DNA of 64,000 nt from Girardia tigrina (lineage: Eukaryota): positions 1 to 64,000 of the forward strand of contig MQRK01231888.1 of the NCBI GenBank assembly GCA_001938485.1, given 5' to 3'. The first letter of the stretch is position 1. Each line of letters opens with the position of its first letter. The position numbers and the translations under genes were made by a program. Below the pieces are notes generated by a model, which saw nothing but the letters and a program-made list of their open reading frames with translations, was not told the origin of the DNA and searched no databases. Positions 1 through 64,000 of this stretch are shown piece by piece.

Positions 1-951
1 ACAAACTTATCTTCTGAAATACTCAGGCACATTTTTATAAAGCCCCCGCCGCCATCAATAGAAATCTTGAAATGAACACCTTGGTCATCTGAATTCATAT
101 TTCTTTTTTGTATAATATATTGTATCATATTATCTACATGATTGCAATAAACAATTGACTTACGAGTTTGCGTAGATCCGTGCACAAATTCCATCTCTTC
201 AACAGCAAAGAATTTATCCAAGGAATGGTTAAAGATTTTTAATTTTTCCCTTGAATGAGCTTCGACACTTGTTCTGTCCTTTGTTGCTATTCTTATATGT
301 GATGCAAGTTTGTTTGTTTCATTANTGGATAAATTCAAATCAAGTTGGATTTTTGACAAGTGTTCTGCCGACAAGACTTGTTGGGATTTTTCATACAAAG
401 GAGGGAATACCGCCACACGAACTGGACGACCTGATGACGTGGCTAATGAAAGGGAAGGTTAAACTTCTTTAGACGATTTATCCTTCAATATTGCTGATGC
501 AACCTTTTCACTTTCTTTTGGGGAAATAGCAGCAGCAAGATTCTTGATATTTTGTAGACGAGTAGAGCTGTTACAATTGTGTCCCTTGCCACGACTAACA
601 ACAGTAAGGCAAAACTGGCAAAGACGCACTGGAATTTTTTTCAGAATAGCACAGTCTTTTGATTTGTATGTTGATGGAGGCCGCCCTCGCCGAGAACAAG
701 TCTTCGGCCTTATGTTATTTCGAGCTTTGACACATACTATACACGAACATGAAGGTGAAGAACGAGTAATTGGGGGAGCAGAACCAACTGCAGAATAATC
801 AAACAGTTCTATACTCCTGCTGAAATCACCTACTGCATATTCCTGGGTTATTTTTCGGCACACACTGCACAAAGCATTAGGCAAACGTGAGTCATTTGGA
901 TCATATCCTTGTACAAAATATTCTTCAATTATAGCTTGAATATTAGCATTG
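1..951 (-). mobile_element. Decayed DNA-transposase-like ORF: Cys-rich N-terminus, then KISIDGGGGFIK motif (possibly Chapaev/Transib-like)
   Basis: ORF 459-884 has LPNALCSVCR, CSCIVC and LCQFC...HNC. After a frameshift the reading continues to FKISIDGGGGFIKMCLSIS near 20-70. No introns seen; it runs off the window and into an N gap. Confidence 0.4.
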
Positions 952-1659
952 NNNNNNNNNNNNNNNNNNNNNNNNNNNNNNNNNNNNNNNNNNNNNNNNN
1001 NNNNNNNNNNNNNNNNNNNNNNNNNNNNNNNNNNNNNNNNNNNNNNNNNNNNNNNNNNNNNNNNNNNNNNNNNNNNNNNNNNNNNNNNNNNNNNNNNNNN
1101 NNNNNNNNNNNNNNNNNNNNNNNNNNNNNNNNNNNNNNNNNNNNNNNNNNNNNNNNNNNNNNNNNNNNNNNNNNNNNNNNNNNNNNNNNNNNNNNNNNNN
1201 NNNNNNNNNNNNNNNNNNNNNNNNNNNNNNNNNNNNNNNNNNNNNNNNNNNNNNNNNNNNNNNNNNNNNNNNNNNNNNNNNNNNNNNNNNNNNNNNNNNN
1301 NNNNNNNNNNNNNNNNNNNNNNNNNNNNNNNNNNNNNNNNNNNNNNNNNNNNNNNNNNNNNNNNNNNNNNNNNNNNNNNNNNNNNNNNNNNNNNNNNNNN
1401 NNNNNNNNNNNNNNNNNNNNNNNNNNNNNNNNNNNNNNNNNNNNNNNNNNNNNNNNNNNNNNNNNNNNNNNNNNNNNNNNNNNNNNNNNNNNNNNNNNNN
1501 NNNNNNNNNNNNNNNNNNNNNNNNNNNNNNNNNNNNNNNNNNNNCGATAGAAGATTTTAATTTTTACATATATTGAATCAGGATCTGAAATAGATTCAGA
1601 AAGTGCAAACTGTTTTTCTGGCAAATTTTTTTCGACTAAAAGTTGATTCAGGGCCACCG

Positions 1660-2570
1660 TGCCAAAAGAAAACACCGATGGAGACCTGCAGACACTTCTT
1701 AACGAAGATGCCACCCAATCGACCACAATTCTTGCCAAGAAGCTTGGATGCAATCAATCAACAGTGGTAAGAAGATTGAAAGTTATGAGAAATATCCAGA
1801 AGGTTGGAAAATGAGTCCCACATCAATTATCCGAGCGCAACACAAACTAGCACTTAACAACATGCATATAGCTCCTTGTCCGCCACAAAAAGAAATAATT
1901 CCTATGGAGAATCGTGACCGGAGATGAGAAGTGGATTTACTTCGACAATCCAGAGCACAAAAAATCATGGGTAGATCCAGGTCAGACAACAACATCAACA
2001 CCGAAACGCAATATTCATAGACATAAAGTCATTTTATGCATCTGGTGGGATTCTTTGCGACCTCTCTATTATGAACTATTGAAACCTGGTCAAACAGTCA
2101 CTGCACAACGATATAGTGATCAACTATTGCGCTTAGCACAAGAAATCGAGGCAAAAAGACCATTAACCTGCCAGGGTAGTAAGCAGATCAATCTGCTCCA
2201 CGATAATGCAAGACCTCATGTTGCTTCAGCAACGAAAGAAGCAATATTGCAGTAGGGCTGGCAAGTTCTCCCTCATGCAGCTGACTCACCAGACCTTGCA
2301 CCATCGGACTACTCCCTTTTCCGATCATTACAACATAACCTGGCTGGCAGACACTTCAAAAATAGCGATGAGGTCAGAAATTGCATAGACGTGTTCCTCG
2401 ATTCCAAGGATGAAGGGTTTTATACTTGGGGTATTCATCTTTTGCCAGAAAAATGGCAAAAGGTAATAGATTCAAATGGGGAGTATTTTGATAATTAAAT
2501 CTTAATCATTATATAGTAACTCGTCTATGAATATCAAATAAAAACGTCGAGAACTTATGCATAACCATAT
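1660..2570 (+). mobile_element. 5'-truncated mariner transposase pseudogene with 3' TIR
   Basis: Motifs [26 protein letters not shown] and SPDLAPSDY; internal stops; TIR-like AAAAACGTCGAGAACTTATGCATAACCATATTA near 2540-2572. Confidence 0.9.
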
Positions 2571-3123
2571 TAAGTCTATTTAATATTTTGAAAAATAATT
2601 AAAAGTCATTTTACCAACGAAATTTGAAAGATATTGTTGCTAATAATGAGGAGGATTAGGGTATATACTTATTAAGTCAAGTAAAATATTATTATGAAAA
2701 TTTAAAATATTTTTTCTGATCACCAAATCTCTAACCAAATTGAATGTCAATTCTTGAATAGAAGATCTTTGTCTTTCATTTCTTTTTATTAATACAAAGA
2801 CCAACATTCTCAATGTATTATTAATTCAAAGTTCTAGTAATTAAATGGATAAGGGTAATGAAATTGTACATAATTAGCGAAGTATCCATTTTTATTTTAG
2901 CCATAATAGGAGGAATGAAAGGTTGTAACTACAGGTAAAAAAAAGTTTAAGAATGCATATAAAAGTATAAATTGTACACAAATGGTTTAAATCTTTTCGT
3001 TCGTACATTTTTGTGTTAATAACTTTTTTATTGATTTTGCAAAGTTTTAAGAATCAGAGTATTTTCTTTTATTTCCTATATTTGTATATTTTATGTATTT
3101 TACTTACCTTACAATTTGTACAG

Positions 3124-6100
3124 GTGAGATTGGAGGAAATCGAAGCAGAAATTCAGGAAGAAAGGAAATTGCTTGTTAAACTAAAAACTGATAGTCGAGA
3201 AATGTTGATTTTGAAAAATACATGGGCTGCAATTATGATTCAAAAACATTTTCGAAAATATCGGTATATTTATAAAAATTTTAGTTTAGTTAATTTAAAT
3301 TGGATTTTAACCAAGAATTAGAAAAAGAATTGGTTCGAAAATTGATGAAGTTCGACAAAATGCCAGACGAAAACTTTTGAACACTAAATTCATTATCAAT
3401 GAAAAACTAACCCAAAAACAAAGAGCAAATGAATTAAGAAAATGGAAAAAAGAAAAAATGCTAAAAGAAAAATCGGATAAGTTAGAAAAAGAAACTCAGT
3501 TAATATTAATAAGTAATGATGCTGAAGAATCGTTCAATGAAGTGTGTAACATTGAGGAAAATGATTTAGGAAAACAGGAAGAATTGGTATCGGAACAGTT
3601 TAGTCCAGAAAACGAATTGAACATGATTCATGATGCAAATGAAAATCAAAAAAATAAAATCGAAGATATTATAGTTGAGGAAATAAAAGAAGATAAATTA
3701 AACGAAGAAGATCTCTCTATTCCAGTCGAATCGTCTTTTGAAGAACATCAGTTAACAGAGAATAAGAATACAGATTTAAAACTTAATAATGAAATTGAAC
3801 AAAATATGGTGATTGTAGATGAAACAAATGTACATAAAACTGAGATTAGGGTTACAGAAAACACCGAGGAAGAGAATCCTTCTATGGATAACGAATATAT
3901 AGAAAAAAATGAGATTTTTAATTTGCTCGCCATGCAAACTAATAACAATAATCTCGATTTAAATGATCCAGAAGAGGCCGATAGAGAGATCAAAGATGTT
4001 ATAAGGAATTCTTCACATTCGATAGTCTGTTCTGATGATGATATAAAAGATACTATAATAAAAGAACCAGCAAATGGCAAAGATGAAATTGAACGTTGCA
4101 TAATATATAACGAAAATAATGATTCAACTAGTAAATTAGTAATAAATAATAACGTTACTATTCAAGATGAGTCTTCTACTTTGGAGAAAGAGGAATTTAT
4201 AAATGATGAAAACAAGAATGATTTTTTAATAAAAAATGATGATCATTATGAGTCCAGAAATGATGATTGTGTTCCACTTAATGTAACCAGCAATAACTCT
4301 AAATCAACTGATGAAAATCATGATATCCGGATCTGTCGATCGAGCCTTTCTGATTTAGTAAATACTGAGAATATAAATTTGAGAAACGATACAATAGAGG
4401 ATATAAATTCTAACATGGTTGCAGTTATCCAAAGCGATGGAAACAAATCCAAGTTCAGTCATGATGAAAGGAATTGTGAACCTGAACCTGAAGACATGAG
4501 TCGTGTGACTATCGATAATAATATTGAAAGAAAATTAGAACAGATGGATTTCCGAGAAGATAAAAAGGTATCTATGAGAGATGCCTTAACAAAAAGCGAA
4601 AGCGAAAATTTATTATCTGATTTAAGTGTCAATTTTCAACCAAACGAGAAACCTTCAATAAACTTGATTAAGGAGGAATTTCTGGAAAGTGTTTTTAAAA
4701 GAAACGAAAAGTGTTTAAAGCTCTGTGTATCATGGATGAAACAGAATACTGAACAAGGGTAATCAACTTCGTGATTTACTTGCTTTATGAAATATTTCAG
4801 CAAACAAAACAGTTGCGCAAAAGAGGTTACTAATCGTATGGAAAGAACAATTCCTTCGGTTCCGAAACATTTGAACGAATCCGTTAATTTTACAATAGAA
4901 AATATAGATCAAAACGCTATTGTTACAGATCCACATTGCACATCACGGGCTTCAGTAACTTTGTTTTTACTTTTTTTTGCCATTACTATTTTTTAATTCA
5001 ATTTTTCATTTATATGTACTGATTTTAGAGCAAATCGTTATCAATTACTAATTCGCCTTTGGATTGCATTTCCAACATCAAAGAAAACTTTCCAAATATC
5101 GAACATTTGAATGTTTGTCACACTTCACTGGCTTCATTCCATTCCACAAATGCACCTGACTCTCTGAAATATTTAAATATTAATGTAAAGATATTTTATT
5201 TTCATATTTTGATACGTTTAAATCATTTAATGTTTTAAAATTTCTGATTTAAATGATAATTATTCTTGATGATTAGTATGACCTGAAGATTCAACATTGT
5301 GATTGATTTAATGGTCATGATTAACATTAATGAGTAAGGAAAACATCTAGTATAGCAAGTGTAGAAGAACCCAATAAAAGAACACGAGTTAAAGAAATTT
5401 CTGATAAAAATATTCTAAACCAATATGAAGCATTAAAATCTTGAAATTTTAGGGAACCTAAATAAGATGATGAAACGCCCGAGACTTTTCCATCTCTCCA
5501 TTTTAGTCTTTTAAATTACTAGGTAGATTATAAGGAAATATATGTTACATATAACATGTTGTGGTTAGACATATTTCAATATCATAATTCCTAAAAAAAG
5601 TGCAAAATCAATACTAGTCGAAAGTATTCTGCATTGTGTATGCTGCAACTTATGAAAGTCACATTTTACCTTTTTTGCTGTTGAGACGTTGTCCATGTCA
5701 ATCTGAGAGTTTTCATAGAAGAATCTGTTAGTAGCATTTGTGCAATTTTCATGTTCACAACTCATGATTTTATGAATTTTCGACCACGTATGTTTCGACT
5801 ACAAAAATTTTTAAATGGAAAAATAGTTGACATTGAATTTATTTTTAAACAATTTTGATACTTTTTAATGAACAAAATAAACACAATGACACAAAATTAA
5901 TGGAATAATATATTAAACAGAAATGAAATTAATTTGTTAGCAGAAAATCTATAGTTTTTGAAAAAGGCAATAACATTGATTCTGTTATAATTGATCAATG
6001 TACGTTCAACTCGTTGTTGTAGGTCTCGATATATTTTTCGACTAGGTTGTTGTACTCCAGATGAAGCTGGCAAAATGAATGCTTTGTTCATCTTACATTC

Positions 6101-9100
6101 CTTTAAAATCCCATCCATGAATTTCCCAATAGCAGCCGAATAAAGACTGCATTTTATAATGCCAACCTTCACAGATATTAGTTGTACGGGCTATTCCAGT
6201 AGCTGCATCATTTCTTTTATTCCACATTACATTATTAAATAATTGTGGTCCATATGTTTCTCCTCGTCCTCTGAGTCGACGTCATGGAATAAATGTATGT
6301 TCGAAGTAAGTTATTAATTCGTCGATTCTTTCGTATTGAGGAACATTTTTAACAAGTTCATCAAAACATTCGGAAACATCTTCTTTTGGAACAAATGCTA
6401 GTGTTGATAAGCATCTTATGAACTCAGATATAGTAACATTAGTTTCATAATGTTTTTTTCATCTCGATTTCTTGAACTTTTTTTAAAACTCTTTGTGCTA
6501 AATGAAAATATCACTCAACAATTCTTGATTGAGGGTAGGTATCTTTATATGCATTCATTGCTGCCAATGTGACGATCGTTCCACGCGTGATCCCATGAGC
6601 ACCCAAAGGTGCCGGGGGACCCGACAGGTTCGCCGAGGAAGCACCAGAACACCCACCGTAGTCCGCTGTATTTGGAGGCTGTTGGCAAAAACTCAAAAGA
6701 CACTCGATAGAGTGAACGAACTCACCAGAGCGGAATGACTCTTGTAAAATCGAATTGAGGCGGCCATCTTTCCCGTTACACGTCAACACTCGAATCGCGC
6801 GTTCGATAAAGTGAACGAACATATTAATTCGTTCATAAAATTGACACGATAAATAAAACGTAGTCGGTTTATAAAATTGTATTTTTTATCAACGACATAT
6901 TTACACCATTCAATTTGAATTTGACGTCATTCATTTATTTTTTATTTAGATCGTTTAAACAAATCTTTATTTTCGATTTTGTGTTGTTTTATTTTTTCCT
7001 TTTGCTTTTTTAATTATTTTTGACTTTATTTTTGTGTCTTAATTCAAACGTATTTTTCTAATTTTAATTTTAATTTTTTTGAATTTAAAATTCACTACAT
7101 ACATTATGCCAACCTTCAACTGAACTATTTTCAAAAATATCTATTAAATTTATTTTTCAAAAATTATTTTTAGCATTAACGAATTAATAATAAAATGTCA
7201 AAAACATTTATGCAATCCCCTTTTAGCGCATTTGTCGACATGCATTTAACGAGATACCGGTCAAAATATCTGTGGTCGAAAAGTCCGACCACCACAATTC
7301 ATATTCAACACAAATAATATAATCAGTTAAAATAACAAACATAGATTTTCAAACAAATTTTTGTTAACTAAATTTTTCATTTCACTAAATCCTTAAATAA
7401 TTTGGTTTGAATTATTATTTTAAATTTTATCTTAATATGAATTTTATCAATTTAATTTGAATGACCGTATAACATTTTTTGAAATTTTTATTTAATGAAA
7501 CTTGTTATTATTTTTTTAATTTATTTATAAAATGTATGCTTATTAAAATTAAAATTATTAAATTTAATTTACACTAAACATTGATTTCGTTCAAATTATT
7601 TTGCAAAAATATTCAACTTAATTTTAATTTCTTTCAAAATAATCTCGTTTATTCAAACTTGTTGGTTTTAAAATTCATTTATAACATTTATTTTAATTTA
7701 GACAAAACTCTAATTTCTATCAAATCATTTTTGTAACTCAATGTTATTATAAATTTACACTATGAATTTTATTCCGTTTATTATTTATTTTTAAATTCTA
7801 AAAAATTTTTTGAAATTCTAAAAAATTAAATTTTTATTTTAAAAACTTTAACGAATTATTTCACCATAAAAATATATTGACTATTTCATGTAATACTTTT
7901 AGATTTTAAATTCTGTTTTTTGTTTTATATAATTATTTAATTTTGTTAAAATTTTAAATTAAAAAATTATTAATTATTTGGTGAATTGAAAATTTTAACT
8001 AACTCGTCATAGAACTAAAGAGGTATGCTATCTGCTTAAAGTCGTAGATTTCGAACTTGTTGATGAGCTCATAATAATAGGGACTATTCATTGTCCTTAT
8101 TCGATAATCAGAAAGTTGATTTTTGTCAATCAAAATCGAAGGATATTTCAAATCACTTAATCAAATAATTGCTAGTTGTTTGACAGATGCATGAGGACTA
8201 TGCAGGTCATTGGTTCACTTGTTCTGAAGAAAATTTGCTCCAAACGTGTATCATCAGAGAACGAGTCCTTTTTTGAAATAGAATTTAAAAATTGTTAAAG
8301 TAGGAAAAATTGTATTAACTGAGGAATGGACAATACTTTAACTAATCTTTTCATTCATTTTGGTTTGAAATAAATATATTTATGATCACAAAAAACGTAT
8401 CTTACTAATTTGTCCACTGAAATATTAAAATTTATTCACTAAGTAATTTTTCCTCAGAAAATTATTTATTTTTTGAGAAATGTTGAAACTAAATATTTTT
8501 TCTATTTTAACTTTCATACGAAAAACTGTAAAAATTAAATGTTTTTGTTAAAAATATTACAACACAAATATATTAGAAAAAAAGTTAATTTAAATTTTGT
8601 TCTATAAACGCAAGACTTTCTCGTATAAAATTCCTATAAAATTTTAATTTTAATATATGAATGATTAAATCAAATGATAGGTTAGCAATTAAACTCAAAT
8701 AACCCCATTTCAACTTTAAATTTTTATTAGAAAACATGTTTCGACACTTTTGTGGCATCTTCAGTTCTGTATTTAAGTAAAAAGTAATTTTTTATAAAGT
8801 AAGATGACCATTACGTCACAATGTGTTACGTTCAAATATTGTAATATGATTGGACGAATCACTTTGCACATTTAGACTAGGTTTACAAAACTTTACATCA
8901 ACAGTGCTTCAGTAATTATCCTTTCATAATTGTGATCAAAGTTACTAATCAAAACCCGAAAATCATTATCAAATACCCTCCTTTGAGTTCCATGACATTT
9001 CACTATGTGGTCAAAAATTGAGCTTTTTCTACTTGATTGGGTATGCTCTGCAATTCTAGTATGGATGTGACGATTTGTCTCTCCAATGTACAAGGACAAG

Positions 9101-12100
9101 TGGCTTTCATACCCAATTGTGTTTTAGATTTATTTGAAAAATAATTAGAAATTTAAATTTCTTAGAATTACAGAACATACCCAATAAAGTAGAAAAAGCT
9201 CAATTTTGGACCACATAGTGAAATATCATGGAAGGAACTCAGAGGAGGGTGTATGATAATGATTTTCGGGTTTTGATTAGTAACTTTGATCACAATTATG
9301 AAAGGACAATTACTGAAGCACTGTTGATGTAAAGTTTTGTAAACCTAGTTTAAATGTGCAAAGTGATTCGTCCAATCATATTACAGTATTTGTATGTAAC
9401 ACATTGTGACGTAATGGTCATCTTACTTTATAAAAAATAACTTTTTACTTAAATACAGAACTGAAGACGCCACAAAAGTGGCGAAATATGTTTTCCAATA
9501 AAAATTTAAAGTTGAAATGGTGTTATTTGAGTTTAACCCTTTCCTGACTATTGATGTCATATGGAATCATGTTTCATTTTAATATTTTATAGGCATCTAT
9601 GGAAAAATACAAATAATATTTTTATTTCTGATCAATAGACGAATATACAAATTATTCTTACACATGTTTTGTCAAACGCCATTTTGTTTTTATCATTTCA
9701 AAGTTGTAAAAGTGATTTAAGGATGTCAATTTAATTCTTTATTCAGTCAGGAAAGGGTTAATTTAATATATGAATTTCTTTTTCATTTTTAATACCTTAG
9801 GAAGGTTGATTAAATAAAAAATTTAATTGTATATTACGAATATATTTGTTGAAATTAATAACTTAACAATAATCCAGAAAAATAAACTCGAATGGGCCTA
9901 TTTTGGAAGTAGTGTTCATAGTTGTCTCACTATTCTGTCCTGTTCCTCAAATGACATTAGCGATTTACCCCCAGCCGCATTTCAAAATTGCAACAGTATT
10001 TTACATATTGACTTTTCCAACAATAATTTTATTTCCATCGGTAAGTCATTTTTATAATCACCTTTTATTGTAGGTATTCTCTTTTATTTATTTAGAAAAC
10101 ATATTTAAAGGGAATGAAGCATTGAAGAGTTTATGCTCGATCAATCTAAGCAACAATGTTCTCTCTAGCATTGACAATCTAGATATGTATTGTCCGAATT
10201 TGACCCACATCAATTTGTCGAACAATCATTTGAAAAACTGGTCAAATGATTACAAATTCCCATACCTCATTGACTGTGATCTCTCGCACAATTCTTTAAT
10301 ATCAGTAATTTACTTGTAAATATGGCACTCTCATTTGATAAATTTTTTTAACAAGTTGGAATCATGGATGAACACCCCAATAATTGTTTATCTAAATCTG
10401 TCACATAATTCAATAAGCAGTTTAGAATCATTTGTCGATTCCTGGATGCCATGTCTGGTGACTTTGCAACTCGATTCAAACAAGTAATTTTAACCTTCTA
10501 TTTTGAAGTATAAAACTTATAAAAAAGACACCCGGAAGCCGATGAAATCGATCGAAAACCATACAAGTCGTTAAATGGTTAAATTAACATTGATTTCGAA
10601 TAATGACGATTTCGATGATTCCTACACGGATTTTAGTGAAAAATTTTATGAAAAGACTAATAAAATACTAATTGATTTGATAAATGGCGATTTCTATCAC
10701 TTATTTACTAATTATATTTCTAAAAATAAATTTAGGTTAAATTTGCAAAATTTCGTTATCATCTGATTCACTTTTTGTCGGTCAAGCTCAAATTTTACTA
10801 TGATCATATATGTGCTGATAAAATGCGAAATAGTAGAGGAAGAGTGAGTGAATCCGCGTAAAGTTAAGATAACACTGCATAGTCCGCATCGAGACGGTTC
10901 TGTCTGTACAGTGCCTTTGCCAAAAGGCGCCGGAAACCGACTTAATTGATTGACTGTTAAATCAACATAGAATTCGAAATAATAAATAATAAATTATAAT
11001 AATTACGATTTAAAAATTAAAACAGAATCTTTCAAAGTCGAAAATTCAGCTCACCCGTCATGTATGACGGGTATTTTTCTAGTTTACTAATAAAAAGGAA
11101 CTATCTGCAATCATTACCAAAAGTATTGCATAAATGGGAAGAACTAAACTATATGCAGTGGCCCCTTTCTTTGTTATCACGCCCTGAAAACACGTCATAT
11201 AATGATATTTAGAAATATGACCAATAACTAAATGTTGTAAAACAGTCAGACCTCTCGTATCCGTCCCTCTCCTAACCATCATCCTCTCATCTCGTCTCGA
11301 TTTTAATTTGACGGAGCTTCAAATCGCCATTGAAAACGACCTCTCATATCCGTCACCCTTTCGAAAAAACGAATACGAGAGGACTGACTGTAGTTGACTA
11401 ATGATATCAAATCTTTTAATAGAACAAGACAGTTGGAAAATGATGATCTATTAATCATTACAAATCATAGTCCTTCGCAAAAAAGAAAAGATGTCACAAA
11501 GTCAATGTTTCTTAAAGTAATAATGGTTTTGATTGGAATTACTGCAAGTATTTCACTAAATTTGGTTATTTTTCACTCATTTTCTACAGAATGGGGAAAC
11601 AAGGCGAAATACTAAGTAAAATTAGGCACCCATTGTGCTTCTACAGGAAGAAGGATTCTCTCAACAACGAATATCCCCAAAGTTCTTTTTCACATATTTT
11701 GAAGCAGTCTCTGTTTCAATCTACGAGTAATATATCGCGATCTGGAAGACCGAGAATCACAATATAATATGGATACATGTTGTAAGGGATTTGTTTGCTT
11801 CTTCGCACACCATTTTATGTCTGATATCCCCCAAAACTCCAAGTTATTGGAGGTAGTCTTCAGACCAAAATGAACCCAGAAGTCGTCATCCAGCACGCAA
11901 ATCATTCCTCACATTGAAGAAACTGCATCAGAGGATGAAATCAGCACGCAAATCATTCCTCACATTGAAGAAACTGCATCAGAGGATGAAATTCTGCCAA
12001 GAACTTAAAACGTGTAATATCATATTACAAAATCATCTAAAATAAAAAAAATGAAATTTAACAAAAAATGGGTTCAAGATCTTCAAAAATAAAAATATTC

Positions 12101-14215
12101 ATGAAATTACATTTAAAAAATTGATGCATATCCATCAAAAATAAAAAAAATAATTAAATTAAATTAATATATTCCGTCAAGTGATCCAGTGCAAAAGAAA
12201 TGTCTATAACGCAGTCCCGATTCAATCGATTAATCACGAATCGTATACTATTTATGAAAACATTCCAAACCATTTTGAGAAATTCTTGTTGACTGACTCT
12301 GGATTAGGAGATCATGATAGAATTGTGATCCAATCTGGGATTTATAATGTAATTAAAAAATTATTTCTGATTCTTTACTGAATTATTAAAAATTACTTTT
12401 CAAATAGTATTACATTTTTTATACTATTTAATGATATTTCAGTAAATAATAATTTTCTGGATTATATAAAAATATGTTGCGAAAAATTTGACGTTTATAA
12501 AGTATTCACTTGAAAAATACTTTAATATCAAATGAACAATATGAATAAATACGAAAATAATAAAATTTAATCAAAAACTGGGTTCTAACTATCACAAATA
12601 AAATTCATTAAATTAAATTTTAAAAAAATGGTTCAGATTTATTACAAATAAGAAAAATAATTAAATTAAACTAAAACTGGGGTCAAAACAAGCGGGGTCA
12701 AAGTAACTGCTTCCGAAAAATGTTTGTTGTCTGATGAATTCACTTTCCATTAGTTCAGTGAGATTCAATTCCAAGTTCGGTACCTTAAAGGAACGTTATA
12801 TCAAGTGAGATACTGCACACCTACAGTCAAGCACTTGTAATAGTTTGGAATTCTTTCTCGACACAAGGTGTTGGTCCTCTTTGGTTTCTACGTCCGAGTT
12901 AAACAATGCAAGCCGAAAACTACTTGCAGCTGCTCCAGAAGAAACCGCCACATTCCATGCATCACCTTGGATGTCATGTGTTTCAACACAACGACGCACC
13001 GTGTTATCAACTGAAGAAGGTGAAACAATGGCTGACTGAAAACAAATACAGCCAACTACAATGGCTGACAAACAGCCCGAATCTCAATCCGATCACAAAT
13101 TTCAGGCAAATCACCAAAGTGAAGGTGTCCAGAATGCAGCCGCTTCTCCAGAACAAGAATGTGTTTGGAAAAGACTTTGGAGACAATTTCTTCAAAAACT
13201 TGGTTGAGGCGATGCCACTGTGGATTTACGTGGTTTAAAGAAGCAATATATCATATGTTAAATATTAATTTTCTTGAGTCATGTTGTTTTATATCATAAA
13301 TTAATGATGTCGCTCTTCTAAATGCTTTCCATACTACATCGACAAAATTTGTTATTTTATAATCCATAGCTTCATATGTAACAAGTAAATCCTTGCTGAT
13401 AAACGCCTTGACTATTATTTATTGGATTGATTCATTAATTTTCGCGATTACGAAAATTTTCTCGCAGTCTGATATACTTCTTCTTAAAGTCTATCAAATA
13501 TCTTTGGAGCTATATTATTAATAGAATCATTAATTTATTAAAAATACGAATACAAAATGTCTGGCAATTTAATATTAAAAGAAAAGTGTTCAAAAGAATT
13601 TATTATAAGAATAATTGGAGTCCGTTAATACTTCAAATATATAATATGATATTAAGTGTATATATTTATATCCTTATAAAGACATTAGTTAAACATTAAA
13701 TATTTGTTAAAATTTATTTTTCTGTTTTTTTTGTGTATAAGGACTTATGTTATTTTGTGAATAATTTTAGATTGAAAGAAATCCCAGACTTTCCATTTCT
13801 TTCATTACAGAACCTCAATATTCAAAGAAATTATTTAAATGGTAAAATATTAATTTTTACATCATTTTTATTAATAATGTGAAGGACAGGTCCATTCTTT
13901 AAATTTTTTAAATAATTAATTTTTATAAATAATCTCTAAAATAAGGAAATATTTAAAATCAAAAGTTTTCTAAAATAGTTATAACTAAAAATATCTTAAT
14001 TTTAAAAAAAGTTATTTTCATAAATAATTGAATTTTAATTGTATTGTTTTAATTGTTTTGTATTTATTTTAAAAGTTATTCGGAAGAAAAACTTTATGAA
14101 ATTTTTGTTTTCAGAGATGTAATAAAAAAAGATAATTTAAATTTAAAGCCAATTGGAAATTCTGCCAATTAAAGTTCGATAAATAATTAATAAAAATATA
14201 TATAGAAACTGCCAT

Positions 14216-14257
<42 letters not shown>

Positions 14258-17200
14258 TATGTGAGCTTTCTCTTATTTTTAGATAAATTTATTCTTACAA
14301 CAATTTTTACATTTTTATTGTAATATTTGTAATAATCAGTACATCTATAATGTAACATTTGTATAATAATTTATGCCATAGTAAATAACATTTTCTATTC
14401 TCCTCGTAACTACGATCAACTATTTTACCTTGCCTAATTTAATTAAAAAATATATATAAAGTAAACTTTTAAAAAAGGAGAGAACTTTGACAAATGATAT
14501 ATTAGGGTGAGTCATAAGTTGTGGGGCACTTTTTATTAAAAATTAAAATGTTCATAAAACAATGCACAATAAAGATTATGATTCGAAATAAAGTCCATTA
14601 TGTTCAATACATTGTACCCAACGTTCTGCAAGTTGTTCTATTCCGCGTCGATACCATGTTTTGTCTTTAGAAGCAAAAAATTCTCGACACCCATTATCGA
14701 CGTCGTCGATATGGGAAAAGCTCCTTCCCTTCAAAAAATGCGACATAGCTCGGAAAAGATGAAAATCCGAAGGCGCTAAATCAGGACTGTAGGCAGGATG
14801 TGGAAGAAGTTCGATAGCTTCGAGTTCCTCTANNNNNNNNNNNNNNNNNNNNNNNNNNNNNNNNNNNNNNNNNNNNNNNNNNNNNNNNNNNNNNNNNNNN
14901 NNNNNNNNNNNNNNNNNNNNNNNNNNNNNNNNNNNNNNNNNNNNNNNNNNNNNNNNNNNNNNNNNNNNNNNNNNNNNNNNNNNNNNNNNNNNNNNNNNNN
15001 NNNNNNNNNNNNNNNNNNNNNNNNNNNNNNNNNNNNNNNNNNNNNNNNNNNNNNNNNNNNNNNNNNNNNNNNNNNNNNNNNNNNNNNNNNNNNNNNNNNN
15101 NNNNNNNNNNNNNNNNNNNNNNNNNNNNNNNNNNNNNNNNNNNNNNNNNNNNNNNNNNNNNNNNNNNNNNNNNNNNNNNNNNNNNNNNNNNNNNNNNNNN
15201 NNNNNNNNNNNNNNNNNNNNNNNNNNNNNNNNNNNNNNNNNNNNNNNNNNNNNNNNNNNNNNNNNNNNNNNNNNNNNNNNNNNNNNNNNNNNNNNNNNNN
15301 NNNNNNNNNNNNNNNNNNNNNNNNNNNNNNNNNNNNNNNNNNNNNNNNNNNNNNNNNNNNNNNNNNNNNNNNNNNNNNNNNNNNNNNNNNNNNNNNNNNN
15401 NNNNNNNNNNNNNNNNNNNNNNNNNNNNNNNNNNNNNNNNNNNNNNNNNNNNNNNNNNNNNNNNNNNNNNNNNNNNNNNNNNNNNNNNNNNNNNNNNNNN
15501 NNNNNNNNNNNNNNNNNNNNNNNNNNNNNNNNNNNNNNNNNNNNNNNNNNNNNNNNNNNNNNNNNNNNNNNNNNNNNNNNNNNNNNNNNNNNNNNNNNNN
15601 NNNNNNNNNNNNNNNNNNNNNNNNNNNNNNNNNNNNNNNNNNNNNNTGAGCTTTATTACGATATACAAATTCAATTAATATCGATTCGACAATTCATGTT
15701 GTAATTAAAGATAATTACTTTGGAAAGAGTGCCCCACAACTTATGACTCACCCTAATAGTAGCTTATGTTATTTCAAAAAATGAATATTCCACAAAATGT
15801 ATTTATTGTTTTTACTTAGAATATTATGTTTTTAATGAATTACAAAATTCGTACAACCAACTCTTTTTGGTTATAAACGAATATATAGTTTCCACCATTT
15901 ACATTGTTTAGATTTGTTGATCTTTGAGGAAAAGACCCCGGTTGATACATTAATAAATTCGCCGCATACATCAACCCGGAGGTATCATTTGCACCGACCC
16001 TGGTTTCCACAGGGGTTCTTTCGTTAGCGGCCTCCCCCCGCACTTATCAATTAAGTGATCGTCTCCGCACGCCACACAGGCACCACACCACATCTACCAC
16101 CCTTTCGGGCATTCTAGAGTTAGTATGTCAGGCAATGGTTGACTGACGGAACTATATATATTTATAGATTTATCAGCTTACCTGGCGGACTTACACTTCA
16201 CCGATCCATTCGTCCATTATTTATATCCCGGCTACCTCACTGCACTCCCGTTTCTATAGATTTCAACCCATTTCCATGTATCGAGATCGTATAGAGGTCG
16301 CTCCCTGGGACCAGATGCACAGATCATTGGTAGCCGGTGCTGCACTTTCAGTCAGTACGTGATTGCACTCATTTCAATGTACAGAATCACATTAGACCAT
16401 GTATAGCCTCAAACTTCTTCGCCTTTCGACTCTCAATTTACCGCATCACCATTTCTATAGCCTCTGACCCACTTCCATGTATCAGAATCTATAGAGGTCG
16501 CTTCCTGGGACCAGTGATGCTGTATCCCTGATTTCTCACACTACACTCTTTCTACTATTGGGGATATCCGCAATTCACAGTTGCACATATCCCTCATTAT
16601 CTCCATATCCCTAGAAATTTCCAGGGATATTGGTACTTCTGACACCTTCCACAGAACTTCAGTGAACACGCCCGTCTGGATTAGACAGTGTGAACCAACA
16701 GGTCGCCGGCCCGTTGGAGGCCGCATTTACCGTATCCTCATATAATACTCCTAAGAACGACAGATGTATTGATATATGATGTTGTATTGCTCCAGTTTGT
16801 TTGTCTGGGGGGCTTCTTCGCCTCACATCTTTTATGTTTTTGGCCCATATGCCTACCTCTGTTTCCCGTAGTAGTCACAACTCTTATTTCAATACTGAAT
16901 CTAATCGTTCCAATTTTATTATATGAGGAGCCGAAGCTCCTTTGAATTCGAAACACGTTTTTGCATTAGAAGAACCACACCAAAATAGATAAAGTTGCAT
17001 CGAGCAAAAAATCGAGCATAAAAGAATATTTGTCATTGTATTGTTCTGATTTCTAGCAAAAAGAAAGATTAGTGACATCAGAAATTAATAACAAAAATTA
17101 CATATCAAAATTAATTGTGTTGTTTTATCGAACAAATAATTCGAACGAAAAATTTAAAATTTTGTAATTACGTGTGAAGAAATTAACATTTTAATACGGA

Positions 17201-20200
17201 CTTCTCATATCGTTTCTTCTCATTCATGCATGACACTTTTCTCGGACAGTCAACAATCGTTGGAACACGCGGCGATTCGGGTTATGTTCATGATGCATTG
17301 CGGTCGACGACTCGAGTTGCAGAAGGCACAATCAATCCGAAGGAAATTCACGTCATTCGGACATCACAACTCCTTCAAGAACCCACATGCTCGGTGATCG
17401 GTCGATTCTAGCAGGATGTGGTAATCGATCGATCTTTGACACAATCGCACTCCCATATGGTCATATCGTCACTGGGTGCGTAGGCGCAGTGACGTCGCAC
17501 GGCAGTGGAGGTAGTGAACGAGAAGGCAGAACGATTCCGAGGTGCTACACGATTATGGGGTCTGGTGTATGGATGACGAGCATCGCGGACCGGATTACAG
17601 TCATGAAATAGGGACTTTGGCACCAAATGTATATAGTATAAATAAATATACTACATCAAATATTTTCAAATTAAATCAACGAGACGTCAACCAAACGATG
17701 AATCTTTACACTATACGAGATTATCAAAAGCACATCCACTGTTGTGTCGATTATAGCGGCGTCTTTTTAGTGGACCGCACGAACACATCAAACGTACTGT
17801 CAGGTTACGAGCTGGCGATCACACCAGGCGAACCGTCATCCAAGGCGGAACCGACCAGTATACTGTCAACAATTTTGAACGGGAGTCTCGTGGGATGATG
17901 TGGGATTTCCGGATCCAAGCGGGCACTGGAAGGCAACTGTGGGAGCAGGGTGACTTTCTTGCTTCGGCAGGATGCATGATCAAGATCCTCGGGCAACACC
18001 CTATATTCAAGTGGTCCAGAGCGTTGCAATTCGAAAGGGGCGCTCAGATCACAGTTAATAATATAAATAAATATAAAATAAAGAATAATGTTACGTGCAA
18101 CACGATACACAAATAATCCTTTGACAATAAGATACATGATTCTTTTTGGAGTTCTGTATAGTAGGACACTTGGATTGAAATAATGTGGCTAGTTTATCTA
18201 TTACATGAAAACAAATACTGTTAAAAGTTGATTGAGTTTTGTTCCAACTACACGCACCAAATTAAAATATTGGATTGTGTACTAATCAAGCAAAGATGTT
18301 ATCACTAGTCAACATGATCTCAAAATCTTTTCTCTATTTCGAGTTTCTGTTTTCTTGCTCTAATTCTCATTTATATGTTATTTCTTAGTTTATATCAACA
18401 CTTAATTCTTTTGATTACGTCTTTTTTCGTTTTTTGTTCGGTAATTACTAATTCTTGTTGTTATCGACTTTTTTCTTTTTGACAAACTTTAAAGTTGACT
18501 TAACCGTTTTCATGCGGCTGTCCTTTTTGAAGGACACTCATATAAATGACAGTAGTCGTGACCTACTACTATATTTTTTCACTTAAACACGATTTTCTGA
18601 TTAAGCAAGCATTTCTCTTTCTATTGATATCAGTACATCACGTAAACAAGCCCCTATTTCTGCTCCATTTGATGACAAAAAAATTTAAATTTAAAAATTA
18701 AAATTTAAAAAATTTAAAAAATTTAAGTGCATTCAGTGTTCTGTAACTCTTCATCCTCTTTGCTTTCATGCATACCACACTCGCCCACAATAGCTTAATG
18801 ATGCGTGTTTTTTATATTATTGCTGTGTATTAAAAAGTTTAGTACTCTAATAATACGGCTGTCCTATAAAAAGGACACCTATTTTTCTCTCTGGGTATTG
18901 ATTGGGTCGCCGATGTAACAACATAATTTTCTTAGTTAGAGCATATATAGATTGTTTTAAAAGTTTTAACACGAAAGACAAAGGTTTAATGGGGTCCGCA
19001 TGTAAACGGTTAAGTAGTAAAATTTTTAATTAAATTTAGGTGATTGAATTAAGTAATCTGAATAATTGTTTCATCAAGAACGTTTGTGATTATTTTTTAT
19101 TATATTTATTTCACAATAACGACTAAAAATATGAGATAACAATGGGAAAAATTAATGAATATTCAATATAAATATTGATAGATATTTTATTCTACTTTTA
19201 TAAATAAATAAATAATAAAATGTTTTTTCGACATTTAGATTCAGTCAATTTTGAAAGATTATTTCAAAATGCTCCTCTCTTATCTTTTATTAATGTGAAA
19301 GGTAACTTGGAGTCACTTGCTTCGAAAATCAGGTTATTTATTTGTATTATTAATTAAAATTAAAAATTTGCGTGTCAAAGAATTTTCTAACATGTGTTTA
19401 ATTCATTTTTATCGTTATAAAAATATTTAAAATAATTTTCAATTTAACTTTAGTTTAAATCGCAAATCAAAAACCAAATAAAATGTCTTATGGGAAAGTG
19501 TTTCTGAAAGAGTGTCGCTATTTGACTAATCTAAGGACTGAAAGCTATTTTTAACTTACCAATATTAGTTATGGTTACAGTAGAACTCGGATATCTTGAA
19601 CTCGTTGGGGAATGAAAAAAAATTCGAGATATCCGAGTTTCGAGATAACCGAGGTTGTAATAAAATTTACCGTTACCTAGAATCTCATGCTGTTTTACTT
19701 TAGAAATTCTCACTAGACATTAATGGAATCTTAATCCTCCAGAATAAAAAACCGTAATTAACGTTTTTATAAACTGTTGCTCATATTCAAAATAAAACAC
19801 AAGGAGAATTAATGGATCATAAGCATGGAATAATGTGCAATACATACAGTACAGTATCTTATTGGCATAACAGAAACAAAGATTAATAAAAGAAGTCTGT
19901 TATGAGAGTCGGCTTTTTCTTTTCCGTGAGGCCACTTCTTCAGGTTGCGTTAGCATTGCGACTACGTCGGTTGAAACTCGATCATTGTACTTCACCCATT
20001 TCTGAAGCAGCAGTATGACTCAAGGACTTGTTTTATGGAAGGAAGATGTAGTTCAATGTATTCCTCATCGTCAGTTTCAGATAAATGAGACTCATCATCC
20101 CTTTAGTCTTTTTCTGTCATTATGCCTGCGACTGGCAGTTCATCATTGACAACAGCATATTCAGAAATCTCAAGGAACTAGAAATTTGAAAGTGAGATCG

Positions 20201-23200
20201 TATCCTTTCGAAAGTGTTCTCTACATTATTTACATTTAGCAATTTTGATATCTGGTTTGTGCAAAATAAGAAAGACATCGTTCCTTATAAATTTGTTTGA
20301 AAAATAGTTAATAAATATTTATATTATGAACTATATCGTTGATCATGAACCCAACACAGACTATAACTACTATTTATAAAATAAATGCATTTAAATTATA
20401 AAATTTCGAGATATACGTGCAAATTTAACAAAATTTTAGGTGAATTTGCTTCGAGATATCCGTGTTTTCGAGAAAGCCGAGTTGGAGGTAGCCGATTAAA
20501 AAATAAAGAAACAATATAGGAAAAACATGGGACCAGAAAATGTCTTCGAGATAACAGAGTTCGAGATATCCGATTTCCACTATATACTGTATACACTATA
20601 TACTTTTCTGTAATAAAACTTTAATTTGGGAGAAAAATTAATTAATTTGAAGGTCATATTCCATTTTATTCAATCTAAAAATACCTTTCTCTGATGGTGC
20701 GAAAAAATAAAAAAGTTCATTGAAAAAAGATCGCCAACCGTAGCCAAAGTTAGAATTATTTTTGCCACCAATATATATGGTAATTATTTATCTAATAACT
20801 CCAAAACTTCGTTGAATATGAAGGCATATTTGATTTATCAATATATATGTCACAAGTGTACATTGGAGAGACAAATCGCCACTTCGGCACTATTATTTCC
20901 GAGCATACTCAATTGAGTAGAAATAGTTCTGTTGTTAACCATATTAAATAATGCTAGGGAAGTTTTAGTTTGAATAAAAGGTATGATAATAACTTTAAAA
21001 TTGTAATTGAGAACTTAGATTACCGTTATAAAAATGATCTCGATACATCTAATGAAAGGACAATCGCTGAACCATGCTTAAATTTGCAATGTGATTCTTC
21101 CAATCATAATTAAATATTTTTAGAAATGCTAAATTTATAATTAATTCACTAGTTTAAAATAGTGAACAAATCTTTGTTTATAGAACGCCTTTGCAGGCGA
21201 AACTGGTAAATTTTAATAAAAAATGCAATAAATGGCTCTATTTTGTTTTTTTTTCATAAATATAAAATTAGTAGTCATAATTATATAAAGAGATATTCGT
21301 TGTTTATGAAGTTAAAATTAAGTTTTCTTTGATCTTATTTTAGAATATCTGGTATAATGATTGTTAAAATGATGCACTTGAGTTATAATAGTGAATAACT
21401 GTCTTTTATAATTATTTATTGAGGTTTTTTTAGAATACGAGATGGTAAACTTGTAGATAATGTGGGCGATATCACGACTCAAACTCCTTGTCCAGATGGA
21501 GACTTTGCTGCAGCGTGTTTTGATTTTGCTGACAGTATTCAACAAAAATCTCTTCGATTTTTGAAGATTTTCAAGTACCTATAATAATATTATGTTTTTC
21601 TATTGCTTTCTTATTATAGAAATTTTAATCCTTAAATGCATATTGTTGTTAATGGTCTACATTCTTGTTTTATTTAATTTTATCAAAAAACCTGCATGTG
21701 TACGTTACCGAATACACATTTATGATTATAAACAAACAAAATTTGTCAATCGAATTTTAATTATCAATAAACGCTTATTTTTTTGGTTAAGATATTGTTA
21801 CTTCCATGTTTTCAGTCGGTCTCAAATTGTTTCAACTAAAACTCGGTAAATGTTCTCCGAAAATCGCTCTTTGTTTATAAAGGGTGGGTCAAAAGTAACT
21901 ACACAATTTATTTAACCTATAGTTTCTTTTCCTTTTATTAAATTTAACAAACAATAAAACAGAAATAAACTTTAAAAGTTATATTTTATTAATTTATCTT
22001 TTAAAGATTACATTATTTAGGTGTTTTCCATTTCCCGATTGACAAATTCTACATCTTTCTATGGCAGTTTCCATTACCCTGTTTAAAACTGATGGCTTAA
22101 TCGATCTTATTTCCTCGGTTATAATTTTCTTTAGATCTGAACTTGGGTTTCTTTTGTATACACAGTCTTTTAGATAATCCCATAAGAAGAAATCAGGTGC
22201 GTTAAGATCTGGAGATCTTATAGGCCACTCAATGTTACCACGTCTTGAAATAATTCTGTCACCAGAATTTTATTGAAGATTCGATCATAAATATTCTTTG
22301 CTCCGTTGTGTATCTTGGCATGATAAAAATTCAAGGCCCGTGGAATAAAATAATTTCAAAAATTTTAAACAAAAGTAAACCTGAAAAAAAATTTAAACAG
22401 AATAAATTGTGTAGTTACTTTTGGCCCACCCTTTACAATGATATGATCGCTAAAGTTATCGTTGTAATGATGATTTTTTGTCAAAAATGAGATTATTGAC
22501 TGAAAAAGAAACTATGAATTTGAGACTTGAGAGCTTTTCAAATTCAAAAATTTATCAGTCATAATGCATTTTAACAACAAGTTAAAAATTTAAGAGCGTT
22601 GTGAGCTCCAATCCCGGCCATTTCGTTATCATTCAACGTGGCGGTCATCGATCATTTCGATTTATATAAAGATAATAATTCGATGAAAAACACAATTCAA
22701 GAGATTCTACATTTAATTTTTTAAACGACACAAAAAATTTAGAATATTCAAACAAATATATTTTATTGTGTTTGTTTTTTTCAGAACCCATTGATTAAAT
22801 TTCGACATAACGATTCTAGTATAGAAATTGTAACACGTGAAAAGTTTATTTTCAACACACTGTTTAATTGATAATATTTAAACAAAATATTTATCAAAAA
22901 AGCATATATTAAATATTTCAAATAATTAAAATATCTAACATCCAACACTCCCAGCAGATTCGTCCACAGAAGAATTTGAATCCACAATGTAATCATTTAG
23001 ATAAGACGGTCTTCGTCTTTCTCTTCTTGGCCTACTGTTCAATGATTGTTCCTCTTGTGTTTGATTGTCTGGTAGTGATGCAGTTTCCTCCATATTCATA
23101 TAGTATGACTTGGAATTTTCAACCAAGTCAGGCTATCTAGGTCGAATGTCTGTGATATGTCTTGGACCGTAAAATCCGTTGCAATTTACTAGATATTTCC

Positions 23201-26200
23201 TTTGATATATTCTTTTCTTGACAACACCCTTGGCCCATTGCTGTGTACATTGTGTACTGTTTTCCGGTTTTACCCACACTAATTGATTTTCAATATAATC
23301 TTGATTTCCACAAAACGGTTCCTTTTCACTTCTTCCAATTATATCTAACCCTATGGGCAAATAGCTATACAGCGCCGAGCTTGGTGTTTCTTTTCCTTCA
23401 GATGGTGTGTTATTATACCACCATAAAGCTTCCAAAATGCTGATATTTGATCTGGATGCAATTCTTTTGATTGTTTTGTGATTCCTTTCTATTATTCCGT
23501 TGCAGGTAGGTCGATTGATGGCACGATACATGACTCGAACGTTCCACTTTTCCATTAGCTTGTTGAATTCTACCGAATGAAATGTGGTATAATTATAAAA
23601 AAAATGAAAATTAATATAAACTACTTATAATTTATAAGTAGATCTTTTTCAATTAATATTGTTCTGGAACTGTGAATTTTCCTATTTTTGGACCTTAAAA
23701 AGTCTTTGATCAAAGTTTCACATAATCCTTTATCGTAATCGAGAATGAGTAAGTGTCTAAGTTTGAAGAAAATTGATGAGTAGAAAGCCTTTAAAGATAG
23801 ATTTCTAAATTCCATGGATATATATATATATATATATATATTGATTAAAAATATATTCACCCTTTCCAGCCCGTTTTTGCCATATTGCAATATATTTGAG
23901 AAATTAAATTACAGTTATCTCTTTTACCCAATTTAAATTTTACACAATAGTAGTTTCTAAAAAGTCTAATAGATGACACTACATATATTAGAATGCAAAA
24001 AAGTGGGATTTTCACTTGTTTCTTAGCAATTTAAATTAATAAAAAAATTTTTTTTTCAAAAATAATAATTTGGACTGGAAAGGGTTCATATAATTTTATA
24101 GTTGTTATTTACTTTTCAAACTTGTCCGAAAATTCCGACTGTTCAAAAATTCAAAATATCAATCTTCCATCTTGTTGGAAGAAACACAATCCTAAAAACA
24201 GCATACCAAATATCACATACAATAAACACCATTCGAAAATATTCTTCACAGTTTCATTTACATGTTATAAAGATACAAAAATAAAGCTCTGTCGGAGTTG
24301 TAGATATTGATGTTGAAGCATTTTGATAACGTTATTTTAATTTAAAATAGGTTTGAATAATTTGAAAGGATAAAGGTTTATGTGAATAAGGCTTGTATAA
24401 ATGATTTTTTTAGTACTCCGAACGTTTTCCAGAAATAAATCAGCAGTCCAGTTTATTATTTGAGAGTAATAACTCATTACAGTGATATGGCTTCAATAAT
24501 ATAAGTTTTTACAAAACATTTGTATCCCTAAATTATGTCGTGTTTTTATAACATTACTCTTAGCCTGGATTCAATATGTTAAAATAATTGATTACTGATT
24601 TACAAATAAGGAAATTAAACATAAAATGCTCGATACCTTACGTTATTAAATCATTAACAATGTTATATTGTTTTTTTCGCTCTTTTCCTGTATTAACTAT
24701 CTAATAATTTAGGTCCTCCTTCGACTCAGAGCTTATATATAAACATCAGTTTCATTATTATCGATGTATTCGAGAAGTTGCCGAAGATTTCTATTTATGG
24801 ATGTGTGACTTCCTTTTTTGCTCGAATTCGAGCACTGCATTGTACATAAAATTTTGATTCATTTGTTAGATTATTTGAAATTATTTAGACATTCAGAAGA
24901 TAAATATTCAGAAATACATAACACATCTGCAATCAAAGTACAAGTACGTATCATTTTTCATACCCTTTTAAATTTTGACAGCTTTTTCATTTCCATGTAC
25001 TAGATGTCATTGACCATTTAATGATTGTTAAGAAGAGGTAAGGTCAAACAGTCGGCTTTATTTGACAACAATTTGAATAAAGCTAAACACAAATATTATT
25101 CAAACAAAACCAATATAAACTACACAACAATGATTTCCCTTAAATGTTAACTGTATTTGTGCATTTACCGCTGGTTAATTTTGAAAAATACTGAAAGATT
25201 TTGACTGAATTTTAGCTCATTCTTGAAATGGCATTTGGTATTTTGACTTTTCTCTTTTAACCTCGAAATTGCGCTATTTGTCCGATAATCGACACATGTT
25301 CGTACCGCTTGTCCAAATCTCTTTCCAACATTTCTCCTGATTCCCCGAGGAGCCTTTTTTGGCAACGCATATTCAATTTTCGACAAATTTCCAACATAAT
25401 TCAACCGCACGATGTCTGTCGAGTGTAAATTAAAATGTTCTCGTTCTTTGATTTGGAATTTTCGGTTTTGTTTTTTGTATTTCATCGACTGTTTTCTCTA
25501 ACGTCTAGCAAAAGTCACTCGAAACCCAAATCGATTTTAATATATTTCTGTTATTTTTTCTGTCTCAATTAATCTCTCTCTTTAATTCGATAATTTTACT
25601 CTCAGCCATTGAATTTTATTTATCGAATTAATCGAATGAGAAATTTGTTGCATCTTTGAATACTCAATGAAATCTGCCTTCATCATTTGTCGATCTCATA
25701 ACTCAATGAATGAAGAGGTCATTCGGTATTCTTTTATTCGAATAGTCTTTCAAATAATCTCTCAGTTGAACCTCATCGGTTATTTTGCATTTCTTGCGAC
25801 AACTCCCGATGAATTCATTGCATAAATCGCCTCTGTCAAATCTTAAATGAACACTTTTTTTTTAATTTTTGAATTATTTCTTTTTCATTAAATCGATATT
25901 TCATTTGACATTGATGAAAAATCATTTCCCGATAATGGCAAACATTTTTTTTAATTTAAAGCAATTTATTAAGACATCGAATTCACAATTACTCATCTTA
26001 CCTTAGTTGTCCACTTCCTTTAACAATTTATTTTCAAAAATTCGAGTAAATCATTCTTCAAGATCCAGTTTTTGATTTAATCTACTCTCTTTCTTCCTTC
26101 TGGAAGAACGGCTTTCCTCTATAATAGTATTTCGAGGATATCTGTTCTGACATTTGGAATAGAATTCACCTGATCAATTAACGCAGTGGCTTCCAACCTT

Positions 26201-29200
26201 TTTGTACCGGCGCCCCCCTTTTTAAAAATTATTTGTTGCGCTCCCCTTTAAAAAACAAATTGTTGCGTCCCATTAATTATTAACCGTTAATTTATATAAA
26301 AATCAAATTTTATAAATACTCAACTGATATTATAATTTATTTAATGGGCTACAAAATAATATACAATATTATGTAAAAACATAATATATTTATTATAAGA
26401 GATATAATAACAAAACAAAAAAAAAATATATAATTAATACTATTACAATTAATACTACTACAATAATTACTAACTACAACATAAAAATTTGGAGGATTTT
26501 GGATTATGTATACTGCTGATTCATTTTTTGACACCTATTCGAATTTCTCGGTTTGTATTCGAAAATAATATTTTGGAAACAGCTGCATGCCCCCCTGGGG
26601 GGGGGCGCACCCCACAGGTTGGAAACCACTGCATTAACGATATCTGTTGGGTTTCAGTTTTATTAATCTCTTTGTTTTCTATCCAATCCTTTAAGTTTGA
26701 TAATTTCTGACTTTTTATGTTTCTGGCGAAATTTTTGATATTCTTTACCTTAAAATAATTTATTTATTTTTTTATTTAATTAACATACTGTCTCTGAGCT
26801 TCATAATATTGTTTATTCAAGTAAGTTCGATAAGTTTCTTCAGGCTTTTGTCCTTCCGTTAAGAAATTGATCAATCGTGATTCTTTCCTATGTCTGTTGT
26901 GTTTGAAGAATTGGAACAAACTTCAAATATTCCTTTTCTTTCTTCGTATTCATCCGGAAAATGTGTGCAAAATAAATGATTGAAATTTGTTTATTTCACG
27001 ATCTTCCACAACTTGTTGTTTCTCTTTCTATTGTTTTATTTCTTCTCTTTGATCTATTCAGAAACTTTCACTGGCAGATTCCAACACGTCTTCGCTTTTT
27101 CTTCTAATTTAATCACTTTCTTATTTAATTGCTTTTTCATGCTTAGATTGGATATGCCTATTATTCAGAATTAATTACGTCCGAGGTAGAAATACATCTT
27201 CTCCTTTTACACAACCAGTCATAATTGTTGTTTCCGTCACAAGAAGTACTAGATTTTTTTATATTTAGTCGTGAGCTGTTACATTAGTCTTTATGCATTC
27301 GAATGTCATGAGGTAGAAGCACCGATCTCGAGCATTAGACTGTGTGGTAGTATCATGATGTAAATTGATACCAAACGTGAATTATAATTAAAACGATACT
27401 TTCAAACTGATTTTCATGGAAAGATTTTCAATAGTTTTGTTCATTTTTGTTTACATTGCATTCAGTTGTCAGTTAGCCTATCAGATTTTACCTCGAATGA
27501 ATATGACATTTTAGGGTGAATAGAGCTTAAATTCGCATAATAATCTTCATAAATCACAATTTGTTCTTTTCTGTTGTATTTAGAATTTTTAAAAAAGTAG
27601 TTTTCAACAGCTTTTAAAATCTGAAATCTGATTGATCTAATGGAGAACTCATGGATTTTTTGGTAATACTATATTTTTTAAAATGTAGTTCTCAACCTTC
27701 TTAATGAAGATAATTTTTGTGGTAAGTTTTATTAAATATGATTCTACTGTATAAAAATGGACAGTGAACAAACAAACAGACAGGCAAAGTTTCTACTTTA
27801 CATATACGCATATAGAAAATATTAATTCCTAATTTTAATTGTTCATTCAACTATTCTTCTTTTTGTCTTTTTATCCTTCCGTTTGGTTTGCAAATTTTAA
27901 AATACACATCTTTGTTTTATACCATTGTTTTATTTATTATAAATAAACATACACACAATGAAACTCTCCGTAAATTCGAGCAAGGTTTATAAAAGTTATT
28001 AAATGTATTAAAATTATTACTTTGTGGAACAAAGTACAGAAAGTCAAGAAGCTTTTATTTCAATTACCATTCAAAATTATATCTTTCAATTCTAGGCTTT
28101 TTGGAAAGGATACAGAATACGTAGGTGGTATAGAAGCTTTATTTCAAATATCAAGTATGATATTGAAAAATGTTTTGATGAACTTGGACCGGTGGATATT
28201 GTTGAATTAGACCAAGTAATTTTCTAAATCATACATTACGTTTTTTTTAATTTTAAAGATGTATTTAATAAATAAAATGAATCAAATCGATGAATTTCCC
28301 AAACCAACAAGTGCTTGGCTTGAAAACGTTAAACAGCCGGAATATGACATTCAGAAAAGTACCTTTTCAATGACTTCTCATTCTCAATTAAAATTATATA
28401 TTAGTTTCAAGATATAAAGTAGCACATCAACCCGAAAATGATGAGTTAATTATATCTGGAAATGAGTCTACATATCGATCGAATTCGTCCTCTCTTCTAA
28501 ACAAAAAAGGCATGGAGATTATGAAAGAATGGCTAGTTGTTCTTTTACGGTTGAATTAACTTTTCATACTTAAACAGGGGATTCGAAGATCCCAGAAGTG
28601 CTTTCTGGATAATGGAAAGAGCCAAGAAATTTCAAAGGAAAATAGACAAGAACATTAAACCTTTCAATACGAGTAAAACTTCGCAAGTAAATGATAACCA
28701 TTTATAACTATCATCAGGTAATAAACGAAATATTTCCAATATCTCACCAAAACCTCCACAATATCCCACAAAAGTTTGCATTTCACCGGATTATAAAAGA
28801 CCGCAAGATCACCCAAAACACTCTTCTGGTAATTTTAGTATTAGGAAATTGTTGTAAATGTATTTACAAATAATTTTCAAAAAAGCTAAAAATATTGCCT
28901 TGACCATTGTCATTGCGTTTTTTACTAAAATATTTATTATCAAAAAATGACATGGATGCACAAATATTTTTACACGATATACTGTCCATTATTTTCAATC
29001 GCTTTCTTCCACCTTTCCGGTAGCTCCATTATTCCTGATTCATAAAAACCTTTGCCTTCGTCAGCAAAAAAAGTCGTCTAGGAACGATTTGATGTCATCA
29101 TCACTGGCGAATGTTTTTCTGTTTAAGGAATTCTGCAGTGATCTAAATAAGTGAAAATCCGATGGGGCCAAGTCTGGAAAGTACGGTGGGTGCGGCAAAA

Positions 29201-32200
29201 CCTCCCAACCCAGTGATAAAAGTTTCTGGCGAGTGGTCAAACTTGTATACGGTCTTGCGTTATCATGCTGAATTACAACTCCTTTTCGATTTGCCAATTC
29301 ATGACGTTCCTGTTGAATTGAATGAGCCAATTTCTCCATCTGACCACAATATCTGTCTGAATTAATGGTTTCATTCCTCAGAAGGAGTTCAGAAAACACA
29401 ATTCCTTTAAAATCCCACCAGATGGAAAGCATAACCTTCTTTTGGTGAATTTCTGCTTTAGGGATCGTTTTGGCAGGCTCACCACGTTTTGCCCATGATC
29501 GTCGGCGTTCCAAATTGTTGTAAATAATCCATTTTTCGTCACCCGTAATCAAGCGCTTCAAAAACGGATCACTTTGTTCTCGCTTCAAAAGGGAATCGCA
29601 AATGTCTATACGTTTCACCAAATGAATTTCTTTCAGTTCATGTGGTAACCACATATCGAGTTTACTGACGAATCCAAGTTTCTTTAAATGACTTCTAACA
29701 CTTGATTTTGATATTTCCAGAGTCTCTGTAACTTCTCTTGTCGTCATATGTGGATTAGATTGGATCAGTGCTGTTATTTTGTCACCATCAACTTCAACTG
29801 GTCGACCGGAGCGTGGTGCATCTTTCAGACGAAATTTTTCAGAACGAAATTTAGAAAACCACTATTGATACTGTCGAAGTTTTAAGGAGTCACTACCATA
29901 TACAAAAGATATCTTCTTATGAGCTTGCGCAGCGGTTTTCCCTTTGCGAAAATAATGCAACAAAACATGACGAATATGCTCATTTTGATTTTCCATTTCG
30001 AATTGACAGTAAAGTAATAAATTAAAACAAAATCAATTAACATTTTGTATAAACATAGTCTGAAAATTAAGGTTTCAGAATATATAATTGAATTTAAATT
30101 TTATCACATCGTTTTATATTTTCAAGCTTTTTATTAGGACGTACTCAAAAACGCAATGACTTTTTAGCCAACTCAATATATTATTCAATTATGTATTTTC
30201 CACTATTGTTTACATCTTTTTTTACCAGTCCTACAGATCCAAATCTTGGAGCTCATTGTGGCACAAGTATTCTAATTTTATTTTTTACGGAGTACCCAGC
30301 ACTATCGCCCGCCAGTTTGTTACTCCCCAGCTCACCAAGCAAAATGTTTCACCCCCAAATTAAAGAAAGTTCGCATTATCTAGCGAATATTACGGTATTA
30401 GTAACTTTTTTAGACTTTAAGTCGGTAAAAACTGTATCGTTAAGTTAAAGTTTTTAAATATTAACTTAATCCACGGTTACCTTCAGTTTTTCATTGTCTA
30501 CTTGCGGTCCTTGGTGACCCTGAGACTCAATATTGAGGATTAAATTACCTTTCACGAATTCCCTGAATCAATTTGAAACGGTCTGCTCTGTAGTAGCGTT
30601 GTATCCGAATCATTTAGGACTCGTTCATAAAATATTAGGGTGAACCAAAAGTCTTTTCATATTTTCTACGTCTTTTTGTTCAATTATTTCTTTTTACCAT
30701 ATCAGTTTCTTTCTTATTTCTTTCATATCAGTTTGTTCTTGTTAAGCCCACATAAACTTTCTAAATTCTTTGAATATTTAGAATAATCCTTGATAAACTT
30801 ATGATAATAATTGCATAATCTTAGAAAACTTCTTAAGTTTTTTAAACATTTCGGTTTCTCATAATTAATTATTGATTCAATCTTACTTTCATCTACCTTT
30901 ATACCTTTTGAGCTTATAATATGTCCAAGAAATTTTGTTTCTTCTTTAATGAAATGACATTTTTCTGGATTTATTCATAATCCCGCATTTCCTATTTTCT
31001 GAAAAATTTTATCTAAACGTTGAAAATGTTCCTCCAAAGTTTTTGAAAAAATCAAAATATCGTCTAGATAAACAATTGCCTCCTTCCAATGCATATNNNN
31101 NNNNNNNNNNNNNNNNNNNNNNNNNNNNNNNNNNNNNNNNNNNNNNNNNNNNNNNNNNNNNNNNNNNNNNNNNNNNNNNNNNNNNNNNNNNNNNNNNNNN
31201 NNNNNNNNNNNNNNNNNNNNNNNNNNNNNNNNNNNNNNNNNNNNNNNNNNNNNNNNNNNNNNNNNNNNNNNNNNNNNNNNNNNNNNNNNNNNNNNNNNNN
31301 NNNNNNNNNNNNNNNNNNNNNNNNNNNNNNNNNNNNNNNNNNNNNNNNNNNNNNNNNNNNNNNNNNNNNNNNNNNNNNNNNNNNNNNNNNNNNNNNNNNN
31401 NNNNNNNNNNNNNNNNNNNNNNNNNNNNNNNNNNNNNNNNNNNNNNNNNNNNNNNNNNNNNNNNNNNNNNNNNNNNNNNNNNNNNNNNNNNNNNNNNNNN
31501 NNNNNNNNNNNNNNNNNNNNNNNNNNNNNNNNNNNNNNNNNNNNNNNNNNNNNNNNNNNNNNNNNNNNNNNNNNNNNNNNNNNNNNNNNNNNNNNNNNNN
31601 NNNNNNNNNNNNNNNNNNNNNNNNNNNNNNNNNNNNNNNNNNNNNNNNNNNNNNNNNNNNNNNNNNNNNNNNNNNNNNNNNNNNNNNNNNNNNNNNNNNN
31701 NNNNNNNNNNNNNNNNNNNNNNNNNNNNNNNNNNNNNTTGCAAATATAGTTATTTTGAATATTTTCGAAGTCATTATCTTTACAATTATTTAAATTCTCT
31801 TCTAAAATTAATTTGAAATTAAATTTATTTAAGAAATTCATTCCTGCAATTATTTTCGGAGTAACTTTATCAGCAATATAGAATTCTATGTCTTCACTAT
31901 GACAATCAATTTTAACATTAATAACTACTTTTCCATAGATTTTCAACGAACTATCATTCGCACAATATATTTTATCTTCTGAACCCGTTACATTCACGTT
32001 CATTAATCTATCAATCAAACTTCTATCTATCACACTTATACGGGCGCCTGTATCTAAAAGACAATATGTAAAGATTTCGTTAATCCTAATCTTAATACTA
32101 GGCCTACCATTCATAATCTTATACGTGAATTTCACCTTATCGTTGGGGCATGAGATATTACTATTTACATTTTAAATTTCATCTAACGAATAAATTTTTA

Positions 32201-35200
32201 AATCATTATTCAAATAAAAATTATCATCATAAAAAAATTTACACTCATTCGAAATAGAATTACTTTTAACATTTTTATTTGTAGTAATTTTATTTCGTTT
32301 ATTTTCAATACATACATCTTTACATTTATTATTTTTATTATCACTATTTTTAATAAAATAATCAAAATTGCTAGATTTATTAAAATTTAAAATATTACGC
32401 TTTTTATAAAATAAACTATTTACATACGGATCGAGAACAAAATTACCTCTATTTAGTGGATAGCTCCAATCACCTCTCCTGCAGACGGAGCCCGATCTTT
32501 TGAATAACCATCATCAATTTCGTCATCATATTCTCCACGTTCTACGAGTCTCATCTCTGAATTGATTGCAGCCACATTGTCATTTCTTCTTTGTCTGAAG
32601 TTGTTAAATGTAAAATTACCACTTTGATCTTGTTGTTTCTCCAAACACTGATAACTGAAATGTCCTTGCTTCTTGCATGTTGAGCAGCATATGTTTGGGC
32701 AGTTCCTTCGGATATGACCTTCTTTGCATGCATAGCATTGGATTTTCCGAATTTGGTTGCAGTTTCTGTAGGAATGTCCTTCTTTTTTGCAGTTGAAGCA
32801 TTTGATATCTTCTTTCTGATTCTTTGAATTCGCATAATATTTTCTCTGATTTGAAATGTTTCTCGAGAAGTTATTTGCCGGTATATTCTGAAAGTTTCTT
32901 TTCTTTTTCACCATCTGAGAAAAAGTTTCTTTTCGATTGAGGACTGCTACGTCGTTGTCTTCTGGAACATATTCCATTTTCTTGACAATACTTTTGATGT
33001 CTTCAATTTTCATCGCATCGCGCATTTTTAATTCTTTTTTTTGTTTCCACATTTTTCACACAATGGACCATGAAATAGGACGTTAATTCCTCTTTATTCC
33101 ATTTGTGAGACAACAGTTTGTCGACCATTGTATNNNNNNNNNNNNNNNNNNNNNNNNNNNNNNNNNNNNNNNNNNNNNNNNNNNNNNAAATTCATAAAAT
33201 CCTGAATTAATGAAGATGGTTTCTCAAAAGCCGCTTTCAACCGTTCATCGAATTTGGTTATCTTCGGATCCACAGCTTCATAAATTGAAATGAGATCCTT
33301 GGCCAACAGTCCTTTGGCGAATACATTTTGAACATCTCCTTCAATTTTGGAAATTTCAAAGAATCTATTGCAATCCGTAATAAATTCATTGATGTTGTTG
33401 TCCATTGAATGCTTCCGGAATCATATGATTGAGGAAATTTGCGAAGGTCGCCATGTTAGAAGACAAAAAATCTGCACTAAAATATATTTAAATAAACTAA
33501 ATCACAAACACACATACATCAGTTATATACAAAATAAATGGAGAGTCAAAGGTTAACTCTGCTCTCGACCCCGTAATAATTATATAATACAAATTTAGAA
33601 TTATTCTAAATTTGGTGATTGCGTAATATTTTATTTAATTAATTTAAATTTAATTCTATAATATCTCACAAATTGTATACGGAAAGTTTTTATTAAAAAA
33701 AATAATTTATTGAATATTTTAAAATCAATTCTAAAATAAAAATCATAATGTTATTGAATTTAATTGTCAATGGAAAGTTTTATTAAAAAAATAATTTAAA
33801 ATGGAATGATATAAAATTAAAGAAAAATTATTTAGGAATTAAATTTTTACAGGATATGTCGATTAAAATATTTTTAAAGATCTAAATTATATATATATAT
33901 NNNNNNNNNNNNNNNNNNNNNNNNNNNNNNNNNNNNNNNNNNNNNNNNNNATATATATATATATATATACATCGATATTATTATTTATATTTAGAATTTT
34001 TAGATCTGGATTATGTAATTTAAATATTATTCCTCATAAATTTGTTTCCATAATGAAAATTGTAGTAGAAATAAAGTTTGCAAAATTGTGACTTCCAATT
34101 TTAATCACGAACCCAATAGATATAACAAAGCAAACCATAAAAAATAAAATACTTATTTAAAAATAAAAATAATTTTAAAATAAATTTTTAGTTTTAATGT
34201 AAAAATTAATTTATAAATTTAAAGTTTTAAAATTTACTAAATTTTTAAAAATTGAATCGGAAGAAAAACTTAATAGATTAATTTTTGGCGAGATAATTGA
34301 ATTAATAAGAAATTTGTTTTAAAATGTGAATTGTTAATTTAAATAAAAATTGCGGTGTTAAATTATGAATCTTGATCTTAGGGATAGCGAAAGTGGCATA
34401 AACTCTACTTACATGCTCAATATGACGTTTTCTGTTTCACTTGAATAAAACACTCGGTATATACGCGTAAAACATTCTCAAACTGCTCAAAACGAATAAA
34501 CCCGCAGCATATAAACTTCGTAGACACAAAATCTCAAAAAGTCTTTCGCAGTGAAAGTGTGTGTGATGAATCGTCCTGGAATCAATCAAATAGAATTCCC
34601 TGTTCACTTTTCGATCGAATATTTTGTTGAGAGATTTGGATAAAAAAAATCGTCACGACAAATTCTAAAATTATTATTTTTACAATATTTACCATTCTTA
34701 AAAAGAAAATTTGAAAAATTTGAACAGAAATTTTATTTTCATTTCTTCAAATGAATATCGTTAAGGAGCATTCATTAAGGACGTCCTATAAGCATATTTT
34801 GACCCCTCCCCCCTCTTGTCCCTTTATGTTCCTTTTTATGAGACACCCCCCCGGGGGACATCCCCCCGAAAACAGATTTCCCTTATATTCAGAAGAATGT
34901 ATTGAATTTCATTGAATTTCTAGCTTTAAAGATTAGCTTGTATATAATTTTATTTTGGCTGTAATTTAAGTCACATATTACAAAATAGAATAAAAAAAGT
35001 CAAATACTGTTAAAATAACGAAAATGTACATAATTCCTAAAGAAAAAATAAATGACTTAATTATTATAAAAGAATTAGGAAAATAGAATTCAGATAACAT
35101 GGGTTTTGAGTATTACATCAATCTCTAACAGAAAATTTTACAAAAAGGACAAGATAAACGATAGCTGAAATTTAACTTTAGATTTTAATGAAAGGCGCTG

Positions 35201-35891
35201 CTAGGGGATATCCCCTTAACAATTGGACCCCTTCAATATTGTCCCCAAATGTCCCCCTTGTGGTGACCCCCTCCCCCCATTAGAAGGGGACGTCCTTAAT
35301 TGATGCTCCCTTATCGGAATATATCAAATTAGAGCGAGAATGAAAGATGAAAAGGAGTTCATGTTTAAATTTTAAAAATACGAGCAAAATGTTTTAATTT
35401 AAAATTAATTTACAAAGACAAGCTGGAATAAACGCATCCGGAGTCAACGCTAGTGTTTTTTTTAATTATTTTAAGTACTTCAAAAGTTGTGCAGCAATTC
35501 GGTCAAAGATAGGAAGTGGCGAATAAAAATATTTTACTCTCATCTTATGTATAAAATATTGAAATTTATTTTTTTTTGTGTCTGATTGCGTTTTATATTC
35601 GCAGTCCAAATTAATACAGTCACTCTTCAACCACCAAACACTTCACAGTTTTCAAACTATCGGTCAAAAATCGATGAGTGGCTCAGTGAAAGTAAGTTCC
35701 CCCAAGATATTCCGGCAACGTCTGATGTAGATAAAAAGTCGTTTCTCCCTGTAATCGTTGATTCGGAAAATCAAGTCAAAAAAGTTAGAAAATTAAAATA
35801 AAACACTGGATTCAATGTGTGATAATTTCAGATTCCACCAACTTTAATTCGTCCTAAGAGTTCCAGTACCAAATTACCTTCAATTAACTAA
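3124..35891 (+). CDS. LRRIQ1: Leucine-rich repeat and IQ domain protein 1-like, multi-exon; 5' exon(s) not located
   Basis: Phase-consistent exons: 3124-3263, 3322-4758, 4801-4954, 5029-5184, 9878-10040, 10096-10304, 10356-10483, 13771-13841, 19239-19332, 21434-21574, 24713-24841, 24889-24943, 28096-28215, 28259-28358, 28405-28531, 28578-28672, 28718-28828, (30237-30266 uncertain), 35605-35783, 35832-35891 (TAA). They encode an IQ motif AAIMIQKHFRKYRKR, an acidic spacer, LRRs (LKYLNIN|KNKL, INLSNNVL, LNLSHNSI), a second IQ split by an intron (SAIKVQ|AFWKGYRIRR) and the LRRIQ1-type motif EW|GFEDPRSAFWIMERAKKF. Confidence 0.8.
3322..4758 (+). CDS. LRRIQ1: Large acidic low-complexity exon of the LRRIQ1-like gene
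   Basis: 1437-nt open frame bounded by ttag|...|gtaatc, in phase with both neighbouring exons. Confidence 0.85.
5540..6510 (-). mobile_element. MULE (Mutator-like) transposase relic
   Basis: YFHLAQ near 6500 and RTTNICEGWH near 6160-6190, followed by IGKFMDGILKE...RKIYRDLQQR; many stops. Confidence 0.7.
8729..8768 (-). ncRNA. Minimal type I hammerhead ribozyme (Penelope pLTR)
   Basis: AGAA-CTGAAGA-T-GCCAC-AAAA-GTGTC-GAAA-CATG-TT-TTCT: CUGANGA and GAAA core, helix II with one mismatch, palindromic helix III, helix I AGAA/TTCT. Confidence 0.8.
9457..9496 (+). ncRNA. Minimal type I hammerhead ribozyme (second copy)
   Basis: AGAA-CTGAAGA-C-GCCAC-AAAA-GTGGC-GAAA-TATG-TT-TTCC: perfect helix II; helix III has C>T, giving a wobble pair. 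Confidence 0.75.
9537..9757. mobile_element. piggyBac-type MITE
   Basis: TTAA|CCCTTTCCTGACT...AGTCAGGAAAGGG|TTAA: 13-bp TIR with TTAA TSD. Confidence 0.9.
10500..11082 (+). mobile_element. Non-autonomous Helitron (3' terminus clear, 5' end uncertain)
   Basis: Hairpin ACCCGTCAT-GT-ATGACGGGT (11053-11072), then CTAG (11079-11082) and T: the canonical Helitron 3' end. Confidence 0.65.
11891..11992. repeat. Perfect tandem duplication, 2 x 51 bp
   Basis: CAGCACGCAAATCATTCCTCACATTGAAGAAACTGCATCAGAGGATGAAAT occurs twice. Confidence 0.9.
12170..12715 (+). mobile_element. Internally deleted MULE fragment
   Basis: KFLLTDSGLGDHDRIVI matches the MULE FLLxDS...RI segment; repeated GGGGTCAAA subterminal motifs end in GCTTCC near 12715. 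Confidence 0.5.
12720..13340 (+). mobile_element. Tc1-like transposase relic
   Basis: VFQHNDAPCY...VKQWL...WLTNSPNLNPITN, a degenerate FQQDNAP / WPxxSPDLNPIEN. Confidence 0.8.
13878..14200 (+). repeat. Fragment matching the 5' end (putative LTR) of the gypsy element at 37734
   Basis: Both begin TGTGAAGGACAGGT and share AAATATTTAAAATCAAAAGTTTTCTAA and further blocks over about 300 bp. Confidence 0.7.
14502..15756 (-). mobile_element. Full-length mariner; interior mostly N gap
   Basis: TA|TTAGGGTGAGTCATAAGTTGTGGGGCACT...AGTGCCCCACAACTTATGACTCACCCTAA|TA perfect TIRs; C-terminus YSPDLAPSDFHLF...GLYFES*. Confidence 0.95.
16253..16514. repeat. Duplicated ~62-bp module (about 16253-16315 and 16452-16514) in a GC-richer non-coding island
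   Basis: TTCTATAG...CCATGTATC...TATAGAGGTCGCTYCCTGGGACCAG occurs twice, about 199 bp apart. Confidence 0.8.
18504..19009. mobile_element. piggyBac-type MITE
   Basis: TTAA|CCGTTTTCATGCGG...CCGCATGTAAACGG|TTAA; internal repeat GGCTGTCCT...AAGGACAC. Confidence 0.85.
19578..20582. mobile_element. pogo/Tigger-like non-autonomous element
   Basis: TA|CAGTAGAACTCGGATATCTTGAACTC...AGTTCGAGATATCCGATTTCCACTA|TA, with repeated TTCGAGATA subterminal motifs at both ends. Confidence 0.8.
20660..21240 (+). mobile_element. Penelope GIY-YIG/3'-end relic with degenerate hammerhead
   Basis: LIYQYIC...YIGETNRHFGTIISEH; downstream GCCT-TTGC-AGGC-GAAA-CTGG-TA (21187-21208) retains helix II and GAAA but lacks an intact CTGANGA. 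Confidence 0.7.
21880..22433 (-). mobile_element. Internally deleted Tc1/mariner element (rosa/DD41D-like)
   Basis: TA|AAGGGTGGGTCAAAAGTAACTACACAATTTATT TIRs at both ends; RIISRRGNIEWPIRSPDLNAPDFFLWDYLK. Confidence 0.85.
22935..23590 (-). mobile_element. LTR-retrotransposon integrase C-terminal fragment
   Basis: RPTCNGIIERNHKTIK...WWYNNTP...LVWVKP...RHITDIRP, then SRPRRERRRPSYLNDY. Confidence 0.85.
26184..26631. mobile_element. hAT (Charlie-like) MITE
   Basis: CAGTGGCTTCCAACCT...AGGTTGGAAACCACTG; 8-bp TSD AATTAACG / CATTAACG (7 of 8 match). Confidence 0.9.
28895..30176 (-). mobile_element. Full-length mariner with disabled transposase (ATG 29996)
   Basis: MENQNEHIRH..., WLPHEL, ITGDEKW, HDNARP, PDLAPSDFHLF; in-frame TAG near 29862 and a 3' frameshift; TIRs share GTCATTGCGTTTTT and the left TIR is degenerate. 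Confidence 0.92.
30640..33670 (-). mobile_element. 3'-truncated Ty3/gypsy LTR retrotransposon (5' LTR, PBS, gag, PR, RT)
   Basis: LTR TGTGAGA...TCTAACA at 33670-33454, then PBS TGGCGACC; gag with three CCHC knuckles; protease CLLDTGA; RT VYLDDILIF. Confidence 0.92.
34764..35310. mobile_element. PIF/Harbinger-type MITE
   Basis: TTA|AGGAGCATTCATTAAGGACGTCC...GGACGTCCTTAATTGATGCTCCC|TTA: 3-bp TWA TSD, C-rich subtermini. Confidence 0.8.
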
Positions 35892-36689
35892 TTTAAGATG
35901 GATGTTGTCAGTCAGTTTGGATAAATATTATTTATGGGGTTTATCAGATTTTGTTTATCTTAAGATTTTTGTTAATATTGTTGTAACTTAAAATAATTTA
36001 TTCTTTTGAATATTGTTTCTCCTTAACTTTAATTAGCTGACATAAAATCAATTATTAATGAAAGGTGTTGAATCTTTTAAATAAGTGCAAATCCAATATA
36101 ACAAAATAATAGGGGTTGATATTGTCGTGATTACTCTAGGTTCGTCATCTAACTGTTTATGCTTATATATAATGTCAAGGTCAAATGTTCTGGTATTAGC
36201 CATTCCTGAAAACACCGTTTCAATATTTGGTAATAAGTATGGATCTGATATGTTAGGAATTAAAAATGTTAGGAAAATTTTTGAAAGAAGGTTATATTAA
36301 ATATGTACAAATTAAAATTTTTATATAATTAAATATGTAACATTCAAAAAAATGAAATTACTAAAATTAAGAAGATCAATTAAATTACTAATAAAAAATT
36401 TTTGAGAGTTTTAATATAATATAAAAAGTAAAAAAAGTGTATAATTTTTATGTGAAACGATTTTAAAAAAGTAATATAATTAAATGAAACGATTAAATAT
36501 TTTAAAGTGTTATCGTAATTTAAAAGTGATTATAGAAGTAATAAAAAAATCAAATATGAAAATTTTTATATGTATTTTTATCTATATCGGTTTAAGATTT
36601 ATAAAACAAATAGTTTCTCAAAAAAAATAAATTTGTTTAAATATTCGATTTAAACATTTTTTGTGGTATAATAAAAGTTTTAATGTCTG

Positions 36690-37733
36690 CTACTAATAAT
36701 TCCGACGATGTCCCAAGAACCACTAATATGATAAATTTAAAAAATAACGGCAAATTCTTTTTAAATTGAAACCTGACCCATGCTGCGAATTTTCTAGATC
36801 ATAAATTGAAAAAGTTGTTTTCTTTTGAATTCGAATGTCGTGGCAGTTTTGAATTCGCTGAATTCATTGCTAATTTTAATTCAAGCAATAATAAAAATTA
36901 ACTTATGGTTTCTTTTGATATTGTGGGTTTATTTACGAATATTCCTTTGCCTGAGACAATCGACATATGCTGTGAAATCCGGAAAAAAATAATGTAAATC
37001 TTCATAAAGATTTAGATGAGGTAGCGTTTCGAGAATTATATACTTTTACAACATCCAATGTTCGTGTTCTTTCAAAGATTGTTGGTAGAAGCAAATCGTT
37101 GATGTAGCTATTAGCACCAACACTTGCTTCTATTTTTAGAATTAGAAGAGAAGATCAATCTTTTCACTGGAGCTAAACCTTTAGTTTATAAGCGTTATGT
37201 TGATAATGTTTTTCTAATATTTTCTGAAAAAGATCACATGTCTCCTTTTTTGGAATATTTGAATTCCTTGCATCCTAATATTTCGTTCACTGTCGAGACT
37301 GAAAAGAATACCTCGTTACCTTTTCTTGATCTGATAATTGAAAGGAAGGTTGTCGTTATGAAACAGAGATCTATAGAAAGAAAACTGATACAGGGTTGTA
37401 TACAACTCCGAAAAGTTTTTGTTAACCCAAATATAATCGTAACATGATTAAAGGTTTTTAATTTTAATTGTCTTCAACTTATTCCAAGGCCAATTCAAGT
37501 TTAAACAAGTTGAGTGACCTATTACATAAGAGTGGACATTCAAAATTTTCCCTTGAATAATTAAGTAGAGAAACAATTGATAAATTATTTAAAGATGGTG
37601 TAAATTAAATAATTGAAAGAAAGGATGATTTGAAACCCGACATAATAACGAATGAGTGACTTAATAGTAGTTACACATTAAGTGTTCATTATTCTGAAAG
37701 TTTTGAAAAATTCAAATCTTCTATTCTAAAACT
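36690..37733 (+). mobile_element. Penelope-like reverse transcriptase relic
   Basis: MVSFDIVGLFTNIPL and YKRYVDNVFLIF...LNSLHPNISFTVETEKNTSLPFLDL; frameshifted; cut at 37734 by the gypsy element. Confidence 0.88.
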
Positions 37734-40700
37734 GTGAAGGACAGGTTCACTCTTAAAATTTTTGAAAAAATTATTTTTTATAAAGAATTTCTAAAATAAG
37801 GAAATATTTAAAATCAAAAGTTTTCTAAGCAATTATAATTAAAAAATATATCTTAATTAATTTTAAAAAGTTATTTTCGGAAATAATCAAATTTTAATTG
37901 TAGAGTTAAAACTTAAATTGAAATTACTTGGGAAATATTTGATTTAAAAGAAATATATAAAGACAAGGATAATTATGTTTGTACTAATTTTAAAAGTTAT
38001 TCTTAAAAATAAAATAATGAACTTTGTTGCCAGAGATGGAAATTAAAAAAAAACAGATATTTTTAAATTTTAAAGTCAGTTTGAAATTCTGCAAATTAAA
38101 GATTTGACAAATATTTAATTCTAAACAGTTTTCGAAAAAAAATTAAAATTAAAACTTTTATCATTAATGTATCGTAATAATAATAAAAATTTGAATACTG
38201 TAAATTATTTGTATTTAAATTTTATTTAAAATAATTGTAAGTAAAAAATACTTTTAAATTGTATTTAAAACAAATTGTATATTTTTGTGTTTTCAAATAA
38301 TTGTAGGTAATAAAAGGCTTTTAAACTGAAATATTGATAATAAATAAAACGTTAAAATCTTTTATTAATTAAAAACGTTTTCACAAATAAAAGAAAATAA
38401 CATTGAACTAATTCTAAAATAATAAAATCATTTTTATTAATTTAGTAAAAATATGACTACAATAAATTATGTTGGTTTTAATTTAAATTAAGTTTCATAA
38501 AATAGTGGAATGTAAATTTTCAATATAAAGAGAATGAAAAAAAATTCAATTTTTAAATAGCTTATCAGTATTTATAATTCCATATTTTTATATAAAAATC
38601 TAGTCAAAAAGAAAACGAAGAAAAGTTCCTCGACGAAAAATTGTTTGAATAATTGTTATTTGGGGTAGAAATAAAATTTGGTGTTAATGAATTAAAATTT
38701 TGATCAGGAACCCAACAATCACTATGAATTCGAATTTAAAAATCGTAACTAAAACATAAAATCCATAATATGTTCAGTAATAAATCGAAAACTCCTGTGA
38801 GTTTATGCTCGGATCTTGAGTATAAATTTGAGTGTAAATGGGTGCCACGCTACATACCTTGTAGAGACAGTCAGTAATCTCTGTAAACGGGTTCGTGAGC
38901 ATGGACATCTACGTCAAGCTTTCCAAACGAAAAGCACGTTAATAGAGGATGTCGATAGAGGCGGTAAACTTCGAGAGATCTGGAGAATCAATGGAGAAAT
39001 TCTTCGTTAAAGCAAAAAAGTTGGTGGCAAAATTGATGAAACATAAGTGGACTGAGATTGAGCTGGAGAAATGCCTTCTGATTCACGGGTCAAAAGATAG
39101 TGACGTGAAGAAAAAAATCAGATTTAGAGAAGTGAAAGAATTAACAGAAGTGAAGAATGTCATCAAGAAAGTAGACGAAGTCCGGAGAATGGAAAAGCCG
39201 GTACACACAATACGACCAACATATAGAGATGTGGTCAAAACAGGCACAACACGGAAATGGCAACAAGAAACATGACGAGGAAAGTAGATTCCTTTGGAAG
39301 ACGATCTTCTATGCAGAAAAACATCACATGTTGGAACTGTAAGGAAGTAGGACATAAAATTTTTGAATGTAAACGTCAGAGAAGATCACATGCCATACAT
39401 GTGGAGAAGAAGGTCATGTGCGAAAAGAATGCAAAAAGGTAAGATGTAGAAGATGTAACAATCCAGGACATAGAGCTGAGGAATGTTACACGAATTTGAA
39501 TAAACGATATCAAGAAAGAACGGATTATCAAAGGAGAACCCAAAGTGATAACCGACAATTCTCAGGTGTCCAAATGAAAAGCTCAGGAAACCGGAACTCA
39601 GACGACTACAGAAGAGGATTCGAAAGAGTAAGACAGATCGCGATGATGTAGAAGGAAGAATACCAGGAAGAGCAAGATCATATAGAACAAAATGAATCGT
39701 GCCAAGACGACGAGGAACAGATCTTGGCACTAGAGTAAGTTTTCTTAAACACAGACCAGATCATATAAATTATATATATAGTAGTAATAATTTTAATAAT
39801 ATGAATAAAATAAATAATAAATTAAATATAAATAACCTAAAATATAAAATTAATAAAAATAAGTCAGAATTCCTGAGTGAGCCGAACTTCTATCAGGAAC
39901 CAGAAACAAGGCACAAAGTGGTTAAGTTCATAAAAAAGGACACGTATGATGAAAGAGAATTTTTGATAATAAATAATTATGAAAATGTACCAATTTTATA
40001 CAACAGATGAGAGTGTCGACCAAGTATCAGATTTATGATAGAGGACACAGAAATTGAATGCCTATTAGATACGAGAGCAGCCTTAAATGTAATGACAAAA
40101 GAAATACTTAAGAAATTAAAGAGCACACGAATGGAACAAACAAATCAGAAATTGACAGCAGTAAATTGATTGAAAATGGATATTAGAGGAGAAATAGTAA
40201 CACTAATAAAAATTTGGAAGAAATCAGAGAAAATAAGATTTATAATAGTAAAGAATTTAAGACCAGACATGATTGGGGGCATGTCATTAATGAAGGAATT
40301 TGGAATAGAGCTACATTGAAAAGAAAATAAACAAAATGATAAGAGTAAAATTAACATATGCGAAATCGAGGCAAAGTTTGAGAAAGGAATCATAGATGAA
40401 GAACGAGGAAAGGAAGCATTGAAAATGATCGATACGCGAAACGATAAAGCACTGGAAGAGATAATTTACCAATATCAAGGCATATTCATGGCAAAGGACA
40501 GGGATATCGGCTGTATGAACTTGTTACGACACAGAATATAAACAACAGGGGACCTATAAACATAAAACCGAGAAGACAGCCATTACACTGAGAGGACAAA
40601 CTTGAGGAAGCAAACAAAAATCTAGAGGAAAATGCAGTAATTAAACCATGCAATTCACAATGGAACACACCAATAGTATGCGTTTGGAAAAAAAGACAAG

Positions 40701-41860
40701 GACGAAATGAGACTATGTCTAGATTTTAGACAGTTAAACCTAATTACAAAGAGACAGGCATTCTACATGCCAAATATAGCGGAAATGATGGATAGGCTAT
40801 ATGGAACCAAATATTTCAGCACAATAGACTCAGGAAACGCATACTACGAGGTAGAATTGGACAAGAAATCAAAGGTAAAAACGGCGTTTCCACTAAATCA
40901 GGACAATTCTGTTTTAAACGGATGCTTTTTGGGTTAGCAGCAGCCCCAGGAACATTTCAGGATCTAATGAACAAAGTATTAATACCGAAGAGAGTATCAG
41001 TTTATCTAGACGACATGTTAATAGCAACAAGCACTAAGGAAGAACATTATAACGTAGTCAAACAAGTATTTGGAAGAATAAAGGGGGCAGGATTAAGAAT
41101 CAAACCATCGAAATGTAAAATATTACGACAAGAAGTAAAATTTTTAGGACACGTTATAAATGATAAAGGGATACAGACAGACCCAGAAAAAAATAGCAGC
41201 AATAGAGAATTTTCAAAGACCCACATATATAAAAAATTTAAGAAGTTTTCTAGGAATTTGCAATTACTACAGAAGGTTTATAAATGGATATGCGAAAAAA
41301 GCTAAAATATTGGAAGGAATGTGTGGCTCGAATAAAGAAAAATTAATTTGGACAGATGCATTGGATATAGCTTTTCAGGGCATGAAAAAAGCATTGATAA
41401 CGGCACCAATATTGAGTTTTCCAAATTTCAAGAAACAGTTTATTCTAGATACAGACGCTAGTTTTGACAGCATAGGGGCGGTACTATCGCAGATAGGTGA
41501 ATCAGGCAAGGAGCAAGTAATAGTATATGGATCACATTCAATGTCATCACACGAAAAAGGATATTACATAACAAGAAAAGAACATTGGCAACGGGAAAAA
41601 AATAAACTGAGAACGGACCATAAAGCTATAACGTTCATGTTTCATACAAAGAAACCATTAAACAGGTCAATTCCAAACGTGGATGAATTACTTGAGCAGT
41701 TTAGATATAGAAATAGAAAACAGGAAAGGAGAACTAAACAACAACGCGGATATGCTATCCAGAAGAAATTTCGACGCGTGTACCAAGTGTCAAATGGAAC
41801 ATGAAGAAGCTAAATAGGGTAAGAATAAGACTAAATTGTTAGCAGTGACAGTAGAGGCAA
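37734..41860 (+). mobile_element. Decayed Ty3/gypsy retrotransposon (putative LTR, gag, PR, RT, RNase H; integrase missing)
   Basis: TG start shared with 13878; gag CWNCKEVGH / CRRCNNPGH; CLLDTRA; RLCLDFRQLN; VYLDDML; LDTDASFDSIGAVLSQ; many frameshifts. Confidence 0.92.
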
Positions 41861-41874
41861 AATGTATGTTCTGC

Positions 41875-41974
41875 ACCACCCCCGGGGGTGGTCCCCCGTT
41901 TTCATGGCAACGGTCACGGGTACCATAGCAACGGTCCCGGTTACCATAGCAATGGTCCCTGTTACCATAGCAAC
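41875..41974. promoter_or_regulatory. 18-bp GC palindrome followed by four 21-bp tandem units, each with an RFX X-box-like motif
   Basis: ACCACCCCCGGGGGTGGT (41875-41892); GTTTTCATGGCAAC (41898), GGTACCATAGCAAC (41919), GTTACCATAGCAAT (41940), GTTACCATAGCAAC (41961). Confidence 0.55.
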
Positions 41975-42313
41975 GGTTTAACCCTGTTTATAGCAATTTA
42001 ACCTGACTTATTAATCGATATGTGAAATAATTGATATGTGAAGTTCTCATTGATGAATATTTCTGTGGATTGTCATTTCCAGAAACCTTTGGTGATTTAT
42101 TATTTATTGTAAAATAAATATGTTTTGCCATGTACTTTTAACCTTTACCACCTGAAAGATACGTTTTACAATATTTACGAACCTAGCATGACAGTTTTAT
42201 CGCATGACTCTTGAAAATGCAATTAAACTATATCACCAAATTTCGTGTGATTAAAATATTATATACTTGACCACGTGTAAATGAAAACAATCTTTAGTTA
42301 ATTTATAATACAA

Positions 42314-44194
42314 ATGCTTATCTTCATCATAGTACATTATGCCTTAACTGGTTGGTTTCAGTACAATGATCCAAATGCTTGGAATACACCTGACTACCAT
42401 GACCATCATTCCATAAAAACATTAGATGAAGTTCCTGATGTATGCAGTTTATATCATGACGAAAAATGTGCCGAAAATTGGCTTTCGACAATTAATAAAA
42501 TTCAATCAATAAATATGAATAAATTGATGAATGTCGACTTTCGAAGTGCGATAAATAACAGTGTGGAAAATTCAAATTCCCTGAAAGAAATCGAATACCA
42601 ATATGAGATCTTTCATAGTACGGTTGTACAAAAGGCTAAAAAGTTTCAATTCAAGAACTTTAGTAATCCCGAAACCAGAAGAATTTTCAAGTTTCTTACT
42701 GGATCAATTGAAACATCAAATAAAACACTTTCAAAACAATTAATAGAAATAAACATGAACATTTCCTATACGTACAACAAAGCTAGACCTTGTTTTCAAA
42801 GGTGTTTAGTCCCGGGTGAAAATGGAATTCGAAAACTCTTTGCCAACGAAAGAAATTACGATGTTTTACTTGGGTTTTGGGACTCGTGGAGAGATGTCAC
42901 TGGAAAAAGGATTAAAAACTTGTTTATCGAACGAATGAAACTTTTAAATATTAAAGCCAGAGAAAACAATTACAAGAATTCAGCAAATTATGATCTTATT
43001 AAAGACTTTGAGGATGAAAATTTTGAAAGAGTCATTTTATCTTTATATAACGAAATTTTACCACTCTACAAAGAGTTGCATGGTTACGTGAGGTTTTGTT
43101 TGATGAAGTACTATCCAAATAGGTTTAATGGTAGTGGACCGATACCAGCACATATATTGGGTAACGTTTGGGGTCAGCAATGGAGTAATATATTTGATAT
43201 TATTCAAGCGTGTAGAAACAAAACAGTTTCAAGATCATTTAAAGAGGAAGTGAAGAAAAATTTAAATAATTTCAAATCAGAAAGAGAAATTTTCGTTATG
43301 GCGGAAAATTTCTTCGAATCGATTGGTTTATACAAAATGACAAAACAGTTTTGGGAAAGAAGTGTGTTTAGGAGTCGGAATGATGTGATAATGGATTGCC
43401 ACGGAAGTGCACATAATTTTATGAATAAACAAGATTTTCGAATCAAAATGTGTACTGAAAAAGCAATGGGTGATTTTGTGACAGCACATCACGAAATGGG
43501 TCACATTCAATATTATATGGCATATAAAAATTTACATTATGTTTTACAAAATTCAGCAAATGCGGGATTTCATGAAGCTATAGGTGACTTAATTGCTCTA
43601 TCAGTCCAAACTCCGGAACATATGTACAAAGTAGGCTTAATATCAAGTCTCCCGAAATCAGATGAGTTTGATATTGATTATCTTTTAGACATATCTTTAG
43701 ATAAGGTCGTTTTTCTTCCATTCGCATTAGTCATGGATAGTTTTGTCTGGAGTATATACAATGAATCTGTGCCTCCTTCAATGTTTAACGAATTTTGGTG
43801 GAATTTGAGGTATAAATATCAAGGTCTTAAACCACCTATACCAAGATCTAAAGAACATTTTGATCCAGGATCCAAATATCATGTTGCCTTCGATGTTTCT
43901 TATATTCGGTATTTTATTAGTCACTTACTTCAATTTCAGTTTTACGAAACTCTATGTAATATAAGTGGTTATAAGGGACCTCTTCATCGATGTGACTTTT
44001 ATCAGTCAAAAAAGGCCGGTAAAAAATTATTGGAAATGTTACAGTGGGGAAGAAGTAAACCATGGCCTACAATTTTAAAGTTATTTACGGGAACCTCGGA
44101 AGTAAGTGCAAAACCAATGCTAAAATTTTTTGAACCTCTTCATAAGTGGTTGGTTCAAGAAAACAGAAAATACTCTATTCCAGTTGGTTGGTGA
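42314..44194 (+). CDS. ACE: Angiotensin-converting enzyme-like peptidase (family M2), single domain, intronless, no TM anchor
   Basis: 626-aa ORF with HHEMGH and FHEAIGD zinc ligands, GPIPAHILGNVWGQQW, CHGSA and FDPGSKYH...YIRYF; ends IPVGW*; short hydrophobic N-terminus. Confidence 0.95.
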   Translation: MLIFIIVHYALTGWFQYNDPNAWNTPDYHDHHSIKTLDEVPDVCSLYHDEKCAENWLSTINKIQSINMNKLMNVDFRSAINNSVENSNSLKEIEYQYEIFHSTVVQKAKKFQFKNFSNPETRRIFKFLTGSIETSNKTLSKQLIEINMNISYTYNKARPCFQRCLVPGENGIRKLFANERNYDVLLGFWDSWRDVTGKRIKNLFIERMKLLNIKARENNYKNSANYDLIKDFEDENFERVILSLYNEILPLYKELHGYVRFCLMKYYPNRFNGSGPIPAHILGNVWGQQWSNIFDIIQACRNKTVSRSFKEEVKKNLNNFKSEREIFVMAENFFESIGLYKMTKQFWERSVFRSRNDVIMDCHGSAHNFMNKQDFRIKMCTEKAMGDFVTAHHEMGHIQYYMAYKNLHYVLQNSANAGFHEAIGDLIALSVQTPEHMYKVGLISSLPKSDEFDIDYLLDISLDKVVFLPFALVMDSFVWSIYNESVPPSMFNEFWWNLRYKYQGLKPPIPRSKEHFDPGSKYHVAFDVSYIRYFISHLLQFQFYETLCNISGYKGPLHRCDFYQSKKAGKKLLEMLQWGRSKPWPTILKLFTGTSEVSAKPMLKFFEPLHKWLVQENRKYSIPVGW

Positions 44195-44940
44195 GTGTGG
44201 AGTAACCCTTCCTCCTTGCGTTAATGTTTAATTAATGAGGCGCCTAACAGGACGATATAAACTGAATTTCCGTGAAATTAGGAAATATCGTTTATGATAA
44301 CATATTTGTTAGAGATAAAAGAGAGTTATGTATATATTTCGATTTATAATTTGTTATTTTGTATTTCTGTTGACTTTATGAAAGATTCTGCACTTAAATA
44401 TCGCATTATATTTGTAAGAGATTAATTGGAACTCACTTGTCCAATTTTATGTTTGCTTAGATTTGTATTTGATAAAAAAGTGTAAAAATAAAATACAAAA
44501 AGGATAAATTAAACGGAAATTTATAATTTTAATATTACTTTATATGAAAAAACATTTCCGTAACTTAATTGGAAACATTCTAGATTTGGTTGTAACTTCT
44601 TTTTTTCAGTAAGAACTGAATATTTTGGATTCATCAACACAATGTTTCCCGAACTTTTATTTTTCGCTTAAATATTTAGAATCCGACTAAATTCCCATCT
44701 GTTTTGAGAGAGTAATTTTTGCTAATTACTTTTTATGATTATTTATTTAGTGATTATGTATTCAACACCCCATCAGTATATCATTTATAAAACTTCTATG
44801 AAGTTGTAGAGAGTGTAGTTTGATCGTTAGTTTTTCGTTTCAGGATCTTATATATAGCGCGTCACATGTGTTACACTCTCTCTCCATAAATCTTAAATTG
44901 AGTGCAGTATTCTTTAAAATTTTCAGAAAAATTTAAAATA

Positions 44941-46229
44941 TTAGGTTGATCGAAAAATAATGGCGGTTTTTGAGCTTTATACTTTGTTTATCTACTTTGA
45001 TATGTATATAAGTTTAAATGCATTAGTGTTAGATATTATTTGAAATCTTATGCCTAGCTGTGTATTCCTATAGCCATTATTAACATATTACTGTTATTTT
45101 TTAGAATATTTACGATGCTAAATTAATAATGGAAAAAATTAAAATTCGAGCAATTTTCTTGTACGAATTTAAACTGGGTCGTAAAGCAACAGAAACGGCT
45201 CGCAATATCAATAAAGCGTTTGGCAAGGAAACAGCTTCTGAGCGCACAGTGCAACGGTGGTTCCGAAAATTTTCTGATGGAAATGAAAACCTTGAAGATG
45301 AAGAAGGTCGTAGTCGTCCAGTTGCTGTGAACAACGACAATTTGAGGACAATGATGGAAACAGATCCCCGTACAACAATCAGAGAACTTTCAGATGGGTT
45401 GGGCATTAGTCATTCAACAGTCCTGTATCATTTAAAACAACTTGGAAAAATCAAGAAACTTGATGAATGGGTTCCACATGATTTGAATGAAACTCAAAAG
45501 AACCGACGTTATGAAATTTGTTCTGCCAATCATCGTCGCAATAAAAACGATCCATTTCTTGATCGTATTGTTACCTGTGATGAGAAATGGATCCTGTATG
45601 ATAACCGACGTCGATCTGCACAGTGGTTNNNNNNNNNNNNNNNNNNNNNNNNNNNNNNNNNNNNNNNNNNNNNNNNNNAGGTTATGGTGACAGTTTGGTG
45701 GTGTGATGCTGGAATCATCCACTATAGTTTCTTGAATCCAGGTGAAACAATCACAGCGGAGAGGTACTATCATGAAATTGATGAAATGCATAAAAAAATG
45801 AAAACCCTTTGTCCGGGATTGGTCAATCGAAAAAGTCCCATCCTTCTTCAGGATAACGCTAGGCCTCATATTTCAAAAGGGACTCTTCAAAAGCTCAATG
45901 AGTTGGGCTATGAAACCATGCTTCATCCACCATATTCACCAGACCTATCGCCAACGGACTTCTACTTTTTCAGGCACTTGTACAACTTCCTACGTGAAAA
46001 AATTTTCAAAAACCAAAATGATGCTCAAAATGCCTTCCAAGAATTCGTCGCTTCGAGAACCGATGCNNNNNNNNNNNNNNNNNNNNNNNNNNNNNNNNNN
46101 NNNNNNNNNNNNNNNNAAATGTATTGATGCCAACGGTTCATACTTTGATTAATAAACTTTTGTTTCTGTGAATTTGCACGTCTTTAAAGTTTGTGTCCCA
46201 AAACCGCCATTATTTTTCGACCAACCTAA
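44941..46229 (+). mobile_element. Full-length mariner (cecropia/Hsmar1-like), transposase about 45129-46152, possibly intact
   Basis: TA|TTAGGTTGATCGAAAAATAATGGCGGTTTT TIRs|TA; WVPHDL, VTCDEKW, QDNARPH, YSPDLSPTDF (D,D34D); no stops in the sequenced parts, two small N gaps. Confidence 0.95.
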
Positions 46230-47950
46230 TATTTAAAAATCCAATCCTTCAATCATTAGTTAAAGTTATAAATTTTATAATAATATCGTGAACTCAGTTT
46301 GAAAGCATGTTCAACAATAAATCTCTTACACCTTTAGCGCTGTTGTCGAATTTCGTTTATCTATATACATGTGGGATAAAACTTGTATCATGTTTATGAG
46401 AGATTACAGGAACTAAGTCGCAATGAAGATGAAAATAATATGAAAGTATTATAATACGAATAAAAGTTTTCAAAATTTTCGATTTTTGTGCATTTGATTT
46501 AAGAATTATTCGGAGAGAACAATATGTAAATAGTTATAAATAAAACACTTTGATCAATGACTTTTTAAAATATAATAAGTTTAATTAGTTAATTTCATAA
46601 AACCAATTCTTATTTAATTAAATATTTAAATTGTCTGATTGATAAATTGTAGAAAGAATTGCAACACTTGAAAGTTTCTGAATGAAGTTTTAATCTTTCA
46701 AACTTTAAAGAACCATCGATATCTCAAAATAAATCTTCATAAACTTAGAGAAACTTTGGATAAGCTCGAATTCGCTGTGTTTTTACCAGCAAAAATCTGC
46801 ATGCAAACATTCAGATTAAATTTCAGTACTTTGCTTAATATTTAGACCAAAACATCTGGAGTATGACAACGGATGGATTCGTTATAATGAACAATGAAGG
46901 GTGAATGGGTTAAAGAATGGGTTATTCTTGACACATTTTATAGTACTAGACATGGGTTCACTAAAACTGTCAATTGAGATTGAACCTTGATGTAATGAAA
47001 TAAGCTACCCTAATACTGTTTAAAAATTTACAAACATACAATTTACATACATGGCTCAACGTCTTTTTATGTCATAAGTAAATAGAGATCGGAACTGTAA
47101 AGAAATATACTAGGAACATTTCACCACAGCCTTTTCGAGGGAACTGAATATCAATTAGACATTAATACTTTGAGTAGCTTAATATAAATACTCTATCAGT
47201 TCATTTAGGTAAGGCAGGCTTTGCAAAAGAGTTACATTGACCTGAAATACTCGGATGCTATCATAAAACAAGATTTCGGAATAATTTCATACACGTCTTA
47301 AAAACAGAAACTCCGTCGTGAAATTGTTGTGACTTACTTTCATCGTGATGCATATACGTTGATTTAAGAAGTTAAAGTGATGTAGGAACTTCAGAACATC
47401 CTTTTTCTTCTGAAGTATATTTCAGAAAATATTTGTGATTGAGTCTGCAGGAGAAGACCCTGTACAAATTTAGTTTCTTACATTATTACTAAGCGTTAAT
47501 AAATTATATTTAAGTAAAGATAAGGACAAATTGTGTTTTAAATGTGTTTTTTTCACAGCAAAAATGAAAAAAATAGCATTTAGTTAATTAAAAAAGTTGA
47601 AAATTCAAATTTTCTTCAAAATAAGAACATTGTTTGTAAATGTTTCTAAACTACTTTCAAATAAGTTGGTAAAATTGCTTTCAAACCAACAGATTCATTT
47701 TCCCATTAAATTAGTGACGCAAATATCGTAAGATTGTAGTTCTCAGAGAACAATAAAAAATAAACCATGAGAATACCAACAAAATGTATCTGTGGTGTTC
47801 ATAAAAACGCGAATCATACTCAATTCCTTGTAAGTTAACTAGTGATTCAAATCCGAAAAAGATTGAAAGTATGAAAATACAAAAAAATAATGAAAAATAT
47901 TTAATCAAAATATTCAAATAGATAAAACATAAATTTTAAAAGACAGTTAT

Positions 47951-49981
47951 TTACCATCCGACATGAATTTTTAATTTTTCGTTTCTCTCTTTCAACCATT
48001 TATAAAGAGGATCGAAGAACTTTAACAAAGAGTCAGACTTGATTTCTTCGTTACCTGTTAAATTTTTTAATGTCTTCTTCCAATGTTGACGTTTTCCTTC
48101 TTTCAACATATCTAACAATTTTCTTCCTGCTTCTTTCGACTCATAGTAATCACATCGATGTAAAGGACCTTCATAACCACTTATATTGCACATCGATTCA
48201 TAAAATTGGAATTGAGATATGAAACTAATAAAATATCGAATATAAGAAATACCGAATGCAATATGATATTTTGCTCCAGGATCGAAATCCTTTTCCGTTC
48301 TTTCTACAGGAGGTTTAATTCCTTGATATTTCTCTCTCAACTTCCACCAATGTTCATTTAGTTTAGACGTTGGTACGGATCCATTGTATACTCCCCATAT
48401 GTAACTATCCATTATTAAAGCAAAGGGTAAAAATGCAACTTTATCCAATGCTGTTGCCATTAAATATTCTATATCGAAATCTTCGGTTTTAGGTATACTT
48501 GAAATAAGACCAATTTTGTGAAGATGTTCCGGTGTATTAACAGACAATGCAATTGTATCACCAACAGCTTCATGGAATGCAGCATTGGCAGAATCTCTAA
48601 AAACAAAAGGTAAATTTGCATAAGCCATAAAATATTCAATATGGCCCATTTCATGATGGATTGTAGAAAGGTCTTCCAGATTCCTCCTAGTGCACATTGA
48701 TATTCTGAAATCTCTTCCATTCATAAAATCGTGTGCACTTCCATGACAGTCCATTATTTTATCTTTCGGTTGTTGTATAACACTTCTTTCCCAAAACTCG
48801 TCCGTCATTTTATACATTCCAATCGACACAAAAAATTCTTCNNNNNNNNNNNNNNNNNNNNNNNNNNNNNNNNNNNNNNNNNNNNNNNNNNCACTTCTTT
48901 CCCAAAACTCGTCCGTCATTTTATACATTCCAATCGACACAAAAAATTCTTCTGCTATTTTAAATAATTCTTTAACAGAATACCTTTTAAGATTTTCATT
49001 AGCTTCTGAAAGATAATTATTATCATTCGATATTTCATTACACTGTTTTATTATAGGAAAGATATTTCCCCATTGTTGAGCCCAAACATTTCCAAATAAA
49101 TGTGCAGGAATCGATCCGTTTTGATCGAATCTTCCCGGATAATATTTTGCGAGACAATATCTAACATAAGCGTGTAATTCTTTGTAAAGAGGTAAAATAT
49201 TTTCGTAAAGTTTAAATACTGTTTTATCGAAATCGTTTTCTTCGAATTCAGTCATAAGGTTAAATGAAGCAGCGTCTTTATGACCGTTTTCTCGCGCCCC
49301 TGTGTTTTCTAAGCTCATTTTCTCAACAAACAAATCCCTTATTTTCGAACCGGTAACATTGTTCCAAGATACCCAGAATCTGCTCAATTTATCATAATCT
49401 CTCTCCTTTCGGAACAAATCTATAATTCCCGATTCTCCCGGTCTCAAACATTCAGGTGCACAAGGTTTACCATTGTTATAAATTCGAGATATATCATTCT
49501 CAATTTCGACGATTCTCTTCGAAATAGATTCATTTTTACTTACCGAAGTAAACGATAATAATTTACATATTCGACGAATTTCAAACGATTTGAAGGTTTT
49601 CCATTTAAACTTTCCAGCTTTTAATTTTAGTAATTTCGATACTTTCTTTCCTTTCACTTGAAATCTTTTTAACAATTTTAAATTCTTTTCGTTAATATCC
49701 GAGAGATAATTATAATTTACATTCGACAATCGATTTTCATTCCGTAATATAATTTTCTCAATTTCTTCGTGCCATTCTTTAGCACAGTTTTCATCCGAAT
49801 AATCCTCACAAATGTCGGGATAACTTTCCAGATCCGTTAAATTATAATAACTGTCGAAAATATTCGATTTACGAGAATCGTTCTCATCATTAATCAAAGC
49901 TTCTATTTCAGAATCAATGGATTTATCCGAGTAAACTGAAAGAATAAATGTAAGTAACGTAATGTGCTGGTAGAACTTCAT
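47951..49981 (-). CDS. ACE: Second ACE-like M2 peptidase, single domain, intronless, with signal peptide (about 639 aa after removing the gap artefact)
   Basis: MKFYQHITLLTFILSVYS signal-like N-terminus; HHEMGH, FHEAVGD, FDPGAKYH...YIRYF; ends IHVGW*. A 61-nt sequence is duplicated on both sides of the N gap at 48842-48891. Confidence 0.95.
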   Translation of the reverse strand: MKFYQHITLLTFILSVYSDKSIDSEIEALINDENDSRKSNIFDSYYNLTDLESYPDICEDYSDENCAKEWHEEIEKIILRNENRLSNVNYNYLSDINEKNLKLLKRFQVKGKKVSKLLKLKAGKFKWKTFKSFEIRRICKLLSFTSVSKNESISKRIVEIENDISRIYNNGKPCAPECLRPGESGIIDLFRKERDYDKLSRFWVSWNNVTGSKIRDLFVEKMSLENTGARENGHKDAASFNLMTEFEENDFDKTVFKLYENILPLYKELHAYVRYCLAKYYPGRFDQNGSIPAHLFGNVWAQQWGNIFPIIKQCNEISNDNNYLSEANENLKRYSVKELFKIAEEFFVSIGMYKMTDEFWERSXXXXXXXXXXXXXXXXXEEFFVSIGMYKMTDEFWERSVIQQPKDKIMDCHGSAHDFMNGRDFRISMCTRRNLEDLSTIHHEMGHIEYFMAYANLPFVFRDSANAAFHEAVGDTIALSVNTPEHLHKIGLISSIPKTEDFDIEYLMATALDKVAFLPFALIMDSYIWGVYNGSVPTSKLNEHWWKLREKYQGIKPPVERTEKDFDPGAKYHIAFGISYIRYFISFISQFQFYESMCNISGYEGPLHRCDYYESKEAGRKLLDMLKEGKRQHWKKTLKNLTGNEEIKSDSLLKFFDPLYKWLKERNEKLKIHVGW

Positions 49982-51114
49982 CACAATCAATAGAAGTGAT
50001 GTTTGATTTGAGCAGTATTAAGTATTGATTTCTGCACATTTCAATGATAAAATGAGTGTCAATAAGAATGAGTGGTCACAGCACTTTTAGAACATCAATC
50101 AGTCAGCCAGGCAGTTATGTTTAAACTTTTATGTCTAAAATAACTCAAAATATTTATATGTTGTTTTTAACAGACCAATTGTATTTAAAGTGTAAATCAT
50201 TTAAATTAGAATATAAGTCGGGTATAAAATAGTAAAGAAGAATTTTGCAGAGGAACACGAACCGGAAGAAAGCATCTTTTTCTTTGGTATATGTATAACT
50301 ACTAGTTTTATTTAATGTAATATTTCATTTCCTTGCACGCTTTTTTTTCATTTGGATTATTTGGTTGTCTTACCACTTATTCTTTGGTTTAATTGCCTTC
50401 TATCTTTACCATTGTGATTTACTAATGACTTGATTTGATATTGTTAAATTCTGACATTTTTGACGAACCCTATGTGAATCGAACTCAAGATTAAGAGTGG
50501 TAAAATTGTATTTCGATGCAAATTTATATTTTTTAAAACAAATTTCTGAGGAACATAATTGTTTATTCTCAAACTTTTTGAAATAAATATAGTGTAATAT
50601 AAATATGAATACGATAAAATTTTATTACTTCACAATTTTTAAATTTACAATTTCTGAAATTTAAAGTTTTAACTATGTTGTGTTGTTCAAAAGCTAATAA
50701 TCTGTTTGTTAGTTCAAATATGTTTATTTTTATGAATGTTGATTGAAATTGTTATTTACAAAAATTGTTTATTTTTTTTAACGAGTTATTTATGTCAAAA
50801 AATATATTAAGTTTTCTTTTTAAGAAAAAACTTTAATATATAAAATATAATTGTTCAAAATAAGTTAATTAGCGAAAGCTAATTACACAATTTAATAGAA
50901 TCAATAAAAATTAATATTCGTTGCATTTTTATTATTCATTTATTATTACAATTACGGTTTATTACCCACAATTTGTATACATCACAATAAACAATTTGTA
51001 AAATTTTAAAAATTTACAGTTTCACAATTAAAATTTTACAATTTTACAATTTAAAATTATGACGTTGTTAGAGTGAATCGTCTGGTCTTAATTTTACCCT
51101 TCTTTGCTTGTTCA

Positions 51115-51637
51115 CAGTGCCGTATTAAGCACAGTTGAGGCCCATAGACAGTCAAACTTTAGTGACCCGAGGCGCCTAAGTTAGTACCAGACTAAAATTT
51201 CCATTTGCGAATTTCACCGGCAAGTACTTTCTTAATGTATGTAAGTATTTTAGCTTATTTTTCATTGCACTGTCATTCACTCAGCCGATAGTAACGTAAA
51301 TGTTGGTATGTTGTAATGAGACACTGACGGCGTGCTATTTTTATCGGCGGCGGCTCGCCGGGTTTTTTACGCACTGTTTTTGGCAGAAAGTAACAATTCT
51401 CGAGTTCAGTAAATTTGAGTCAACCATAAACGAATGCGAGTAACATGTTGACAGTCGAATGTTCCATGTTGAAAATGACTTATTTAAATTTTTTAATGTT
51501 TTTTTTCTGTCAATTGTCGTTGCTAACTTGCTAATATCTGTAAATTTGTAACTCAATATAATACAATATTATAATACATTTATTTTTTATCCTTAGGCCC
51601 GTGGACCCTACTTTGCCTAATGGGTAATCTGGATCTG
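51115..51637. mobile_element. hAT-type MITE
   Basis: CAG...CTG termini with perfect 8-bp TSD CTTGTTCA at 51107-51114 and 51638-51645. Confidence 0.85.
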
Positions 51638-51699
51638 CTTGTTCATGTACTTTATACATTGTAAGTACGTCACACAATTTTGACTAGATAATATAACTG

Positions 51700-52208
51700 C
51701 TTTACCACATAATGCTTCTTTTTTCTATTCCATTTCGATAACCAGACTTCTAAAGTAGTTAATCCACATTTGTGATCGCTTAGATGCTTTCTTGTGTGTA
51801 GTATGAATGATATTACATTGTTGTATTGCAGTCGGAAACTCATTCACACCTTATAATACACCGACATCTACATGCATTACAAAACACAATTTATAAAAAG
51901 AAGAGAAAAAGGAGACAGTGATAGTCAATACATATATTTGAAATTTAGCACAATGTTGAAAGGTTATTGAATCCCGATAGATGTCGCCTGAGGCATTTCT
52001 GATCTTCTCGCATTTCCCCCAGAGCATTGTGAATACGTCGTAGAAACTGAAATATTACATAAATGATTAAAAACAGACAAAGTCGCACAAAAACTCACCC
52101 GATGGAGAAAGCTGGACATCTGACCCTCCCTAGATAGATTTTCGTATAGAGCATCAGTAGTGGTAACCCATCTGAGAATCATAGTACCCCGAAACAAGTT
52201 ATAGACCC
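51700..52208 (-). pseudogene. Spliced gene fragment of unknown identity, divergent from the Rab24-like exon
   Basis: Short GT-AG intron-like segments on - (ttcag|GGTC...CATCGG|gtgagt...tttcag|TTTC); all frames contain stops. Confidence 0.4.
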
Positions 52209-52465
52209 TGAAGATGTAAAAGTTAATTAATAATAATAAATAATAATTATTATTATTTATTAGAAAATGGAGTTCAATCGATAACGATTGGACGAATAAA
52301 AATTTAATGTAATTAATAAATATAAATGTCGAAAAAATACAAAATTGTTTAAATAATCTCATTGAACTCGATTTCCAAATAAACGATTGCAAAAAAACGA
52401 ATTCGCTTTTTTATTCGGTTTTCAATCTATTCGGTGTTATTTTTTATCATCAATTTCGATTTGTA

Positions 52466-52591
52466 ATGGTAACGAAAGTCGATTTTAAAGTTGTTGTTTT
52501 GGGCAAAGAATGTGTCGGTAAAACGGCAGCAGTCGATCTATTTTTGAAAGAGAATTTCCACGCGAATAACGCTTATCATCCAACGATCGGG
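52466..52591 (+). pseudogene. RAB24: Rab24-like small GTPase first exon; downstream exons not found
   Basis: MVTKVDFKVVVLGKECVGKTAAVDLFLKENFHANNAYHPTIG then GT: P-loop and switch-I TIG, resembling Rab24 KVVMLGKEYVGKT. Confidence 0.7.
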
Positions 52592-52614
52592 GTAGCGATA
52601 ATATTCTGATTATA

Positions 52615-52950
52615 ATGACTACTATGAAAGAATTTAAACGAATTTCTGTTCTATTGAAATTTAAAGATAATATCGACCATCTTCTCAAATCAGAAAATCC
52701 TCCGATAATTTCATGCAAATATGGCCGGCTGAATTTCGATCCTACAACCTCCAAACTTAAGTGGGACAATCGATATTTGATTAATTCAATTTCGAAACTG
52801 CCGGTATGGGACTTGACGAAATGCACGTTTTCGGATTCGGGTTTGAGTACCGATGTTGTAAATGCCCTCAAAGAAAATCGATTCGTATGTCCGACGAATA
52901 TTCAAATTAGCACAATTTCAACAATCCTCACTGGACTGAATACGATCCTA
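52615..52950 (+). pseudogene. DEAD-box helicase 5' fragment (DDX28-like), truncated before motif I
   Basis: PIISC...TFSDSGLSTDVVNALKENRFVCPTNIQ...ILTGLNTIL (Q motif), then unrelated sequence. Confidence 0.65.
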
Positions 52951-53115
52951 CATTTGGGCGGTAAAACCGATGGCGGTAAAATCTGTGGCATGATATACGC
53001 AGCCGGTCTGAGGCCTGGAGACAGTCTCGTTGCGTTCATACGGAGAATGAGTTCTCTCGGCAGTGTCCCTTTGGATACGCACTTCCCTTTGTACAAGATC
53101 AGTGACCCTAGTCAC

Positions 53116-53118
<3 letters not shown>

Positions 53119-53162
<44 letters not shown>
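53119..53162. repeat. (AT)n microsatellite (others at about 14219-14253, 23817-23841, 33889-33969)
   Basis: Direct reading. Confidence 0.95.
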
Positions 53163-53165
<3 letters not shown>

Positions 53166-54195
53166 GGTGGTCGCAAGAAATCGATGTTGGGATTTCTCTG
53201 ACATAGAGCTTGAGAAAGCAACGAAAAGAGAAGTACATGGAATTTTGGGGGGTTGGATAGGCCATGTACCAGTTGCAGGATGACTACGAGTTGCTTGGGC
53301 CTACATTCAGAGAATAACCGCAAAATACAAGATTCTAATTTTAATTTGTTTGAATAATATTGTTTTTGAAAATCGAAAAAATGCTATATATATATATTTA
53401 CGAAGCAAGTTAATCAAGAAAAAACATGGAGAGAAAAATTGCAAACATTTCTCTTTAATACATTTTAAACATTTGTGGATAATCCTTAAACGTCTTTTTG
53501 TAAAAAAAAATTAATCATAATCATTTATTTTCATCAAAAATGAGTAAGTGACAAAAGGTTGGAGAAAATTACAGGGTTATTCAACTTTATATCGACAATT
53601 ATTCATTTTAATATCGACATTAGAAAACAAATACTGACAGTGATTTTACACTTTTATTAAAAAATATATGAAAAAAATATATACAAACATATACAAAATA
53701 AAAAATAGAATAGTCTTTTTTTGTATTTTTAAATAAATTATTGCTTTTGACGCGCTAACTCAACCCAACGTCTCATGTCAAGGATAGTTGAAACGATAAT
53801 CAAGGAAGAGCAGACGATAACTGCTTCTTGGCATATTGATGACATGTTCATTGTGGAAAGTTCTTGTAATGCAGAGGATGTAGTAGGAATTTTTCGCCGG
53901 TTTGTGTTGAAGTCTAAACCCAAAGAACGGATTGGTTTAGACAAAGATGTCAGGGTATTTGGTCTGAATGTAAAAAGCAATTTGTAGTAGAGAAGAGACC
54001 AAGAGCTCGTAACTAGTGAGCATGAGAAAGCAACGAAAAGAGAAGCACATGGAATTTTGGGGGATTGGATAGGCCATGTACCAGTTGCAGGATGGCTACG
54101 AGTTACTTGTGCCTACATTCAGAGATTAACCGCAAAATACAAGATTCTAGTTTTAATTTGTTTAAATAATATTGTTTTTGAAAATCGAAAAAAAT
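53163..54195 (+). mobile_element. LTR-retrotransposon RT-region fragments; ~180-bp direct duplication (about 53205-53385 and 54020-54195)
   Basis: WHIDDMFI, VRVFGL, ATKREVHGILGGWIGHVPVAGWLR. Confidence 0.75.
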
Positions 54196-57100
54196 CATCT
54201 TATTTTACAACTTCCTCCCAAATAAATATCAAAAACTATCAAAAATAAGGATAATTAATTTTTGCAACTATGAAAAATTACGATTAAAAATTGTGTTTGC
54301 TCGATTCCTCGATTTTTTAGCGGTTGAATTTGTATATTGTCTCAATTGTGATTTTTTGGCGAGTTATTTTTGATTCTTTTTTTGGGTTGTATCGTTGCTG
54401 AATTTTATCTGTCATTTTTGAACGAAGAAAACCGTTTATTTGCCAGTAAAATTTTTCTCGAAGATTCTTTTATATTTGTGAGGGATAATTTGGAATGTTG
54501 TAAGTTTGTTGTTTGTATGCTGTTTAGATTTGTGACTCTCCTACTCAGATGGGATTGATATGTTATTTGATTGATTAGTTGAATTTAATGAAATTAATCT
54601 AATCATATTAATTTTAAGTACTAATTAATTAAAGTTTGATAATTATGAATTTTAATAATATTTTCAGTAAACGATTTTAACTTAGTAAATTTAATATATT
54701 TTAAAAATTAATGTTTATTTAAAAAATTACATAATATCTTTTTATCCAATAAAATTATGAGAAATTAAAATGTAATATTAAAAGTTCCCATTCATTGTTT
54801 TTTTTTATATTTGTAACCTCAGTTTGTAAGATGAAATTAAATTATTCCCCTCGGCCTGATTACTCCGCACTCTCACCATGGTGCGAGAATCTACATAATA
54901 GATTCTCTCTTTCGGTGGTCTATTGCTGATCGTGACTTTTTCTTATGATAAAATTCCTCAAATTCCTTCTTTTCCTTTTGCAAATATCAATTTATATTGA
55001 TAATTAAAATTTTCATCTAATATCTGTTTTAATTCTCTTTTTTATATAATTAATTTTTCCACTGTTTTAATTTAATTTTAAAATAAACTTGATGTCCTTC
55101 TTAGCATAAATATCTCTTTATTTAATCTTGGCTATTTACCTTTTTAATCTATTCTTAATTTAATTGTTTATATAATTTATATTTAATATTGTAAAAGGAT
55201 AAATACGGTTTTATTTTATCCATTAATTAAAACAATAAATTATTTCTTTTAATACTTATATTATTTATACAATTAAACCTCAACACTTTTCTTAAAATCT
55301 TTCTTCTTTTATAGTCTTTTTTGAATATAATTTATTTCTGTTTACTTTTTAAAATATAATGTTTTCCCTTTCATTATAAATATTCTTTTGTTTTATTTAT
55401 TTTGGTTACCTTTTTAATAAATGTTATTTTTATTATTTATATATAATTTATATTTAATATAATAAATAGATATATAATTTCTTATTATATCTATTAATTA
55501 AAACAAATTTTTATTTTTAAATACTTTTATTATTTATACTCAACAAATGTATAAATTAATATATCTGACTTATATGTATATATGAAACCAAAAGATAAGG
55601 CATTACAATTGCCCTTCAAGATTCAATTGAGTTTTTGCCTATTTGCCCTCTGGAACGACTTCGATCCCATCATCGACTATCAGCTGACATGCAGCATTTC
55701 AACAACATAACAATCATTTATTATATCACATATTATTTTAGTATCTCAAGTTCACATTGATTTATCCTTGCCGAGTAAATAATCGAAAAGCGTTTGACTG
55801 TGCATAATTTTCCTCACCCCAACAATGAAAATAATCACAAGGTCTTCTATACGCGTGTCATTTGGCTGTCAATGCGTAGATATGTCAAACTCTGAACTTC
55901 TCAATGCCCGTCCTGTCAGAAATTCAAAGTTGATAGTAAATTGAAACCTCATGTCTACCATTATCCACTTTCTTTAGGCTTTGAGAAACTCTACATCTAT
56001 ATCTATCTTTAAAAAATCAATTATTGTAGAATATTTTGAGCAATCTACTTATCCTTGAGTAATCCATGAATTTGTTGGGTATTAAAATCTTTAATCTGAA
56101 ATATTTACTTTTTAGAAACACAAATCTTTAATCTTTACTCTTTAAACTTTAATTGTAAATCTGACTCCAATTAATCAGTAAGGACTTCCAACATAAATAT
56201 ATAAATGAATGAACGCAAATTATTTTATAAAACTTTATTTTTCAATAACACAATTATTAAAAACATCAACATGGGTTTTTAAACTTTTATTTTCAATACA
56301 ATCAGAATTGTCTTTTGGATAACTCTCAGCAAAACTCTCGTCATTCGACATTGTTCTAAATTGATAACTTTTAGTTAATGTTTGTTAATAAACAATTATT
56401 CGAACATGTTTTTCATTATTTTCAGATTTTATTTTTAAAGCTCAAATTTTGTAGTTTTAGTATTAATTTTATTTACATATTAATTTTATTTAAAAATTAT
56501 TTTATGTAAAGAAAGAACATTTATTTAATTCAAAACTTAGTTAAAACTATTTATTTTATTTAAATTTTAATATGAAGATTTTAAAATATTTAATATTTTT
56601 AATGTTTTTAAATATCTTATGCTGTACTTTAAAATGTAAATTATACTCGAATAATTATCTATCGAGAACATCTAAAATATCAATTTTCCATCTGGGTGGG
56701 AGAAACAGATTTTCAAATACTAAACTCAACATACAAAATTCAACAAACCAATTTCAACATAACAAATTTAAAATATTCCTCACAACAATATAGCACACAG
56801 CTTTATATTGTTCAAATCAATAGTATCAATAAACGTATTTACAAACGGATAATCGATGCGAGTTTATCAGATCACAGTTTATTAATATCGAAAATATAAA
56901 TCCTCTAAATGAACGATAACCATTACACTCCCAAAATCAAATGAATTCTTATTCTCTTATACAGGATACTAAGTTCAATTTCAACTTCAGGATAAAAAAA
57001 ATAAAAAGTAAAGAATTTAAATAAATTTACTCTACACGGAATCTTCTTTTAAAGTTTGTTGTAGGAAATTATTGGTGTGCCCATGACTCAATTCCTTGTT

Positions 57101-57419
57101 GTTTATATACTAGTTTTTTTCTACCCTTGAAAATTGATCAAATAAAACAATATTTTTAATTTTCAATTCTAAATTTTGTTAAACTAAATATTATTTTGTT
57201 TGAAATTAATAATTTTACCAAAAGAATTATTTTATATTTTTTCTACATAAAATTTTGTCAAAAGTATTCATATGTATTTTTTGAAATCCTAACAAATTGT
57301 TAAAATTATTACTGTAGTGGGCTAAACATCACCAATATAAATTACACAATAATTTTCTATTTTTAATAATTCTAAATATATATAATATAATATAATAATC
57401 TCGACATATTTCAAGTCCC

Positions 57420-59070
57420 ATGCTGTCTTTATTGCCTCGTTGGTGGCTTCGAGCTGTGGTAGGTTGATGTGAGAAACATCATCATCCTCTACAGAGATAT
57501 CGGTCGATATCGAATTTGTGACACACTACACTTGACCTAGACTACGGTCGGTACTTCCCATTAGTCGTTCAGAGCGCTCTTTGCTCTGCAGCCGTTCCGC
57601 CAGCTTCACTGCGAAGTTTATAACAAAAGGTTCCACGTAATTGTTCCATCCGCAGCTGTAGGTCATCATTTTTAGAAAACTGAATTCAGCCTCAACCACT
57701 CGCTATTTGAAAATAGCCCAGCAGCTAACTAACCCAGGAAAAATGTTTCTGTTGTGTCAGATGATCTTACACCTGCGGCATCTTGCCTTCCCGGTGCCAG
57801 CGCAGTTCACTGTTAGTCTGCCGTACAGTGAGGCAGAGCACTCTGTCTCCCTTAATTTTACCACCGAGTTTGTATAGAGTCCAAAACTATCGAGCAATGC
57901 TCCCCCGTGCTTCGCTGAACATTTGCTACTGTCGACAATGACCTCATCACAGTAGGTGTCCTCAGCCTCCGCCACCTGTGGGTCCAACCTGATCATGTGG
58001 TCCATGATGCACCTCATAATTTATGGTGCCACGTTCAGCCCGAAACTTAGTCACGTCAACAACCACACCTTCTCACTTTAGTGGATCACTTGATAGGGTC
58101 AAAGACTCCGGTCAACCTTGATCTGGAGATATGCACGTCTCAAGTCAATATCTCGAGCGACACCCTATCTTCCACTATTTGCACAGCTTTTCTACACACA
58201 CCCGGTAAGCTGCAGTGTGGCTGGACACAAACTCGCTCAATACTCGGTAGTTCATCACCAGCCGCACCTTCTTCTTGGCCTTCTAAACTACCGTCATCAG
58301 CGACAGAACGGCTTTTTTGTACTGCATCACCGAAGCGTAGGCGGCCGCTCATTCCAGCGACTCTGGTTGCACCTAACTGCTTCTTCAACTCCATACCGCC
58401 ATCCATGAATCCCCTTCAATCTCTGCCGATTAATCGACATCTTCGATTCTTGTGTATGCCTGTTGCTTCAGTCTATCCGTCCGCATCTGGTGCTCAATCC
58501 TAACTTTGACGCACACAGCGGCCAGGAACCCAAACGCTCCCGAGTTCGGTGTCTATGCCGAGGATTATCCCAGTCCTCAACTCGACAGTTATTGGTAACA
58601 CTATAACGCCGCATCCTATCCGCTTGTGGCTACACTTTATCAACAGAGTTGCTCTTAATTGCACGCCCGCTACAAAGCCGTTCATCAACTGAAACGCTTC
58701 TTCTATTGCGACAAACATTGCAGAAAGGAATCAATACCGTCTCTACGGCCGATGTCCAATAGCCGGTATCTACTATTTCCTTCAAGGTCCTCCCACACAA
58801 GTTCACCGAAACGAATGCCAATCATGTGTCGCCGCAACCAAGCCCACACTAGCTGAATAGTGGGGACAAAAGTATGATTCTTATCCGTTCGGTTTTGAGC
58901 TACGGAAATCTACTTGCAATGTTGCCCAACCGGCCGCAACTAAAACATCCGCTCTTCCACCACAGTTCACAATTTAATCTGTTGTATAACAGCTAATGTT
59001 GCCTCTCTGTCATGCATCCACGAGCAAAATGCTTGCTCCCACAACATCAATAACATCTCGGCCCTCTTTT
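57420..59070 (-). mobile_element. Decayed LTR retrotransposon (gag knuckle, PR, RT), same lineage as the 53-54 kb fragments
   Basis: CFSCGRLGNIA knuckle; IVDTG protease; LSFGLNVAP; TYCDEVIV; GC-rich relative to the flanks. Confidence 0.75.
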
Positions 59071-60107
59071 ATTCGCTGACTTTTATATTATTGTGATACA
59101 ATTATAAACCCTTACTGTATGATACTTTAAACCAATTTTCCAATAGTGTAATTTTAAATCAGTTTCCTTAATTAAAAAACTCAGCAATAAATTATATCAA
59201 AATTACCAAATATGCTTTCAAATTTTTAATAAAACGTAATTTATGAAAAATTAATAATAGAAGAAAAATGAATAATTATTAATAGAAGAAACATCGAAAT
59301 TTCTCAGAAAGACCGAGATAAAATTGTTACAAAACATTAGGCAATTTAATAAAATGAGACTAGTCTATACTACACCAATGCCTAAAGAAATAATACCGTA
59401 AAATTAGGATACTGAGATAATTAAATAAAGTTTGCTATAGTTTCTGCTTAAGTTTGATAAATAGTGAGAAATTGTAATTTGAAACAGTTTCAAATTGAGA
59501 AGATAAAAAAAATTCTTTTTCAGTAGTTTTTCATGTTCCTTCTATTATTTATAATGATAATTGTTCATTAAAAATTTTTTTATTTAAAATCTGAAAATAA
59601 ATTTAGTAATTTATAAATTTTTTAATAACTTCTATACAAAAATGATTTAAAATTTTTTAAAAATAATATTAATAATAAAATTTAATATTGGAAAATTAAA
59701 TGAATAATAATTTAAATTCATCTAAATTCAATTTTGAAAGCAAACATTAGTTTTTGTTTCAATGCTCTGTTCGATGTGTATATTTGCCGATTCAAGTGAT
59801 TAAAGTGAGTGAGTGTTTTTTGGCGGTCATCCGTGTCTGTGTGTTTGTTTCCTTTATTCATTATTATTGTTATTATTATTATTATTAAAGGTGATATATT
59901 GAAGTATATTCCTTTTATGATGACCGCCTAAAATAAAGATCTTAACTGAACGAAAAAGTACTTTTAGTATCTTTGTTACAGTTTAAGATTACATTACCAA
60001 ATCCGTATGGATTAATCGACCTTTTTGTCTCTATTTATCTGTGACTAAAGAATAAGTAGTCATTGGTCTAAAAATAAATAAATTTATCGACTTTGTCTTC
60101 ATTAATA

Positions 60108-63100
60108 ATTTAAACGGAAAATTTTTGGTCTAGTAATTCATATAAGAAAAATGGTTATTGATTAATTTAATTTTAATCAATCAATATAAAATAAATTATT
60201 TCACTACTACATTTTAAATCAAATTTTGAGCAACTGAAATTAGTGAAATCGTTGAAACGATTAAAAACCAAAATTAAATGTGTTTTTCGTACCACATTCT
60301 GCTATCTATCTATAAAATGTTAATTAGAGATTACTTAGAGAAAATCTTAACTTAGGGTTAGTGCAGTGCTTATTTACCATTAGTATATATGCACATATAT
60401 AATATACATTAATTTGTATTACTTGGCATAATTTAGTTTGTCTTAGTCGGAACCATTTTGGGGCATCAGGCTTCCACATCCAAACGGTTGGCTCAAGGTA
60501 ACCTAGAATAAATACAGATGCATAAATATTATATAAATAAATATCCAGTTGCCATTTAATTAAAAAAATCATTAACTTGAAAAATAATGATAACAAAAAC
60601 AAAACAATTACTTCACGAATGCGGACTAAAATACACTAACAGTTAAATATCGTATCCCACCAACAAATAAATTGGCTGATAAAATTCTCTTTCAAGCACA
60701 TACCGATCAAATGCTATCCGACAAGTCTACCGCTGTGACAGTAATGTTTCGACTATTAAATATATACAATATGTAAATAAATAAACTATTATTCGTCATA
60801 ATAAAAGAAACAAATTAATTTACCGAAAAGTTTTGATCAAAAATAACGACGATTGACGTATTTCATCTATTCCACCCGACTAAATAACCGAAAATTAACT
60901 AATAATTCCTGGTCAAACTAATCAGATCGGATGATCGAAATGTCATTCAGACTCATTCCGATTCAGTAAGTGCGCATCATTTGACTTCCGAATGCTATTC
61001 TTTAGTGTGATCATAAGCAACGTCTTTTACCCTCTGTTATTAAATAATGCAGCTTTGTTAAGAATCTTTTATTTTTTATACTTTTATAAGAGATTTAGTT
61101 TAAGACAAATTAGTTGTTCTTGAGATCCCTGTTTTATAACAGTTAGCGTATTTCATTTTGAAAAGAGTATTTATAAAAATCTTAAAAAGATAATATCATA
61201 AATTTAATTTTTTTCAATTGATTATGATTTATTTTGATTATATCTCAAATAAATACACAAAGCAGACACCAATGTTAAAGTTAATCTATTTCAGATGTAT
61301 GACAACAATTATATATATATATATACTCTGTAGCACTTCCTACTGAAAATTTGCATGCTAGTTCATTCTCAATAAAAATACAATAAGTTTTTTCAACTTT
61401 ACCCAGTGATTTCGTTAAATCTAATTAATTAAACAATAAATTAATGATAATAAATTAAAATTGAGAAAAAAAAGAAAACATGTATTTGATTAATTTATAT
61501 TGTAATATTTATATTGAAATATCTTGATGCAGCTGATTTTAGTTCCAGTCTCAACTGAAAAATTAAGCAATTAAAATAGTACATTTGTGCCTAATTTAAG
61601 TTTTATAAAACTTTAAAAACTTAACACTCCGAATGCTTTACTTTTTTAGACATCAAATAGAGGTAGTTTAGGAATTAAGAAATTTACACAGCGTGAAATA
61701 ACAAAAATTTTGATATTTGTAACCAAAGGGGTCATGAGTCGATTATAACATGAAGCCTCAAAATTGCTGATAGCCTCAAATTAAGCGCATCTCAACATGC
61801 CAGATTATGCACCCATCATATATAAAATCGATGGTATCCTCCAAGTGTTTCGGATTAATTAAGTTAATCAAAAGCAGTACATAGACTTTATTGTATTCTT
61901 TTTTTTAATATATGTTTTACTATAAATTCTGAACGACGTTCATAAAATTAAAGCGGAGGTCAATGAATTACTGCCAGTACAAAATAAATGTATTTTTAGT
62001 AAAAAAACAAGAGAATTTATCGAAATGAGTTGTGATTGCCGGCGGTTTTTGTAGCATAGCAGAATTTGAAAAAAAACATTTCATTAAATTTATTGATTAA
62101 TTTTGAATAAATGATTTTGATTTTTTGTTTGTTTGGAAATATATTTGATAAATTTAATGTTGATGAACATTGACTTTGTTTGAAAGTTTAGTTTTGTTTG
62201 AATAAAGGGTTGGAAAGAAAAAAGAATTGAATTGAAATAGATTTTATCAAGATGTGGAATTTGATTTTTGTTATTATTTTAATTTTGTTCCCAATTATGT
62301 TCGTGAGGAAAATTAACTTATTACTATTTATATTAAATTATCATATTACATATATATATATAAAATATTTTATTTATTTACTCTATTTATTAATAAGAAT
62401 TCATTTATTAATAAATGTTAAAAATTATTTTATGTAATAATCTTTCGATATAAAATCTATCGAAATAAATATAAATCATGGAAGAAAACTAAGAATGATT
62501 CGTGCAGATCTATCTCAATCTAAACGGTTTATATCCAGTAAATCCGTTTCCCGAAGAATATCCAAAGTAAATCTGAACCGAAAGACAAGACAGTACTCGA
62601 CTGGTCTCAATGTCGCTTACCCCAAACAGAGAATTCGGAACGGTTACACGGCGCCATTGGCTGCTTGCCGGAACCGCCTTTCCCTTCGTACAGTCGTAAT
62701 ATTGCTCTCCGTCGTTGTCCGCCTTTGGTAGCCAGAAAAAATATCATGAACTGAATAGACAAAAACCGGTTAGAGAATCCGGACCGGAAATTCCTTTGAT
62801 TAATGCCACATGTGAGCATTATGTAGTCCAGAAATAATGAATCGAGTGATTTCTAGAATGGTCCATTCCATCAGAGATAACATCCCGGATTCTCAACAAT
62901 GGAGATTCGATAAGAGATGCTATCAATTGGACTAGAATTGCTTTTGAAACTATATATACTATTTTCAAAATGGAATACTAACTGTTATAAAACAGACCTC
63001 AAGAACAACTAATTTGTCTTAAACTAAATCTCTAAAAATAAAAGATTCTTAACAAAGCTGCATTATTTAATAACAGAGGGTAAAAGACGTTGCTTATGAT

Positions 63101-64000
63101 CACACTAAAGAATAGCATTCGGAAGTCAAATGATGCGCACTTACGGAATCGGAATGAGTCTGAATGACATTTCGATCATCCGATCTGATTAGTTTGACCA
63201 GGAATTATTAGTTAATTTTCAGTTATTTAGTCGGGTGGAATAGATGAAATACGTCAATCGTCGTTATTTTTGATCAAAACTTTTCGGTAAATTAATTTGT
63301 TTCTTTTATTATGACGAATAACAGTTTATTTATTTACATATTGTATATATTTAATAGTCGAAACATTACTGTCACAGCGGTAGACTTGTCGGATAGCATT
63401 TGATCGGTATGGGCTTGAAAGAGAATTTTATCAGCCAATTTATTTGTTGGTGGGATACGATATTTAACTGTTAGTGTATTTTAGTCCGCATTCGTGAAGT
63501 AATTGTTTTGTCAGTTATCATTATTTTTCAAGTTAATGATTTTTTTAATTAAATGGCAACTGGATATTTATTTATATAATATTTATGCATCTGTATTTAT
63601 TCTAGGTTACCTTGAGCCAACCGTTTGGATGTGGAAGCCTGATGCCCCAAAATGGTTCCGACTAAGACAAACTAAATTATGCCAAGTAATACAAATTAAT
63701 GTATATTATATATGTGCATATATACTAATGGTAAATAAGCACTGCACTAACCCTAAGTTAAGATTTTCTCTAAGTAATCTCTAATTAACATTTTATAGAT
63801 AGATAGCAGAATGTGGTACGAAAAACACATTTAATTTTGGTTTTTAATCGTTTCAACGATTTCACTAATTTCAGTTGCTCAAAATTTGATTTAAAATGTA
63901 GTAGTGAAATAATTTATTTTATATTGATTGATTAAAATTAAATTAATCAATAACCATTTTTCTTATATGAATTACTAGACCAAAAATTTTCCGTTTAAAT
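60108..64000. repeat. Large inverted repeat: arms 60108-61170 and 62956-64000 (open at window end), ~1.8-kb spacer
   Basis: The arms are near-identical reverse complements with a few SNPs and indels; the same ORF appears at 60324-60602 (-) and 63503-63784 (+). Confidence 0.95.

What the first reader, a model, noticed from the sequence alone, without database searches (positions are those of the whole stretch)
42314..49981. Convergent pair of intronless, anchorless single-domain ACE genes
Seen: two intact ~1.9-kb M2 peptidase ORFs with no introns, in a genome whose neighbouring gene has about 19. They lie tail-to-tail and both stop right at the domain-terminal VGW with no stalk or TM segment. 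They have diverged yet both stay open, which implies purifying selection. Known: vertebrate ACE genes are intron-rich, soluble single-domain ACEs occur in insects (Ance), and bacterial M2 homologues exist. Inference: retroposition (or, less likely, horizontal transfer) then inverted duplication produced a lineage-specific secreted peptide-processing system. This is the strongest candidate for an undescribed system in the window.
Basis: partly seen in the sequence, partly recalled or inferred. Interest (0 to 1): 0.7.

Follow-up and report, generated by a model that had tools for sequence, protein, structure and literature searches.

The report
Intronless flatworm ACE family, two lids
The two genes are real single-exon, anchorless ACE-type peptidase genes, two of eight such copies in what is likely a planarian genome, likely inherited from an ordinary flatworm gene rather than from bacteria, and one subgroup carries a nearly identical catalytic body behind two different old 'lid' segments.

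Summary
Observation confirmed with one correction. Both ORFs are single-domain M2 peptidases that end at VGW-stop. Gene 2 is 639 aa, not 676: 111 bases at its N gap are an assembly artefact.

The 'convergent pair' is not a system. All 8 ACE loci found in this genome lack introns in their sequenced parts, and no intron-bearing parent was found. Later copies arose by DNA duplication (shared flanks). The proteins group with Macrostomum ACE, which is also anchorless, and a clade with bacteria is rejected (AU p=0.005). Zinc, catalytic and dipeptidyl residues are intact and dN/dS is about 0.15. Schmidtea has four annotated, epidermis-labelled ACE transcripts, and an ace RNAi phenotype is published.

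What appears new: family-wide intron loss, and a mosaic in gene 2's subfamily. A 1.44-kb homogenised tract starts at codon 148, the lid/body hinge, so one catalytic body sits behind two old lids (dS 1.2-1.6 against about 0.02 just behind). Whether the lids change substrate choice is untested.

The parts
42314..44194 (+). Gene 1 (ACE-A): single-exon M2 peptidase, 626 aa, short predicted signal peptide (about residues 1-13), ends VGW-stop
   Evidence: AF2 model pLDDT 93, TM-score 0.87-0.89 to human ACE domains
42281..42301 (+). In-frame upstream ATG closed by TAA after 6 codons; possibly a relic of a longer signal peptide, or a short uORF
   Evidence: the X1 contig covers it without a listed difference
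43490..43576 (+). Zinc site of gene 1: HEMGH and the downstream Glu (human C-domain H383, E384, H387, E411)
42210..44404 (+). Span covered collinearly, without gaps, by contigs of RNA-like runs (X1 42210-44389; X7 42308-44404; X8 in four pieces 42310-44379); probable transcript with about 200 nt after the stop
   Evidence: table 8; the runs are only guessed to be RNA
44932..46238 (+). Mariner transposon (39-nt TIRs, transposase frame 45129-46127 with two N gaps) between the two genes; incidental
47951..49981 (-). Gene 2 (ACE-B, alpha type): single-exon M2 peptidase, 639 aa once the artefact is set aside, predicted signal peptide, ends VGW-stop
48781..48891 (.). Assembly artefact: 61-nt duplicated overlap plus 50 N
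   Evidence: skipped by contigs of 4 of 4 runs; 100% direct repeat with spacing 111
47988..49540 (-). Homogenised (gene-converted) catalytic body shared with four other B-type copies; CDS nt 442 to about 1883
49541..49981 (-). Paralogue-specific 5' part of gene 2: signal peptide plus lid helices (alpha type); about 70-76% DNA identity to the beta type over CDS nt 70-435
   Evidence: boundary maps to human C-domain residue about 121-122
38949..41977 (+). Decayed LTR-retrotransposon-like remains (RT and RNase H pieces) and a short dispersed repeat ending 336 nt before gene 1; judged incidental

Best explanation
These are two intact single-exon, anchorless ACE-type (M2) peptidase genes of an eight-locus intron-free family, likely inherited from the ordinary flatworm ACE and predicted to encode secreted zinc enzymes that clip dipeptides from the C-terminus of small peptides, most likely at the epidermis or in its secretions. 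Shown: ORF structure, family size, active-site residues, fold, purifying selection, grouping with Macrostomum ACE, and the mosaic in gene 2's subfamily. Inferred history: the ancestor was already soluble and single-domain; it lost all introns once, before the oldest duplication (a retrocopy replacing its parent, or cDNA-mediated loss in place); DNA duplications then gave types A (gene 1), C and B. Within type B, gene conversion likely copied a 1.44-kb catalytic body between two old paralogues and left each with its own upstream DNA, signal peptide, lid and 3' end. The tail-to-tail arrangement is likely a by-product of a three-gene cluster with mixed orientations.
For: Five own-genome searches (whole protein, Pfam model, Macrostomum protein, two 41-69 aa pieces) return the same 8 loci and no exon-sized orphan hit; the one extra hit was E 1.9 with stops. 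The same tool finds exon-split M3 peptidase genes (9 exon-sized matches on 3 contigs). H383, E384, H387, E411, H353, H513, Y523 and the dipeptidyl S2' triad Q281/K511/Y520 are present in 6 of 6 paralogues aligned (roles from PMC7642307). The fold is that of ACE. Trees: paralogues form one clade that joins Macrostomum ACE at SH-aLRT 98; holding them with bacteria is rejected, p-AU 0.005. An N-terminal Cys pair and a CL-x-x-GE motif are shared with Macrostomum. Paralogues share flanks: g4/g5 94% over 2.7 kb, gene 2/pseudogene 89% over 2.25 kb. Mosaic: 102-106 differences in 360 nt before CDS nt 442 against 4-6 in 319 nt after it; lid dS 1.17-1.60 against 0.015-0.022 in the next 216-222 codons; read contigs fork at the same base, 49540. 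Four S. mediterranea ACE transcripts are all labelled epidermal.
Against: Expression is likely, not shown: the runs that cover the genes are only guessed to be RNA, and a splice control could not be obtained. Gene 1's signal peptide is short (13 residues) and was judged by hydropathy only. No enzyme assay exists. The epidermal site is borrowed from Schmidtea transcripts whose orthology to these genes was not tested. All trees are quick searches with long branches, so attraction among fast flatworm sequences is possible. The intron state of Macrostomum and Schmidtea ACE genes could not be read, so the timing and mechanism of intron loss are open. The assembly is fragmented (255,254 contigs), so a parent could be missing. 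One locus (g7) has a 320-N gap and one (g6) is cut by contig ends.
Confidence: 0.72

Rival explanations
1. Horizontal transfer from bacteria: a bacterial M2 gene (intronless, soluble, ending at GW-stop) entered a flatworm ancestor and was amplified.
For: No introns and no parent. The bacterial-type hits mostly end exactly at GW-stop, as these genes do.
Against: Bacterial rows form their own clade at 100. The queries group with Macrostomum at 98, and the AU test rejects queries plus bacteria (p 0.005; 17 rows, 4 of them bacterial). Several animal ACEs also end at or within 2 residues of GW (Rotaria, Hypsibius, Nematostella, Ciona models; Brachionus at GF).
Confidence: 0.04
2. One reading: a recent, lineage-specific retrocopy followed by an inverted duplication that made a functionally coupled convergent pair.
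For: Both genes are intronless and adjacent; retroelement remains lie next to gene 1; other notes report retro-capture in this genome (unchecked).
Against: Synonymous sites between the two are saturated (dS about 2.7), and gene 2 is closer to the C240787 gene (63%) than to gene 1 (51%). Six more intronless loci exist. No A-run of 8 or more lies within 500-650 nt after either stop. The stops are 3.76 kb apart, and gene 1's contigs end about 200 nt after its stop.
Confidence: 0.08
3. The lid/body mosaic is an artefact of a short-read assembly that placed one collapsed body between different 5' and 3' ends.
For: The bodies of gene 2, g6 and g7 are 99-100% identical over long stretches, and gene 2 and g7 resume after their gaps at the same codon.
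Against: In independent runs, gene 2's own 5' contig (49511-49864, no differences; X1, X7) overlaps the shared body contig by 30 bases. An 1,860-nt X8 contig runs through the body and then continues into a different 5' sequence. The joint at 49540 appears in 4 of 4 runs. g4 and g5 bodies carry their own variants. Which variant belongs to which copy may still be misassigned.
Confidence: 0.08
4. Flatworm ACE was already intron-free or intron-poor long before planarians, so no retroposition is needed and the gene structure is an old, routine trait of the lineage.
For: Every copy here is intronless and the loss predates saturated divergence. The closest outside relative (P0141, 54-55% identity, flagged as a contaminant of an isopod assembly) has 341 codons on a 1,555-nt contig, which leaves little room for introns.
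Against: Not tested: no flatworm genome other than G000 could be read. Macrostomum gene models differ in length (635, 641, 719 aa), which may reflect spliced models.
Confidence: 0.25

Closest known systems
Macrostomum lignano ACE (PAA76064.1, P0133)
   Same: Single M2 domain, predicted signal peptide, no transmembrane segment (12 residues after GW), shared N-terminal Cys pair and CL-x-x-GE motif; nearest named clade in the trees.
   Different: 37-39% identity; short tail after GW; intron state not read.
Schmidtea mediterranea ace transcripts (SMED30002442, 30034506, 30006268, 30014565; PMC11649923)
   Same: Several ACE paralogues in a planarian; all four labelled epidermal; ace RNAi gives head regression and fewer AGAT-1+ cells.
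   Different: Sequences and gene structure were not available, so orthology is untested; the passages and table rows I saw say nothing on introns, anchors or mosaics.
Human ACE C-domain / testis ACE
   Same: Fold (TM-score 0.87-0.88), zinc and catalytic residues, S2' triad.
   Different: Human ACE has a stalk and TM segment and many introns (recalled). Here Y224 of chloride site 2 is Phe in 6 of 6 paralogues, R186 is kept only in gene 1, and A354, W357, Q369 and P519 differ.
Soluble single-domain invertebrate ACEs (Drosophila AnCE/ACER, leech TtACE, spider, scorpion and snail ACEs)
   Same: One active site; soluble forms are described in insects (PMC3235092); many copies are recruited to secretions in the snail Colubraria (85 contigs, PMC4460706).
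   Different: No family-wide intron loss or lid-boundary conversion in the passages seen. That TtACE is soluble is recalled; the paper is not held.
Bacterial M2 peptidases (Xanthomonas XcACE type)
   Same: Intronless, soluble, end at GW-stop.
   Different: Separate clade; union with these genes rejected.

Membership tests
Peptidase family M2 (ACE-like gluzincins) | Full-length match to the Peptidase_M2 profile | tested here: met
   627 and 659 bits against a cut-off of 23
Peptidase family M2 (ACE-like gluzincins) | HEXXH plus downstream Glu zinc ligand | tested here: met
   HEMGH and E411 equivalent in 6 of 6 paralogues aligned
Peptidase family M2 (ACE-like gluzincins) | Two-subdomain helical ellipsoid fold with N-terminal lid | tested here: met
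   AF2 model of gene 1, pLDDT 93.4; Foldseek TM-score 0.87-0.89, rmsd about 2 A to ACE domains. Gene 2 was not folded.
ACE-type dipeptidyl carboxypeptidase (versus ACE2-type) | S2' triad Gln281, Lys511, Tyr520 (ACE2 has Arg, Leu, Phe) | tested here: met
   Q, K, Y in 6 of 6 (PMC7642307 passage)
ACE-type dipeptidyl carboxypeptidase (versus ACE2-type) | Chloride site 2 (Arg522, Tyr224) | tested here: inconclusive
   Arg kept, Tyr replaced by Phe in 6 of 6; effect on chloride activation unknown
ACE-type dipeptidyl carboxypeptidase (versus ACE2-type) | Measured dipeptide release and captopril/lisinopril sensitivity | not testable with these tools
   needs recombinant enzyme
Soluble secreted ACE | Signal peptide present, no C-terminal TM segment | tested here: inconclusive
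   No TM segment: met. Signal peptide: hydrophobic N-terminus by hydropathy only (9-residue maximum 2.3-3.3); no SignalP run; gene 1's is short.
Retrogene (processed copy) | All introns absent | tested here: met
   No intron in the sequenced parts of 8 of 8 loci
Retrogene (processed copy) | Intron-bearing parent in the same genome | tested here: not met
   None in 5 searches, with a working control; the assembly is fragmented
Retrogene (processed copy) | Poly(A) remnant or target-site duplication | tested here: not met
   No run of 8 or more A within 506 and 650 nt after the stops; no flanking direct repeat of 18 nt or more. Such marks decay in old retrogenes.
Retrogene (processed copy) | Outgroup orthologue carries the introns | not testable with these tools
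   No other flatworm genome could be read
Horizontally acquired bacterial gene | Nests within or sister to bacterial homologues | tested here: not met
   (p-AU 0.005)

The most novel reading that the evidence does not exclude
Loss of introns turned planarian ACE into a modular, recombining cassette. Gene conversion homogenises the catalytic body up to the lid hinge while selection keeps two ancient lids (dN/dS about 0.2), so the animal secretes enzymes with one active site but different gates: a natural lid-swap that decides which peptides enter.
Probability: 0.2. Interest if true: 0.6.

Novelty: new variant of a known kind. Interest (0 to 1): 0.3.

Why it matters
As a pair of soluble ACE genes this is ordinary. 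Two points have some value. First, a whole ACE family without introns and without a found parent is a candidate for an orphan retrogene that replaced its source and then expanded. Second, structural papers leave open whether the ACE lid controls peptide entry (PMC8048788). The alpha and beta type-B proteins differ mostly in signal peptide and lid, so they form a ready-made natural pair to test that. For planarian biologists, near-identical bodies mean that RNAi and in situ probes against type-B genes would hit all copies unless aimed at the first 440 nt.

Tried and rejected
No RNA holder is on record for the stretch. X1, X7 and X8 have little or no cover in the unique intergenic bins where DNA-like X5 has cover; this is not used as proof of expression. 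Summed contig depth in X5 is about seven times higher over gene 2's body than over gene 1. It fits six type-B loci, but the tool states that depth is no copy number, so it is not counted as evidence. A splice control on the neighbouring gene could not be obtained, so the RNA nature of these runs stays a guess.

Three homologue searches and one representative search listed no named planarian ACE among their top 120-150 rows, so orthology to Schmidtea genes was not tested. The careful tree did not finish; quick trees were used.

Diversifying selection in the cleft patch (codons 370-490) was considered and rejected: dN/dS stays at 0.15-0.25. Gene 1 as the last exon of a two-domain ACE was considered because its N-terminus aligns with the human linker, and rejected because contigs run unbroken through its 5' end. 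A link to the upstream retroelement was rejected because intron loss predates all paralogues and the repeat ends at 41977.

Literature searches found no paper on intronless or recombining flatworm ACE genes; the library lacks most subscription journals. Passages of 10.1101/167346, PMC5977470 and PMC8400842 were irrelevant. Earlier-finding look-ups by sequence, words and place returned nothing on these genes.
Full report
Observation. Gene 1 (42314-44194, +) encodes 626 aa. Gene 2 (47951-49981, -) reads 676 codons across a 50-N gap. Each is one Peptidase_M2 domain, ends at VGW-stop and has no hydrophobic C-terminal window. Contigs of 4 of 4 laid runs skip 48781-48891, a 61-nt exact duplicate plus the gap, so gene 2 is 639 aa. 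The two share 316 of 625 residues. By Nei-Gojobori counting dN is 0.41 and dS about 2.7, a ratio near 0.15 with saturated synonymous sites. A mariner fills 1.3 kb of the 3,756 nt between the stops.

Transcripts. No holder is on record as RNA. Contigs of X1, X7 and X8 (three studies; RNA guessed or kind unknown) cover gene 1 collinearly and stop at 44389, 44404 and 44379, where the DNA-like run X5 continues to 44959. That is a weak hint of an unspliced transcript with about 200 nt after the stop and no splice to a TM exon. A direct splice control for these runs is missing, so expression is likely, not shown.

Family. Searches of the own genome with gene 1 (11 matches from 18 candidates), the Pfam model (11 from 10), Macrostomum ACE (11 from 10) and two short conserved pieces (8 from 8; 9 from 10, the ninth at E 1.9 with stops) give the same 8 loci. 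They are: gene 1, gene 2, g7 on the same contig at 74.9-76.9 kb (inverted relative to gene 2, 320-N gap), g3 on C240787, g4 and g5 on C250528, g6 on a 1.3-kb contig cut at both ends, and a pseudogene on C178417. None has an intron in its sequenced part. The same tool returns exon-sized matches for M3 peptidases, so it can see intron-split genes. Paralogues share flanks, which marks DNA duplication rather than repeated retroposition. No poly(A) remnant follows either window gene.

Origin. Trees were quick IQ-TREE searches on rows I chose: 45 database rows from the 120 hits (near-duplicate mammalian and bacterial rows and most multi-domain rows left out) plus 5 paralogues, then 43 rows and 17 rows. 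Unnamed rows were labelled bacterial by me from their likeness to named bacterial rows. The paralogues form one clade. Their sister is P0141, a protein flagged as a contaminant of an isopod assembly. Together with Macrostomum ACE and an unnamed Logan protein they form a branch at SH-aLRT 98. Bacteria form a separate clade at 100, and holding queries and bacteria together costs 36 log units (p-AU 0.005). Long branches could inflate the flatworm grouping, but shared motifs support it. Ending at GW is the bacterial norm, yet several animal ACEs end within 0-4 residues of it, and Macrostomum's has a 12-residue tail and no TM segment. An anchorless single domain is therefore likely the inherited state. 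That the genome is a planarian rests on this tree, on its AT-rich composition, and on unchecked earlier notes.

Function. All zinc, catalytic and S2' residues are present in 6 of 6 paralogues aligned to human testis ACE. By PMC7642307 (passages) this points to dipeptidyl carboxypeptidase rather than ACE2-like activity. Tyr224 of chloride site 2 is Phe throughout, so chloride dependence may differ (inference). The model of gene 1 matches ACE domains at TM-score 0.87-0.89. In S. mediterranea four ACE transcripts are all labelled epidermal, and ace RNAi caused head regression and fewer AGAT-1+ cells (PMC11649923: one main-text passage, a figure legend and table rows). I infer secreted processing or inactivation of small peptides at the epidermis. 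The substrates are unknown.

The mosaic. Gene 2 and the pseudogene have one 5' type (alpha); g4, g5 and g7 have another (beta). Between types, DNA identity is 67-76% over CDS nt 70-435 and 87-100% per 100-nt window from 436 to about 1860, then falls again at the 3' end. The best single breakpoint is nt 442, codon 148, window 49540, in 3 of 3 comparisons. Read contigs fork at the same base, and the shared body contig is 1,442 nt. Lid dS is 1.17-1.60 with dN 0.26-0.28, against dS 0.015-0.022 in codons 148-369. Codon 148 aligns to human C-domain residue 121-122 and, through the alignment, to the loop after helix 119-129 in the gene 1 model. PMC8048788 (passages) puts the lid-to-subdomain-2 hinge near N-domain residue 100 and suggests that the lid may control peptide entry; the offset of about 22 to C-domain numbering follows from the H361/H383 correspondence in that paper. 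Cautions: one historical event can explain all three beta copies, so the match to the hinge is a single observation, and ACE has several hinges. The retained 5' part also holds promoter and signal peptide, so expression rather than lid function may be what is kept. Collapsed repeats may misassign variants among copies.

Comparison and verdict. Soluble single-domain ACEs are known in insects and bacteria (PMC3235092 and PMC3354321, passages), and multi-copy ACE in a secretion is known in a snail (PMC4460706, passages). Eight searches found nothing on intronless or recombining flatworm ACE genes in the held library. The genes are members of family M2 by every sequence and fold test run. They fail two retrogene tests (parent, poly(A)) and the horizontal-transfer test. 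What remains is a new variant of a known kind: a wholly intronless ACE family with a lid-bounded conversion tract. Interest 0.3.

Noticed in passing
window 42281-42313 (+): An in-frame ATG 11 codons upstream of gene 1's start is cut off by one TAA. The stretch reads like the front of a longer signal peptide, so gene 1 may have shortened its signal peptide.
   Followed up: partly
P0141 (MCL4163149.1): The closest outside relative (54-55% identity) is flagged as an unverified contaminant in an isopod assembly and groups with these genes; probably from a flatworm associated with the isopod (inference).
   Followed up: partly
G000:C178417:43290-45255 (L018): Alpha-type ACE pseudogene with several stops and frameshifts, about 89% identical to gene 2 including flanks.
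   Followed up: partly
gene 2 codons 370-490 against g4, g5 and the pseudogene: A patch around the zinc site is more divergent than the rest of the homogenised body (dS 0.13-0.33) and includes cleft positions 357, 377, 391 and 403; probably unconverted remnants; dN/dS not raised.
   Followed up: partly
lid segments of types B and C: The lids are strongly basic (net +5 to +15, against +1 in gene 1 and 0 in human testis ACE); may matter for binding acidic mucus or substrates.
   Followed up: no
window 45129-46127 (+): Mariner with 39-nt TIRs and a transposase frame that is open apart from two N gaps; very abundant in the laid runs.
   Followed up: partly
window 52466-52594 (+): Looks like the first coding exon of a small Rab-type GTPase (name from recalled motif, not searched), 2.5 kb upstream of gene 2 and divergent from it.
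   Followed up: no
window 2971-36300 (+): Intron-rich gene with an IQ-like motif and leucine-rich repeats (labels from recalled motifs); its exons were not counted.
   Followed up: no
window 41850-41977: End of a dispersed repeat with 21-nt subterminal tandem units; 40 of 1,647 candidates were scored and all matched.
   Followed up: partly
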